Shown here in pieces: positions 1 to 64,000 of a stretch of DNA of 64,000 nt. This stretch comes from Rhizodiscina lignyota (Eukaryota). The position numbers and the translations under genes were made by a program. The stretch's first letter is position 1; each line of letters starts with the position of its first letter. The notes under the pieces were generated by a model. It had not been told where the DNA came from, ran no database searches, and saw only the letters and a program-made list of their open reading frames with translations. The stretch lies in contig ML978122.1 of NCBI GenBank assembly GCA_010015805.1, positions 1,026,453 to 1,090,452 on the forward strand. Direction: 5' to 3'.

Positions 1-1988
1 GTTGCGGAATCATGCATGTGAGCCCCCTTTCTGGAGCCATCAAGCGCCTCTGCGGAACTCGCCTTTTGTACTACCTGCCTCACCGGCTTCTTGCTGTCGT
101 ACTCTTCTTCCTCGTCCTCTTCGAACACATCCGCCATTGTTGACGCGTTACCCATCTTCATTCGCATGTCGAATGGTGCCAGTTCTGGGGCGCTCTCTGT
201 TCTCCGGTGTTGCTGTCCGAGACCTGGGAGACCGGTACCGAAGGAGCCGCTGTGCATGCTTCGACGAGTGATAGTAGTGCGAGGGAAAGTACGAGAACCA
301 ATAGGCGGCGTATTGAACGGTCCGAGAGCTGCGTCCAGGTCAATGATGGGGCTCATGGCGTCGGAACCGAACGAGCCATCAGATGGAGTGCTGTCAGCCA
401 TAAAGTTCGATCCGTATTGAGGTGTGGTGGCCTGGATCGGTGAGGTCACAATGTCGATGGTGTTGTCAGCATCAAAGTTGGCAACAACATTGAAATCCAC
501 GCCAGCCGGAGTAGGAGGTACAGGTGGTGGAGGCTCTTGCTCAACAGGCGACGATTGTCCTTCAGTCGGCGTCTTCGGTCGATGTCGCAATGGGATCAAC
601 GAATGTGCCCATGATCGAACTTTGCGTGGCCTCCTATCACAGTCGATTTTGTTTCCAAGCGCACGCTCATCGACAGTATCCTCTTGGCTATCGTCACCCT
701 CTTGTGGGAGTGCTGGTGTATCCGGAGGCGTGACGATCAGGCTGGGCTCCGAGCGACTGGAAAGAGACATTGCTGACTGAGGCCTCGAGTTGCGTCGCTG
801 GTCGAACCAGCCGGAAAAGCGCTTCTTTTGCTGACTCTTTGACTTGACAGGACTGCCGCACGGAGGCGTGGTTGCAGTAGGAGACTCGGTTGCCGCTGCA
901 GATTTAGGTCTCTCAGGCAACATCAGAGTACGACCGAACTGCTCCCTTGTAGAGCCAATGGACTCCAGAGCATCGTCCGCAGTGCTTGGTCTGCCACCCA
1001 TATTCTCGTCTTCGAACGTTGTCTGGAGTGACGGTCGGCCCAACTTCACGGATGACGATGGACTGGCCGCACCGGCACTAATCACAGAGGAAAGACTGCC
1101 GTTGACAGAATGACCTCTGATGGTTGACAAGGAGCTCTCCGTTTCTGACGAAATGGTCGAAAGCGGACGAATGTACTCGACGCGTTCAGAGAAGCCAACT
1201 CGCGTGCGAGGAACAACACCTTTAGGAGGAGACTCTGCACCGTCAGATGGAGTGGCCTGATCATCCGTGGAAGTCATCCTCAATTCCGTCTGAGACGCGC
1301 TCCTCCGAGACTGCGGGGCGAAGAACTTGTTGTCGTTCTCGAGTGGTGTAACAGGTGCACTTCCACCGCGAGGCTGCGCATTCGCACTAGTCGGCTGTAA
1401 GATAGTTTGCAGGTCGTGACACGAGATTGCACCAGATCTTCTGTGGGCATGTCCACGCCTGCCGGCGGGAGGTCCCAAGCGAGTTGAAGAGCTGGGAGCA
1501 GGCAGAACACCATCACCTTTCGTCGGACTCGTGCTCATGAGACCCATTCCTCCGCCCTTGCCATCACCACCGATGAATTCGCTGCCTCCTCGCCTGTGTC
1601 TCATATGACTGGATGGAGTCGTTGGGATTGGAAGACTTGGGGAATGCGGAGGAGATTGTGGAGGAGGGGTTTTTGGTGATTGAGAGGCTGGGATCATTCC
1701 CGACGGATTGAACGTGAAATTCGGCAGAGCGCTCACAGATCTTCGTTGACTGATGCTTCGGGACTGTGCGTGCGTCGGCTTCGACATCTGTGCAGACATT
1801 GGGCGTCTTGAACTCGGTGCGAGCGCGTCACTGTCGGGTGCACGCGCCGGGAAGGTGAAATCTGGATTCGGGATCATCTCTGTAGAGGTGATGCTGGATC
1901 CAGACCTGTGAGAGTAGACTGCAGATCCCATCGACTGGTTGTCGAAGTCTGAGAAGGTTGGAGGGAGAGTGGTGGAAATTTCCGCCAT
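1..1988 (-). CDS. Ser/Pro-rich conserved fungal protein (resembles the 'cell wall proline-rich protein' family); 3' end runs off the window
   Basis: Minus-strand frame read by hand from ATG at 1988: MAEISTTLPPTFSDFDNQSMGS...MIPNPDFTFPAR...ALPNFTFNPSG...HRRGGSEFIGGDG...MSTSPTKGDG. Probably missing from the ORF track because no stop lies inside the window. Confidence 0.75.
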   Translation of the reverse strand, partial: MAEISTTLPPTFSDFDNQSMGSAVYSHRSGSSITSTEMIPNPDFTFPARAPDSDALAPSSRRPMSAQMSKPTHAQSRSISQRRSVSALPNFTFNPSGMIPASQSPKTPPPQSPPHSPSLPIPTTPSSHMRHRRGGSEFIGGDGKGGGMGLMSTSPTKGDGVLPAPSSSTRLGPPAGRRGHAHRRSGAISCHDLQTILQPTSANAQPRGGSAPVTPLENDNKFFAPQSRRSASQTELRMTSTDDQATPSDGAESPPKGVVPRTRVGFSERVEYIRPLSTISSETESSLSTIRGHSVNGSLSSVISAGAASPSSSVKLGRPSLQTTFEDENMGGRPSTADDALESIGSTREQFGRTLMLPERPKSAAATESPTATTPPCGSPVKSKSQQKKRFSGWFDQRRNSRPQSAMSLSSRSEPSLIVTPPDTPALPQEGDDSQEDTVDERALGNKIDCDRRPRKVRSWAHSLIPLRHRPKTPTEGQSSPVEQEPPPPVPPTPAGVDFNVVANFDADNTIDIVTSPIQATTPQYGSNFMADSTPSDGSFGSDAMSPIIDLDAALGPFNTPPIGSRTFPRTTITRRSMHSGSFGTGLPGLGQQHRRTESAPELAPFDMRMKMGNASTMADVFEEDEEEEYDSKKPVRQVVQKASSAEALDGSRKGAHMHDSA

Positions 1989-4900
1989 TGTGGATGGCTG
2001 CCTGCGAGAGAAAGCCTAATTGCTAAGCCGGCCAACACGCAATGACACTCCGTGACGCGATGCAAGTTCGCATGTGATGTGAGGCGGTTATCAACGGAAA
2101 TTGAGGTGGTTGCAACGTGCGCGGCCCGTATTATTGGCGTCGGTGAGGAAGCGTGCGGAGGACAATGGAGGATGCGCGTGCGAAGATGTAAAATTACTGC
2201 ATATCCATGTGAGTCAGACCGTAATGGCAGTGTCTCAGCGCAGCGAGCGCGGTCACACAAGCAGTGTTGTTGGTGAGGGACGTACAAAGTAGCAGTTTAA
2301 TGAGCGAGTCTCCAGAGGCCCGCTGGTGTGAAATGAACGACAGCAGCAGCGCGCGGTAAGGAGCGGACGGCGATGTTGGAGCTGGACGACAGAGCTCGAT
2401 CGAGTCCGCCGGGCAGCTAACAAGCCAGAGGTGAGCGTCGAGGTGGTGAGAGGATGGGACGGAGGCGGTGCGTGAGGAGTGAACGGCGGCGATCAGCCAG
2501 GTTTTGTTTGATTCAGGCACCGGACAGGCACCACACACAGGCACACACAGGCACTGCCGAGCCTTACACAAGGGCAGGCAGGCTGCGTGGGAGCCCGGTC
2601 GAGCGACAGCTGATCCAGCGCCGCATTGGGCCTGCTCGCACACTGCCTCGGCCAATGGGCAGCCAACGCGCGGCCGTCTGCTTGCTGCATCTGTACAGCG
2701 AGCCCCTAAGTCGCTCGTACCCGTTGCTGAGGCCACTCGCGAGCATCTCATCAAACACCGCGAGCTCGAGCCTCCTGCTGCCCGCCCTGCTTAATCTGCC
2801 CGCTATTGCACTCTCCAGCACATCTCCGCCGCAATCTCAACGGCCAGCAATGGCCTGCGCTCGCTGCAACTCTCTGCCCGTAGGACCTGCTGTGCTGCGC
2901 TGGCCGGCTCGCAGCAAGTTGCAGCAGCAAACTGGTTCAGCTGGCCCTCGACCGTGTCATCGTAGCGAGACTCCACCAAGCTAACTCCATTGCGAGCGCT
3001 GCACATGCCTCCCACGCCTTGCACCTGCGCTTGGCGCTCGGGATGCCCGTCGCCAGCCTGCCATCGCAGGACGATCGATACTCGTCCTGACGCTTGTTTG
3101 TGTTTAGAATCTCACGCCTCTATCTCGCACACTGTTTCCTGCACAACGAAACATCTTTGTAATTTTAGAATTCCAGAAGCCCGGCTCCGCTCATGCGAAC
3201 GATAAGCAGCCTCACATGCATCACTCATCAGTCCATCTCACATCGACACGCTCCAAGGAGGTGCCATGACAGTCAGACTCGGAGCAAGCGACCTTAACAG
3301 CCTTCGACGAACGCCACACGCCGATTGCTCGCCATCTGACGCTAGCTCTAAAGACGCATGCCAGAGTCAGGAACTGCCTACGTCCGGCATGGCGTCTCCC
3401 CCGGATTGCGTCGCCTCACCGCTCTGCAAATCGCACCTTAAAAATAACCTGGCCCGTAGGCCTCTGCTCTCACTGCTCCGCAATTGACGTCGTCTCCGTT
3501 GCGCATCGATCGCAATGGCCAACCTCTTGCGTGGAATGCTGTCGTTTGATCGTGACTCCACAATTGCCTCTCCCTACTATGCCCGGGGATACGAGGCTGC
3601 GCTTCATGTACAACCGAACACCCTTCTGCCACCAGAACGCCCGCAACCAAGTTCCAGCAAGAAAAAGCCACCGAAGCACCGCATGACATGTCCTCGCCCG
3701 CACGCATCTGCAAGGGCCGGGCATTTGCAGCCAATAACGCGCTTGCTCGCATCACCACCTTGCCAGGTTCATGATTGAGATATTCCTTCAATTCCGAAGT
3801 CGAGAGAGGCACCTGCTCCGGATCACCGCTGCTTTTTATCTCGTCTACAAGCATTCCGCTTCGGAGGATTCTTTGAGGCTTTGATCGCTAGGCCTATGAA
3901 CGCTTGCGGGGAACTCATTCAGAAACAGACGCCGCACTGTTGATCGTGCACGTCGCGATAAGCGCCCGGAAATTCTTTGTTGAATTGACGAGACACGCGC
4001 TCTCAATTGCTACATGCTGCACTGAAGCTGCGAGTTCTTTTGTCTATCTTCAATTGGGGCCAGAATCTCTACTACATTAGAGGCAGCCAGCCGCTGTAGT
4101 GTAGCAGTGCATCTGCTTGCATATGTTGAGTGCTGCGAGAAAAATTTCCTCTCCACCTGCACAGTGCCGTAGCGGACATGGTTTGCTGGCAAGTGTCAAA
4201 TAACGGCCACGCAGTTCAGCTACCCTCAGGAAATCCGCCTCTGCAAACCATTCCTTCTTTTCCGCTGTTTCCCCTCTCTCGTATGAATTGGTTTTTGCCA
4301 CGCACCGGTCAGTGCTCAACTGGTTAGGTCCCCGACTTCGGATCGCGCTGCGCCAAAATTGCAGGTCGAGGCCACACAGAGCTGAAGAAAAGAAGGGAGC
4401 TGAATCGGGGCTGCCACGTTGGCGTGCGGGAGAAACGATCTGGATTACGCCATCATCCTTGGTACTCTATTTCGTACATGATGCGGGTAAGAGAGAGAAG
4501 AAATAATTGCGGAGAAGGGGTTTCTTTTCCTTCTTCATTCGGCGCCCGTCGACAGCGGCTTCATCGTGTGGCTTCGCTGGCATCTGCAGGCCGCATCGCT
4601 TTAGGAAGTGCGTCTCGAAGCACGCACTCGATGTGCAGCGACTTTGTATCACCAAGGGAAAAGGCCTCGAAATACAATTGTTTGCTATTCGTGTCTTTAA
4701 GGTTCTTTTCTCATATCTGTAGGGCTACTCAGCTCACCTTTCCTCAATATAATTCCCTGCCGCTGGTTGTTTCAAATATAAGCAATATCATCAGTGCATC
4801 TCCTCCAGCGATGCCGACGAACCGAATGTGGGCAGAACGCATTGTCAAAGCCGTCACTTCACGGCGTTGCCTCACTCAAGGTACAGTAATTCTTATGCCT

Positions 4901-5351
4901 ACGCATCAAGTTCTCATTGTGCAATTTCGCGAAATATGCCGAGCCGGTTGTACTGCTTGAACTGTACCATTACAAGGAGTCTAGCGATGGCAGAAGCCAC
5001 TCCAAGTCCACCTCCAGTATCAAACAACCTTGACTAGCATTAGATCCGTCTCGACGCTAGGACCTGCGATTTCCACCAAGGAGAGACTTCAGTCATCATC
5101 GGATACTGTGCCAGTTAAGCTTTTGTCTATGATTAATTGATCTCTGATCTAGTATTAGGGCAACGACCATCTACGACGTACAGCCGTTCACAAAAACTCC
5201 CAGGCTCCACGCTCAAACGCTCAAGAACCCGCTCTAACGATATACAGAAAATGTCATTGTACACGAAGACCGAAAATGATCAACAGGCAGTCCAGCAACA
5301 AGTGTGCCCATGCGATGCCCCTCTAAAACGCCGGCAAATAGCAAATACCGC

Positions 5352-6742
5352 TTATATCTCAAACCTCTCCAGCCAGTGTCGAATGACAACCTTGCCTTCG
5401 TAGAACCGCTCAACCGGCATCCGCACAATGATCGCTGCATGGCTGTGGTTGACGTTGTGGATGTGGACGGGATGTTTCTCGAATCCCACGTCGTCAAGCG
5501 CTTGTACCATGGCGAATTGGTCGGAGGTAAGAGCCAGAGTGGGGAACTCGAGAGTGTGCGCAGGAGAGTCGCCATTTGCGAGCTTCTCCTGCTCTCTGTT
5601 GCTCTTGCTCAACAGCGGACTCTCCTGTCCCATCGCTTCTATGCTGTCGTCCGGCAGGTACTCCTGATCGTGAGTGTTCGCGACGTTCTCGTAGATGTCC
5701 TCTGTCGTCTGTCGAACGTCCTGGATCATGAGCGGGATCCTGTACATGCCGGTTTTGATGCCCAGCTTGCCAGCCTCGTGGAGCTTTATGCGTTGCTTGC
5801 TCCGCGCCGTCTGTACAACGGATGTCACAGAGAATACAGTCAGGGCAACAGGTAGGAAAATGCAGATAAACGCGAAGAATGGCATGCGGCGGATGAAATT
5901 GCGGCCGCCTCCATAGAGACGCTGGTAGAGCGCCTCCTCGTCTCTGGGTGAGACAGGGTTCTTGGCATCCACGATAATGTCGTCGTAACCGGGGACGTAG
6001 TTGATCTTTATCGCGTCCGGTTTGACGAAGGGGTCCGTTTTCGATATGCTGGTTGTGTAGTATACAGCTGAGCGGTCGTTTACAATGTTTGCGTACAGCG
6101 AGCGATTTCTGAATCGCGATAATGCGCGAATAAAGATGCTGTCTGGGTCCGCGAGCACCGAAAGGAGCGGTCGTCCCGTATCGCGGAACTTGTCCGTCAG
6201 GAATAGCTGCCTCCCGGACATGGAGAGCATCCTCGCGCCCAGTACATTCCACAAGTGATTGTGATAGCCGACCAGCGGCGTCCGGACACCAAGATGTGGC
6301 GTAGCGAACGTAGTGAAGTTGACCGGCTCGAGCTTCTCGAACCAACCCCTGTTATACAGCAGTCCGACGGCGTATCTGGCGACCAATCCGCCCAAGGAGT
6401 ATCCCATGAAGCTCAATTTTGTGATCTTCTGCCCTCCTCTTTCCAGCTCTTCTATTGTCTCTTCCACCTCCTGCGTCACGCGCTCTCCGCCCAGCTCGAT
6501 GCCGTCGTAGGTAAAGCTCCCGGAGTTCCGCGCCGCGACAAGAACGTACGCTTTGTCTTCGGCATATTTCTCGCGTAAGGAGGAGGCAACATATTCAAGA
6601 TGTTTAGGGTTTCCCCACAGTCTAGACGGACGCGTGCGATTAGCGCAGGAAGCTACGGAAGAGATGGAAGTGTGAATTACCCATGCACGAGCACGACCAG
6701 GTGGTCCGCGCTGCCCGGCTTTGTTGCTGCTTCTTCGCCCAT
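5352..6742 (-). CDS. DUF676 putative lipase/serine esterase (Rog1/Lpl1 family)
   Basis: Exon 1 MGEEAATKPGSADHLVVLVHG, intron 6622-6680 (GTAATT...CTAG), then LWGNPKHL...TYDGIELGGER. Nucleophile motif GYSLGG and FATPHLG; C-terminal HSHAAII. Confidence 0.9.
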
Positions 6743-7870
6743 CTCTTGCAAATTAAGGACAGAATCGTATGGAAAAGTGAAAGGGACAATGCTTAAGGAT
6801 AGTGCGCGGCGGTGGCGGAACGCGAGACTCTTATTATACGTCCGAGACGAGTGGTCTCCTGAGGCCGCCGGGGCTGACGACGTTCGGTCTGCGTCTCAAG
6901 GACGAAAGTTCTCGGGACCGCAGCCACTTTATGCGGATGATGACGACACGCGATCGGTGCTGCAGGGGAAATTTGCAGGGGTTTTCGTACACCTGGCTCA
7001 AGAAGAGAATCGGGACTGTGGCTGAGCTTGAAATAATTTTGGTGCGGCTTGACCGATGGTACTCAGGTGCAGAAGGGCATTGCTGATACTCTCCTCGGAG
7101 CAGCATAGTAAAGACTCAACTAGAGTCTCTTTAGAGTGAACAAAGCGGTCTATGGAACATGTGATAACCTTCTTGTTTCAGGACTTTGATTGCTTTGTCT
7201 GGACTGAGAGGTTCAATAGGCTCCAACGAGGGGAATAGTTATTAAGACAGTGAACAGCTATGATGTATATAGCCTAATAGTTAGAAAGAAAAGAAATGTT
7301 CATCTTAAGTTATATTTACTTAGTGCTAAAATTGAGATTCGTCCATGGCCTTAAACTTTCACATGACTTATACCGCTAAGCCAAGTTAAGCTTAGCCTTT
7401 ATGCTGCTATATAAAATGTGCAACTCAACATCACCCTTTCCGTTTTTAATCCCTACGTTTACACAACTTCGCAATTACTGGCGACTCTACGACCGGATCA
7501 GTATAGAAGTGTAGGCCAGTAATGGGAGAAAATTCATCTAGATTCACATAGAAGCTCTTACAACTACTCTAACCTCAACTACCGGAGTTGAAGTTCGAAC
7601 ACTATATCACTCCAGCACCAACGCGCACAACAGCCGATTTTCAGTAATAGCCAAAACAACTCATTACTGACTTCTATTATGCTGATAATGACTGAGCAGG
7701 CCGGACATTGCCCAACAACAAGAAAGCAAAGTAGCATGACAATCACTAGCTGTGCCACGACAATCGCGAAAAGCTTCAAATACGCCAAATCTCCACGATA
7801 AGCACACAACTCGCAATTGATCCCGTCTAGGCTTCACGTCGCCATTTTCATCCTCCAGGCTGGCGGCACT

Positions 7871-9901
7871 ATGTTTTCTTCGGCGCAGTTATTCAAGAAC
7901 GTGGCCTGCCCCGATAGGGAGAAGTGTGTCCTGACAAATTGCATCTTCTCGCACGATCCAGAGGTCACAGCTGTGATTGCTCCAGAGGCAATTGCTTCCA
8001 ATCGCACAGATCCTGGAGAAGTTATCGAACAATCACTGCGTGACGGCAACGACCGTAAGCGTCAGAAGCTTGACGATGGAAGTGCAGTTGTTAAGCAATC
8101 ACTGGAACCATCAATTTCACGGAAGAAAGATACATTCGTTGGCTTGCTCACAGATGAGAAGCTCGATCCTAGTTCGACAATACCTGCACGTCAAGGACCA
8201 ATCAACAAGTCTCGTTCCACGAATGCCAACCAGGTTAAGGTTAAGACTACGTCCAGACCAATATCTCCGCCACCAGTCCCATCCAGAGGTAAGTCGAAAG
8301 ACGTCAAGACATCAATTTACGTCAAGGAACCGCCAACAGAGACGCTGAATCCGCGAATGGTACCGAGTGCTCCCGCTCAGCACGGCCTGCGCATGACCTA
8401 TCTGAAGGCCTTGCTTGAAGCTGTCAAAGAGCTCAATCAAGAAGTCAGCAGAGATGAAGACCCCAAAGTTAGGAGCCTCAGCATGACCGAATCTGAACTT
8501 ATCAGATACGTTATGGATGAGGAAGAACGACTTGCTCGGGAGAATCCTTCGATCTATGGAAATCAGATTAAGCTACAAATTGTCAAAGCGAAAAGGATGT
8601 CTGTTACAGAATGGGTGCAAACAAGGACACAGTCAAATAAGCCAGAAGAGCATAAGCCAGAAAAGCCAACGACGAAGTCACTCGACACTGGTCTCACACC
8701 GACACAAGAACTATTCATGGTCAAGGGATTGGTTACACCACGGGAAGGATTGGTTGCTGGAGGCTACATCATGGAAGCTCCAAGCCAGGAAGATATTGCC
8801 GCTGCACAGGAAGCTGACTTGGTCTCTCCATGGCGAACGTGCGACCGATGCGGAACTCACTTCCAAGTCTTCCCTGAGCGTCGAGAGGACGGCGCTCTTA
8901 CGAGCGGTGGGGCTTGCACTCATCATTGGGGCAAGCTAATCCACCCACAGAAGAAGAAAACAGATCATATCGAGGGGCATAAAGAACCACTGTTTTCTTG
9001 CTGTCAAACAGCATCAGGTTCAACGGGCTGCACAACAGCGCCAACACATGTATTCAAGAAATCTGGTCCGAAGGGGCTCGCAGCAGTATTGCCTTTCGAA
9101 GCGACACCTCCAAATCCTAATGCAGGCCCTCAGGATCCAGTGTGTTTCGACTGCGAAATGGCTTATACTTGCTATGGCCTCGAGCTGATCCGTGTCACAG
9201 CAGTAACTTGGCCTCAGGGTGCTCTCCTGTTAGACGTACTGGTTCGTCCCCTGGGCCAAATACTGGATTTCAATTCAAGGTTCTCTGGCGTCTTTCCCGA
9301 CCACTTCCTCAATGCTGAAGAATTCGATATCTCAGCTTGGGTAGCCAAGAGAGCTGCAGAACGAGATACTGACGTCTCATCGGATCAGAATACTGAAGAA
9401 AGTCTAAAGATTGTCGCCAGCCCGGCAGTGGCCAGGAGCGTTCTCACCAGTATGATATCCCCGGACACTCCTCTTATCGGCCATGGACTTGAAAATGACC
9501 TAAACGCTATCCGCCTCATCCACCCAACTATTGTGGACACTGTATTTCTCTTTCCTCATCCGAGAGGTCTCCCGTACCGTAACGCCCTCAGAAATCTCAC
9601 TAGCCAACATCTTGGGCGCTCCATTCAGGTTGCTGGAGCGGCAGGTCACGATAGCTTGGAGGATGCAAAGGCCACCGGGGATCTTGTGCGCTTCAAAGTC
9701 AAGAAGGACTGGAGCTGGATGCAACAGAAGGGCTGGACGCTCGAAGATGGACAATTCATCCAGCCTGATGGAAATATTGCTGAGGACCTCCCTTCTCGAC
9801 TGAAGGATTATTGGATGAGCAAGCTCAAGAAGGGGAAAAGGAAGATCGCTCAGACGGATGGGTGCGAAGACACATCGGAAAGCGAATCATCTGCGGAGTA
9901 A
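7871..9901 (+). CDS. REX3: RNA exonuclease 3 (DEDDh 3'-5' exonuclease)
   Basis: Single ORF starting MFSSAQLFKNVACP. It has an N-terminal Cys/His motif (CP..C..CIFSH), CDRC...C.HHWGK...CC, and Exo motifs FDCEM, GHGLENDL and HDSLEDA. Confidence 0.9.
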   Translation: MFSSAQLFKNVACPDREKCVLTNCIFSHDPEVTAVIAPEAIASNRTDPGEVIEQSLRDGNDRKRQKLDDGSAVVKQSLEPSISRKKDTFVGLLTDEKLDPSSTIPARQGPINKSRSTNANQVKVKTTSRPISPPPVPSRGKSKDVKTSIYVKEPPTETLNPRMVPSAPAQHGLRMTYLKALLEAVKELNQEVSRDEDPKVRSLSMTESELIRYVMDEEERLARENPSIYGNQIKLQIVKAKRMSVTEWVQTRTQSNKPEEHKPEKPTTKSLDTGLTPTQELFMVKGLVTPREGLVAGGYIMEAPSQEDIAAAQEADLVSPWRTCDRCGTHFQVFPERREDGALTSGGACTHHWGKLIHPQKKKTDHIEGHKEPLFSCCQTASGSTGCTTAPTHVFKKSGPKGLAAVLPFEATPPNPNAGPQDPVCFDCEMAYTCYGLELIRVTAVTWPQGALLLDVLVRPLGQILDFNSRFSGVFPDHFLNAEEFDISAWVAKRAAERDTDVSSDQNTEESLKIVASPAVARSVLTSMISPDTPLIGHGLENDLNAIRLIHPTIVDTVFLFPHPRGLPYRNALRNLTSQHLGRSIQVAGAAGHDSLEDAKATGDLVRFKVKKDWSWMQQKGWTLEDGQFIQPDGNIAEDLPSRLKDYWMSKLKKGKRKIAQTDGCEDTSESESSAE

Positions 9902-12383
9902 TTTGATGAGGCACGATTGTTCAGGTGGAAGTGTTTTTCGTGGTCCTTCGAGAAGCCTTCAATTAGCTTCGATAGTGACAAAAAAGTTGAGCGATGGCTA
10001 TGATACCAATCTACAATGCTCCGGGCCTTCTTGGATGTCTCGGGCTATTGACAATACAGATTATGTCCGTTAAAGTTGTACATTTCTAACAAATAACCTC
10101 TGGGGCATGTCAAATCAAGCATTTATATATGCTCGCGCTTGGGTTGAAGAAGAAAACACGTTTCTGCAGCATGCATTCGAACTTCGCGGGACTCGACTAT
10201 TCTGTCACCTTCGGGATAGGGGTTCTGCCTGCTGGACATCAGACTCATACGGCCAAAGGATGACTCCCCGAGTGGGGGATCAATGAGAAATGTGCTCTCA
10301 TGTTTAGGATGTTGCGGTCGCAAGTGATCAACTAATGCCTATGCGAGATCACAAATTGAGTATCACGAGAACTTGGCCCTTGCCAAGCCCCCACGTCCGG
10401 TGAATCTTGATCAGCTTACCGTCCATTCACGGTCCCTCCGCAGAGCGTACGAATTCTCTCCTTCGTGTCCAGCATCGTGCAACGTATCACATCTTTTCAA
10501 AGGACATGATTTTTCCAGGCTACTGCGGATTAGTGCCGCGTTGATAAGATCGTCGCCCTACCGGTCAGCCACGCCAACGGTTCACCTTGTGCTCCCCCGA
10601 GTTCCTACCGCTTCCCTCGACTGTCATTTGCTTCCTCGGAGCGGTCTCGCCCTGTCTCTGCCGTCAATTTCAGATCAATGTCTCCTCAGTCATCTCCAAA
10701 GTTCAATCAGATTGTTTCTCGGAGCAGATCTTTTCTCCATTTCTCATCCTGTTGACTGCGGTGAGCCATATCTGGCCATCGTCCTAGGCAGAGGACCAAT
10801 ACCGACCAATTATATCCTGAAATTCGTCTCAAGTGGGTATGTTGTTCAAACTTGCTGATCAACACGTCTTCCAGAGCATTTCTAGATCCAATGTACCTCC
10901 GAGCTCGCCTCACCGATGAGCAAGGCTCGGAAAGTTGCTTCCTCTTCGTCTTTCGGTGTCTTTCTTCGCTCTCTTTGGCTGTTGATTCACAGTCAGTAAG
11001 GTGAAGACAGCTTGCAACAGTCAATTTAGCTCCGATCCAGTTGTTGGGGCCGCAACGCCAGCGTTGGTTGTCAGCGTCCCAGCTCTGTTCTACCCGAACC
11101 CGAAGCTCTGGAGTGGGTACACCTGCTTCGTCTGATTCAGACTCGCCAGTGTCGTGCATGGTTGCCTTTTTCTACTTGAGCATGTTGCTTCTTGCTAAAC
11201 AGACAGACAAATGCTGTGGGCGCATGGCTCGGAGTCCGAACGTTGAGGTCACATCTGGCGCAAGCGCGTTTGCCGGCTGATAAAACCGCAGTTTGAACCG
11301 GCTAAGCCATCGCTGAACTTCCAGACCATCGCGGACATAAATATGTCACTTCCTGTCCGAGGCTTCTATTGGCTTGATTGGATACAATCAGCCTCTGACC
11401 TTCCTTGCAGCCAACATGCATGCAGGCAACATTTTCCCGCACGGCATGTCAAGCATTCACCCCAGTATAACGTTGCTGCCCTGCAGCATCCGCTCTACTG
11501 GTAGGCGGCTCCATCCCATCGGACAGTGCGTCCCCTGCAAGGTCGCATACTCTCATGGCAAGGCGTTCCTCCGGACGAATCGACAGCAATGGATGAACTA
11601 GGTGTTGCATGCGCATCTCCAACTGTCACGCCGTATTTTCGGTTACTGTAAAGCCTCTATCTCCTATACATTCCTTTGATTTGCTACTGCAAGTGGGTAC
11701 GTCAGCACTTTTAGGTTTTGCTCTAGTATTTACCACCCGCCGTGCTTTCCCGACGTGCATATCTCGTCTCTCTTGGCTTATCTAATCCATTTAGATTCTA
11801 AAGACCCTCACAAGCTGGGCTTTGAGGCGGTGGAAAGATATTTCTGGCCGGCTACGGCTACGAGTGGATGAACTGCTCCGCCGGATTCCCGCCCGCCCGA
11901 GCCGTCAGTGGTGTGGAGTAGGGATAATATCCCGACCTATAAGGCGCCAACGACCGCCTGTGGTGTCGGTTCATTTTCTTGCCCAACTGTCATATCACGC
12001 AAGGGTCTCTCACTGCAGCCTCTCGCAACATATCTCATTGGTGCTAAACTTCGAGCCTTTCCCTCACTATGTAGATGCCTTCGATGTCCAGGCTCTACCT
12101 TATTTAACACCTTTCTTAATCTTGTAGGCAGAAAGAAGCACGGAGACATTGTCACCTGGGCCTCAATCCGAGAGGGTCGGTTGCGAACGACTCAACGTTG
12201 TAACACGGGCAATGACTGTTCTTTTTATCACAAGGGCTGTGTGTGTTGTACCCCTAAAGGGCGTCTGCTACGCCCCTCAAAGCCCCGAAGGATGAGACAC
12301 TGTTACGAGCTTCAGATTCAAAACAAAAACTCCATGGAGACGGCCCGAAATCGAACGACAGAGGTGGTCACCAGATGGCAGCT

Positions 12384-13469
12384 ATGCGAATTGCGATTGC
12401 CGGCACAAACTCTCTGGCCGTGCTAATCGCCTACTACATTCAGCAGGAGACAAACTATCACTTTGTCTTGTTATCTCGATCCGTGAGTCCATGGAACTGA
12501 GGGATCAATTGAGATCTCATCCCGCTTTGCATGACTCAGAAGGAGAGAAGCTTATACTCATACTTACTGCTTGCAGGAACGTCCTACACTCGAGGCTCGA
12601 GACTTCCCGGTCCTGGTCGTGGACTACGATGACACATCGACTTTGCAACACGCTCTACTTGGTGTGGACGTTGTGATTTCCACAGTCACAGGAAATCCCC
12701 AGGTCGCTCTCATACACGCTGCAGCGGCGAATCGAGTGTCTCGTTTTGCGCCAGCCGAATTTGGCTCTACTCCAAACACATCGTCGGAGCCAGAGAACGA
12801 TCCATTGGACCGCGGCAGATCGCTTGCCGTTGCGTTGCTGGAGCACTACAAAACGACACAGGGAATGGAGTATACCCTATTCATCTGCGGGATCCTCTAC
12901 GAACGCTTCGCGCCCGGTGGCCTCTACCAACAGGCCTTAAGTCTAACTACTCCGGCGGCTGGCGAAGGCGACTATATTCTTAACGTCAGGAACATGACTG
13001 CGGAGGCTCCGATCTGGGATGACGACGAAGATCTGGTGTCCCTTTGCCTAACCTCTGCTCAAGATGTGGCGAGGTTTGTGGTTGAAGCACTCGAGATGCG
13101 GCAATGGCCAACGACTTTGTCAATGGTCGGCGAGAGAATGAGCGTACAGTCGCTTGTTGCTCTGGTTGAGGAGGTCAGAGGTAAGCCGTGTTGGCAATCC
13201 CAACAATCCCCAAGCATTATGCTCATTACTTGTCTGCAGGCACACAAATGCAGTCATACATCAGTCACAACATGGCCTCCTTGCAGTCCGAGTATGTGCT
13301 CGCTGCGTCGATGGAGGATTCGGCTCGCCAAATGAGAGCCGTGAACCACATTGCTACTGCCATGGGGAGATTCGACTTTAGAGAGCCAGCTTTGAACAGG
13401 CGGTTCCGCAATATTCAACCAGTGAGGCTGAGAGACTGGTTGATACGGACCTGGGGAAGCAGCACATAG
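12384..13469 (+). CDS. NmrA-like / isoflavone reductase-like NAD(P)-binding protein
   Basis: Exon 1 MRIAIAGTNSLAVLIAYYI...LLSRS; introns 12483-12576 and 13181-13239. Motifs GVDVVISTV, RFAPAEFG and TSAQDVARFVV; ends PVRLRDWLIRTWGSST*. Confidence 0.85.
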
Positions 13470-13816
13470 TGGTGCCACCACATGCGCAGAGGTACGATAT
13501 GGATTGCTTTGGAGGAATGCGTTGGCCAGATTGCCTTTACATACACCATTCTTTTTGTAGGATATTGCTTTGCAGATTAGCTTCAAATGCGACACTCCTT
13601 TCCATCTTTACTATATCAACCAATCAGATGCCTCCCTTCTCCGCGGGCTAAATTGCCAGGAGTACCTCAGCCCTATGGCTTGGCATTGAATGTCGAAAAG
13701 TGTCCTGTAACTTTCGCGACTAAGCATCGCATCCACCTCCGCTCGTTAATTTCCCGACCTTTGTTCTTTTAGATGATACCAAAGGCCGGCAGTGTCTTTG
13801 GCGACACAGTTTCGCA

Positions 13817-15200
13817 ATGAATGGTTTTGCGGACCATGGCCTAAGCGAGGCCGATTTTGGGCAAAAGGGCATCTCCGTTGTATGTTGCTAAATGACGCCT
13901 CTTGGAGAACATAATTACTGACAACTGCTTTAGGCTTCTTTCGACGCCTTCCGTATGTATATTTCGTCTTCGCAAAGAGTCCCTACTTCTTCAATTGTGG
14001 ATATGGGATCGGCCAAACATTGTGCTGACATCCCCTCCAGCAAAGACAAAGCCGACCTATCTCACGAAATCGCGAAGCGGCGGAGCATGGACACTACTAC
14101 TTCTGGTAACAAGTGTATCACTTCTCATATCTGAGACTGGACGATGGTGGGCGGGGACGACACATCACAGCTTCAGCGTCGAGAAGGGCGTATCGCACAC
14201 CCTTCAGATGAACCTCGATGTCGTAGTCACAATGCAATGCAGCGACCTGCACATCAACGTACAAGATGCTGCGGGCGATCGCTTGCTAGCGTCGGAGGTG
14301 CTGAAGAAGGACCCGACGACATGGGAGACGTGGCATCAGAAGAAGGACGTGCACAAGCTGTCAGGCGCCGCGGGGGACGATATGCGCTTTGGAAAGGGTA
14401 ACGAGGAGGATGTACACGACTATCTGAGCGCGACAAGGGGGAGGAAGAGGTTTGCAAAAACACCGAGAATAAAGAGGCACCAGCAGGCGGATGCTTGTAG
14501 GATATACGGGAGCCTGGAAGGGAACAAGGTCCAGGGAGACTTTCACATCACGGCGCGAGGACATGGGTATATGGAGTTTGGAGAGCATCTGGCGCACGAC
14601 AGTAAGTGCTGCCAACTTAATCTAATCCACGTGCAACATTGAACAGAAGGCTAACGAGACATTGCAGCTTTCAACTTTACCCATCAAATCAACGAACTTT
14701 CCTTCGGCCCCTACTACCCATCGCTCACGAACCCGCTCGACAACACAATCGCCTACACCGCCTCACACTTCTACAAGTTCCAATACTATCTCTCCATCGT
14801 GCCGACCATCTACACCGAGGACCCAGGCTTCGTCCGCAACCCCGACCACATCCCCTCCGACCCTCCATCCCTCTCCAACGCACTCTCCCGCAATCCTAAG
14901 ACCATCTGGACGAACCAGTACGCCGTGACGGAGCAGAGCCATTTGGTTGGCGAGGTGAACGTCCCGGGCATCTTTGTCAAATATGACATCGAGCCGATAC
15001 TGCTGCTCGTAAGCGAGGAGATGGGCAGCGGGATTGCGCTCTTGATCAGGTTGGTGAACGTCATTGCGGGTGTCCTGGTTGCGGGTGGTTGGTGCTATCA
15101 GCTCAGCGAATGGGCGACAGACGTGTGGGGAAGAAGAAGCGCGAGGAAGAGGGCGAGTTTGGGCATGTTGCATGGTGGAGATGATAAAGACGATGAGTAG
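13817..15200 (+). CDS. ERV41: ER-derived vesicle protein Erv41
   Basis: Spliced MNGFADHGL...VASFDAFPKTKPTY (introns 13880-13933, 13953-14040, 14602-14667). Motifs CRIYGSLEGNKVQGDFHITARGHGY, FQYYLSIVPT and PGIFVKYDIEPI; two TM helices. Confidence 0.92.
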
Positions 15201-15466
15201 GATCTTCGAGGAACAGTTGCATTGGCATGGCGTTTGGATGGGTGCTTGTAAATGATGTATGCTCCGGAATAAGGATACTGGAAGGCACTTCCAGTCAGCT
15301 TTGATTCAAACTTGATACATATCTACATTGACAGATCACAGTGCTCTAATGGAAGCTATGAGTCGTGGGACCAGACGAATAAGAAGAGACTACTGGAGAG
15401 ACAGAGCTAGTCCTCTTTCAGAGTGGCCTCTTCTACTCCGTAGTCTCTTTAACGGAAGACGAATGA

Positions 15467-15681
15467 CGAGGCCTCAAGCTCTCCCCTCACCAAATCCATG
15501 TTGCATATGATGGGGTCCAACGCATATTAGACGTAAATCAGCCTCGTGGCTGCATTTATGTTCTTTATCAGGCTTATGATTGCCTGTCCCTTATGCGCGG
15601 TGATGAAAATTGCTGCCCGCCAATGCATTCGATTGAAGGCAGGATGTGGATAAGGCAAACGATTCCACTCAAGAACAAGGC
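15467..15681. promoter_or_regulatory. Cluster of 5 YRAGGC/GCCTYR sites upstream of the NCE102-like gene
   Basis: Sites at 15467, 15471, 15541, 15651 and 15676; includes TCAGCCTCGT at 15538-15547. Confidence 0.5.
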
Positions 15682-15808
15682 TGAACATGGCGTAATGAAA
15701 TTACCTACTCTATCCTTGCCCTGATCTTCATTTCTGTCCGAATATTTTCTCAATGCATGCCCGCTTTTTTTTGGGGCAGTTTTCAATCCTCTTCCTTCCT
15801 TATCCAGA

Positions 15809-16522
15809 ATGTTCTCAAAGACGATATCGGTTCTTGTACGTGCCCTCCAAGCCTTGTGGGCTATTTGTGTGCTTGCACTCTCGTGCAATATAATCGCGAA
15901 ATCTTTTTGGAATGAAGTCCCAAGGGAGGCAGGGAATGCTGCCGAAGTTAATTACTGCGTGTTCGTCGGAATCTTTACCATGCTGTCGTGGTTTTTCCTC
16001 TTCTATGAAGCCTTCGCCGATCTACGAGGCCGGTACGACGACATGAAGCTGGTCACACTGGCTATCGACGCCTTGAACACTATATTCTTCTTCTGTGGAG
16101 CTGTGGCTTTGAGCGCCGCTCTTGGAGTGCACAGCTGCGAGAATAGTGAATATACCGATAACAATCCGATCACAAAAACCTCCGACGACACCAACACTCG
16201 GTGTCGCGAGGCTCAGGCTACGACTGCCTTCCTTTGGCTCGGCTTCCTCACGTTTGCTTTTACGACGGCGATGTCAGCGCTCTACTGGCTTGACCCTGAA
16301 CTTGTTCTGCATCGCGAGCACCGACCCGATCCGGAATCTCAAGGCGCTCCACCGATGGCTGCTTCAGAGCCTCGTTTCGACCGCCGTCGTAATAGTACCG
16401 GGACAGATGATGACATTTCAGGAGCACCAGAGACCGTCGGCGATGACGAAAGTCTACCCAGGCTGCATAAGAAGTCGAAGGACATGATCACTGGCACGCA
16501 AGGCGGATGGATTGCAGGATGA
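15809..16522 (+). CDS. MARVEL-domain tetraspan membrane protein, NCE102-like, with acidic C-terminal extension
   Basis: Four hydrophobic segments and NCE102-type motifs VNYxVFVxxF, DALNxIFFF.GAVAL, GVHSC.N..Y and RCREAQATTAFLW. Intronless. Confidence 0.85.
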   Translation: MFSKTISVLVRALQALWAICVLALSCNIIAKSFWNEVPREAGNAAEVNYCVFVGIFTMLSWFFLFYEAFADLRGRYDDMKLVTLAIDALNTIFFFCGAVALSAALGVHSCENSEYTDNNPITKTSDDTNTRCREAQATTAFLWLGFLTFAFTTAMSALYWLDPELVLHREHRPDPESQGAPPMAASEPRFDRRRNSTGTDDDISGAPETVGDDESLPRLHKKSKDMITGTQGGWIAG

Positions 16523-16638
16523 TGATGTGAAGGCTCCTTGTAGTCTTAAGATGGAGAACAAATTGATATTTTGCAGTGTTAGATTGAGCAAGAAGAGGCT
16601 ATGTTCTATGTCGAAGAGCATATTCGCGATTTCTTAAA

Positions 16639-18025
16639 CTACAGCGCAGTCATGCTTAAGCTTTTGTTTTCATCGTCCCCGAAGACAGGTAGATGTATCG
16701 GAAATCCCAACAAAGTCATTGTTCCGACCGGTAATGCAACTTTCAAGCTCGACAGCAGAATCTTCACAAGTTTCTTGCTTTGTAGCTTGTTGCGCTGCTT
16801 CTTCGCTTCTTGAATCTTCAGTTCAACAACGATTCGCTCCTCTGGCTTGATTTTGCTCTCGTTCGCCCTCATAATTGATACGACCCAATCCAAGTCTGGT
16901 TCTTGTGTCGTTGTTGCTGCCTTTGAATTGCTGCTGCTACTGCTTAGAAGGCGTCCATGTATGATTTGTAGAGTGCCGGGTCGTGGAGTAATAGAAGGTG
17001 GCGCTGCGTCCCTTAAAGACCTGTCCGACATGCGAGTCTCGAGGCCCCTGATTCTGCTTGAAAGTTTGTTCTCCATATGTCGCCAGTCTGCGCGTCGTTC
17101 GGCCTTGAGCTGCTCCTGCTGCCGGTGGACCCTCTCCAACTCGTCTTCCATCTTACGCCGCTGCTCACTGAGGATCTCCTGCAGCTCATCATCACGATCC
17201 CTTAAAGCCTGTTCCATCTCCTTCTGTATCTTCTCGTTCTCCTTCTTGTACTTCTCTTCGAGGCGGAGGAGCTCCTCATTGACCACGCGACCCGCAGAAG
17301 TATCCACTAGTGTCTTCTGTTCTTCGACGAGTTCGCGCTGGATATTCAGCGTCACTGAGTTTTTCTTAACGAGGCTCGCGACGATCTTCAGCGCGGACGT
17401 GCGATCTGTGAATCGGTCAATTCGTGACCCTCGGCGAATCATCCTGCCCCAGAAATCCGGGTCTGTCCTCAGTTCTTTCTCACGGCTCTCCCCCATCGCC
17501 TTCTCAACGCTATCCCAGAAGGAAGTTACAAGGATAACGTTTTTTAAAGGCTCCTCGCCACAAATTTCACGGAACATTCGAAGATTTCGAATGGCAGAGC
17601 CTTCCATTCGTTCGTTGTGGATGTTATGCATGTAGATTATACCGTTTAGTCTCGTCTTGTTTTCGTACGACTCTCGGAGCCACTTTGCAATGTCCGCAAG
17701 GACATCTGCCTCGCTTCGATAAGTATCATTAAATCCAGGTGAGTCTACAAGTACGATGTTGTAACCATTATGGTGAAAGGAGTAACCTTTCAGCTCAGAG
17801 GTACCTCCAGCGCAATTAGTTTTGCCACCAGATCGGATGTTATCACTTACAGGATTTGAGCGTATGTCCGATACTGATGGTTTCATCACCGCTCGCTGTA
17901 CGAATAAAAGTACTCTTTCCAGAGCCTGTTACTCCCATGACCGCGATGAAAGCCCATGGTGCCCGTGGATCAATATCCGATGCCGGGCTCATGACGTCGT
18001 CCAATTGAAGGTTGGGATAGCTCAT
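16639..18025 (-). CDS. P-loop GTPase (AIG1/Toc34-like fungal G-domain protein) with coiled-coil and hydrophobic C-terminus
   Basis: Exon 1 has G1 IAVMGVTGSGKSTFI. Intron 17805-17850 (GTAAGT...CTAAT...GAG) joins KSCT (G2). G3 is DSPGF and G4-like is VTSFWD; an E/K/R/Q-rich coiled coil follows. Confidence 0.9.
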
Positions 18026-18089
18026 AGCGATGGGGAAGAAGACGAGACTCGGCGGGCTTCACAGCCATCTCGGTCCATAAAATTTAGAG

Positions 18090-18494
18090 TAAGGCTGGAA
18101 GTCTTTGGAGGACCGGTTCGCAAAATTCAGCCTTGCTGCTGTTGCCTAATGGTGAGGCAAGATAAGGATTCGTCTAGCCTAAGGATTAGGATCGTAAGGC
18201 AAAGATTCAGGACATTATCGGGCCCTTGAAGACTGCATTAGCTATCGAGTGAAGGGAGAGAATATTTGGTGGCGCCAGCCTCGTTGCGAGCGTCCCTGCA
18301 GCAGCATGCATAAGTCAACAACAGCCTTTCGACACTGGTGCTTGGAAGAGGGGAAAGTTGCCTTAGCTCGACGAGGCTGAGGCCATTTTCATTTCAAGTT
18401 GTAGGATCCCACGACAGCCTCGTCCTAGAATGCCTGCCATCGAAGCCAATGACGCAGAAGGCACCTCAGTAAGGTATCTAAGCAGAAGTAAGGC
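18090..18494. promoter_or_regulatory. Cluster of 10 YRAGGC/GCCTYR sites upstream of the GTPase gene
   Basis: Sites at 18090, 18130, 18153, 18195, 18278, 18360, 18372, 18378, 18417 and 18489; includes tandem ACGAGGCTGAGGCC at 18371-18384. Confidence 0.6.
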
Positions 18495-18536
18495 AACAAA
18501 TCAGATGTGAGGATGTCAAACTCATTATTCATTCAG

Positions 18537-20772
18537 TTACCCCATCCAAACGACTGCCTTCTTCCAAACCCTGCGTTTAGAAAAGTCTCGTCCTTCAGCG
18601 TCCCCCACGGCCACCACCGCCGGATGAACAACGAGCTGCACCTCCGCCCCGTCCAAACAATGCTCGTCTTCGCTGAGCTGCAGATTGTGCAACGCATGAT
18701 GCTGCAGAAATTCAGAATTGTATGAAAACCGTAGTGCGCTACCTTTCCTTGGCAAATCCTTCAGCTGGTGGCTGGTAACATGCTGTCTCTGAGTAGATAG
18801 CTTGAAGGCGAGTTCCGCAGCTCGCGTCATGAGCTCTACGAGGTCCACAAAGAACCTCTCCTCTACCTCTTTCTCAGGTACCAAGAATATACGTGCATCG
18901 CTAGAAAGGAACTGGCGCGCAAAGGCTACTGCCGCCGTGGAACGCGCGTTCTTGATGTTGCTCTTCATTTTACGGAGCCTAGATGATGCAACGTTGGGAG
19001 CAGATATTGGGTCCAAAGAGCGAACTGTCTGCACTCGCCACGCGTTGGCTGCTTCGTAGTCAACTGTGATTACCATCAGCTAAGGTCATTCAATATCAAA
19101 TTACACATCGCCTTTCATACTTTCGAGCATATCAATGTAGATATCGTAGAACGAAATCGCTGACTCTGACGGGAGCTCTTCGGATTCCGCTTGAGAGATG
19201 GTGTGTGTTGCGAAGAAAAAGGGATTATCGAATATATTTGTGTAGATTGCATTGCTTAGTGAGGCAAGCAGCAGGATTGATGGCCCCTTGGTACCGAGCT
19301 TCGCAGTTGCAAGTGTCGACGATTGGCCGTTATTAGATCCCGAGACTGGTTCAAGTACCCTCTCCAAGCTCTTCTGCTCATCCGAAGATAGCGCCAGTGA
19401 ATCAATCGCCTCAGTTTTCGCGTATCCCTTGCTCCAAGAGAGCATGCTTTGCCAAATATTGTCTAGTTTCCGTTGGATATCTGCATCTGCTTCCGGCATC
19501 CATTCTGGGTCTTCAGGAAACTGTAAGCTTGGCTCCTGTACCTCGTTTGCGGCTTGGATATCGATTGCAATATTCGGCCGGAGAGCAGCACCCTCAACTG
19601 CAGATTCTAGACGATAGACTTCTTCTTTGTGTTCCTGGAGTTGCTCCTTAAGGATCTGGATCATTTTCCGCGCGTCCCCGAGGTCACGCTCAAGGCCTTT
19701 AGCTTCTTCCTTCTTGCGCACCAGGTCTGAACTCAGCCTCTGTTCGTTTTTCTGGCTTGAAGACAGCTGCCCAGAAACTTTCTCGACCCGCACTTTCTGT
19801 ATTTTCACCTCACTTTGTACAAGATGAAGGTCTTTGACCTGCTGTTCTAGTGCATGGATCTTATCCTTCGAAGATCGCCCCTTCTTGTCATATTTGTCGT
19901 ACTCGCCTTTCCAATGTTGCGCACGCCTCTGATAGAAATCTCGGTCGATTCGCATTTTCCTCAGCTCTTCGTTCAGCCGGCTGATTTCTCCTTTGGATGT
20001 CTGAGTGTCAGTTTTCCACTCAAAAGCTGTGCCGCGAGCCCGTCCCAATTCGGTCGAGAGATGCTGAATTTGATCAGTTTGCCGCCGCCATTCGTCTTGG
20101 AGGCCATTGACAGTGCCCGCCAGCATCCCGTTCTCATCGTCGCGAGCTCCAGCCTGATGCTCTAGCGTTTTAACCTGATATGAAAGTTGTTCCACAAGTT
20201 GGAAGTGAGCGTGAGCAGCGGCTACCGTTGCAGGATCGACGCTCAACTTTTGGTTGTTGATCGAGTGGTTGGGAGTGGATATTTCCATTCCGGTTGCCGC
20301 GCTGTCTGCCGCAGCAAGTTCACTGCTCGAAGCTTGTTGGTTGACCCATGACCCCTGTGGCGGTTGCGTGTCAGTCCGTGCCTGATAATCTATCGATGTC
20401 TGTTGCGGAAGCTGAGATATCATCCCTGGCAGTTGGGCACCTCTGTTAGTGGACTTGCGAACAAGATACATCCTCTGACTGGACTTTTTGGAGGTGTCGG
20501 GTGCGGGTGGCTTCTGAATATCAGCACTTGAAGAGCAAGGGAGCTAGATTAAATTACACGCAAAGAATAGTCGCCAGTCTCGTTTGTCGGGAACTTCACA
20601 CGGTTCAGTCAATGACAATAGCAATGATGTTCGAAAGCTGATGGGCTCTTACCACATGTCGACGTTGCATGTCCTCCCTATCTTCCTCTACGTGCGCGTT
20701 GACGGACTGGCTTTGGCCTCGTTGCTCGGTGAGCGACTTGAAGCCCCCTTTGATTTTGTCGAATGTAGACAT
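18537..20772 (-). CDS. Long coiled-coil protein with conserved-looking C-terminal domain (..VQLVVHPAVVAVG....RRVWKKAVVWMG*), putative GrpE-like Hsp70 cofactor
   Basis: ATG at 20772 (MSTFDKIKGGFK), donor at 20652, probable 36-nt mini-exon, main exon KPPAPDTSKKSSQRMYLV... Intron 19064-19120 joins ORF 19101-20471 to ORF 18537-19076 in frame (MLE-I-DYEAANAWR). The function is inferred. Confidence 0.8.
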
Positions 20773-21367
20773 TGCTTAAAGATCAAGAATCGATGTGGAT
20801 GGTATGTTCGAGCGATGTCTGTGCATGGGAAGTTGAGATATTGTGCTCAGCCATATCCCTCCAAGTCGGGAGCGTAGCCTCGCCCTTCATGCAAGTTTGC
20901 CTTAATCACAAGGCTGACCAAATAGCTGCACCCGATTAATTGAACTGCTGTAGTAAGAATAAGTCTTGCTCTTCAGCACGAGCGAGAGCATCTCTGAAAG
21001 CTCGATTAAATAGACAGGAGAGCGTATTTATCGAAAACACTCAGCTTTAGGATGTATAACCTATATTAGTTAATAAGGATATACATCATCGCGGTTCGAC
21101 ATGTTGCAGCCACGACTCAACTATTTTGTGGCCCACTTGCCTTAGTCTGCCTGACTGATCCATGTACACCTCCACGGCGCTAAGGAGAAAGGTTGGGTTG
21201 CCTGATGTATTTCGCAAGGCTGTCCTTGGCAAATGCGCGCGGTTGAAGCGGCCTCAGCCTCGTGAGGGGTTAGTTCAACCCAGAGCTACCAGTCGCTCAA
21301 GGTATCTTACATCTTTCCACCTTCCCTTTCGATGAATTCTCTGATATGATACTAATGTCGGCGCCCG
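20773..21367. promoter_or_regulatory. Divergent (bidirectional) promoter between the coiled-coil gene and the Hsp70-like gene, with 7 YRAGGC/GCCTYR sites
   Basis: Head-to-head starts about 600 bp apart. Sites at 20877, 20899, 20909, 21139, 21215, 21251 and 21257; GGCCTCAGCCTCGT at 21250-21263. Confidence 0.6.
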
Positions 21368-23393
21368 ATGAATGGGACGCGGTCGTCGTCGCATTTCTCC
21401 TTCCGGGGCGGAATGGCTGCTGCAGGAGCGTACAAACTGATTGTTGGTGTTGATTTTGGTACAACGTACACAGGTCAGTTGAGTTTCGATAAAGTGCCTC
21501 TAGCAATCTCTGTTAACGATTAAAACCTAGGCGTGAGCTTTGTGCTTTCAACAAGAGCTCCAAAGGATGTATATGTCATCCGGTCATGGTCCGGCGCCAG
21601 CAGGCCGTCGGACAATGCCTGGAAAACCCCATCTCGTATTGCCTATGCCGAAGAGAACCCCAATCACGACAAAGATCAGATTGGGTTTGACGTTACTCCG
21701 GGAATGACGAGTTACTCGTGGTTCAAGCTTCTGCTTGACCGGGCCGCTGAGCGTAGATTCGATGATCCGGATCTAAGGGATATAGAAGGTCCAGGCATGT
21801 TACGACTGCCACGGAATAAGACTGCCCAACAAGTGTGCGCCGACTTCCTACGGGGTATATACCAGAAGACTTTTGAGGAACTGAACACGCGAATGCTGGC
21901 CAGCGTGGTTAACGCGATGCCTATTGATTTTTCATTCACTGTCCCGGCGATATGGTCCGACAAGGCGAAAGCAGACACCATCGCATCCGCAAGAGCGGCT
22001 GGCTTTGGTTCGCGACCTGGAGACACAATTACTCTCATAACAGAGCCCGAGGCAGCGGCAATATCAGTAATGAAGTACCTTGCAGATGATGGAAACGACC
22101 AACTACAGGTAAGAAGGATCACTCATGTGACATAGGTTCAAGGCTAATCCCTCGAAAGAAAGGAGATTCCATACTCATCGTCGACTGCGGCGGCGGGACT
22201 ATAGATCTCACGGGTTATGATATCGAACGTGTTGTTCCGGAGCTCGAATTCAGCGAACTGCTTGTTGGAGAGGGCGGAAAGTGTGGAAGCACACACATCG
22301 ATCGACGATTCCATCAGTGGATGTCAGATACGTTTGGAGCAGCCTTCGATTCCGTTCCGTTTCCGAAAAAGGGCCCAGGCAGCAAATTCATGAGAGAATT
22401 CGAATCGATCAAGGTAAACTTTGGCTCCGAAACCGTAGACCAAACATATGAGATACCATTGTTGCTCCGTGGGGTCCAGTCGTGCCCGAATTACGACATG
22501 GAGGAGACAATGGTTAAGTTTTCCAAGTTAGTACAAGCCCCAATTTTTCTATGAGCTGAGAAGCTTACATATAGTGCAGACGGGATCTGCAAGAGTTTTT
22601 TGAGCCAGTGGTCCAAAACGTCATTGGTTTAATTGAGCAGCAGGTAGCCCAGGCCAACATCGAGAAAGGCAAATCAATAAATAAGATTATCCTGGTAGGC
22701 GGGTTTGGTGACTCCCGATATCTTCTCGACGCAGTCAGAGAATGGGGACGACTCAATGGGAATTTTGAAATCATCTGCCCTGTATATCCGTTAGTATCTC
22801 GGATCCTTCTTTCATATTTCTTACTAAGGTATACTAGGCAAGCCGCAATCGTCATTGGCGCTAGCATACGAGGTCTTGGTGGGCCTGGAAGTCAGCCAAG
22901 ATCGCGCAAATGCCGCCGTCATTATGGATTCCAGCTCGATTTGCCATACGATGAGATAAACGATGACAAGCGGCATATGTACCACAACGAATACGACCGC
23001 AAAAGGTACACTAGAGGAACCATGGTGTGGAAGATACCTATGGGGTGTGAAATTGATGAGAATACCCTTATAAAACAACATATCAAGAAGCCATGGTTCA
23101 AAGGAGAGTCTTTACAATTCACACTCGGGTTGTACTCCAGCAGTCTTGACCCGCCACCAAAGCGAGAGGAACATCCACGTGTCCATAAAGTTGGAACGAT
23201 TAAAGTAGACCTCACGGACAAAGACTTGAAGCGGTTCAAGAGGAAATGGAAAGTCACGCAAGACCGTTGGGTCTGGCAGCTGGAATATGAGATACAGATC
23301 TTGTTCGGCCAAAGAGAAGGAACACTCTGCTTCCGCGCTAAATGTGGTGACAACTTCATTGGAAGTACTCAAATCGAGTATGCTCGTGAATAA
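21368..23393 (+). CDS. Non-canonical Hsp70 (HSPA12-like actin-fold ATPase)
   Basis: Motifs IVGVDFGTTYTG, TVPAIWSD, EPEAAA, VDCGGGTID, GKCGSTHID and LVGGFGDSRYL. Introns 21474-21530, 22109-22158, 22527-22579 and 22790-22837. No helical lid or EEVD. Start is 21368 or 21413. Confidence 0.92.
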
Positions 23394-23839
23394 TTCGGAT
23401 GGTCGCAGCTAGGCAATGCTGTCAGTGGTTTTGAGCTGCCGTCAGGGTATATCTTGGTGGGAAAGAATTACAGATGGCGCGAAGTACATCCAGCATACAG
23501 GATTGGAGGATTGGAGGATCGATTCAAGGGGGAGACTCGATTGAAGTGCATCCTGTACTTTCCGAACGCCTAGCTGTGGGATAGTTCGTGGTTCTTCGAC
23601 GCATAACTTTGGCAGCACTAAATTAATGAGGCAGCTCACTTGCAGATACCTCGCCGGACGCATTAAGATATGTTCCCTTGCTGGTCTGATATCTTAACTA
23701 ATCGGTATTGTATTTACTCGGTTATACATCTCGGTAGTCGTAGAATTGGATAGGAAACGGTGCAGGTGGAGATGCCAGCCCGATAAAACGCCAATCGCTA
23801 TGCTCAATTGATAGTGTGAATATTAAAGAAGTTTTCCTT

Positions 23840-24279
23840 CTACCCTTGCCTACGACCAAGTCAGTCTTCGCATGAGAAATCCAACCGTAGGGACCTTACC
23901 TCTGTTTGTGCTTTGGATTCTTGCTACATATAATGTACACATACTTCTTCTTCCTTCGAACACTCTGAGACAGGGTTAGCTGTTTTCTCTCATGCAGTGG
24001 TTCGAGTGCTCTAACCTTGCAGCCATCACATAATTTCTTCACTGATGTTCGCACCTTCATTCCCCTGGCTTGCGTAGCTGTATTGCTGGTCGAAGCAAGA
24101 GCATTATTCGATCGGATCGTCGGTCTGGCGAGGGATGAGAGGAGGCTACTAGCTGAAGTTCGAGAGGTGAAAGTCCTTGAAAGCGAGCGCTGAGAATAGC
24201 GGACTGCGGTGAATGTCGCGGTTTGAAGGGAGGAGAAGATGGTCTGCCGCGCTCGCAGCAAAAGCGGTCTGCCGAGCAT
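23840..24279 (-). CDS. RTC6: Mitochondrial ribosomal protein bL36m (L36)
   Basis: Arg/Ser-rich presequence, then GMKVRTSVKKLCDGCK / SVRRKKKYVYIICSKNPKHKQR / QG*. Two introns; stop TAG at 23840-23842. Confidence 0.93.
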
Positions 24280-24526
24280 CGTGAAAGATGAGAAGATAAT
24301 GTATAAGGTAAATCCTCCGCTGGTGATAGGGTCTTAGCCTTAATTGAAGATTGCTGAAGGATCTGCGACTGCGGAGGACTGGGAGTCCGTCTTGATGTTG
24401 AACCTCCGAGTTTGATATGCGGCCGGTTAATCTTCGGACCGCATCTCCGAATAATTTTCTGGACAGGAGCTCTTCGAAAGGTCGGACAAGACGAAACGCA
24501 AAGGTTTCTACAGCAATTGCACGAAG

Positions 24527-27170
24527 ATGAGGGTGAATGGCGTTGTCAGGTCACAGGCAACTGCCTTACGATCGCTCCAACATGGGCTCAATTCACGTCA
24601 AACTTGGACGCGACATGTCTGTCTCGGGGCGCCGCATCGCTGTGTCTCGACAGCAGTTCTGCGGCCGGTGAACGTCGTATCGAGAGACCAGCGGATTCAA
24701 TGGCAGAGCAGAAGACACCAGGCCGGCGCGGCTGCTGCTATGTATGAAGCTCCGACCATGATGGCGTTCAAGGAGAAGACAAAGCTAATTGTGGCAGGCT
24801 CGAGCAAGCACAAGCCGAACCGGGCGAGCTGGCGCAACAGACAATTATAGAGAACCTCAACCCTGAAGAGGCAAAAAGACTGTCGATGGTTCGAAATATT
24901 GGCATTGCTGTGAGATATTACCCTCCAATGATTGGACTCGTGCGTTGCGCAAGCTGGAACTTCGCATTCACGTAAAGTCAATTATACACGGTACTCATAC
25001 TGATTGGCGAATGTTATATAGGCGCATATCGACAGCGGTAAAACTACAGCGACGGAACGTGTCCTCTTCTATACGGGTCGAATCCACTCTATCCACGAAG
25101 TTAGGGGCAAAGATTCGGTAGGCGCAAAGATGGACAGCATGGACCTGGAGCGCGAGAAGGGTATCACTATTCAGTCCGCCGCAACATTCTGTGACTGGGT
25201 AAAGAAAAATGACTCAGGAGAGGAGGAGAAATACCACATCAATCTCATCGACACACCCGGACATATCGATTTCACCATAGAGGTCGAAAGAGCTTTAAGA
25301 GTGTTGGACGGTGCGGTCATGATATTATGTGCCGTTTCAGGAGTTCAAAGTCAAACTATTACCGTTGACAGACAGATGAGACGTTACAATGTTCCAAGAC
25401 TCAGCTTCATTAACAAGATGGACCGTATGGGCGCAAATCCCTTCAAGGCGGTGGATCAGATCAATCACAAGCTCAGGTTACCAGCGGCGGCGATACAAGT
25501 TCCAATTGGGGCCGAGGATAACTTCAAAGGCGTTGTTGATCTCATCAGGATGAAGGCGATCTACAACGAGGGCGCCAAAGGAGAGACGATTCGAGAGACG
25601 GACGAAATTCCTGCAGATGTCCTACCTGTAGCACAAGAGCGGCGAGCTAAGCTCATTGAGACACTCGCGGATGTAGACGAGGAAATTGCGGAGCTTTTCC
25701 TGGACGAGCAGACACCCACGCCAGACCAGATTAAAGCTGCTATCCGAAGAGCCACGATTTCCCTGAAGTTCACCCCCGTTATGATGGGTTCAGCGTTAGC
25801 TGATAAATCCATCCAGCCTATGTTGGATGCAGTCTGCGATTACCTTCCAAACCCGGCGGAAGTGGAAAATCTAGCTCTTGATCGTCGGCGTCAGGAAGCA
25901 TCTGTAAAGCTTGTCCCATACAATTCACTACCTTTCGTTGGATTGGCTTTCAAATTGGAAGAGAGCAATTTTGGACAGTTAACCTATATCCGAGTCTATC
26001 AAGGTAGCTTAAAGAGAGCAGCCGTCCTGTATAACGCACGCACAGACAAGAAGGTCAAGATTCCACGTATTGTGCGCATGCACAGTAATGAGATGGAAGA
26101 TGTACAAGAAGTGGGTGCTGGTGAGATTTGCGCCGTCTTTGGTGTGGATTGTGCCAGTGGAGACACGTTCACTGATGGACAGCTGGGTTACAGCATGGTA
26201 AGTATATTCTTCTTTTGTCTTCTGGATGGTTTAACAAGCCGATAATAACAAATCTCCACAGACTTCAATGTTCGTGCCTGATCCAGTCATCTCTCTGTCC
26301 ATTGCCCCAAAGCACTCGAAGGACGGCTCCAACTTCTCAAAAGCCATTGCCCGCTTCCAACGCGAAGATCCTACATTCCGCGTCCATTTCGATGGCGAAT
26401 CTCAGGAAACTATTATCTCTGGTATGGGTGAACTCCATCTCGAAGTCTACGTCGAACGTATGCGACGAGAGTACAATGTCGACTGCATCACTGGGCAGCC
26501 GCAAGTCGCGTGGCGAGAAACTGTCACAGAGAGCGTCAACTTCGATCACCTACTGAAGAAGCAGACTGGTGGTGCTGGTGACTATGCTCGCGTCATGGGA
26601 TGGCTAGAACCAACTGGCTCGCTTGGAGAGAACAAGTTTGAGACTCAGGTCACGAGCGGCGCCATCAGTGAGAAGTTCCTGTCTGCTTGCGAGAAAGGTT
26701 TCTACCAGAGCTGCGAGAAGGGCCCATTGCTGGGCCACAAAGTCTTAGGCGTCAACATGGTGGTCAACGACGGTGCGATTCATATGACCGATTCATCCGA
26801 CCACGCCTTCAATACTGCGACACAGCAAGCCTTCCGTAAAGCTTTTGCGCAGGCAAATCCGCAAGTTTTGGAGCCGATTATGAAGACCACAATTACCGCG
26901 CCGACCGAATTCCAGGGTAACGTCGTCGGGTTGCTGAACAAGCGCAATGCCACGATCAACGATACGGATACTAGCGCAGAGGATTTTACAGTCTATGCGG
27001 ATTGCTCGCTGAACAGTATGTTTGGCTTCAGCACACAGTTGAGGGCAGCGACACAGGGGAAAGGCGAATTTGGAATGGAATTTGCTCACTACAGTGCAAC
27101 GACGCCGCAGTTGCAGAGAGAGTTGGTGGCGAAGTATGCTAAGGCACAGCAGGAGAAGAGCAAGAAATGA
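24527..27170 (+). CDS. MEF1: Mitochondrial elongation factor G1
   Basis: Presequence, then [39 protein letters not shown] and GMGELHL. Introns 24742-24797, 24910-25021 and 26198-26261. Confidence 0.96.
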
Positions 27171-27433
27171 TCGAATTTAGCAGCGACATTGAGTTAAAGG
27201 CGAGCTTTGTAAAGATAGAAGACGGAGGTACAGAAAGCCTGTACAGGATAACTCGGAAAGGGTAGATACGATTGCGGCATCTGCATCAGCGGGAGTCATG
27301 GTTTGTCTTGGGATCACGGAGACTAGACGATGGCCGGAGCTGTAAATTCTCAACTCTTGTGTTAGTTATAGCTTACTGAGTGGGTATCAACACTTAAATG
27401 AACCATTCATATCAACTCCTGAAATTGATCATT

Positions 27434-29236
27434 TCATCGTGCAGCCACCTGCGCCTCAATATTTTCCTTGCCCTTATCCTCCTTCGGCAACCTCATCGCG
27501 AGTCTTCTAGATTCTGCTCTCGCTATGCCGGTACGTGAGGCTTTAGGCTCGCTTGAAGTCCCATTGGAATTCTCCTTTGGTTCCTCCTTCACAACTACTG
27601 GTGCCGCCTCACTTGAAGGCTGGGTATTCGCATCCTTTGAGGCTTCCGGTTTCACAACGGCTTTCGGTTGGCCCGGCTCACCATTAAGCACCTTCTCCAT
27701 CCAAGCCTTGACTTCCTCCGCAGGTTTGACCACACGTCCGAGATACTGAAGTATGTCTGGCCTGTCACACTGGAACCGCACTGTCACAGGCTGCCAAAAG
27801 TCCATCTCCTCAGGTTTCTGAGGCTCTTTGTCCTTTGATGTGCGCTCCTTTCCCCTCTGCGCAATTCTCGCAAGCTCAATGTACCGTGGAGCATCTTCGG
27901 CTTGCTTTGCCTTGCGCTTGATGAGAAATGAAGCCGTGCAAGATTTGAATCCGGGCGCATACTCTAGAATAGTGTTCGGCGGGAAAAGGAATCTCGAAGA
28001 CGTATCAAGTGCAAACTCAATAAGCAAGGCTGTGATACGGATGTTTTGTGGATGCGCCACAGCGGGAGAGTAGCGCGGAGTTTGTGGTTGAGGAGGATAA
28101 TATGGCTGAGGTGTGAAAGCAGCTGGTGGCCCATATGACGGTGTTGATGGGTTAGGCGAATATTGTGGTGCAGGTGATGGAGCTTGATACGGCACAGACG
28201 GAGGGGCCATGTTATTTCCTGGCACAGGGGTTGGTGATAATACCTTTCCACCACTCAGTGGAGGGCCTTTGTGTGAAGGAGGAGCTGGCGTCGACTGAGC
28301 TGACCGTTGTGCCACAATCTTATTGAGCTCATCAATGTGTTTCTGGAAATAATCGAGCTGCTCCTGGTTAGCGGTGCCAGTTGCGACTATCTTCATGACC
28401 GATTTGAGCTCTGGATTTGTGCTGGCACGCTGCGCGAGCATTTGTATAACCGGGTCAGGTGTATTCGCCTGTTGCTGCGGTGGTGCCGGAGTTGGAGGAG
28501 GGTGTGTTGGCCTGGAGTTGTTTGGTGGATGCGGTGTTTGAGGAGTGCTGTGCTGTTGGTAGGGTCCACGCTGTTGTGGATGAGGGGTTTGGTTTGCGGG
28601 ACGGTATGGCGATTGATGGTTTGGTGTGATGGGATGTTGATGGTTATGAGGTGCGTATTGATGATATTGAGGATGGTGCGGTTGGTGAACAGGTGGAATG
28701 TTCTCCTTCACCATGTAGAGAGTGATATCGAAGATATGCGGTTCCACCATGAGCTGACATTGTCCAATTTTCTCACCCGGCTTCCCTTTCTCACGCGGTT
28801 GTGTTGGTTGCTCTCCCTTCTTCTTCGTCGGAGGTTTGGTCCAGTATTTATCGAACACGCCTTCTGTCGTCCACTGCCGCCGCGAGCGTGCTAGAGCTAC
28901 TGCAAGGACTCCACTCTCTTTGATGGTCTGGTACTCTGGTCCGTACTCTTTCGGTAGCTCCTTGACGGTTGGCAATGGCTTGCCATCCACCAGTTTCGAG
29001 GGCAATATATCTATCTTCGGTGCGGGCTCATCGTCCACAACGATTGATTCTGCCTGCCCTTTCTTTGTCTTCAGCTTCTCTTTTCCTTTCAACTTCGTCG
29101 CAGACCGGCTCGGCGTTGACTTTGGAGTTTCTTTGGGTTTCGGAGTTTCGACTTCAACCGCTTGTCGTTTCGCCGCCGATTCTGTCCTGACACGCGTCGA
29201 ATATCTTCGCTTCTGACCTGCCTCTTCTTCTGCCAT
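27434..29236 (-). CDS. SWC3: SWR1-complex protein 3-like
   Basis: Single ORF from MAEEEAG. Conserved-looking blocks ESGVLAVALARSRRQW..EGVFDKYWTKP, DPVIQMLAQRAS.NPELK.VMKIVA.G.A..EQL..FQ.HIDEL and FLFP.NTILE. Confidence 0.7.
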   Translation of the reverse strand: MAEEEAGQKRRYSTRVRTESAAKRQAVEVETPKPKETPKSTPSRSATKLKGKEKLKTKKGQAESIVVDDEPAPKIDILPSKLVDGKPLPTVKELPKEYGPEYQTIKESGVLAVALARSRRQWTTEGVFDKYWTKPPTKKKGEQPTQPREKGKPGEKIGQCQLMVEPHIFDITLYMVKENIPPVHQPHHPQYHQYAPHNHQHPITPNHQSPYRPANQTPHPQQRGPYQQHSTPQTPHPPNNSRPTHPPPTPAPPQQQANTPDPVIQMLAQRASTNPELKSVMKIVATGTANQEQLDYFQKHIDELNKIVAQRSAQSTPAPPSHKGPPLSGGKVLSPTPVPGNNMAPPSVPYQAPSPAPQYSPNPSTPSYGPPAAFTPQPYYPPQPQTPRYSPAVAHPQNIRITALLIEFALDTSSRFLFPPNTILEYAPGFKSCTASFLIKRKAKQAEDAPRYIELARIAQRGKERTSKDKEPQKPEEMDFWQPVTVRFQCDRPDILQYLGRVVKPAEEVKAWMEKVLNGEPGQPKAVVKPEASKDANTQPSSEAAPVVVKEEPKENSNGTSSEPKASRTGIARAESRRLAMRLPKEDKGKENIEAQVAAR

Positions 29237-29798
29237 GTTTGTAATTATCTTTGTCGCGACATGTATCAAGGTTGCTGCGTTTGGAAAAAATGGCTGGAGG
29301 TCGAGCGCGGCGAAAGGTTGAACGTTGGTGTTGAACAGCAGTTGCGCCGAGAGCGTCTGCGAGAGGCGAGAAGCCCTGCACCTTGATTGAAGAAGCGCAG
29401 AACAAGTTCTGAAAGGTGAAGGGACGGAGGATCGAGATGCGGCGAATTTGGTTGCTAAAAGACGAAGAAGGAAGGTGCAGCGATAAATTTATCAGACATC
29501 GGGATGCCAAGGCTGGTCTTCATCATGGAATCCTTCGTGGTGTCGCAGCGCATACTCGTCCAGTATGAATGATGGTATCTTGTTCCGTGAGCCTGGCTTC
29601 TTGTTTTCTAGATCTTGTTTTTCCTTGATGACCTGATTCGATTCAGAGACGTTTCGGTCAGCTTTACATTTGCGATTGTTGTTTTTGATACCTCTATCAA
29701 CCCTCGGCGCGTTTTTGGCCATCTCATATATTCTCCTTTGACCTCTCTTCGATAAATTTCCTTAGTTTTCTCTCGAGAATCTCAGGATACATACAGCA

Positions 29799-31264
29799 AT
29801 GTCTCGATTAAAGATGGCCTTCTGGGCCTTGGCTGCTCTAGGCGGCCTCTATGCCCTCTTCATGGGTGCATTGATAAGCCCACCGTTCCAAAGATTGTTG
29901 GTTGGCACGCCCTATTTTAAGACCTCCATTTTCTAATAAGGCTCCAAAGCGCTCTATACGCAAACAGTTTCCAATCATGGTGGGACGACCTCGGCGATGG
30001 TGAAGCTTTCGGTTTCCTCAGTATGCCGCCGGTCTACGCCCCCGAGTACGCTTCGAATTCTTACGGCATTTGTAGGAAACCAAGTCAGACCCTTCAACAT
30101 CAGCACTCCAGATGGGCAGACTTTATATGCCTGGCATATTCTGCCGCTTAGCATCTACGATGAGCACGAAGCAGAGCTTATAGATGAATTCTGGAAAGAA
30201 AGCAACCAGAGCATTCCATACAAGGAGTCTATGGCATTCAAGATCTTAACGGAAGATCCTCAAAGTCAAGTTGTGGTTAGCTGTATGTATCTCACATATC
30301 TCACAAAGACGACGCTAATCTATCTCAGTTCACGGAGTATGCTGTTGACGTTTAATGTTTGAGAGCTACATCTGATGTGTCACAGAATGCCGGACACCTC
30401 GCCAATGGCCATCGAAAAAACAACTATCGCTCAATATCTTCAGGGTCTCAAGCTCATATCATCACATTTGACTATCGAGGCTTTGGTCGTTCCACTGGCA
30501 CTCCCACAGAGTCGGGGCTTATAATGGACGGTATTGCCGCGGTAGACTTCGTGCTCAACGACATCAATATCCCGTCCCGTCGCATCACGATTCTCGCTCA
30601 GAGTCTTGGAACAGCTATTTCAAGCGCAACAACGCTCCATTTCGTTGACAAAGAAGCGGCCGACGAACTCATGCCAGTGCTTGACTCTGATGCATTGAAC
30701 ACACTACAAAAAAACCAGGACTCCATTGATTTCAAAGCCTTCATCGTTGTCGCCCCTTTCAGCTCAATCCCGGTGCTGATGAAGACGTACCGTATCCTGG
30801 GTATCATTCCAATTCTCTCGCCACTACGGTTCTATCCTTTTCTCGAGGAGTTCCTCGTTGGCAGGATCGCCGATACTTGGAATACACAGGCTCGCATATT
30901 TGCCTTGCTCAAAGCATACTCTCGCATGGAAGGCGATCGGAGACTCCACCTCCACTTCCTTCACGCACTCAATGACTTCGATATACCGTGCAGCCATTCG
31001 GAAGAGCTCATGTATACGGCTATGAACGCCTCGATGCCTGATAATCTGCACGGCGGAGTACTTCCGCGTCCAGCGTTTGACGAACTCAAGGATAAAAATA
31101 TAACTAGACGCAGTGGTGGTCGCATGCAATACCCATTGGGAGGAGCAGATGGTGAGGGAAAGGGCGAGGTGTTGCTCGACATTGTCAGATTTGGCGGCCA
31201 TAATCGGATTGGAGCCTTGCAACCTGTTACTCTGGCTGTCAAGAGGGCTTTAGCGCAGGCGTAA
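29799..31264 (+). CDS. ABHD12-like alpha/beta hydrolase with N-terminal membrane anchor
   Basis: N-terminal TM segment, TPDGQTLYAWHILP, spliced FHGNAGH (via the 8-nt exon 30329-30336), FDYRGFGRST, AQSLGT, HALNDFDIP and GGHN. Four introns. Confidence 0.88.
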
Positions 31265-31524
31265 TGCTGCTTACAGGATAGACTAATGAGCCTTAGACGG
31301 GCCATTCACTCAAGGGGTTATGGCATTGGGCAACATCTTAGGGGTTATGATACCGTTGATTTGAGTATAGGGATGAGCAGTATCGTGACAATTCCCTTCA
31401 ATTCGTTAGAGTCCTTTGCTTCCCATCCATTTGCCATCCGTCATTTCTCATGAATCATAATCTTCCTCCCCTCCATTCCCAGTCGTACTCGATGCGTTTC
31501 GCAGTCAAAGGTTCCGCCGTTGCA

Positions 31525-32041
31525 TCACTTCTCCTTGTCCGCAGTCTTGCCGAACGAACCCTTCTCAGACTGGCCCTTGACCTCGAGCTCGCGCTTCTCG
31601 CGCTCCGAAGCAGCCGCGTTGGCAAGCTTGCGCTTGATCTTTCCCATCGCGACGCGCGCAGACTCCTCCGTGTAACCCGCACCCTCAGACATCTTCTTGT
31701 AGTTGATCTGCAGGATCCCGACGGTCAACAGTGTCTACAACCAGGATGGACTTCAGAGTATCCTCGACATAAGGAAAGGAGTGAAAAGCACTTACGCGAC
31801 CGTCCCTCATGCTGTCCCACGCGACAGCCAGCACCTCCATCTCGCGCGGAGTGAGCGGCTCGACCTTGGTGGCGCGCAGGAGAAGAGCGGGGGCCTTGTT
31901 GGTCTTTGCGGGCGTGTTGTTGTCGGCATCAGCAGGGCTCGCGACGCGCTTGGGAGCCTTATTGGCGCCCTCTGGCTCTGCTGGAGTTGGAGTTCCGATC
32001 AACGCGTTGACCTTGTCGTTGAGAGTCTGGTGGGAAGCCAT
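31525..32041 (-). CDS. Small basic protein with Myb/HTH-like helical motif (hypothetical)
   Basis: MASHQTLNDK...LTPREMEVLAVAWDSM, GTAAGT donor at 31795, then INYKKMSEGAGYTEESARVAMGKIKRKL...*. Strong C/G-ending codon bias. Confidence 0.65.
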
Positions 32042-33031
32042 GGTAGTTGTAGGTGTGGTATGAAGAAGGTGGTAGAGGCTGTTGTAGAAAAGAAGTCAAG
32101 GTTCAGGTGCTGGGTGAAAGAAAAGGCAAAGCAACGTTGGCGCGTAAACAGTGCACTAGCCTCGTGTTTGGTGGCTGAGGAAGTTGGAAAAGTCCGGCTC
32201 AAAGAGGCTTTGTAGGGCAAGGTTAAGCCGGCTGGAAGAAAGTCTTCTGCCTTAATGACGTGGTTCGAAAGCAAGTGGCGTTAATTTTGCGACGTTTGAT
32301 TGGTGAAAGGGGACTTGGTGTTGAGAGAGATTTTGATATCGTCAGGAGCTTGTGTCACTTTGCACAATACGAGCTCCTAGCTCGCGAATTATCCCATAAT
32401 GGTGCCCTTGAGCAACTTTCCTAGTGTTCAAAATCTCTCTCTTTTAATAAGTTGGACAGTAGCTCAGGTCCGTTCATATGTTACTCCGTACACCAACCAC
32501 TCATGCCATTGCCTTTCTAGCAACAATCCAACAGCTCTTAGGTATCTTCATCTTGCAACTTCACGTTCACCATCCCTCTTCACACGGGCCCAAGTTTGTC
32601 GGTTCGTAATACTGGAGACGGTGTTTTGCTTCATGCTTGAGCTTTCGCCCGTCATCAACTTCATTAACTGGCTCGACCCTCTCTGAAAGAGGTCATAAGT
32701 AGACAGTGCCCCGCAGGTGCACGTATAGATACAGACAGAACTGAGACAACAACATGCACCAGTAAAGACAGAGCCGTGCCCCAAACCACTCTGCGTGTTG
32801 CGCAAGAGCCCTCCGAACTTTTCATAATCCGGGTAGCGACAGAATTTCCTCCTTCGTAAGAAGTGTAAGGCCGTCGAGGAGGGTATAAACGTAAACCAAA
32901 AAACAAAAACAAAAACACGCTATGACAGTGAGCAAAATAAACCAACGTAGACAATAAACTGCCGTAGATCAAGGTACCTCATCATGTCGCTCAAAATGAA
33001 AAATTCTGCAAAGATGTTATAATCCGTCCTC

Positions 33032-36000
33032 TTAACTCACGATCGCACTGTCAGTCTTCTGCTTCCTCCCACTCTTAGAGATCATAGCATTCTCAATCGC
33101 CTTCTCCTGTGCCTCCCTAAACTTCGCCCACTCCCGCTCCTCTTCTTCACCAAGCTCCCCCATCTCTCCCGCCTTCCGCAGTGCCTTCAGCTCTTCAACG
33201 TTCGCGCCAATCGATCGGAACACCTCCGCCCAGCCCGCCTTTTTGATCTCTTCCCTCAGTTCTGCGCCTTGGAGATTCTCCAGCTTGTGCTTGAACTCCG
33301 CGATCTCTGCCTCCGAATGGTGGTGGTCAGGGATGTCGCCATTCTCCGCCCCGGAATCGTCTATCGCAGACTCGCTTTCGCCGTTTGTTACTCCAAGGAT
33401 ATCCTGTCTGATGGCCTGGCCAAGCTTGTGCATGCGTCCTTCTTCCAAGCCCATCATACGGCCGGCAAGCGAGACGTCGGAGGCATGGCGTGAGCGGCGA
33501 CCCAGACCGTGGAGGTCTTCGTCTTCGGAATCTTCGATGGCGGTGGAGTTCGTGAAAGAGTCTGTGTCTTTGAAAAGAGAAGAAGGCGTATTTGGACCGG
33601 TAGCAGGAGAGCTAGAGAGGAGGGATTGTGGAGGTGAGGATGAAGGCGTCGAGGCGGGCGAACCACCAACGGCATCCGGAGCCGGCGTAATACGAGTGTC
33701 GGGATACTCGGCTTCGAAACGGTCGATGATGTTTTTGAGGGTGTCATCGAGGAATTGAAGACGGCCTACATTATTCAAATCAGTACTTCGGCGATCGCTC
33801 GGGAGTGATAAGGAATACTCACGGAAATTCATATCATCTCCAGCCCTCGCTTCCTTGATCATGGCTGGATGTAATCTCATTCTAATCTTCCTCGCGCTGT
33901 CCAGTAAGTTCTTGCTCAGCTTCTTTGCCTTGACGCTGGCGCCAGCTTCTGGATCAATAAGGCTCTTCCGTTGCGGAGTTGCACTTCCGCTATTCGGCAC
34001 GCTTTCTTTTCTCATCTCTGCGGCCTTCTCCGAAAGGCAATAAGTGAGAGCCTTGACAACACCCGCGCCTCCAACAATATAGTCGTCATCTGGAGCTGGC
34101 TCGTCATCATCGTGGTTCTCGGGATTGCCGTCCACGTGTCCAACGAGATGGAGTAAGACCTCCGGAACATCGATATCCTTGTCAAAGGCACCGCTGCCGT
34201 GGAATTCAGTTACAGATTGCACAGCATCGGCTGCTTGCGGCAGCTCTGTGGCGGCAAAGCGCTCCATGTTCCGCAGACAGTATGCCACAACCTGCTTCCC
34301 AAGCGCCTTGACGATCTCGCTGTTATCTTGGGTTGGAACATCGATGTCGATGCAAATGATTGTGTCTGAAACTCTTGCCGCTGCCATGAGGGAGGCGTAT
34401 AATGCACAAGCCTCCTCCTGATCAGCCTCACATGTTGCAGACGCAAGTTTCTGCAACTCTGGGTTCTCCAGGATGTTCAGATGCGCGAGATTCGGAGATT
34501 CGGGAAGAACTTCAGCAAGACCGATCGCCTGACGAGGTTCAAGAGCTACATCGCAAAGGTGCAGCCGCTTGATCTGTTGTAGTTGAGGGATGTACTTTCG
34601 GAGTAGTGGAAGTGCATCGGGTGTATTTTCGAAGAGAGCGTGATTCCGCGAGAAGTCGAGGAATCTGAGGTTTGGAAGTTTCAGCAGTGCGGGGAACAGC
34701 GGCTTCAAAGACTCAGGTGTGAGATTGTTCTCTGCCAGACTCAGTGCCCAAAGTGGCGACTCGGTCGTAAAAGCCCCAGCCAATCTTGATAATCGATCAC
34801 CCAAGTCGTTGCCTGCAAGGTCAATGCCTTGACAGACTCCAGACCGCAGGTAGTGGATAACAGCCTCGAGGCCATCCTCGTCAAGATCATTGCCCGCAAG
34901 ACCAAGCCTGCTGACGCCACTCATCACAACTGCGTCTACGATCTTGCGGATGGTTGGACCAGCGAGGTCGCACTCGGCCATCATAAGCTCCTCAAGATGG
35001 CTTCCACCAAGACGTGTAGACAGGGCCTTTGAGAATATCTCCCCAAGATCCGTAGAGTTACTGTCCTTCCGTGATAGGGGTGACGTGGAAAGGGGCGCGT
35101 CAGTTTGAGGCGGCTGTGGGAAAGTGTTCATCGATACATCAAGCGCCTTTAGAGATCGGCACATGTAAAGAAATAAACTGATGTGCTTCCACGCTGTGTC
35201 CGTAAGCCTTGGGTTATTCTTGAGGCTAAGCTTCTCCACAATGCCGAGGCGTTCATGATGCAAGCTGTCATGATCCGTTGGGAAAGTAGGGGTTGTTGCC
35301 TTAAGGTGTCTCGGGCTACTTCGCTGTTCGGCTGGTGGTTTCGCGGCAAGCAAACTAGCAAGAATGACTCGTATGCCTTCGTCAGTAAGGTCTGCGTCTT
35401 CGAGGAGCAACTTCTTCACTGGCACAACCGCCAGCCAATCGCTCAATGCAACGACGTCTGGTAGTTGTAATCTGGAACCTGTGAGGTTCAAACAAGTTAC
35501 CATGCCAGGTCTGTCGATTGGGCAAATCTGAGGCTGAGCTAGCTGTTCAGTGATCCGTTTCAGGATTGGAGTTTCCCTGAGTTGGCAGCAACGTCGGTAT
35601 ATCCTTAATGGATCTGTGGTTGGTCGATCCTGTGGCCGTGGCGTCGCAGGCACAGACGAGTTCGGAGAGCTGCTGTCTCCATCTCTGCTGAACTCTTTCG
35701 GCAATGAGCCATTCTCCTCGGCCTTCCGCCTCTTCTTCTCCGCACGTTCCTTCTTCTCTTCATCAGTCCGCTTCTTCTTGTCGTTGCTGTCCGTATCTTT
35801 ATTGTCTTCTTCCTTCACTGTGCCTCCGGCGTTTGGAGCACACGCATTGTCCAAGTCCTCTCCGTTTACTGATCCCTCTTTTTCCTTCTGATCCGCAGCA
35901 GCTTGTGGATTTTTCAATACCGCACCTTCACCTTTCTCTTTCAACCTCTTATCCTTGTTCTTCTTTTTCTTCTCGTCAAGGTCCATGTCGTCTTTGTACC

Positions 36001-36872
36001 TCGGTCCTCCTGCAATCTCTACATCGACGCAGAATGCCACTTTCCGAAGCTTGTTCTGGTCGAGCTCCGGCATTGTGCATCTCTCGCGGTTCATATCGAT
36101 GTTCATAATCCTCCTCGGACACACGCCACCGTGAGGTATGACCTTGCCAGAGGTAGAGGTAGTCGAGCTTGACGAAAGTCGGCGTAAGGCATTGGAGAAG
36201 AACGAAGAGCCGGACTTGGGGGCCTGCGGTACGTAGGGTTCGACCTCTTCCTTCTTCGGCGCTTGTCCTTCCTTGACTGTAGGCAGATGCTGGTGGAGTC
36301 CATTGACCTGTACACCAGGCGGAGGATGAATTCCGGTTTGCGCTGGTTTGGGCGAGCTGGTCACCGCGGGCGAACCAGGCAGTGCCTGCTGTGATCCCCC
36401 GAACTTGGAGCTCAGATTCGATATCCAAGAACCGCGTCGTGTGGTGCTCTTTGAACTGTCTGAACTTTGCGATGATGTCGAAGCGAACGATTTCTCGGAG
36501 CTCGTTCTTCCCATCAACCCCGGCCGTTTCGAGAACGACTTCGAAGGCGTAGAGTTTATCATGTGCGGCGATTGCTCGTGTGGAGCAATGTCATCGGAGA
36601 CCGTCATAGGGTGCTTGTCCGAGGGTGTGCTTGGGGGTTGCGCTGGGAGCCCACCGTGGGATGATGTCTTCGGCGGCGCATCTTTTGTGAGGCCTGGTGA
36701 AGTCGGCGCGTGAATTCGGTGGTGATGCTCTGCGATTAGCGTTAGCTTCCATCTCAACGGCTCGAAATACTGTGGCGACTTCGACCACTATCGTCGTCGC
36801 GAAATGAATTCCGTAATCACCTCGATTAGAGTGGTGCAGCCAAGACACGTCCACACCGTGAATGCCCTCCAT
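33032..36872 (-). CDS. MHP1: MAP-homologous protein 1 (Mhp1/Gip3-like, RNI-type LRR)
   Basis: Exon 1 MEGIHGVDVSWLHHS; PP1-docking-like KVAF; YRRCCQLRETPILK; LRR repeats; in-frame intron near 33766-33822. Confidence 0.85.
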
Positions 36873-38159
36873 GACTGGTCTGTAGCTGTGTGGAAAATGG
36901 TTGTAGACACTATAAACTCATGTTCGAGCCCGAAATGAAGAAGAATGGGGATTGTTAGGAGTCAGCAGCAGCGATCCTCATACAAGAGTGCTGCTGTGCG
37001 GCTGGCTGGGCTGGGCTGGGCTGGCTCGGTATGTGAAGGGAGGGCCCGGTGGTGCGGAGGGGCAGGCCGGCGCGGTATTATTACAACGGCAGTCGTGCTA
37101 AATTCCGTTGTAATGGTATGTAATCGCAGCACGCCGTCCACGCGAAACTTCCGGACGCTTTCTGAGCCAACCACACGGCACCGTCATGCACCGGTATGGC
37201 TTTCGGCTGGGTCGAGAATTGCGTGGGCAGCGCTGCGTTTGTCGAAGCGACCTCGCCCCGAGCCAGGTGCAAGGGCTGTCGTGTAAGCAGCTGCTGGAAG
37301 CAACCGGACGGCTACCGTCAACTCTTAACGTCTGACTGTGCCCTTCGACGCCCTGGGGCTGGCGCGCTGCTCAGCGCTGCGTTCTTGCGAAATTGTAGTT
37401 TTGGGAATGTACTGCGGTGTGCGAAGTCGACGGTATCCTGGGAGAGGCACAGGAAGTTCGGGATAGCGAGCAAAAGAGCATATGAAAAGCACCGTTTGTC
37501 CTTTTCCGGGGGCGCCCGCACAGAAAAGCCATGTCGATCTGCTTATGTCGCGCTGCCCAGAGAGCGGAGAGACGCACAATGATGTCTTCGCGAAACCACC
37601 AGTCCCGAGGTGGTTTAACTGTGACCGCACGCGACACCCTCACTTTCCTCAAACAGTACCACGTCAATTGCCGGTAGCAAGAGCCTTAAGCGGCCGTCGT
37701 CATACTCTGTTGACGTGTGAAGTCAGACAGCGTGTAAATCTATAGTGGCGTCGTTGTATACTTGTTGCCTGTACATTTGCGCAGGAACAGTATCCACATC
37801 ATCTCAGCGCAGTAGTTCCCGCTAGTTCTTACCATGCCACTCTTTTGAGGCGTCGGTTGGCTTATACAGGCAAGGGGCCTCTCTAAAGGGCATATCTACT
37901 CGCATACGGAGTTACATCTATCTCCTCACGTGTGCTTCCGAAGGCAAAACTTTTTATTCCAGTCATTCGCACTTGATATTGCAATCATGAGAACCTGTCT
38001 ACGGCAATAAGGTTTGATGCCGCTGGTCATGAGACATAGCACCAAGTCGTAAACGCCATGTCGCCACGATTACTGAAAGTAGAGTTTTACCACGCATTCT
38101 TGGCACCCGCTGAGCAATCCGCGCATCCACGAGCTTAAACGCATCCTCGAAGTAGTCGT

Positions 38160-39251
38160 CTATGCGCCTTTAATCTCGGCGATCCTCTCCTTGACGCGCT
38201 CATTCTTCTCATCCTTGGTGAGCTTCTTGTTCCTGTACTTCAGGCTCTCCTCCTTCCAGTACGACTTGTCCTTCTTCTCGCCTGCCTCCTCGTCCTCCTT
38301 GAAGGGATCCTCACGGATCTGCTTGTGAGCATCCGTATACAGTTCCTCAAGACCGTCCGCCTCGATGTCATCCTCGATGTACATCTTGAACTGCGAGTTG
38401 TAGCGCTCTTCATCGTCATCGGCGAGAGTCTCCATGTACTCAGCCACGTGACCGCCGAAGATGTACTTGCGGAGAGTCTCGGCATCAAGCTCCTTGGACT
38501 CCATGTCGTAGCCAGGGAAACGCTTCTCAGAGTGAGGGATGTAGAGACCACCGTCGGAGGCACCCTTCATAGCGCCGAAGACACGAGCACCGGTTGAGGT
38601 GCGGACCAAGCCAACGTCCAAGAATGCCTTGAAGGGCCTGCGCGTCTCGCCGTCAATCTCGGCTTCCTCAGTCATCGCGATTTCGCCATCGGGCTCTTCC
38701 ACACCCTCAAAGTGCTCATCGAGATTCAGCTTCTTCAGTGTGCGGCGAGCCAGGAGAAGGCCGGTAGCGTAGGCGGCAGCCCAGTTGGTGAGACCGTGTG
38801 CAATGCCATAGCGCTTCAGCTCATGGGCATAAGCGGCCATGAGGACCTTGTCACCACCGAGCTCCGAGCTCACAATCTGGCAGATGATATCCTTGTGCGT
38901 GAAGCGGACGACCAGGCGGTATTTTGGTGCATTGTACTTGTTCCTCGCTTGGGTGACGAGACGCTTGCGGGCATAGTAGTCGGTCTTGCCAGCTCGGCGG
39001 CGCTTGTACTTGACTTGGAAGCGCCTATATTATTGTAAATAGCGGGCAACGAACAAAGAGGGTGTTTTACTTACGAGTAGTACGCACTGTTCTTGACGAG
39101 CTTTGTCTGTAGAGAAAATCCTCAGTCAGCACTTGTCGCTACAGCCCATCCGTAGCATCGTGCGGTGACCTCAAGGTCTACCAAGAGAATAACTTGTCGA
39201 TTGCAAGCGCAAGGCGCTCATCCAAGGGAATTGGGTACTTACGAAAGGCAT
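38160..39251 (-). CDS. RPL5: 60S ribosomal protein L5 (uL18)
   Basis: Spliced MPF|TKLVKNSAYYS|RFQVKYKRRRAGKTDYYARKRL...GLTNWAAAYATGLL...GARVFGAMKGASDGG. Two 5' introns. Confidence 0.97.
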
Positions 39252-39527
39252 CGCGGCGGTATTGACGCGAGCTCAGAGACTTGTCGAAGTAGTGTGGAGG
39301 TTGAGTGGGATTTGGTTGTGGTTCGAATATTTGTGTGCGCGCCAAGAATTCTCAAGCCGCGAATTTCTTCAACATGGGCGAGATCCTAGGTGGGTGACCT
39401 CTACCGATAAGCACTTCGCCGAGTGTACCACAGCACAACAAATTTTCAAGGGAAATCCAGGTTTCTTTTCAAAGGACTATAGATCTGGTGCAAGCATTAG
39501 GAAATTGTTCTAATATCCTCGTCCTTT

Positions 39528-40532
39528 CTATTGCTCTATTTTAACTACAACCTTACCTCTCGCTCTCCCAGTATTCAGTCTCTCGAAAGCTTCTTTCAAC
39601 TTCTCAAACTCAAACTCGCTGTCAATTATAATCTTCTCTGTCGGTAGCTTCTTGCTCTCCTCTAGCCAGTCATTTCTCAGTTCAAGATTAATGCAATCGT
39701 AAACCACACCAAGCCCCAACCTCCCCAGCGCCCATCGCACATGCATCCAAGGATGGAACAGATACAGCATGCTCCCTCCGATTGATAATCTACTCGTCTT
39801 ATCACCTACGATAGTAACATATCGTTTCGCAATACTCAAGCACTCCGTGCCTCCCACGCAGTCGACGATAGCATCTGGCTTTGCAGCGCGCATCCTATCC
39901 GGGACGCTCTCTTTCGTATAATCAATAATATCAGCGGCTCCCATGCTCTTCACGAAGTCCGTGTTTCTTCCAGAACAGCTCGCAACGACGTTCCAGCCCT
40001 TCTGCTTGGCGAGATGCACCACGTACATCCCAGTCGCGGAGCTCCCACCAAGCACACCAACCGTCTTTGATCCAGCCATGTACGGCTCTATGCTCTCGAT
40101 GCATGTCCTCGCAGTCAACCACACCAGCGGCAGCGCAGCAGCTTGGACGCGCGACCAGCCCTCCGGCTTCTTCACAATCGCGCTCTTCTTCGTGTCTATC
40201 GTCTGCACCTCCGCAAGTGTGCCTCCGGCGCCGAAGATATCTATAGCCATGCCATAGACCTCATCGCCTTCTTTGAGCTCCGTTTCTGGTCCTGCGCGCA
40301 ATATGGTACCCGAGAAGTCGCATCCTACGCCCTTCTCTCCGTCCATGAATGGTAGCGACCATATCGGGAGGTTCATCACTTGTATGTCAACAGGATTGAG
40401 GGCGGCGGCATGGATGCGAACTAGTACTTGGGACGGCGAGAGGGTCGAGGGTTGTGAGAGGGTAGACTGTTTCAAACAGTTCGGGTAGCCGCCTTTGGAG
40501 TTCGTCCAGGCTTTTACTGAGGTATCAGCCAT
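39528..40532 (-). CDS. MDR-superfamily NADPH quinone oxidoreductase, Yim1/Ast1-like
   Basis: Motifs HAAALNPVD, GCDFSG, AAALPLVWLTA, VLGGSSATG, DCVGG and GRARGKVVV. Confidence 0.88.
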   Translation of the reverse strand: MADTSVKAWTNSKGGYPNCLKQSTLSQPSTLSPSQVLVRIHAAALNPVDIQVMNLPIWSLPFMDGEKGVGCDFSGTILRAGPETELKEGDEVYGMAIDIFGAGGTLAEVQTIDTKKSAIVKKPEGWSRVQAAALPLVWLTARTCIESIEPYMAGSKTVGVLGGSSATGMYVVHLAKQKGWNVVASCSGRNTDFVKSMGAADIIDYTKESVPDRMRAAKPDAIVDCVGGTECLSIAKRYVTIVGDKTSRLSIGGSMLYLFHPWMHVRWALGRLGLGVVYDCINLELRNDWLEESKKLPTEKIIIDSEFEFEKLKEAFERLNTGRARGKVVVKIEQ

Positions 40533-41851
40533 CGTCAATTGCTTTGATTAGGTGTGGTACGAAGGTCGTAGGAGGTGTCCCAGGGAACCACGAGGATATG
40601 GGTTTTAGAGAAGCCATTGTGGACGGAGCGCGTCAAGATTAAGGGTACAGCGGTTTGCAGCACTGACGTCGTCCAGTGCTCCGTTTTCGTCTTCTCGACT
40701 GTCAATTCCTGACCCGATTTTTGCGGGGAGAGAAAAGATACGCCGAAGTACTACTGTGATAGGTCTACCGATTGTAAATCAAGCAAGGGCGTTGTATAAG
40801 TTGCCCTCAAGCCTACAAGCACCGGACCGAATTAGCCGAAGAGCTTAACCCACCGCGCAGTATTTCAAGCTCGGAAGATCGAGAATCAACCATTGGAGGA
40901 CGCCAGTGCCGCGAACTGCTGTACCTGCTACGACGTCGTGACGCACCAAGGTGGAGCTGTCGCAGGAGTCCTGTCGGAGAGAACTCAAGATTATAAATGA
41001 GCTCTATCGGGTTTAGCCGCCGATATCATGGCAAAGTCGCTCGAAAAGGGGTTAGCTCTTTACGATCCACCAACCAGCAACGGGCACGGCCAAATTAGTC
41101 TTCACTTAATAGGTTTCGCAGGAGGCCCTTCGGTATATCCATCTCGATCTTTCAGAAGCCGAGACCCAAAGCGCAACTCTTGTCTCAGTAACGACCACCG
41201 ACTCGGAAGCCGATTCGATTGGACATAGCGTTTGTGACTCGTAAACCGCACTGGCGGCAAGGAACAACTCACTAAGGCACGGTAAAGTAATCTAATGCAC
41301 TTTTTAAGATGCGATTGCAGAGCACCTTCACAGACATAGACCAGACTGCAGTCGAGTAATGCATAAGGAACTTGATGTTGTGCGGTTCTTATCGCCGCTT
41401 GTTATGCAGTCGTCTCCGGTTATATCCAGCCCCGTCTAGAGATCACGGTGTATCTCGTCCACTTTTCCCGCCCAAAAGGAAAAGACAACACATTACCCAC
41501 AAACCAATGGCCACAAATAGGCCGGTAACATCTGGGGTATCCTACAAGAACAGCAAAAGTGGTCAAATCACGCAAGGAAATACAAGAATGGAGGTTGAAA
41601 CAGATATGGAAAACGCCTCGTGATGCATGCAGATGCAAACAACAGCTACCGACAGTGTGTGTGCGGTCCTAGCTGATATGCTCCTCTTCTCGTCGTTCGT
41701 CTCGTGTGTATTCGTCGAGATGTCTTGATGTTACTCTGTGGATTGAAATCCATCGCCCTGGTCTAATAACCTAGATTTTGCCGTTCCTGATGCCGGACTC
41801 GGCCTCGGTATTGGGCTTAGACGTAGACCCGCTACGCCCAGCCCCTAACCG

Positions 41852-44663
41852 TCAACCTTTACCACCCAGAAACCCAAATCGGTTCCTGTGACTCCCCTTA
41901 CTCCCACCAGTCCCCACCGTGCTTGAGCTCCCCGATTTGGTGATAGACGAGACGCTCGGCTTCTTCTGCACCAAGCTCTTCATGCTCTGCTTGGGAGTGG
42001 GGAGTTTGCTTTGCTTCGGTGTTGTAGGCGCTGGCGGAACTGGCGGGCTGTTCTTCTCCCTCGATTGCTGCGGGCTCAACGACGTTTCCTTTGGAGTCGC
42101 ATAGATTTCCTTCTCTGCACCACTTTCGGTGTCGGCTCCCTCTGGCTCGCGAGCGCGGCCACGCCTTCTGTGATCATGTCCATCGTCCTCGTCCTCGGAG
42201 GAGTCGTAGTCTAGCCCTGAGAATCGCGACTGCTGGCCCTGCGCGATCATAGCTTCGTCATCAGCGTTGTTGAATGTCATGCTCCCTTGCGAGCCGAAGA
42301 CATCCTCTGGGCTTGGCGTAGGGTATAGGCCTGTAGGGCCTCGTGCCTTCACTTCTCCATAGCAGTGGGGATTCAGCGGGTTGTATTGAAAGTTTGCGCT
42401 CCCGCGAACAATCGTGTTGAGCTCGCCCAGTTGCTGATGTACATGGTGCATTTGGGCCGCGAACTCTTTCCTCTTGGAGCGCTCATACCGCAAAGCCGCA
42501 TAGAGTGGAGCGAGATGGTCATAAATGTTCGGAGAAGGCAGTGAGGAGGGACCTGGGTTTGAACTTGAGGCAGCGTAGTCGTATGATCCCACAGTTGGAA
42601 CTGGATTTTGATGTTGATACATCTGTGAGTTCATAGAGTTGGATGGGAGGGGTGAAGCGGAGTAAGAATGAAAAGGCTGCTGGGAATGGCTGGGCAAAGT
42701 TGGCGTTAGGGGTGAAGAGGGGTCTCCTGATGGCGAGTCCTGGTTCTGGGGTATAAACTCCGTGGTAGACTGCATGTGGCTTGCATGCCTTGGTCTCTGG
42801 TCCTTGGAGTAATAGCTTCCACCTGAGGAGTTCTCCTCACCATTTTCCCTCCTTCCTTTCGGTGCGTTTTCAAGAATGATTGTCCGCCGATTGCTGGAGT
42901 TCTCGAGCTTGTACACCAGCTGCTCCAACTTGCAGATCCTATCCTCGAGGCTTTCTCTCATCTTCTCGACCTCTACTACGTCAGCCACTGGGCGCGAGAA
43001 ATTCCTTGAATGGCCGAGAAGACTGCCATGTACTACCAATGTGTTCCGGTCGTCCGTAAATGGCCGATCAAACGAATGAGGTGGTCTCACATCCTCGGGA
43101 CTTGGCTTCTCGAAGCTTGCACGCTCATTCGGAGGAGTGCGTCGTTGCATCAGTGAGTCTTCATCGTCTTCATCTACGTCGGCATGCCCATGCTCATCTT
43201 CAGATTGTGCAATATGCGCGGTTTTCATGCTAGTGCCAGACCCCATGGAAGACTCAGTGGTCTCCTGGCGCTTGAGCGATTCCTCTCTCGGTTCCTCTCT
43301 CGGTTCCTCTCGAAGTGGTTCGAAATCGTGTGTCTGAACTCCAGCTGTGAGACTGGCTCTCCAGTATTCGATCTCTGCTTGTCGCCCACTAGCTTTTGCC
43401 TCCTCGACACCTGGCTGTTGCTGCATGATTTCGTGCTCCTTCGCAATGACATTCAATGCATCGGCACTACGCGACCGGCGCCGGCTCGAATATCCACTCG
43501 CACTTGTAATTGCCATGCCAATGTCCGGCGTTGGGGTATTCTTTTTCCTCAGTTCCTCATCAACTGCTCCTCCCTCTATCTCCTTGTCCCAGATCGCGCC
43601 CAATGCGGCTATGTCTGTGGGGCTGAGAATCAAGCTTGGAAGCGTCGCTCGTCTCCTTGGAACCTTGCCATCGGTACCTGAAGGTTCAAAGGTCTGAGGG
43701 AGGTATGGGTGGTGATCAGAAGCACGAGGAGGCGACGGCTCCGGCGCATTCACGTTCATGGGAAATGGTAGGTGAGAACCCAGAGGCGTTCTGGTTGTGA
43801 TATCATGCACAGGAAGCTTCATAGGATCGATTGGAGGTTTGCGCTCGGATGCGAATTGACTGATATTGTGGGTGGTATTCGAGCGCGTCAGGGCATCCTG
43901 CTCGCTGTCCTGCTTTAATTCTGTCAGTGATGCTTAATGTGATACGACAAGGGAAGCGAACATTAACCATCCAATCTCCAATTTCACGGGCTCTGGATCC
44001 CTTGCGAGAAGGAGTACGGTCGTCTTTCTCCTTCTTGCTGCCACTGCCACCGAACATTTTCCTGAGCACGGCCCGGAGAGTTCCACTTCCACGCTTCTTG
44101 TCCTTTGGGCTGTCCTTGATGTCCTCGTCCCCACTGGCCTCGTAAGATCCTCTCACAGAATTGCCGGACATGACACCGGAATTGCGCTTGTTCTCCGAGG
44201 GACTGGCTCTTTTGGCACGCAGACTTGACCTATTGTACTGAGTCCTTGGGACGAGTGAGGACTGCGTCGGAAGCACCTCTACGCTTTTTAGAGCACGGGA
44301 ATGATGAGCGGCCGGATCTCCTGTGGTTATGGTGGTCACACCTCCATTTCCATTTGGCACTACACGACGTCTGGTTGGCGGCCGCCCGTCATACAATCCA
44401 TGGAACTGTGGAGGTTGAGGTGGCCTTATATCAGTCAGGGCCGCAGGCTCCTGGCTTCCATCATCTGCGGATACAACAATCTCGGCTGCAGGCACAGCTG
44501 ATAGAGATGCAGGTCCAGGGACATCTCCATCATGCGCATCCGAGATGGGAATGGGGTTGCTAATCTTAATCTCCCCTCGACGGATGGCTGCTGCGGTAGT
44601 CAAGCTGTTCCTCGCTGCGTGCCGAGGAGGAGAGGGAGACGGTGCGTCTGCCTGTGTGACCAT
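41852..44663 (-). CDS. Large low-complexity fungal protein of unknown function with short coiled coils
   Basis: Two long ORFs can be joined by an intron near 43910-43968 (CTGAC branch, CAG acceptor; downstream DSEQDALTRS... is in frame with MKLPV). Motifs KISNPIP, RRATLPS and RRRSRSADAL. Confidence 0.75.
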
Positions 44664-46577
44664 GGCGGAGAGGGAAGGGAAGGGGGATTTAAATTATCCT
44701 GTGCAGCATGATCGGATGGACGCATGCGCCACGCGAACTCTGATCGAGTCGCAGATTGGATTCCGGCAGGAAGGGTTGGGTTGGATGAGGTGGAGTTTGG
44801 GAAATGCGAGTGCACGTTACACCACATACACCACCATCGATATGGTGGAAGTGATGGTGGTTGGTCCGGGTTGCACGGCCGCTCCCGCACTATACACGCG
44901 GCATAATTTGCTGAAAGCACGACTCCAGAGAGGGGTTTGAACGATAAGGCTGGAGAAAATGAAGTCAGAGGCAGATCGGCGTGATAAAGTTCAACGTGAG
45001 CGATGTGCTGACTAGAAGCATACGAGGGTTCACCCAAACTCGGAAGGGCGGCGAACGGCCTGTAATCTCAAATGATGACGACAACGAGGAGAGGTCAAAG
45101 CAGGACGGAGGGATCTGTGTCTTGGATCCTGAAGAGAGAAGGCGGAGAGAGAGGGGAGAGGGGAAGAAGTCGAGCTCGAGAGCAGAGGCTCAGGCGGCGC
45201 CGAGTCTGGTACGGATATAAGACAGTCGACAGGCCAAGCAAGATTGAGCAAGAGGCAGGGCCATATGTACGGTCAAATAGACTCGCAGGGCGAAACCGGT
45301 CGCCTCGCGTCAGTCTGTCACCGACTCAGCGGCATGTGGGAGAGCCAAGCGAGAGGATAGAGGATGTTTTAGAGGGAAGCAGGGGACTCTGCGACGCCAG
45401 TGGTCAGATGGGCCAGCGGTTTGATGGAGTATGGTGTGCAGATGGGCGGGCGATGGCAAAAGATACGGAACGTCAGGGTTCGCCTGGCTGGGAAACTAGT
45501 GGAGGGTGGAGAGGGGCAAGAGGCAAACCTCAGGACCTCGAGGTCAAGCAAGCTGTTTCAGGCCCATGTGGACGCAGGAAGCTTTGATGCAAGGAGCCCC
45601 AGCGTGAGAAGGGGATAGTGTGCCGCGATGGCGCAAGACGCTTTGAGCAGATTGAGAAGAACAGGCTGAAAAGGCGCCGCAATTGGTTGAAACAGTGGCC
45701 GAGTGTGGAGGCCCGCGTTGCCCGCTAGCAAAGCATCTATACCACGCTTACACGCTTATGAACGGCGCGCAAGAAGCAGTGCGGAGCGCCTTTTGCTGAA
45801 TGCGTGGCCCGTCACCGCGCTAGATCGTCTTATGGCTGGCGATGGAACGGCGGATTCCACGTGGAATGCGAGCACGGATTCCGTCGAAGGCTCGAAACGC
45901 TCGCTTGCGCCTTTGATGGGGAGTGAGGTGGGATAAGACATATCAAGACGCAGGTGTACGCAAGGCACGACTCCCTCGTCGCATAGCTCCAGAGGCCGCT
46001 ATACAAGGACTCACTTAGCTCCCGAACGCACTCTCATGAGCAGCCAGTGAAGTCGTTCCCATTTGCTTCCGACGCTGCGAGTCATGGCCGGAGCCACCCC
46101 ATCAACGTCGCGGCAGCGGGCCTTTATTAGGCTTTCGATCGAGAGGGCTCTCCCGCTCCGACATGGACAGGTTGCCTATCTACCTGGCTAGTCAGACATG
46201 TCGTACTGTATCTGAATTCCTCCGTACGTATCCAAGGGAGTCCCAGGAGAGCATCAGCAGGGCCCAGGTATCGCGAGCCAGCTGATGCTCCGACAGTGAC
46301 ACTCGCACGGCCCGCGTCTATTCACGGTGAAAAGACGATTGAAACTTGAGAGCTCGGTCGCCGCGATCCTCATGCCCCTGCCGATAGAAGTCCTATTAAA
46401 ACTGCATCACCGCGTCGGATATCCCACCGTCCAGCTCTACCGCGCCTCGCGCGTGCGTCTGCATCACATTTTAACGTTTCTCCTTACCGGGCTGTCGTCG
46501 CATGTCGCGACGTCAAGGGGATTTGACTCCGCCGGCTGTGACGCCCAGACCCTTTCAATCCTGGGCTTTATTGAGCC

Positions 46578-49224
46578 TCACGCGCCGCATATTTCCTCGT
46601 ATAACTCGCCCGCGTTGGGATATCTGAGGTCCGCTTTCTCCTCCAAGTATGCCATCCACCGCTTTAGGAACCCGCTTCCCCTATGTGAGGTCAGTCAGTA
46701 CCCCAGGCCAACCTGCATCGGATGCGCGCGGCGCAGTGAGAGGATTCACAACCTCACCGGTTGCTCGTTACGTACCTGCCAACGCTCTCCGAGTCCCCAA
46801 TTACGCAGAGATGTCTCTTGGGACGTGTCATTGCAACTAGCGGAAGATTCATGTCGCATTAGCCTTTTGCTCTTTTGTTTTTCCACCGTGCCCTGGCCTG
46901 CCTGCGAATCCTGCAAGCAAAACTGTAGCATGCAGGAGAGAGCGGCAAGCGCAGCCTCTCGGAGTGCCCCATTACTCTCTCCCATGCGAACGGCATGCTG
47001 CAAGACGTTACACTTACCGTTGAGGCGCCTTTGTTCCCCCAGGAAGCCAACCTCGTGCTCCGCATTGCTCCTGACCAGGCTCAGCACCACGGCTTCCTTC
47101 TCGCGACCCTGGAAGCCATCAACGCTGCCTAGTTCGAGTCCTGGGAATGCTTCCTTAAGCATCTGAGACAGTATCGCAAGCTGATAACGAATTAGTATGT
47201 TATGCGCCCGATGGCCCGACCCGGGCGCGCGTGACCGGTGAGAATAGGCGAAGAAGAAAAAGAAGATTGTCTGGAGACCCCTTATACATACCTGCGCGTT
47301 ATATGGTGTCACGACAGCTATATCTTCAGGGTGTACGCCTGCCTGGACAAGGTTGCGGACATGCACCTTCACCAATGCGGCTTCGAGCTCATTACTCTTG
47401 CTTTCGCCCAACATCAATGATCCTTTCTTCTTCCCTTCGCCAATCTCATCGTCTTCAGTCTTCTCAAGAAATTCTCCGCCTTGTGTATCCCAGAATACAA
47501 GGGGCTCCCTGGTGTCTTCGCTATCTTCCACCTCGTATGGCAGATCCTTGAGCAGTCTAGCTTTAACTGCTTCAGCGGCGACAAGCTTCCCCTCGTAAAG
47601 CTCTTCAGACGGGAACCTCATGATCTTCTCGTGCATCCGGTACTGTGTCGTTAGCATTCTCTTTATCCTGTCCCCATGCAGATCCAACAGCCTATCAAAC
47701 ATTGTCACTTCCAATGTCACTTTCACACCGGCACCACTTCCCTCTTTTGCATGTTCTTTTGCGTCACCATTCTTCTCAGCCTTCTTGCTGCTTTTGCTCT
47801 CCTTTGCAGTTTTCGAATTACGCGATTTTATTGTCGGCGGCAGCTGAAGATGATCGCCGGCCAGGACAAGCTTTCGAACACCCGTTGCGATAACTGGAAC
47901 CCAACATGCAGCTTCGAGCGCCTGACTCGCCTCGTCCACGATCACCACGTCAAACGCCGGCTTGCCGCCTTGCGCAGTCGCTTTAACGTGCCATCCACCA
48001 GCTCCGTGCAATGTTGCGAGCACAACCTTGCTGCCGCCCACCAGAGCATCGGTGCAATTCCTCTCCCTTTCCCTATACTCTTTCCTCAATTCCTTCAGAT
48101 CTGTATAGATCTGCCTCCGCTCCCTGCCATTTCTCGTCTTTCGTATGCTGGCTTGCTTTGCATCCATCTCGTTTCGGATATCCTTCACCAACTCTGCTGC
48201 GTCGCTGGTTCTCGTTAACACATCCAAGGAGTGCTGTACTACAGATGGCAGCAGCCGCGCGGGGTGCCCCACACGAACCATGGGGACCTTGTGCGATGCC
48301 AGGCGCTCGACAATGTTGTCCACGCTAATGTTCGACGGTCCGCACACTAGTAACCGCTGGTTTTGCTTGAGAAGCTGAAGGATTAGTTCGATTAGCGTGT
48401 GGGTTTTCCCTGTGCCTGGTGGGCCGTGGATGAGAGCGACGTCTGGCGCTGCTAGCGCAAACTTGACGGCCTCTTTTTGAGAGTCATTCAGAGATGGATC
48501 AATCCATGGTAGACTTTCCAGTTCTCGAAGTGTCTCCGGGTTGGGAGGCGTAGGAGAAGCTTGACCAAAGAGGACACGCATAAGGATCGTGTGAGAGGAC
48601 TCTGGAAGTTGCTGAAGGGACCGCATCGTGTCGTTCATCCTGACAAACCGTCAGGACCACAATCTCACAGTGACACAAATCAAAAGTGCACGATATACCT
48701 CTTGTATGTAACGTCATTCGCCAATTTGACACTATTATATACACAATCAGCCTCTGCTCTGCCACACACAAGCAGACATCCACGTACATCCACACCCGTC
48801 CACTCGGAACTTCCGCATCCTCCTTGTCCAGCGCCACGCTCACTCCCGCAGCTCCAACCTTCGTCACCACCCCATTGACGCCCTTCTCCTTCTTCTCGCT
48901 CTTCTCCCCCTTCTTCGCCGCGCCAGAAACAGCCTCCTGCACCCCGACAATGTCGCCCGTCCGGATCCCATGCTCAGGCAGCCCAGCCTCCGCCCCTCCA
49001 ACCGCGGAGTCCAGCTCCAGCTCGATCACCGTCTTGCCACCTAGGCCAGTGCGCTGTGACGTCACGCTGAGATTGAGGATCGCGAGGCCGGCACGCTGGA
49101 GGGACTTGGGCGAGGCGTTGGAGGTGAGCGCGGCGGTTTCAGCGAGCTCTGCTTTGAGCTCGGCGTCGAGGAGCTTGAGCTGGGTGGATGCGAAGGCGGG
49201 GATGTCTGTGGGTGTTGGCGCCAT
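46578..49224 (-). CDS. HCS1: DNA polymerase alpha-associated SF1 helicase (Hcs1/IGHMBP2)
   Basis: Motifs GPPGTGKT, DEASQ, GDHLQLPP, QYRM and SVDGFQGREKE; spliced RRLN|VAMTRPKRHL and GSGFLKRWMAYLEEKADLRYP...* (stop at 46578-46580). Several introns. Confidence 0.93.
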
Positions 49225-49945
49225 GATGGCGAGTTGAGAAGAGGAAAAGGGCAGATGGAAGAGACTAGTTGAGAGGGAGAGAATGCGGAAGGTGGATTAA
49301 ATGGGAAATGGAGGTGGGTTGTGTTTGTGTAGATTGGTCCTTGTTACGCATGAAGAGCTGTAGCTTTTGGCTTCAAAGGCGGTAGGAGACAGCAGAACTA
49401 TAAACACCGATAGCTCCGGTGTCGGCTATTTTTCGGGCACGCTTGGCCTCGATGAAGTGTGAAAGGGTGAAGCAATAATCGAATTTTGTTCTTCAAGCCA
49501 GTTGAAAGCATCGCTAGAAATTTAGTTCAATCTACTTCAGGCTTTGTTTGAGCGACTTGCATAGCTTTGGCAAGTAGGATCTCTCTAAATTAAAGAAACT
49601 ATGCATCAAAGCGCTTCAGTGTGTCGAAGCTGTACGTAATTCTTTTTCCTCATCTTCTTCAGTCCAAGCGAGCGCATCCCAGGAAGTTATGTTCAATGTA
49701 CTTTGGTCCGTGTTGATTGAATTGCACAGCTGCGATGAACTTGATCTATCTTTACTAAACTGTCATCTATGTAAACAATCCTTGTCAAAGTTGCAACCAA
49801 GAAAACGAGAGACAATCTATTGCATTCTTGAACCCAAACAGCGCCGATGAAATCAAAGTCTCAGAAAACGCCGACAACTCTATGACACTACTCGTACATC
49901 CAACATTCATAAGACCCGTCACACCTCTTTCCGATGACCATTCGC

Positions 49946-50398
49946 CTAGAAGTTAGGGCAGTTGAATCCATTGACCTCTGGGAACTCATTGTCGAAGATT
50001 TTGTTGATCTTCTTCGCTTGGTCGTGGGTAGCTGTGAATTGGACGAACATGTGGTGTTTCTTGGTCGGCTTGCACTCTTGAAGTCCAGAACCGAGAGTTT
50101 TGCCGATCTTGCCGCTCAAAGAGTGGCAGTGGGACTTCTTGAACGGCTCGCCGATGTGAATCTTGTACGTCACGTCGGTGATGAAGTCCGTGGCCTTGCA
50201 AGACTGTGCGCCTTTCGCGACGTCCTCTACGAGATCGACGGAGGGATCAAAGGCCGCGCTCGAACCGGCAGCCGGTGCGCTGGATGTGGTAGCTGCTGCA
50301 CTGGAGCTCGCTGCTGGTGCGGCCGAGCTGGCGGTAGGCGCTGCGAATGTGGAGCCTGCCGCGAGAAGGCTTGTGAGGAAGATGGTTGAGAATTGCAT
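49946..50398 (-). CDS. Small secreted protein with Ala/Ser-rich linker and 4-Cys C-terminal domain
   Basis: Signal peptide MQFSTIFLTSLLAAGSTFA-AP; strong codon bias; TATTTAA about 115 bp upstream. Confidence 0.8.
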   Translation of the reverse strand: MQFSTIFLTSLLAAGSTFAAPTASSAAPAASSSAAATTSSAPAAGSSAAFDPSVDLVEDVAKGAQSCKATDFITDVTYKIHIGEPFKKSHCHSLSGKIGKTLGSGLQECKPTKKHHMFVQFTATHDQAKKINKIFDNEFPEVNGFNCPNF

Positions 50399-51522
50399 TT
50401 TGTGTGGTATTGCTGAAAGATGTAGATTTGCTTGATGATGATGATTCAGGATGTAGAGTGAAGGTGATGGTGATTGCTTTGATGAGAACTGACACGAAGG
50501 GAAGCCATCTTAAATACCCTAAATCTCTTCCCTAATTCACCAAGTATAGCATCTGGATGGACACCTTCATACTGAGAGTGTTCTAAGAAAATCATGAAGC
50601 TGCTACTGATGACCCGAAAATGTGGCCTATGAGCAACGAAACGTGACATGGAGTTGGAGATATGTGATCCGAGCTTGATTCTTTTTTAGAATGACGAAAT
50701 CGAATACAGGAATATTCGCGTGTGATTAGAGGACTCTTACCTAACAACAGGCTCCTAGGGTATCTCCACTATGTGGCCAAGCGCATGGCTGTGATGGATT
50801 CACAAGGGGAAAACTGTGGAACTTTAACGCTTGGCAATTGCAACGTCTTTGCGGCTGTAGTCGCTCAAGACGTGGCTGAAGTTGATCTTAATCGAAGGTG
50901 GTTAAGAGCTTTTTGGTTGGATTCAGCTCCGACGTCGCTCGATGAGCCTCATGACGCCGCTTTCCGGAGAAATCCACGTTTGCTTATGAACGATCCAGAC
51001 TTCCCGCGAGTCACTGTGTTGGTGAAGATCATCGTCGAATACTACTATACATCTTTTGTACAAACATACGCATTTACGTATTAGAGGATATGATCTGCAG
51101 GGACCCACTTTGAGGTATAAAAATAGCTACTTCATTTATCTCGCCCGACGACAATCATCTCCATCTGCCTTTCATTCATTTTCCTATGCTTGAATAATGA
51201 CTCCACTCATTATTCGATTTCGATAGTTCTATAATTGACTCCATCATAAGTCGGGGTCTGTGACAGCGGCCACGCCGACAAGTTCAGTAGTACAATAGGT
51301 GGAGGATGAAACTACCAGAGCTGAACGCAGGGCTGTGAAGTGGCGTCTAGTTAATCAGGATGTCGAGGTCCATCGAACGAATGGAAGCCGAGTAGCCACG
51401 CGAATCATAGAAATGGCCTTCCCATTTCATTACATCCATCCACGAACCATAAAAAGAGCTACCACTGGTCCTCACATATGTTTATCTTGTCGGTTTGTTC
51501 CAACGGTTCCACACCAATTTCA

Positions 51523-52122
51523 CTAGCGATACCCGGCAGCCCGTCTCTCTTCACTGATCTTCTTTAACCCTTCAGCTCGCTCATCCAAGCCCTTTTGAAT
51601 AGTTGCACCGACAGCAAATTTGACCAACCATGCACGAATCCCGTGAAACTCCTCGTAGCTGCGGTACTCGCACTCGTCCTCGCTCACAGCCACGATCTCA
51701 TTGTACTGCCTGCAAGGTGGATGCAGCAGTGAAGGTATGCATGACCAGACTGCGCAATAAAGCTTTCCTTCTTCTGGAATTGATACCTCATTGACGACTA
51801 TATCGGATGGGGCCTCTGATCGCTTCGATGACGGTGAACTTCCTGGGAGACTGGCGAAGAAGCGGATTTTGTCGCCTTCCTTCATCTTCGAGGATTTGTT
51901 AACATGGGTAGCACTCGATCCACCCTTGGCACTACCGGCTCTTTCAAGATACTCTAATCGAGGAATATATGTGTTCCACTCAGGCCATGTCGAAGTGTCC
52001 GTGAGAAATTCGAATACGAAAAACGCTGGAGCTCGGATTTTAGTGCGAGTGTAAGGAAGAAAAACGGCTGAAATGGATGATGGAGGAAATGGAACATCCA
52101 GAGGATCGGAAGGAGAATTCAT
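51523..52122 (-). CDS. SRPBCC/polyketide cyclase-like (START-fold) protein
   Basis: I.AP...VFEFLTD.STWPEWN N-terminal motif; Y.S.EEF.G; C-terminal helix ...AEGLKKISE. Confidence 0.75.
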   Translation of the reverse strand: MNSPSDPLDVPFPPSSISAVFLPYTRTKIRAPAFFVFEFLTDTSTWPEWNTYIPRLEYLERAGSAKGGSSATHVNKSSKMKEGDKIRFFASLPGSSPSSKRSEAPSDIVVNEVSIPEEGKLYCAVWSCIPSLLHPPCRQYNEIVAVSEDECEYRSYEEFHGIRAWLVKFAVGATIQKGLDERAEGLKKISEERRAAGYR

Positions 52123-52863
52123 TTGACTGAAAGCTAGCTTTTACTGGCTTTTGGAGCGTGGCAGACTCGTGGAGTTGCATGTGGCTTTAAGGGGGCGGCA
52201 TCTCCAAATAATTGCTCCGTGTCTGACGAGGGGGGTTACACACTTTCATCTTGGCCTGCACGGAGACTCAGCTGAAAGTCCATTATGATAAGTAGCCATA
52301 CGAGCCACAGATCATAAAGGTTACCAGCTGAACTTCGAGTTGCGAAGCTTAGGACTCAGATCGGGTCTGAACATGGGAAGGCTTCATATGTTCCCAAGGA
52401 TAGGTAGGGTACTGCAAAGGTACGATTCCATAATAGCTTACCAAGACTTATTTTGCCATTTCGAGACCAGATTCAGACACTATATATAAAGATAAATTCA
52501 ATGTGTGACCCTTGGTTATCTAGACGCATTTTTGGTGGAATTAGAGGTGGTGTCAAACTCTGGCCTCAAACGCTCAGTTTATGGAAAAGACCAGACGAAG
52601 CTTAGCGCCAAGTTCTGTAATATTTCACTATTAACGGACTAGCGCATAATTTTCAAAGTTTCTGCTGTGCGAACTCCTGTTTTATTCGTCACCGAAAGTC
52701 TCTAACTTCTTTATAGCGCAGTTCTGCACTTATTCATCAAGGAGCGTAGCAATTTCAAGAGCATGAAGAATGTACAATAGTTCCTGGAAGCGTCCATACT
52801 CGAGCACGAGCGGAATAGCATTTTGCTTCATCAGCGATTGAGCTGTCCTGTTTCGATTGGGAC

Positions 52864-54363
52864 ATGCAAACCCACCGCAAAGCTGTTGCAGAGATAGCTG
52901 CAACAGTACGGTCCCATTTCGAACGAAATGAATCTTTCAGGATAAACCATGGCTCCACAAACAGTACGCGTCAAATGGCGCGACGGGGCCGGACAGTCGA
53001 CATCAGTGCGCTCTCTAACGTCCTCCAAGTTGATACGCAGAAGAAGACAGCATTGGTAGAACCCAACGTTCCCATGGACCGACTTGTTGAGGCAACAATG
53101 AAACATAACCTCATCCCACCCGTGGTTATGGAGTTCCCTGGCATTACTGTTGGCGGAGGCTATGCAGGCACTGCAGGGGAAAGCAGCTCGTTCAAGCATG
53201 GCTTCTTCAATGAAACGATGAATTCGGTGGAGATGGTTCTGGCCAGCGGAGATCTCATCACAGCGTCTAATTCCGAGCACTCAGATCTCTTTCACGGGGC
53301 AGCGGGTGCTGTTGGAAGCTTTGGAATCACCACTCTGGTCGAGCTCCAGCTGATCCGGGCAAAGAAATATGTCAAGGCAACCTATCATCCAGTACATGCT
53401 GTCCCGGAGGCACTGGAAAAGGTTAAAGAGATGGTCCAAGATCCTGAATTGGATTATGTGGACGGCATCCTATTTTCCAAAACACACGGTGCCATCATTA
53501 CCGGACAGTTGACAGATGATCTACCATCAGCATCTGAAATCCAACGCTTCAGCCGGGCGAATGATCCCTGGTACTATCTACATGTCCAGGATAGAACCTC
53601 GCAATCCCCAGGAAAACCCATCGTCGAGTATATTCCAACAGCCGATTACTGCTTTCGCTATGATCGAGGCGGATTTTGGGTCGGCCGTTCCGCTTTCCAA
53701 TATTTCAATTTCCCATTCAACAGCTTCACGCGATGGTGGTTGGACGAATTCATGCATACTCGGATGTTATACAGAGCGCTCCATGCCAGTGGACAGTCAA
53801 GGAAGTATGTGGTGCAAGACCTGGCGCTTCCTTTTTCAACCGCCGAGACATTCATCAACTACACGGATCAGTCTTTTGGAATTTGGCCACTCTGGTTATG
53901 TCCGCTACGACAAAGCCGCCTTCCGACGCTTCATCCTCACAATCCTGAGACGGAGCCGGACGGAAAGTCGTTAAAACCGCTGATAAACATCGGACTTTGG
54001 GGCTGGGGTCCATCTAACCCTCGGGAGTTCATCGCGAAGAATAGAGAACTAGAGCAGAAGCTGCGCGAATTAGGCGGAATGAAGTGGCTCTACGCACAAA
54101 CATATTACGGGGAAGACGAATTCTGGCAAATGTTCGATCGCCAATGGTACGAAGCCCTTCGAGAGAAGTACAACGCCAAATCTTTACCAAGTGTTTGGAA
54201 TAAAGTGCACGTCGATGTTGAGGCGGAAGAGGCAGCCATAGCCGGATCGTGGAGCGGATGGCTGAAGTCGGTCTGGCCTGTCAGTGGCATCTGGGGGTTA
54301 TATAAAGCGATTCAGAGCGGTGAATATCTGATTGCGAGACGTTCGACATGGAAGTCCACTTGA
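52864..54363 (+). CDS. Delta(24)-sterol reductase-like (DHCR24/DWF1) FAD-binding oxidoreductase
   Basis: Motifs VEPNVPMD, PVVMEFPGITVGG, GESSSFKHG, YCFRYDRG.FW, WPLWLCP and KWLYAQTYY. Intronless. Confidence 0.9.
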   Translation: MQTHRKAVAEIAATVRSHFERNESFRINHGSTNSTRQMARRGRTVDISALSNVLQVDTQKKTALVEPNVPMDRLVEATMKHNLIPPVVMEFPGITVGGGYAGTAGESSSFKHGFFNETMNSVEMVLASGDLITASNSEHSDLFHGAAGAVGSFGITTLVELQLIRAKKYVKATYHPVHAVPEALEKVKEMVQDPELDYVDGILFSKTHGAIITGQLTDDLPSASEIQRFSRANDPWYYLHVQDRTSQSPGKPIVEYIPTADYCFRYDRGGFWVGRSAFQYFNFPFNSFTRWWLDEFMHTRMLYRALHASGQSRKYVVQDLALPFSTAETFINYTDQSFGIWPLWLCPLRQSRLPTLHPHNPETEPDGKSLKPLINIGLWGWGPSNPREFIAKNRELEQKLRELGGMKWLYAQTYYGEDEFWQMFDRQWYEALREKYNAKSLPSVWNKVHVDVEAEEAAIAGSWSGWLKSVWPVSGIWGLYKAIQSGEYLIARRSTWKST

Positions 54364-55069
54364 TTACAATTGCAGCACCTTCTCAGTGGTCTGCATTGGT
54401 GTGTATCTTCAGCCGGCCAGCTCTGCTCCTCTTGGCCGGCTCTTTTCTGCATCAGTTGCCTTATACCCCAATCAAAGAGCCCCTTCGGAGATGTATATTA
54501 CTAGACATTATATCTAACGGCGGTTATTTCCAGTCGTAGGAATAGATTGTACCACATCAGTCATAATGTTAAATGGAACTATCATATATAGTCGTAAGGT
54601 CGAATTTTGGGTTTTCTGTCAGAGGTAAATAATGAAGATTCTCATCGTATGATTTCGCTAAATATAAAGTGCCTCTTCTTCAGCCTCGACCGTCGTGTAT
54701 CTACACATTTGGACACAGCAGAAACCACCTGTGGCCCACCTCTACGATAAAATGACTTTCACTGGTCACTACGACTACCTATGCATGCTTGGAGCTGCCT
54801 CGACACCATAACAGATGCCCCAAAATGCCGCTAACCCCGCAGAACGTCATTAGCTGCATTTGCTTGGAGCTACGCCCCGCGGGATGGAAGCTCAAGACAT
54901 TCCCGAATCACAAGATAGCAGATTTTGTAATCAAATCGAAGTGACCTCTCTTTACACGTCCCCAATTGATCAAATATCTTCAGCTCCATTCCAGGATATC
55001 GCGCTCTCTCTCAGCCCGTAACTACCTAACCTCTCTTCACCATCGTCACCAGACTCACCAACCGCGATA

Positions 55070-55759
55070 ATGACGTACGACTCCACCATCTCCTTCACGC
55101 TCGACACCATCTGCCCCTGGACCTACCTCGCCTACCGCCGCCTCACCTCCGCCCTCTCCAAGTACGCCGACGCGAACCCCTCCTCCCCTGCTACATTCCA
55201 CCTCAAGTTCATACCCTACCAGCTCTACCCCGAAGTGTCGAAAGAGGGGGAGGGCAAGTACGAGTGGTATAAGCGCGAGAAGTACCAAGACTCGGACGAG
55301 CTGATGCGCAAGTACACGGCGGTGATGGGCGCGTACGGGCGTGGGTGCAGTCCGCCGATTCATTTCAAGTTCGGTGGCACTGTCGCGAACACGTTGGACG
55401 CGCATCGGGTGATACAGCATTTCCAGGAGGAGAAGGGGGAGGCGGTCGCGATGGGGATTGTGGGCAGTTTGTACAGGCAGTATTTCGAGGAGGAGCGGCA
55501 TCCTGCCTCAGAGGAGACGCTGGTTAAGGCGTGTGTGGAGGCGGGGGTTCCAGAGGCGGATGCGAAGGCATTCGTAGAGGACGAGTATGAGGGCTTACAG
55601 GAGACGAAGATGGCGATTAGCGACCAAAACCAGAATGGGATCGATGCTGTGCCGCATGTTGTGTTTGAAGGGAAGAGACGAGATATATCACTCACAGGTG
55701 CAAAGGAGGTAGATCAGTACATCAAAACTATGGACAAGATCGCGCAGGAGAGCGGATGA
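55070..55759 (+). CDS. DsbA/FrnE-like thioredoxin-fold protein
   Basis: Motifs DTICPWTY, PYQLYP, NTLDAHR and GIDAVP (cis-Pro loop). Confidence 0.88.
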   Translation: MTYDSTISFTLDTICPWTYLAYRRLTSALSKYADANPSSPATFHLKFIPYQLYPEVSKEGEGKYEWYKREKYQDSDELMRKYTAVMGAYGRGCSPPIHFKFGGTVANTLDAHRVIQHFQEEKGEAVAMGIVGSLYRQYFEEERHPASEETLVKACVEAGVPEADAKAFVEDEYEGLQETKMAISDQNQNGIDAVPHVVFEGKRRDISLTGAKEVDQYIKTMDKIAQESG

Positions 55760-55958
55760 AATTAGTAGCAGCATATCTGGAATTTGCATGACTCGGTGAT
55801 TACTTTGATTTCGCGTGCTAAGGCATATAGTAGAGAAGTCGCAGAATAACGGCAATCTCTGAGTGTAGTTCGTACACATCCAACAGCGGGTATGCTCCCC
55901 CGGAACGCCAGGTCATTATTTACACCATCGATGTGCTCGCCGAGATGAGGGGGGTTCG

Positions 55959-58827
55959 TCAAAAGTCGTATCCTGCCGCAACTCCTGGCGCCGGTCCCTC
56001 CAGGTCGACTCTCTCAACTCCACTCTTCACCTCTCCACTCTCTCGTACCAGGTTACTAAAGTATTTCCTGGCAACGTCACTCTCATACCTTAGTTTGTCC
56101 GTCTCTTCTTTCTTCCCTTGCAGCTTTTCGAAGTTGCGCTGCAAGCCGACTCGCAAGTCGCCAGCGGGATAGCGCAGTGCCCGCCGGACCTCCTTTGCAA
56201 TACGCGCAGAGTTTTCGTGGGTGTAGTCAAGACGATTGAGCTCTGAAGAGAGTTTCGCGGATAGACGACGAGGTAGAGATTGTGGGATTGATGCCAGAGC
56301 ATATGATGCAGCAAGGACGACTGCAAATATTAGTTCGGCCCAACAAAGGATACAATTGGCGTGGGCAATGCTTACCTGTTAAGACGATACCTGGGATAAC
56401 CATTCTCCTCAGATTCTGAGTGCCCATTACCTTTCCGACCGCCAGCGCACTATCAATCCAGTGAGTACCGCCCATCAGTCTTCCGCCAACAACGCCGGCG
56501 ACGGTGAGGGCCATGCTAGTTCCAGCGATTTTTTCTTGTCTCTCCCACAGATTGGCAAAGTCGAAGAAGTCAGCAAGCTCAACGTCGAAATCAACCTGTT
56601 TGGCCAAGAGGTCCTTTCGGCGCATGAACATTTGATCGGCGCGGAAGGTGAACTCTGCAAAGCCATTGCCCAGATGCAGTAGTCCTAGATTCTTAATAGT
56701 GTTGACACCCTGAATTGTTCGTTGACGAGCGTGTTCCTCACAGGATGACACCGTGTCGACAATCTCTTGGAGCATGGCGGCTTTGATGTCATCCGCATAC
56801 TCATACGCAGACAGAAGACCAGGATACTGTATTCCGAGGTCCCGCACGCCGACATTGCCGATGACTTCGTCAAGGGTTTTGCGCGTTTGGTCATAGATCT
56901 CTTGAGCTCCATCCTCGACTTCCTTGTTCGCGTCCTCTCCGGCCTCCGATGTGGCTTTCTTTGATTGGTCGAGTTGAGGGACGAGGTCCTGCAGCTCCTT
57001 TGTGACGCGATCTAGCTCTGACTGTGCTACGTCCCGATTAACTGTAGCCAGACTCTGCAAATCTCCCAAAACATTCATAAGGTACGTCTTTGCAGGGGCG
57101 AGCTTGGATCGCGCACGCTTCTCGAGGACAAAACGACGCAGGGAGGCCTCTAGCTCTGCGAAGTCACGCAGCTTTTCCTTTTCCTTCCCCTTGCCTTTCT
57201 CACCAGGCGATCCAGGCTCTCCATGCTTTCTTGTCTCATCGTCATCGTCTTCTGGCTCATCGTCGGGACTCGGGAAGTCTGGGCCAGACCCACTTCCTCC
57301 ACCTCCACCACTTCCGTCTGGTGGGCCGGGTAATTCTGCTGGCGCGACAGGTATTGCGTTCGACGAAACAAAATGCACCAATTCTGATGACTCCTTGAAA
57401 GTAGCTGGACTCAGTTGGTGGACCTGCTTCAGAATCATTTCTTGACACCTTCTCTTATCGCGTATATTGTCGAAGCCGTTGACAACCATGAAAATATATG
57501 CCTTTTCCATTGCCGCATTGAAGACAAACTCCCTGGCGCTCTGTGTGAAATGATTCGCAGCGGACACAACGAAGACTACGACGTCAATTTCTTCCTGGCG
57601 CGCGAATACAGCGGTGGTTTTGAGACTGTCGGCGTTCAAGCCAGGAGCATCGATTAAAGCAATATCGACGACGCCATTGTTCAGTAGGCTCTCATCGACG
57701 GCGCGGATGTCCTTCACGTAGACCTTGCATTGGCTGTACTTCTCGTTATCCGTGACGATCTGCTCCAATTGCTTGAGAGCGTAGACATGATAGGTGCTTT
57801 CGTTGTTCCGGTCATATATCATATTGATGGGAACAGCATGGACTTCTTCAATGCCACCGTTTTCTCGAGAGTCCAACACCTCACAGAATATTGATGTGCA
57901 CGGTTGTTGGTCTTCTGGCAGGACTTTGCGGCGGAGAAGGGCGTTGCAGAAGGTCGATTTGCCGGCATTGAGATCGCCAGTAACGAGGACTTTGCTTGAG
58001 GTGTCTTCGATACGCTCACGGAGAGAGTAGAGATGACGAATTGTTTTGACGATTTGACCATCCAGAAGAGCAGCGATGGATTGCTTCTCGAGAGAGTGGA
58101 CGAGGTCTGTCTGCGATGCAGCACCTAATTTCAGATCAAGCTTGAGAATCGAAAAGTCTTGAGCTAGTTGAGGCGAGACTAATCGTGGCTCCGGTACTGA
58201 GCGCTTTTCTGCTGTAGAACTTGACTCGCCATGCGTGCCATCATCACCTATTGATGTTTCTGCTCTTCGAGGAGCACTTGGTCGACTAGGAGATGCTTGC
58301 TGCGGCTCTTGTGTGGGTTCAAGGGTCGATTGGGTGTGTTGGAGGTTAGGCCGTGAAAAGCGTCGCTCAGCTGGTGCTTGTTCGGGTGCTCTTTGAACAG
58401 AAGGGTAGTGCGCAGGCCATTGTTTGTTCATCTCTTGCAACTTCTTCAATGTCTCGACCGTCCTGGTGATGGCTCTTCCCAGTGCAGTCTTGTTCTGATT
58501 GTAGTACAGTTGATGAACATGGCTCGCCAATATCTTCCTGTCGTTGTCTCCTATCGCATTCGGCTCACCAGGCGTATGAATGGGTGTATATCTGTCTCCC
58601 GTCATTCCAGGGTGGAATCCACTCGCGACGCTCCCATCGCCATCGGTGATGCTGCCACCATACCCTGAATCATCCAATATTGACTGCAAACGACGCGCAC
58701 TCTCTGAAGTCCCACCAGTGCCGACAGTCATGTAATTTGGTCTTCGATAACCACCATTCTGCGGTTGTTCGTCCGGTGGCACCCGCGACGAGCCACCAGC
58801 GGAAGACGATGCTTCCTCCTGGCTCAT
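55959..58827 (-). CDS. FZO1: Mitofusin, transmembrane GTPase Fzo1
   Basis: Motifs TGDLNAGKSTFCNALL, DQQPCT, DAPGLN and VVNGFD; TM region. Intron 56321-56375 joins the final exon in frame. Confidence 0.95.
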
Positions 58828-59784
58828 GATGACGTTCGTAGAGGAGTAGTCGCGCTACATGAGGTGAAGGGCAATGTGAATTGTGAATTGCAGGTTTGAG
58901 GTTGTTTTGAACGGGCGCGAAAAATCAAGGAGGATCCATGGCATGATGATCGCATTTCCTCGTCCGCCACTCACCCCAGCTCACTGCCAAGCTCCACCCC
59001 GAAGGGGCATGGCGCAGCCAGCTCCCCCGACGCTGCTTTTACGCCGCTAGAGCCCTAGTAAGCAGGCACTTAAGGTAAAAGCAATAGTATTAAAAAAGTT
59101 ATAAAAGAAAGTTATAAATAAAAAGCCTTTATAGCCGAATATAGTAAATTTACTATATACACGAATATCTAAAGAGTCTAAGTAGGGTACTTGGGGCCGG
59201 GGTTGTTCCGGCTCCGGGCCGCGTGTTTCCGGCCTGGCTCTAGGGCTGCGCCGAGCACTTCTTTACAAAGGTAGTCCTCGTTGCGACAAAGCGGTTTCCC
59301 GACAAACATTCGGTCCGAGGTTAAGGCAATGATAGACATGGGTCTATTCGCCCGAGAGACGTTTTCGGGAGGTTCAAGGTTTGAGCCAGGGCGAGCGAGG
59401 TCTCGTCTTTGGTGACATTGCTCCTCTCCAGGTACTACATGCTGTTCCAGCATCATCTCGCACCACCGAAGAGCAATTTCTATCTCTTCTCACTCAATTG
59501 TCTGTTCCTTTTAGCTTCTGCCATATCAAGTCCGTAACGACTATAAACTACTACGAATCTTCTCCTTTTGGCATGCACTCCCTTGTCGCTGTCGCGCGAA
59601 AGTTCGTAGTCAGGCATCCCAGTATCTAAGCTGACAGCTAGGTATTAAGCATATCTCAAATCGTGGTCTTCTAACATTAGGTTTTTTCCAGTCTCGGCCA
59701 TAGGACGGAGTATCTCACAGAAAAAGGCAGTTTTAGGGCTTAGAAAGTTGGAGAGAAAGTTCTCGCGCTCTAGACGAGCTAAAG

Positions 59785-59890
59785 CTTCTCTCTCACTCTT
59801 ACTCTTCCTCACTCAGACACACTCTCTTTTCCTTACTCACATACATACTCTCTTCCTCATTCTCTCTCTATACCTTTCTCTACCTCTAGC
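59785..59890. repeat. CT-rich degenerate tandem repeat (about 24-nt period)
   Basis: Minus-strand units aggaagagagtatgtatgtgagta / aggaaaagagagtgtgtctgagtg / aggaagagtaagagtgag. Confidence 0.45.
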
Positions 59891-59997
59891 TCAACTCTTA
59901 AGTCAACGTGAGCTAGAAGTGTTATCATCCCAAACCTTGACCGGCGCTGGCTGACGTAAGGCAGTCAGTCTAAATGCCGCTTTGGCTACTTAGGAAC

Positions 59998-61901
59998 ATG
60001 AACGGCCGTGTAAGTTCTTCCGTATTGACCAAAACTCGCCGAGTGACACTGATGCCTGAGCTTTGGTAGCGAGAAGCCCATATCCCTCTATCGAACTACA
60101 AAGTCTCTTATACTGGCAACAGCATCGAACATCGACTGAGTAAGGCGTTTACTCTCCTTACAGGACCTCTATCGCCCCTCGGTCGCCGATTCCGGATCCT
60201 GCTCTTATTAAGCGGTGTGGCCTTAGTCCTCTTAAATTTCGCTGTCTACCCGCATAGTATCGCGACGAGCGGAGTAGAAAGCGAGCATTATGAATCTCTC
60301 GACACTGTTCATTTGGACCACCTAGCTGCTCCACTCAGAGGTTACAAGTCCAGTAGCATTGGCAATGAAAACACTTTCATTATCGGCGAGCATCACGCAG
60401 TCTCAGGCAACTATCCAAAGGACTATCAGTGGATTGACTCTTACTCGAAGCAGCCCTTTAAAGAGGTCATGAGGGAAAACGGCATGAATAATAACGCGAT
60501 GGGAAGGATGCCAGCAGGGAGCCCATATGATGTATTAGTCGTAGCGAGAGGATGGAATGACAAGTATAATGACCCAACGGAGAATATCCCGTACGTTAAT
60601 CTCACTATTGTTGGGTAAGTACTTGCCACTACTACAACGCTAGATGGCGTATGTCTCATCTCGAACAGCTTCTTCGCCAATTACGACCCGACAAAGGAGG
60701 AGTGGCGGAGGGCGGGACCCGAACCGTATGTTCTCGACCTCCCTGTCTGGAGGCAGTTTCCGCGGCCTTGTTCGAACCTCGTCAATGGTGGACCTGCAGA
60801 CCCACGATTTATCTGGTCCGACGCGGGCGAGCCCCTCGCGATTATCGGGACGAGCTCAAGGGTTCCGGGTGTATGCAAAGCCGTCGGGCTCGTCGACCTA
60901 CGTGCTGTCTGGCCCGGCTTACAACAACACCTCTCTGAGTTAGGGTACGGCGACATCCCGATTACGTTCGACACTTTCACCGAGGTCGGCAAGGCAAGCA
61001 AGAAACAGCACTATGAGAAGAACTGGGCGGCTTTTTTTCCTGGCCCTAAGCCCGCTACGCGAGAGCTGCCTTGGTTCTCATCCCTTTTCACATCCGGGCG
61101 AACGCATCTTGGAGACTCGACGTGGCCCCTCTTCGTGTCTCAGGTCGCTCATCGAACCGTTCTCGAGGTAAACAGTGCTCTTGACACGAGAGAGAGGTCG
61201 CCAGATTCTTATATCTTAGCTGACGAGATCGATCTCTCTATGCGCATCAACAACACGCTCCTAATTGCGGATGCGAGTTGTCTAATACGTTCGCTACCGC
61301 GTAAATGGCAGCCAGAGAAACTCCATCTAGCAACGCCATTCTACCGCGTCACGTTCTGTGCTCGTGGCACATGTGTCCCAAGCACGCGGAACACAGTACT
61401 TCTAGGTCTTATACACTATAAGAAAACAGATAGAAGTTATCGTAGGTGAGCAATATTCCTGACTGCATAGATATGCATATAGGAATATTTATTGACTGTA
61501 ACGGTCGTTCTAGAATGTTCGTCACAATGAGCACCAAAGCACCTTACCAGTTCCTGTCCGTGTCGCCACCGCTCCATTTTGGTGAGTGTACTAGTCGTCT
61601 ACACGTATGCACAGAGTTAAAAGCTGATTCATCGAACTTAAAAGGTTCTGTTGAGAGAGACAATGACGTCGTCTTTTCGGTCTCCATGGCTTTCCTACCC
61701 ACCAAGAACAAGCCGGAGCTAGTAGCAGGCGAATTCCCATTCAGAGAATCGCAGGACGCTCCAGGAGGTTATCTTAGCCATGGATGGCTAGATGATACCA
61801 TCATCGTTGGCGCAGGACTCCGTGATGAGGCGTACGGTAGTATCCACCTACCTGTCACTACTGCCTTGAGCGGCCACAGTATATGCCATAGCGGGTTCTA
61901 A
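59998..61901 (+). CDS. Type II membrane protein with GT91/GH130-like beta-propeller motifs (putative glycosyltransferase or glycoside phosphorylase-like)
   Basis: MNGR plus introns 60010-60069, 60616-60668, 61446-61513 and 61582-61644 gives one continuous frame. TM RRFRILLLLSGVALVLLNFAVY; motifs GPADPRFIW, EKNW, HLAT and HGWLDD. Confidence 0.7.
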
Positions 61902-62292
61902 GATACACTTAAGTGGCTTCAGGGCTCTACAGAGAATTTTTGCGGTTTATATACCCTTCAGTAGATTTATCGTGGGATGGCTTACTTCAATTTGGCTTTA
62001 TTCCTATATGTGATTTACACCGAGCAGTCCTCCGAGGTAGAATAGGAAGAAAGAGCGTGACGAAAGTGCGTGAGAGAGGGAAGTGAAGTACTCGATGCCA
62101 AGACGCGTAAAAGCGGCCGGTCACGGGATTGCAGAACTTGAGCCAACCACGAAATCTAGGGCTCTACATGCCAAGCTAGCGGCTGCGGAGCTTCCCGAAC
62201 TACGCCGCTGGTGAACTGCTAGGCTCACCATATATCTTAGCTGGCAATTTGTCTTCTACATTGTCCTCTACCATTGGCACTGCATAGCCACG

Positions 62293-63203
62293 ATGAATGT
62301 GAGCTACATGTTCTCATTTCGAAATTCTATTTGCTGACCACTATCTTCTAGATCGTAGAATGGGCATTCGGCAAGCGCATGACGCCGGCGGAGCGGCTGC
62401 GGAAGCATCAGCGAGCTTTGGAGAAGACACAACGAGAGCTTGACCGCGAGCGTGTGAAGCTGGAGAATCAGGAGAAGAAACTGGTGCAAGATATCAAGAA
62501 GAGCGCGAAGAATGGGCAGACGGGGCCGTTAAGGATACAAGCAAAAGACCTGGTGCGAACAAGAAGGTATGCATTATCAGCAGGTTCAGCACTGAGCAGC
62601 AGGAATAATTTTCTGTACTTTGCTACTCAATTGTGCTAATAAAACTGTCAGATACATCCAGAAATTCTACCAAATGCGGACACAACTTCAAGCGATTTCC
62701 CTGCGTATCCAGGTAATCCACCCCACTTCTTTGCAATACTTCTACTGACGATAGTCTAGACAGTTCGAAGTAACGAGCAGATGATGCAATCGATGAAAGG
62801 CGCGACAACGCTACTCGGCAGCATGAACCGGCAGATGAACCTACCTGCGCTGCAACGGATTGCAATGGAGTTCGAGAAGGAGAACGACATAATGGATCAG
62901 CGGCAAGAGATGATGGATGATGCGATAGATGATGTGACTGGGCTAGAGGACGAAGAGGAGAGCGAAGAGGTCGTGAACCAGGTGCTGGATGAAATTGGAG
63001 TCGACCTTGGCCAAGCTGTAAGTCTCCAAGTTGTCTATATTGCAATTACGTCGAAAGGCATGCTAACAACTTATCAGCTTGGCGAGACACCCTCAGGACT
63101 GCAGAAGAACACGGAATCCGAAGGGAGGATAGCACAAGCAGTAGGAGGAGGCGATCCAGGTGACGATGATCTCCAAGCCAGACTGGACAGTCTGCGGAAA
63201 TAA
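62293..63203 (+). CDS. DID4: ESCRT-III subunit Did4/Vps2 (CHMP2A)
   Basis: Spliced MN|IVEWAFGKRMTPAERLRKHQRAL...AKDLVRTRR|YIQKF...; C-terminal MIM1 DDDLQARLDSLRK. Four introns. Confidence 0.95.
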
Positions 63204-64000
63204 TGGGGCACGACATGCGAATGTTTATCGCAGCAGTGTGAGGGATACCTGTACCTGGCATGTCTTGGCTGGCGTTGGTGCTTTCGCAGGAACAGAGCGA
63301 TCCCTTGGCATGGAATACGAGTTTTACGAGATCATGTCCAGATTCCACTGTACCAATAATTCACAGGCAATATCTGACGTCTTCCTGTGGCGTTGTAGAG
63401 CCTCATCTGTGGCTGCCCAATGACCGGACGGCAGGTGCATGGCAAGGTGAGCCCGCGTCAAAGTCCCGCCCGAATTCCCAGGTTGTCGGTCGCGAAACGT
63501 CTCGTGACCAGCTCAAATGAGTATTCGCCTCATTGCGTAATGGTGTAAACAAGTGCGCGCAAACACCCGCCAGTTCCTTTTATCACCGACGGTCGTCGAA
63601 GAGTCGCACTGCAAAGCGCTGTGGCATCCAGCTTGGCCGAAGCGGCGCTTTGATTTCTAAGACCGTCCCTCGTGAGCAGCTGCTTGCATTGCGCGCTCTC
63701 CTCTCCTCGCCCGCACGTCAGCCAGCAGTCGTGCGTCAATCCTTCAATCCACCATTGCACCGAACCTCTTCTGCTTTTCTGCTCCAGCCGCGCCTCGCGA
63801 ATCAGAGCATTTGCACTCTCTCCTGCGCGCAGTGCGTCGTTCCTGAATTTTGGCCTCAAGGCTCTGGCGGCTTCCAGCATCAAACGCTCCAACCGCGTGC
63901 GCCTTCGATTGCCCCGCAGAAAAGACATCATCTCCCTTGCACCTTGCCTACCGTATCCTTGACTTAGCCCTACACAACAACCATCTCAGCATCTGCCGCC

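Follow-up and report, generated by a model that had tools for sequence, protein, structure and literature searches.

A predicted co-regulated trio of genes for a lid-less Hsp70-like ATPase, a coiled-coil protein and a tail-anchored GTPase in Rhizodiscina lignyota and other fungi

Introduction

In a 64,000-nucleotide stretch of the Rhizodiscina lignyota genome (hereafter the window), a block of four intact genes, encoding a MARVEL protein, a GTPase, a coiled-coil (CC) protein and an Hsp70-like ATPase, separates an ERV41-like gene from that of mitochondrial ribosomal protein L36 (RTC6). The question raised by this locus is whether the four genes are chance neighbours or parts of one system, and what such a system might do. 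A first-pass annotation had proposed a co-regulated four-gene unit. No published description of the trio or of the gene combination was found.

Results and discussion

Gene content of the locus

All four genes that the annotation had placed between ERV41 and RTC6 were recovered, with the following features:

13902–15200, + strand: ERV41-like flanking gene, ERGIC_N/COPII-ERV protein
15201–15808: region 5' of the MARVEL gene, CAGCCTYG twice (15539, +; 15676, −)
15809–16522, + strand: MARVEL four-pass membrane protein gene, single exon, 237 aa
16639–18025, − strand: GTPase gene, two exons, exon structure read from the sequence
17851–18025, − strand: GTPase exon 1, with Met start and P-loop GVTGSGKST
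17805–17850, − strand: GTPase intron, 46 nt
16639–17804, − strand: GTPase exon 2, read from the sequence
18026–18536: region 5' of the GTPase gene and 3' of the CC gene, CAGCCTYG four times (18128, +; 18276, +; 18372, −; 18415, +)
18537–20772, − strand: CC partner gene, four exons, 690 aa, public protein P0121
20773–21412: divergent promoter region of the CC and Hsp70-like genes, CAGCCTYG three times (20909, −; 21215, −; 21255, +)
21413–23393, + strand: Hsp70-like ATPase gene, five exons, 590 aa, public protein P0001
~21413–21473, 21531–22108, 22159–22528, 22580–22791 and 22838–23393, + strand: Hsp70-like exons, mapped with P0001
23896–24279, − strand: mitochondrial ribosomal L36 flanking gene (RTC6), the other flank of the block

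The CC gene product matches P0121 exactly, and exon 2 of the Hsp70-like gene is 99% identical to P0001, with all five exon pieces mapping letter for letter onto the window. These two genes lie head-to-head, as annotated, with 640 bp between their start codons.

Conservation of the trio across fungi

The Hsp70-like, CC and GTPase genes carry consecutive locus tags, with the CC gene in the middle, in Trichoglossum hirsutum (GP486_002912/13/14), Bathelium mastoideum (M1822_008371/72/73) and Penicillium canariense (N7482_002188/89/90). A 12-kb Lepidopterella contig holds both the Hsp70-like and the GTPase gene, and pairs on a common contig were also seen in Amniculicola, Phaeosphaeriaceae sp., Clohesyomyces and Penicilliopsis. 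Among 75 metagenome loci surveyed around GTPase relatives, a CC-domain gene stands directly upstream of the GTPase on the same strand in 18, and 13 show the full trio in the order and strands of the window, the Hsp70-like gene being divergent from the CC gene; the remaining five stop at a contig edge. Since some organisms were sampled twice (L001/2, L005/6, L011-13, L016/17, L019/20), this corresponds to about nine independent trios. Of the 75 GTPase relatives, 55 have neither partner, so the GTPase family also works alone.

When 12 of these loci were compared with the window, only the Hsp70-like, CC and GTPase families were common to more than two, the other shared frames either lying on the opposite strand of the trio genes or linking near-identical contigs. 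ERV41, L36 and EF-G were found in none of the 75 metagenome loci, and the trio therefore occupies different genomic contexts, its order and strands being kept across classes of Ascomycota though every flanking gene differs. In the GTPase tree, a clade of 20 rows (SH-aLRT 99) comprises 10 trios, window included, five contig-end cases, two fusions, two loci with short upstream sequence and one without partners; L022, inside the trio clade, has no partner in ~4 kb of upstream sequence.

Two kinds of natural fusion were observed. The GTPase is joined to the Hsp70-like protein in L019/L020, where a single stop-free frame of 569 codons (L019) encodes a GTPase part at its residues 9–249 (44% identity, E 8e-66) and an Hsp70-like part at its residues 291–556 (34% identity, E 1e-35). 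In L049, one frame combines a GTPase paralogue, coiled coil and MARVEL, the last part matching the window MARVEL protein at E 1e-11 and the Pfam family at E 2.6e-6.

Conserved gene neighbourhoods in named fungi and in metagenome loci, together with the natural fusions and a cis-motif kept in relatives, thus indicate that the genes probably form a conserved, co-regulated module rather than a chance neighbourhood, and this much of the initial proposal was borne out.

The MARVEL gene as a facultative member

The MARVEL product passes its Pfam profile clearly (E 1.7e-20, 73.9 bits against a cutoff of 32.8) and has four hydrophobic segments and a long acidic, Ser-rich C-terminal tail. The only loci with a separate MARVEL gene beside the trio are the window and L001/L002; the latter two represent one close relative, where the orthologue is convergent with the GTPase gene. 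Among the 12 compared loci it was common to L001 and the window only. In L004, L005, L010, L013, L017, L034 and L037, the 4.8–10 kb of sequence that follow the GTPase gene downstream contain no MARVEL gene. The MARVEL gene is thus a facultative member of the module: the four-gene unit holds as a conserved trio, with the L049 fusion tying the GTPase and MARVEL families together, but not as a fixed quartet.

The protein had also been labelled NCE102-like, of which only the MARVEL domain stood. The Atlas clusters nearest to it bear the generic name 'MARVEL domain-containing protein', and its relation to Nce102/Fhn1 and other fungal MARVEL proteins, which share the four-pass domain, is seen at domain level alone. 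Nce102 has about 170 aa, whereas the window protein has 237 and a long acidic tail.

A shared promoter motif

The annotation's single cis-motif was recovered as CAGCCTYG in all three regions upstream of the four genes. The sequence CAGCCTCGT occurs seven times in the window against 0.64 expected, a count reached by none of 100 shuffles, and five of the seven sites are in intergenic DNA of the block. The looser CAGCCTYG occurs 16 times against 6.4 expected, with nine sites in the 1,759 bp upstream of the four genes (2.7% of the window; binomial p 9e-11, a post hoc value, as the motif was read from the same upstream regions). With the window excluded, CAGCCT was top-ranked among the k-mers of the relatives' intergenic DNA (9/9 loci), as were CAGCCTT and CAGCCTTG (6/9 loci, 8 against 1.2 expected). 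Of 23 CAGCCTYG sites in relatives, 11 fall within the intergenic 9.5% of the sequence (p 2.5e-6, partly circular because the Y-degenerate pattern was picked after viewing the relatives); the strict window-derived 8-mer CAGCCTCG is weakly enriched there (3/10 sites, p about 0.06). In L001, a CAGCCTYG site lies at about 12235, roughly 130–260 bp past the 5' ends of the MARVEL match and frame.

It is this motif that makes the module probably co-regulated, and its presence in all promoters points to one transcription factor. On the opposite strand it reads CRAGGCTG, whose C form, CGAGGCTG, contains the yeast Crz1 core GAGGCTG and so resembles a Crz1/CrzA calcineurin-dependent response element (CDRE). 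GAGGCTG is described as the common motif of yeast Crz1-dependent genes, and GTGGCTC and GAGGCTC as Aspergillus CDREs (PMC2873923). The commoner form in relatives, however, is CAAGGCTG, not a published CDRE, and the T form (AAGGCTG) is not the published Crz1 core; Crz1 is a doubtful candidate for the regulator.

The genes might be linked only by common regulatory DNA, a bidirectional promoter and a stress element, and encode independent stress proteins that form no complex. The conserved element and the head-to-head arrangement of the Hsp70-like and CC genes fit this reading. Such an arrangement is nonetheless unlikely, as the two independent fusions (L019/L020; L049) are hard to explain without joint action, and gene order and strands persist across Ascomycota classes amid entirely different flanking genes.

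The Hsp70-like ATPase

The Hsp70-like protein scores 44.7 bits against Pfam HSP70 (cutoff 20.6), and its family profile aligns with DnaK residues 4–379 alone. A nucleotide-binding domain is followed by an all-beta domain, with neither helical lid nor EEVD; in the AF2 model (pLDDT 88.5) residues 430–586 are all beta, and Foldseek matched two-domain DnaK/BiP at TM 0.57–0.60. The earlier description of an Hsp70 lacking lid and EEVD is therefore confirmed by the P0001 sequence, the profile match, the model and the structural search. ATPase motifs are kept in its relatives, as GTPase motifs are in relatives of the GTPase.

The coiled-coil partner and the GrpE question

The N-terminus of the CC protein is disordered; a coiled coil at approximately residues 150–360 and a conserved globular C-terminal domain (392–690) follow. 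HMMER retrieved 467 representatives at E≤1e-3, and among the 150 matches listed almost all fall in the C-terminal half, roughly residues 375–690. Against Pfam, the protein gave no family beyond coiled-coil noise, leaving a C-terminal domain of ~300 aa without a Pfam family. Modelled with AF2 (pLDDT 91.3, pTM 0.89), this domain consists of a helical part and a beta part.

The first-pass annotation had suggested a GrpE-like partner. Human GRPEL1 (9bls_B) ranked third of 48,161 chains for the domain model (Z 5.9, rmsd 4.6, 104 residues aligned) and E. coli GrpE (9a81_A) first of 994 (Z 5.8, rmsd 3.6, 99 aligned), Z values below 6 being level with unrelated helical proteins and, according to the tool, those below 8 possibly reflecting just a common arrangement. 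Both alignments cover model residues 1–299, terminal beta part included. The sequence gave this no support: Pfam GrpE had no match in 11 fungal CC C-terminal pieces even at E≤10, and was absent among the 25 families listed for 53 members of the CC-family alignment A2 (E≤1). With two GrpE entries as top structural matches of the domain, at Z of just 5.8–5.9, the 'GrpE-like' label is plausible yet unproven, live but weak, and we put a GrpE-like function of the CC adaptor at slightly under even odds.

The arrangement recalls DnaK or mitochondrial Hsp70 with GrpE (PF01025), namely an Hsp70-type ATPase gene beside one for a partner built of a long coiled coil, a helical bundle and a small C-terminal beta domain, the ATPase retaining the nucleotide-binding domain and a beta substrate-domain-like fold and the partner domain having GrpE entries as top structural matches (Z 5.9, 5.8). 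It differs in that the fungal ATPase lacks lid and EEVD, the CC partner has no sequence match to GrpE and a helical part about twice that of GrpE, the cluster has no J-protein gene, and the module has a GTPase as obligatory third member, something that to our knowledge no DnaK-GrpE system has.

A bacterial HSPA12-type pair (L077) is similarly composed of a lid-less HSPA12-like Hsp70 and a coiled-coil protein with a conserved tail similar to the end of GrpE (Pfam GrpE E 0.093). The last 42 residues of the L077 partner were aligned by hhalign to the last residues of the fungal family at P 0.006 and a probability of 6%. The two partner families are not detectably homologous in sequence: the HMM of the fungal family had no match in five bacterial loci. 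Relative to this pair, the fungal module also has a tail-anchored GTPase, a promoter element common to its genes and, at some loci, a MARVEL protein.

Alternatively, the CC protein could be a fungal relative of Mieap (PF16026) and plant GIL1/IRKI (PF24994, DUF641), which are likewise coiled-coil proteins with a conserved C-terminal domain; the module would then serve organelle (mitochondrial) quality control instead of being an Hsp70/exchange-factor pair. In an Atlas look-alike search with P0121 residues 392–690, the nearest named clusters by features were GIL1_IRKI_C (0.82) and MIEAP (0.77), and structure scores were TM 0.48 for MIEAP, 0.53 for the DUF641/GIL1 cluster and 0.68 for a basidiomycete cluster of G-domain proteins (631 aa), all of them leads only, below the tool's own bar ('name no family'). 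PF16026 and PF24994 were also absent among the 25 families listed for the 53 A2 members (E≤1), and the literature search returned no paper connecting the names, making this relationship very unlikely.

The GTPase and a possible role in immunity

Besides its G domain and coiled coil, the GTPase has a conserved RANESKI box and a predicted C-terminal hydrophobic tail anchor. G1–G3 motifs and tail are conserved in the alignment, with tail hydropathy of 1.5–2.25 in all seven proteins scanned. Relatives number 79 at E≤1e-3, and named matches come from about 20 named species of several ascomycete classes and one basidiomycete. The AIG1-like designation held as far as the P-loop GTPase fold: MMR_HSR1 passes (40.2 bits, cutoff 21.9), but AIG1 reaches only 18.9–25.3 bits against a cutoff of 27, the window protein, at 25.3, being just under.

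GIMAP/AIG1 (PF04548), IRG and Toc34-type GTPases belong to the same broad group, sharing the P-loop G domain, a coiled-coil stretch past it and tandem paralogue arrays, and GIMAP1 and GIMAP5 also have a C-terminal membrane anchor. The fungal GTPase differs in falling below the AIG1 cutoff, with solved GIMAP and IRG chains at E of just 0.2–1. We know of no GIMAP encoded together with an Hsp70.

An alternative, already raised in the first-pass annotation, is that the trio, whether or not MARVEL is part of it, serves fungal immunity or non-self recognition. The GIMAP/IRG-like GTPase and the Hsp70-like NTPase would then be switches that detect invaders or an incompatible cytoplasm and set off damage to, or containment by, membranes. 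Among solved structures, the nearest relatives of the GTPase, weak at E 0.2–1, are indeed IRG and GIMAP immunity GTPases and Toc, many metagenome loci carry tandem arrays of two or three GTPase paralogues (e.g. L026, L035, L065), a pattern seen in immune gene families, named matches are taxonomically scattered, and the trio occurs in different genomic contexts. A 2026 preprint states that, in prokaryotic conflict systems, HSP70-like NTPase domains can take the place of STAND NTPases (10.64898/2026.10.19.760177), and a paper on coral transcription under immune challenge, with GiMAP/IAN expression in its title, also mentions HSPA12 (PMC3723955). Yet the four proteins and the conserved neighbourhood contain no effector, toxin, HET, NACHT or repeat-sensor domain, PADLOC returned just P-loop and coiled-coil noise, and the tandem arrays are paralogues without Hsp70 and CC partners; an immune system of this kind is hence improbable.

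Proposed mechanism

From the observed gene order, conservation, fusions, motif and folds, our preferred reading, with a probability of roughly 0.6, is that this fungal gene trio is conserved and co-regulated and that its three products cooperate at a membrane. That the three proteins act together at all is likely, and as their genes are found together in many fungi, are sometimes fused and have a common promoter motif, they probably constitute one machine. Its first part would be the Hsp70-type ATPase, which has no lid, keeps its ATPase motifs intact and ends in a beta domain like the substrate domain; the second, the CC adaptor, whose conserved helical-plus-beta domain may be the dedicated cofactor of the ATPase and possibly a GrpE-type nucleotide-exchange module; and the third, the predicted tail-anchored GTPase related to the AIG1/IRG/Toc group. 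The four-pass MARVEL protein would be an optional fourth part in this genome and its nearest relative, while elsewhere a MARVEL domain may stand in for the GTPase's own anchor.

In a module controlled perhaps by the Ca2+/calcineurin stress pathway, the GTPase would sit on an organelle or ER membrane via its tail, where its coiled coil and that of the adaptor could recruit the Hsp70-like ATPase; cycles driven by GTP and ATP might then remodel or extract membrane-bound clients under stress. We infer that the trio would serve in membrane stress or defence.

Organisation of the gene block

Four genes, encoding a MARVEL protein, a GTPase, a coiled-coil (CC) protein and an Hsp70-like ATPase, occupy positions 15809-23393 of the window, the last three being referred to here as the trio.

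Gene block and flanking genes in the window
13902-15200, + strand: ERV41-like gene with ERGIC_N and COPII-ERV domains (flank)
15809-16522, + strand: MARVEL gene, 237 aa
16639-18025, - strand: GTPase gene, two exons
18537-20772, - strand: CC gene, 690 aa (P0121)
21413-23393, + strand: Hsp70-like gene, 590 aa (P0001)
23896-24279, - strand: mitochondrial ribosomal protein L36 gene (flank)

The CC and Hsp70-like genes lie head-to-head with a spacing of 640 bp, and the GTPase and MARVEL genes tail-to-tail. The window is fungal, and for three of the genes the top database matches are Rhizodiscina lignyota proteins recorded on a single 3.32-Mb contig. The first-pass annotation was correct in placing four intact genes between ERV41 and RTC6, and the exon maps agree. 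The public gene models of the GTPase and MARVEL proteins look incomplete: the deposited GTPase (P0122) is a "partial" record of 288 aa lacking the coiled-coil end and the putative tail anchor, and the Atlas copy of the MARVEL protein begins only at residue 58, while Pfam and the orthologue at the related metagenome locus L001 favour a start at 15809. Outside the window, database records place two further members of these families on that contig, an Hsp70-like protein (P0012, 50% identical) and one with a CC domain (P0207). The window also contains, at 56227-58827 (- strand), an 866-aa frame that matches a dynamin-family GTPase domain (Dynamin_N, E 1.7e-17); it bears no relation to the block and is probably a housekeeping gene of the mitofusin/Fzo1 type.

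Recurrence of the trio across genomes

Protein searches returned consecutive locus tags for the trio, with the CC gene in the middle, in three named fungi, namely Trichoglossum hirsutum (GP486_002912/13/14), Bathelium mastoideum (M1822_008371/72/73) and Penicillium canariense (N7482_002188/89/90). In a second T. hirsutum assembly, the tags of the GTPase and Hsp70-like genes differ by three on a shared contig, and in Lepidopterella the two genes share a single 12-kb contig; pairs sharing a contig were also found in Amniculicola, Phaeosphaeriaceae sp., Clohesyomyces and Penicilliopsis, which is weak evidence where contigs measure hundreds of kb to Mb.

Seventy-five metagenome loci around GTPase relatives (L001-L075) were searched by tblastn and with a CC-domain HMM. 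At 18 of the 75, the GTPase gene was immediately preceded by a CC-domain gene in the same orientation, and at 13 of these 18 the Hsp70-like gene was also present, divergent from the CC gene as in the window; in the remaining five, the contig broke off within the CC gene or shortly before it. Several loci represent the same organism twice, so that about nine independent trios are counted. When all frames of 12 loci and the window were compared with one another, the three trio families were the only ones common to more than two; other common frames were the opposite strand of trio genes or linked near-identical contigs, and the MARVEL gene was common to L001 and the window only. Since tblastn of ERV41, L36 and EF-G found no match in the 75 loci, the trio occupies differing genomic contexts.

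In a quick maximum-likelihood tree of the GTPase, one clade (SH-aLRT 99) gathered 20 rows, comprising ten trios, five loci truncated by a contig end, two fusions, two with short upstream sequence and one (L022) without partners, and a second small trio-bearing clade comprised L011-13 and L034. The other 55 of the 75 loci carry more distant GTPase paralogues, often in tandem, without Hsp70 or CC genes. Tandem arrays of two to three paralogues within 10-20 kb, devoid of Hsp70-like or CC genes, were observed at L024-L029, L035, L036, L039, L040, L044, L046, L047, L057, L059 and L065.

The MARVEL gene is an optional member of the module. A stand-alone MARVEL gene, convergent with that of the GTPase, was found only in the window and at L001/L002, its closest relative (Pfam, 84 bits), and none was present in the 4.8-10 kb beyond the GTPase gene at seven other trio loci. 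The proposed co-location thus held for the trio, in named fungi and metagenome loci alike, but extended to the MARVEL gene only at L001/L002 and in the window. The window protein matches MARVEL (PF01284) over residues 4-154 with 73.9 bits against a cutoff of 32.8 and has four hydrophobic segments; the match identifies a MARVEL domain, a relation to Nce102 being putative, and the Atlas places the protein among generic MARVEL clusters only.

Features of the Hsp70-like ATPase

The Hsp70-like protein passes the Pfam HSP70 cutoff (PF00012, 44.7 bits against 20.6), and among 36 family sequences D14, G16, K52, E192-P-E-A-A196 and D229 are invariant and D222-C-G-G-G-T227 nearly so (at least 90%). An actin-like NBD with the phosphate-1, phosphate-2 and adenosine motifs of the Hsp70 superfamily is therefore present. 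The match of the family profile to DnaK is confined to residues 4-379, the NBD (E 2.8e-21), with no sequence match beyond DnaK residue 379. The AlphaFold2 model (pLDDT 88.5) consists of the NBD and an all-beta part at residues 430-586, after which the protein ends, and a putative beta-sandwich part resembling a substrate-binding domain thus follows the NBD at the level of the predicted fold. In Foldseek, the whole model aligned with two-domain DnaK/BiP (TM 0.57-0.60 over ~610-630 columns). A helical lid (SBD-alpha) and an EEVD motif are absent, the chain ending ...QIEYARE right after the beta domain. Taken together, the NBD-only profile match, the model and the DnaK/BiP alignment indicate an Hsp70 with a beta part and without helical lid or EEVD, which bears out what had been proposed at first reading. 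The label HSPA12 derives only from automatic source names, "heat shock 70 kDa protein 12A/12B" being attached to some relatives.

Features of the GTPase

The GTPase carries the motifs GVTGSGKST and DSPGF, followed by a coiled coil and a conserved RANESKI box. GVTGxGKST is kept in 15 of the 16 rows with an aligned N-terminus, the exception being the metagenome protein P0129, and the DxPGF box is nearly invariant in the alignment, so that the G1-G3 motifs of a TRAFAC GTPase are present. A moderately hydrophobic C-terminal segment, retained in all seven proteins scanned, may serve as a tail anchor. MMR_HSR1 was matched above its Pfam cutoff (40.2 bits against 21.9), whereas AIG1 (PF04548) stayed below its cutoff of 27 in the window protein P0122 (25.3 bits) and in P0124 (18.9) and P0131 (24.8); PF04548 is given for many relatives in the database's precomputed table. 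The earlier designation as AIG1-like is partly supported, the G1-G3 motifs being present and the AIG1 scores falling just under the gathering cutoff. Among solved structures, the closest are chains of IRG, GIMAP and Toc GTPases, at E 0.2-1 only.

The coiled-coil protein and its C-terminal domain

The conserved part of the CC protein is its last ~300 residues; its N-terminal half gave only coiled-coil noise in Pfam, and no hydrophobic segment was found by hydropathy scan. An exhaustive HMMER search with the CC protein returned 467 representative proteins at E<=1e-3, of which 205 reached E<=1e-10, and among the 150 matches listed the alignment fell almost wholly in the C-terminal half, at about residues 375-690. 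This C-terminal domain is covered by no Pfam family, and a word-index search with the CC exon matched only the CC protein itself. A giant coiled-coil protein of 1,652 aa (P0274) ends in the same domain (residues 1419-1649, E 4.7e-16), which indicates that the domain is used on very different coiled-coil lengths. An intron within the domain, at profile position ~120, is shared by the window (19062-19121) and most relatives (L001, L003, L005, L010, L011-13, L016/17, L034, L037 and L048) and is missing at L004.

The AlphaFold2 model of residues 392-690 (pLDDT 91.3, pTM 0.89) comprises nine helices and then a small beta part. Foldseek of this model against the PDB returned nothing at E<=1e-3, and a profile of the domain family (53 aligned members) gave only coiled-coil noise against PDB sequences. 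In a Foldseek-independent search, human GRPEL1 in complex with mitochondrial Hsp70 (9bls_B) ranked third of 48,161 chains (Z 5.9, rmsd 4.6, 104 residues aligned), and E. coli GrpE (9a81_A) came first of 994 chains from Foldseek's list (Z 5.8, rmsd 3.6, 99 aligned), both alignments extending from helix one into the C-terminal beta part. By the tool's own account Z values such as these (5.8-5.9, below 8) are uninformative, and equal scores were obtained for unrelated channel helices. At the sequence level, none of 11 fungal C-terminal pieces matched Pfam GrpE (PF01025), even at E<=10, nor was GrpE among the 25 families listed at E<=1 for the 53 aligned members, although very weak matches may be hidden by HMMER's filters.

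Five bacterial HSPA12-like loci were also considered. At one of them, L077, a downstream protein of 299 aa has a faint Pfam GrpE match (E 0.093), and its last 42 residues aligned weakly with the end of the fungal CC family (hhalign P 0.006, probability 6%). The fungal CC-domain HMM found no match in the five loci, and hhalign of the CC family against the two L077 neighbours was weak. A bacterial HSPA12-like fragment at L076 (2397-3386, - strand) lies ~2.3 kb from a CRISPR-associated TM1802-family gene.

The suggestion that the CC protein is a GrpE-like partner thus found no sequence match, while two GrpE entries, tied with unrelated chains, were among the best structural matches at Z 5.8-5.9; we regard a GrpE-type partner as a tentative assignment, for which the case is nearly balanced and leans slightly against. 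The Atlas offered other look-alikes of the domain, Mieap (PF16026) and plant GIL1_IRKI_C (PF24994), with feature scores of 0.77-0.82 and TM 0.48-0.53, all below the Atlas bar, and neither is among the 25 Pfam families listed for the alignment. The Atlas further hints at a possible basidiomycete fusion. The 650-aa GTPase relative P0190 was considered as a candidate fusion of GTPase and CC domain and rejected (hhalign probability 0.6%).

Gene fusions linking components of the block

At L019, and in its duplicate L020, a single stop-free frame of 569 codons joins a GTPase part to an Hsp70-like part: residues 9-249 correspond to the GTPase domain and coiled coil (44% identity to the window protein, E 8e-66) and residues 291-556 to the N-terminal half of the Hsp70-like ATPase (34% identity, E 1e-35), with the P-loop exon lying immediately upstream of the fusion frame. 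The frame preceding the fusion, L019:3651-4529 (+ strand), has this P-loop at its end, and the preceding ~250 residues contain Cys/His pairs resembling C2H2-type zinc fingers, for which Pfam returned no match; this frame may be an N-terminal extension of the fusion. At L049, a GTPase paralogue, a coiled coil and a MARVEL domain follow one another in one frame, the last MARVEL helix being in the next exon, and the MARVEL domain matches that of the window (BLASTP E 1e-11; Pfam MARVEL E 2.6e-6). As read from the sequences, the fusions at L019/L020 and L049 are the strongest evidence that the GTPase would act together with both the Hsp70-like protein and this MARVEL family.

A coupling of the same kind as the fungal GTPase-Hsp70-like fusion was found at one of the five bacterial loci. 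In a Victivallales genome bin (L080:1082-10520, + strand), a protein of 1,124 aa combines an Hsp70-type NBD (Pfam HSP70, E 3.7e-11) with a dynamin-family GTPase domain (E 5.7e-11), and its gene is lined up with three further genes for dynamin-family GTPases, all on the same strand.

A shared promoter motif

The word CAGCCTCGT occurs at seven sites in the window against 0.64 expected, and the looser motif CAGCCTYG at 16 against 6.4 expected. Nine of these 16 sites lie upstream of block genes, two for the MARVEL gene, four for the GTPase gene and three in the CC/Hsp70-like interval, a clustering that was noted post hoc; the earlier observation that all upstream regions of the four genes share one motif is confirmed by these nine sites. 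With the window excluded, the top-ranked words in the intergenic DNA of nine relatives were CAGCCT (9/9 loci), CAGCCTT and CAGCCTTG, the last present at six of the nine loci with eight occurrences against 1.2 expected. Among the relatives, 11 of 23 CAGCCTYG sites fell within the 9.5% of sequence that is trio intergenic (p 2.5e-6), a value that is partly circular because Y was picked after seeing the relatives' data; for the strict 8-mer of the window, 3 of 10 sites were trio intergenic (p ~0.06). TGCATG(C) is a further word that is overrepresented in the intergenic DNA of the trio, at 8/9 relative loci (28 against 8.1 expected), and GCATGCAT is found upstream of the window's GTPase gene too, at ~18300.

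On its other strand, CAGCCTYG reads CRAGGCTG, of which the C form holds GAGGCTG. Five of the nine sites in the block are CAGCCTCG and so read, on the opposite strand, CGAGGCTG, within which GAGGCTG is found; the other four are the T form. GAGGCTG is the motif common to yeast Crz1-dependent genes, and the calcineurin-dependent response elements (CDREs) of Aspergillus are GTGGCTC and GAGGCTC (PMC2873923). The T form corresponds to no published CDRE, so that Crz1 is no more than a possible regulator.

Discussion

The trio is conserved and in places fused, its NTPase motifs are intact, a promoter element is shared, and one putative membrane anchor is present, or a MARVEL domain in its stead. On this basis, the GTPase would be tail-anchored in an internal membrane and bridged by the CC protein to the Hsp70-like ATPase, whose nucleotide state the CC protein may reset, and the resulting machine would work on membrane-bound clients under a stress signal.

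More broadly, the orphan HSPA12-type Hsp70s may supply the ATPase arm of a two-motor membrane machine of ancient origin, in which a GrpE-derived coiled-coil adaptor links them to a membrane-bound GTPase of the dynamin/AIG1 type; we give this reading a probability of about one in four. The lid-less Hsp70 would be loaded and reset by the adaptor, and the fungal trio, the GTPase-Hsp70-like and GTPase-MARVEL fusions and the Victivallales fusion would be instances of one old, recurrent coupling. Its fungal version would respond to membrane or Ca2+ stress, or to infection, through a dedicated CAGCCTYG-binding factor that turns it on.

An immune or defence role of the trio is possible in view of the likeness of the GTPase to the GIMAP/IRG group, the arrays of its paralogues and the use of HSP70-like switches in conflict systems reported in a 2026 preprint (10.64898/2026.10.19.760177). 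Against such a role, the block contains no effector or sensor domain. PADLOC returned weak matches only, of the coiled-coil (JetC/LmuB) and P-loop (LeoA/BC) kinds.

HSPA12-type Hsp70s have a wide distribution that includes animals, fungi, protists and bacteria; we know of no agreed cofactors or mechanism for them. No published description of the combination of trio families was found in open-access full text, and six orthologue locus tags were mentioned in no paper in the main open-access text. The fixed partner set described here offers concrete handles on the HSPA12 question, in the form of a candidate GrpE-type adaptor without a Pfam entry and a putatively tail-anchored GTPase. The C-terminal domain of the CC protein in turn defines a large uncharacterised fungal family of 467 representative clusters, and the trio is a first case in which an Hsp70-type ATPase is tied genetically to a GTPase from the immunity and membrane-remodelling group, the two even being fused in some genomes.

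Follow-up and report, generated by a model that had tools for sequence, protein, structure and literature searches.

The locus analyzed here raises the question of whether the C-terminus of a fungal coiled-coil protein encoded beside an Hsp70 gene is a GrpE head, and whether the protein is a dedicated nucleotide-exchange factor of that Hsp70. Exchange factors of the GrpE type are not known outside bacteria, archaea, and organelles, and nucleotide exchange in the eukaryotic cytosol depends on factors unrelated to GrpE. The window, namely the whole stretch of 64,000 nucleotides that was analyzed (G000:C2:1026453-1090452), is intron-containing ascomycete DNA from the genome of Rhizodiscina lignyota (G000).

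The flagged stretch proved to be the last exon of a longer gene and no free-standing gene. The read-out of the minus-strand ORF 18537-19079 and its translation terminates in ...FSYNSEFLQHHALHNLQLSEDEHCLDGAEVQLVVHPAVVAVGDAEGRDFSKRRVWKKAVVWMG*, and the C-terminal motif quoted in the earlier note is present there, although its spacers had been shortened (QHH and DGAEV are in fact separated by 14 residues). The start assigned to position 19076 was not upheld, since the ATG there is intronic: a 57-nt intron (19120..19064, minus strand), with a GTATGA donor, a CTGAT branch, and a CACAG acceptor, joins the exon in frame with an upstream 480-codon frame, and the protein P0001 uses this splice junction. 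P0001 is an annotated database protein of 690 aa that is 100% identical across the exon; the last exon (18537..19063, minus strand) encodes its residues 516/517-690 and the stop codon, and the first exon (20653..20772, minus strand) carries the ATG at 20772. An intron at about the same place was also observed in a paralogue in the same genome and in 10 metagenome loci.

The order of coiled coil, helices, and terminal beta segment proposed for the protein was borne out. A long coiled coil (P0001 residues ~155-360; 19587..20204), marked by sub-cutoff coiled-coil Pfam hits only, is followed by a helical domain (395-604), the first half of which (395-515; 19121..19484) was delimited as conserved by homologue search, alignment, and model, and then by a predicted GrpE-like beta head (~610-690; 18540..18782), placed by model md1d4147c67af, structure matches, and alignment, all on the minus strand. 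The helix ahead of the head (580-606; 18792..18872, minus strand) may correspond to the second short helix of GrpE, against which it was set by sequence alignment.

Likeness of this head to the GrpE fold, as the earlier note had suggested, was supported by two structure routes, the model built in this study and the Atlas model, with modest Z and TM values. In the structure search (VIA), residues 32-112 of model md1d4147c67af matched GrpE heads, and about 50 head residues superposed on GrpE with an rmsd of 2.8-3.8. The best structural match was human GrpEL1, GrpE chains of four organisms dominated the short list of matches, and the modeled C-terminus has the beta-head fold expected of GrpE. Foldseek with either model returned nothing at E ≤ 1e-3.

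At the sequence level, the resemblance to canonical GrpE is marginal at best. Pfam gave no match for the exon, PF01025 matched neither the exon nor P0001, and none of 14 partner exons matched it, whereas true GrpEs matched in 3/3 cases; PDB sequence searches that used the exon or profiles A1 and A2 as queries recovered no GrpE, one run being swamped by coiled-coil noise. Against a profile of 90 GrpEs, from which three loci of unpublished genomes were left out, HHalign gave no signal for A1, A2, or the L128 subfamily, and a narrow family profile reached a probability of 0.25, inside the range of 30 shuffles. A broad profile, assembled by hand from 41 sequences with the divergent partners L015, L018, L098, and L100 left out, gave a 54-column alignment with the GrpE head (E 5e-4, probability 30, score 25.8 vs. 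at most 18.7 in 40 shuffles). The motif parallel with the GrpE C-terminus drawn earlier is therefore in register in this broad-profile alignment, but it is weak, and the narrow profile carries no signal of it. With a GrpE-head HMM at P < 0.05, 43/144 family heads were recovered against 3/144 reversed and 61/720 shuffled sequences, a faint and non-independent excess, and three divergent partners gave P values of 3e-4 to 1.4e-3 with the GrpE head or full GrpE HMM.

P0001 shares with GrpE, Mge1, and GrpEL1 (PF01025; PDB 1DKG, 3A6M, 4ANI, 9BLS) the order of coiled coil, helices, and C-terminal beta head, a terminal R-V-x-K-x-A-x-V that parallels R-[LV]-[LI]-R-P-A-x-V, and a gene that adjoins an Hsp70 gene. 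It differs in its length (690 aa vs. about 190), in a linker, in ~165 additional helical residues that separate the GrpE-like helices, in two insertions in the head (an HxxHxxxL helix and a GxxxGxDY loop), in the replacement of the FDPxxH and KGY motifs, and in having an atypical Hsp70 as its partner instead of DnaK or mtHsp70. The glycine that is invariant in GrpE (89/90 GrpEs) is replaced by Asp, since it falls on D589 in a remote sequence alignment. The D589 column, which would correspond to G122 of E. coli GrpE, reads E41/D22/K17/S15 of 142 in the P0001 subfamily; Gly or Ala is kept at the equivalent position in the L128 subfamily, and the other subfamilies have 74 G and 45 A of 121. According to the available text of PMC10825016, G122D abolishes nucleotide exchange. 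The basic N-x-R-[KR]-R motif of the GrpE long helix is not kept in the P0001 subfamily. P0001 is GrpE-like by prediction and outside PF01025 on score and key residues, and we consider it likely that its tail is related to GrpE in fold.

The flagged C-terminus is more than a chance feature, as the domain is widely conserved. When P0001 395-690 was used as a phmmer query against 1.84 billion representatives, 438 clusters were recovered at E ≤ 1e-3 (185 at 1e-10), the domain being C-terminal in nearly every match; nine of the 10 matches looked up were named, all of them ascomycete hypothetical proteins. In the family alignment of 144 rows (144 of 150 listed matches), G654, P663, G669, and A685 are kept in at least 90% of rows, and the core comprises W411, PFF482-484, WR524-525, L590, F628, HxxH638-641, LDG652-654, P663, G669, G673, R680, and K684-A685-x-V687-W688. 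When the exon was submitted to the word-indexed homologue search, P0001 was the sole match among 2117 candidates, so this search is insensitive here. A well-conserved second subfamily of the L128 type (235 hits) aligns with the P0001 family at a probability of 97% and E 1.6e-11.

Some variation among the subfamilies was also observed. The highly conserved L128 subfamily (L128:9612-10085, minus strand) is of Sordariomycete type and often annotated as 'involucrin repeat protein'; its partner gene at L128 lies ~7 kb downstream of the Hsp70 gene, not head-to-head, and some gene models are fused to an AKAP7 2'5' RNA ligase-like domain, perhaps by annotation read-through. L098:1573-2280 and L100:664-1329 (both minus strand) belong to yet another partner subfamily, in which the head insertion is longer and the C-terminus is extended. 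The genes at L015:6090-7057 (+) and L018:3929-5205 (-) encode very divergent proteins with a coiled coil and a beta head and stand head-to-head with two Hsp70s of G000 that are closer to each other; both score below the family profiles and may form a separate subfamily. Literature titles and abstract openings, which cover subscription journals thinly, yielded no description of the family or the gene pair.

Gene pairing provided the strongest evidence in this analysis. The head-to-head arrangement was confirmed, with the ATG at 20772 (-) and the ATG of the Hsp70 P0151 at 21413 (+) lying 640 bp apart. The gene of the closest P0001 paralogue in G000 (38% identity) likewise diverges from that of an atypical Hsp70, and this Hsp70 is in turn the closest paralogue of P0151 (50%). 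Among the eight atypical Hsp70 loci found in G000, four have a statistically supported divergent partner (the window, L003, L016, and L017; leave-one-out E of 1e-10 for L016 and 2e-8 for L017), two show a gene of similar build on visual inspection (L015, E 0.08; L018, unscored), and the other two, examined over about 30 kb around each of the Hsp70s (L007 and L008), have none. At L013:6017-7084 (+) and L014:3583-4653 (-), two atypical Hsp70s of G000, no partner was detectable in about 30 kb. A close relative of the L013 Hsp70 in L101 (75% identical) does have a partner; the L128 and L101 partner exons, used as queries against G000, returned nothing.

The metagenome scan covered the best 80 of 345 Hsp70 matches, and 23 of these 80 loci had at least 2.9 kb upstream, with L115 (two Hsp70 pieces) left out. 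All 11 loci whose Hsp70 is at least 36% identical to P0151 have a divergent family gene (E < 1e-27); at the 12 loci with more distant Hsp70s, six partners passed leave-one-out E < 0.01, two were top-ranked but not significant, and four loci had no partner. Reversed-ORF controls gave no match. Because some of these contigs may come from related organisms, the pairing counts cannot be treated as independent. The locus tags of the best P0001 homologue in Trichoglossum hirsutum and of an Hsp70 homologue there are adjacent. None of 29 bacterial loci (Hsp70 matches of 22-34%) contained a member of the fungal family, and canonical GrpE occurred in 2/29. The conserved pairing at paralogous loci in G000 and at metagenome loci strongly supports the dedicated link to the Hsp70 proposed earlier. 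P0001 is probably a dedicated helper of an Hsp70 branch, and it is likely to be the physical partner of its neighbor.

P0151 (590 aa; 21413..23393, plus strand) is an atypical, HSPA12-like Hsp70 with intact nucleotide-binding motifs, whose gene points away from the coiled-coil gene. It resembles solved Hsp70s (DnaK/Hsc70) over the nucleotide-binding domain only (NBD; best match DnaK 1dkg_D, 2e-19), and the match stops near profile position 430 of 596; no canonical substrate-binding domain was recognizable by comparison with PDB Hsp70s. The phosphate and catalytic positions are retained in nearly all of 80 aligned homologues (D14 78/78, K86 80/80, E194 80/80, D222 77, T227 78). The stretch that crosses the subdomain IIB hairpin measures 42-46 residues in 71/77 rows, vs. 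36 in DnaK as counted in the alignment with it; GrpE-using Hsp70s retain a long hairpin that docks on GrpE helices, as described in the available text of PMC10825016, and the long hairpin of P0151 would fit a GrpE-like contact. Like HSPA12A/B, P0151 combines an Hsp70 NBD with an altered C-terminal part, and its homologues are annotated as 'heat shock 70 kDa protein 12A/12B', a likeness by annotation and not by a tree. The function of HSPA12 is stated as unknown in the available text of a 2026 review, which, in contrast to the situation proposed here, describes no GrpE-like cofactor for it (PMC13580251).

Concerning the function of P0001, the DnaK-GrpE pair serves as the model for the mechanism (available parts of PMC10825016 and PMC10803776). 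By this analogy, the beta head would wedge between subdomains IB and IIB of the P0151 NBD, the helical domain would bind the long IIB hairpin, and the NBD cleft would open to release ADP as with GrpE on DnaK. The coiled coil may dimerize or tether the pair, the ~165-residue insertion that separates the GrpE-like helices may substitute for the four-helix bundle or lengthen it, and an AIG1-like GTPase might act as an optional third component; the contact, oligomeric state, and location of P0001 are inferred. The chances are about even that the exon encodes a GrpE-type module at the C-terminus of a fungal protein of the cytosol that serves as dedicated partner and exchange factor of the divergently transcribed atypical Hsp70, and nucleotide-exchange activity on P0151, again by analogy, is an equally balanced proposition.

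The main rival, which is possible and the less favored, is that P0001 binds the Hsp70 through its head as an adaptor, scaffold, or client without catalyzing exchange, either holding the ATPase open or inactive or recruiting it to a coiled-coil assembly or, at a membrane, to the GTPase. The loss of the invariant glycine and of the basic long-helix motif, the large helical insertion, the missing recognizable substrate-binding domain of the Hsp70, and a fusion of the domain with a G domain in a Basidiomycota cluster all favor it, as do the closer structural neighbors of the head. These nearest named families are GIL1/IRKI_C (PF24994, plant DUF641 proteins) and MIEAP (PF16026), which share a coiled coil and a terminal domain with P0001; their language-model feature scores (0.78-0.82) are a lead only, being below 0.9, and the TM values between predicted models (0.60 and 0.59, respectively) are below the Atlas bar for family naming. 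P0001 differs from both in having no Pfam match to either at E ≤ 0.5, and neither family was among the 25 listed of 240 families for the 144 members. Against a purely adaptor role, the Hsp70 retains every tested catalytic residue and the long IIB hairpin, and Gly or Ala occupies the key position in the other subfamilies.

It is unlikely that the head is a small beta fold merely convergent with GrpE, in a pair kept by a bidirectional promoter or joint duplication without direct contact, as the short match list is dominated by GrpE, the motifs are collinear along the whole head, and the pairing holds for Hsp70s only 27-33% identical to P0151 whose partners are barely alignable. A divergent mitochondrial Mge1 paralogue serving mtHsp70 would agree with human GrpEL1 as the top structural match, but this reading is highly improbable. 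The true Mge1 is a separate gene on another contig (G000:C5:2144887, E 5e-41) and the sole PF01025 match in G000, which bears out the earlier view that the two are distinct; moreover, P0001 is linked to an atypical Hsp70 and has an acidic N-terminus (7 acidic residues, along with 7 basic ones, in the first 40).

Directly downstream of the P0001 gene, the exchange-factor candidate, lies a third cluster member, an AIG1/MMR_HSR1-type P-loop GTPase with a coiled coil and a hydrophobic tail (16639..18025, minus strand); its C-terminal stretch is moderately hydrophobic (max KD19 1.58) and might be a tail anchor. The GTPase is present in 7/23 metagenome loci, five of them in the gene order of the window, and a single query gave one match in G000. 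In the Basidiomycota cluster (ESM Atlas, 631 aa; MMR_HSR1 on 73% of members), the P0001-type domain occurs with a G domain, possibly as a fusion of the two genes adjacent in the window. A MARVEL-domain (NCE102-like) gene at 15725-16522 (+; Pfam E 2e-20) converges on the GTPase gene. The flanks at 14000-15200, 23896-24333, and 25022-27170 look like ordinary housekeeping genes, which we take to be Erv41-like, mitochondrial L36-like, and mitochondrial EF-G genes, and the cluster therefore lies in no obvious mobile element.

Bacterial GTPase systems are brought to mind by the recurring GTPase, by the basidiomycete G-domain fusion, and by the large number of divergent sets in each genome. In the available text of PMC7159879, the GAP1-N2 GTPase-centric conflict systems likewise place GTPase, Hsp70, and GrpE(-like) genes in one neighborhood, with several divergent paralogous sets per genome, and about 14% of one class of such systems have HSP70 and GrpE; they differ in being bacterial, with double GTPases, GAP1, and FNIII proteins, and that text mentions no fungal version. 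A defense role for the fungal cluster is a guess.

A broader and tentative reading, which we regard as rather doubtful, is that filamentous fungi have an expanded, fast-diversifying set of cytosolic machines built from two or three genes. Every HSPA12-like Hsp70 would be served by a GrpE-derived exchange factor of its own, in some cases together with an AIG1/GIMAP-like GTPase, and the set might be a eukaryotic counterpart of the bacterial GTPase-Hsp70-GrpE conflict systems. On this reading, the domains of plant GIL1/IRKI and of animal MIEAP would be this GrpE-derived module as well and would thus be the missing cofactors of HSPA12-type Hsp70s across eukaryotes. If true, a GrpE-fold partner beside HSPA12-like Hsp70s would break the rule that confines such factors to bacteria, archaea, and organelles, and would offer a direct assay for the Hsp70 branch whose function the available text of PMC13580251 calls unknown. 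The cognate paralogous pairs within one genome permit a test of specificity, and the finding would suggest a first biochemical role for the C-terminal domains of MIEAP and GIL1/IRKI.
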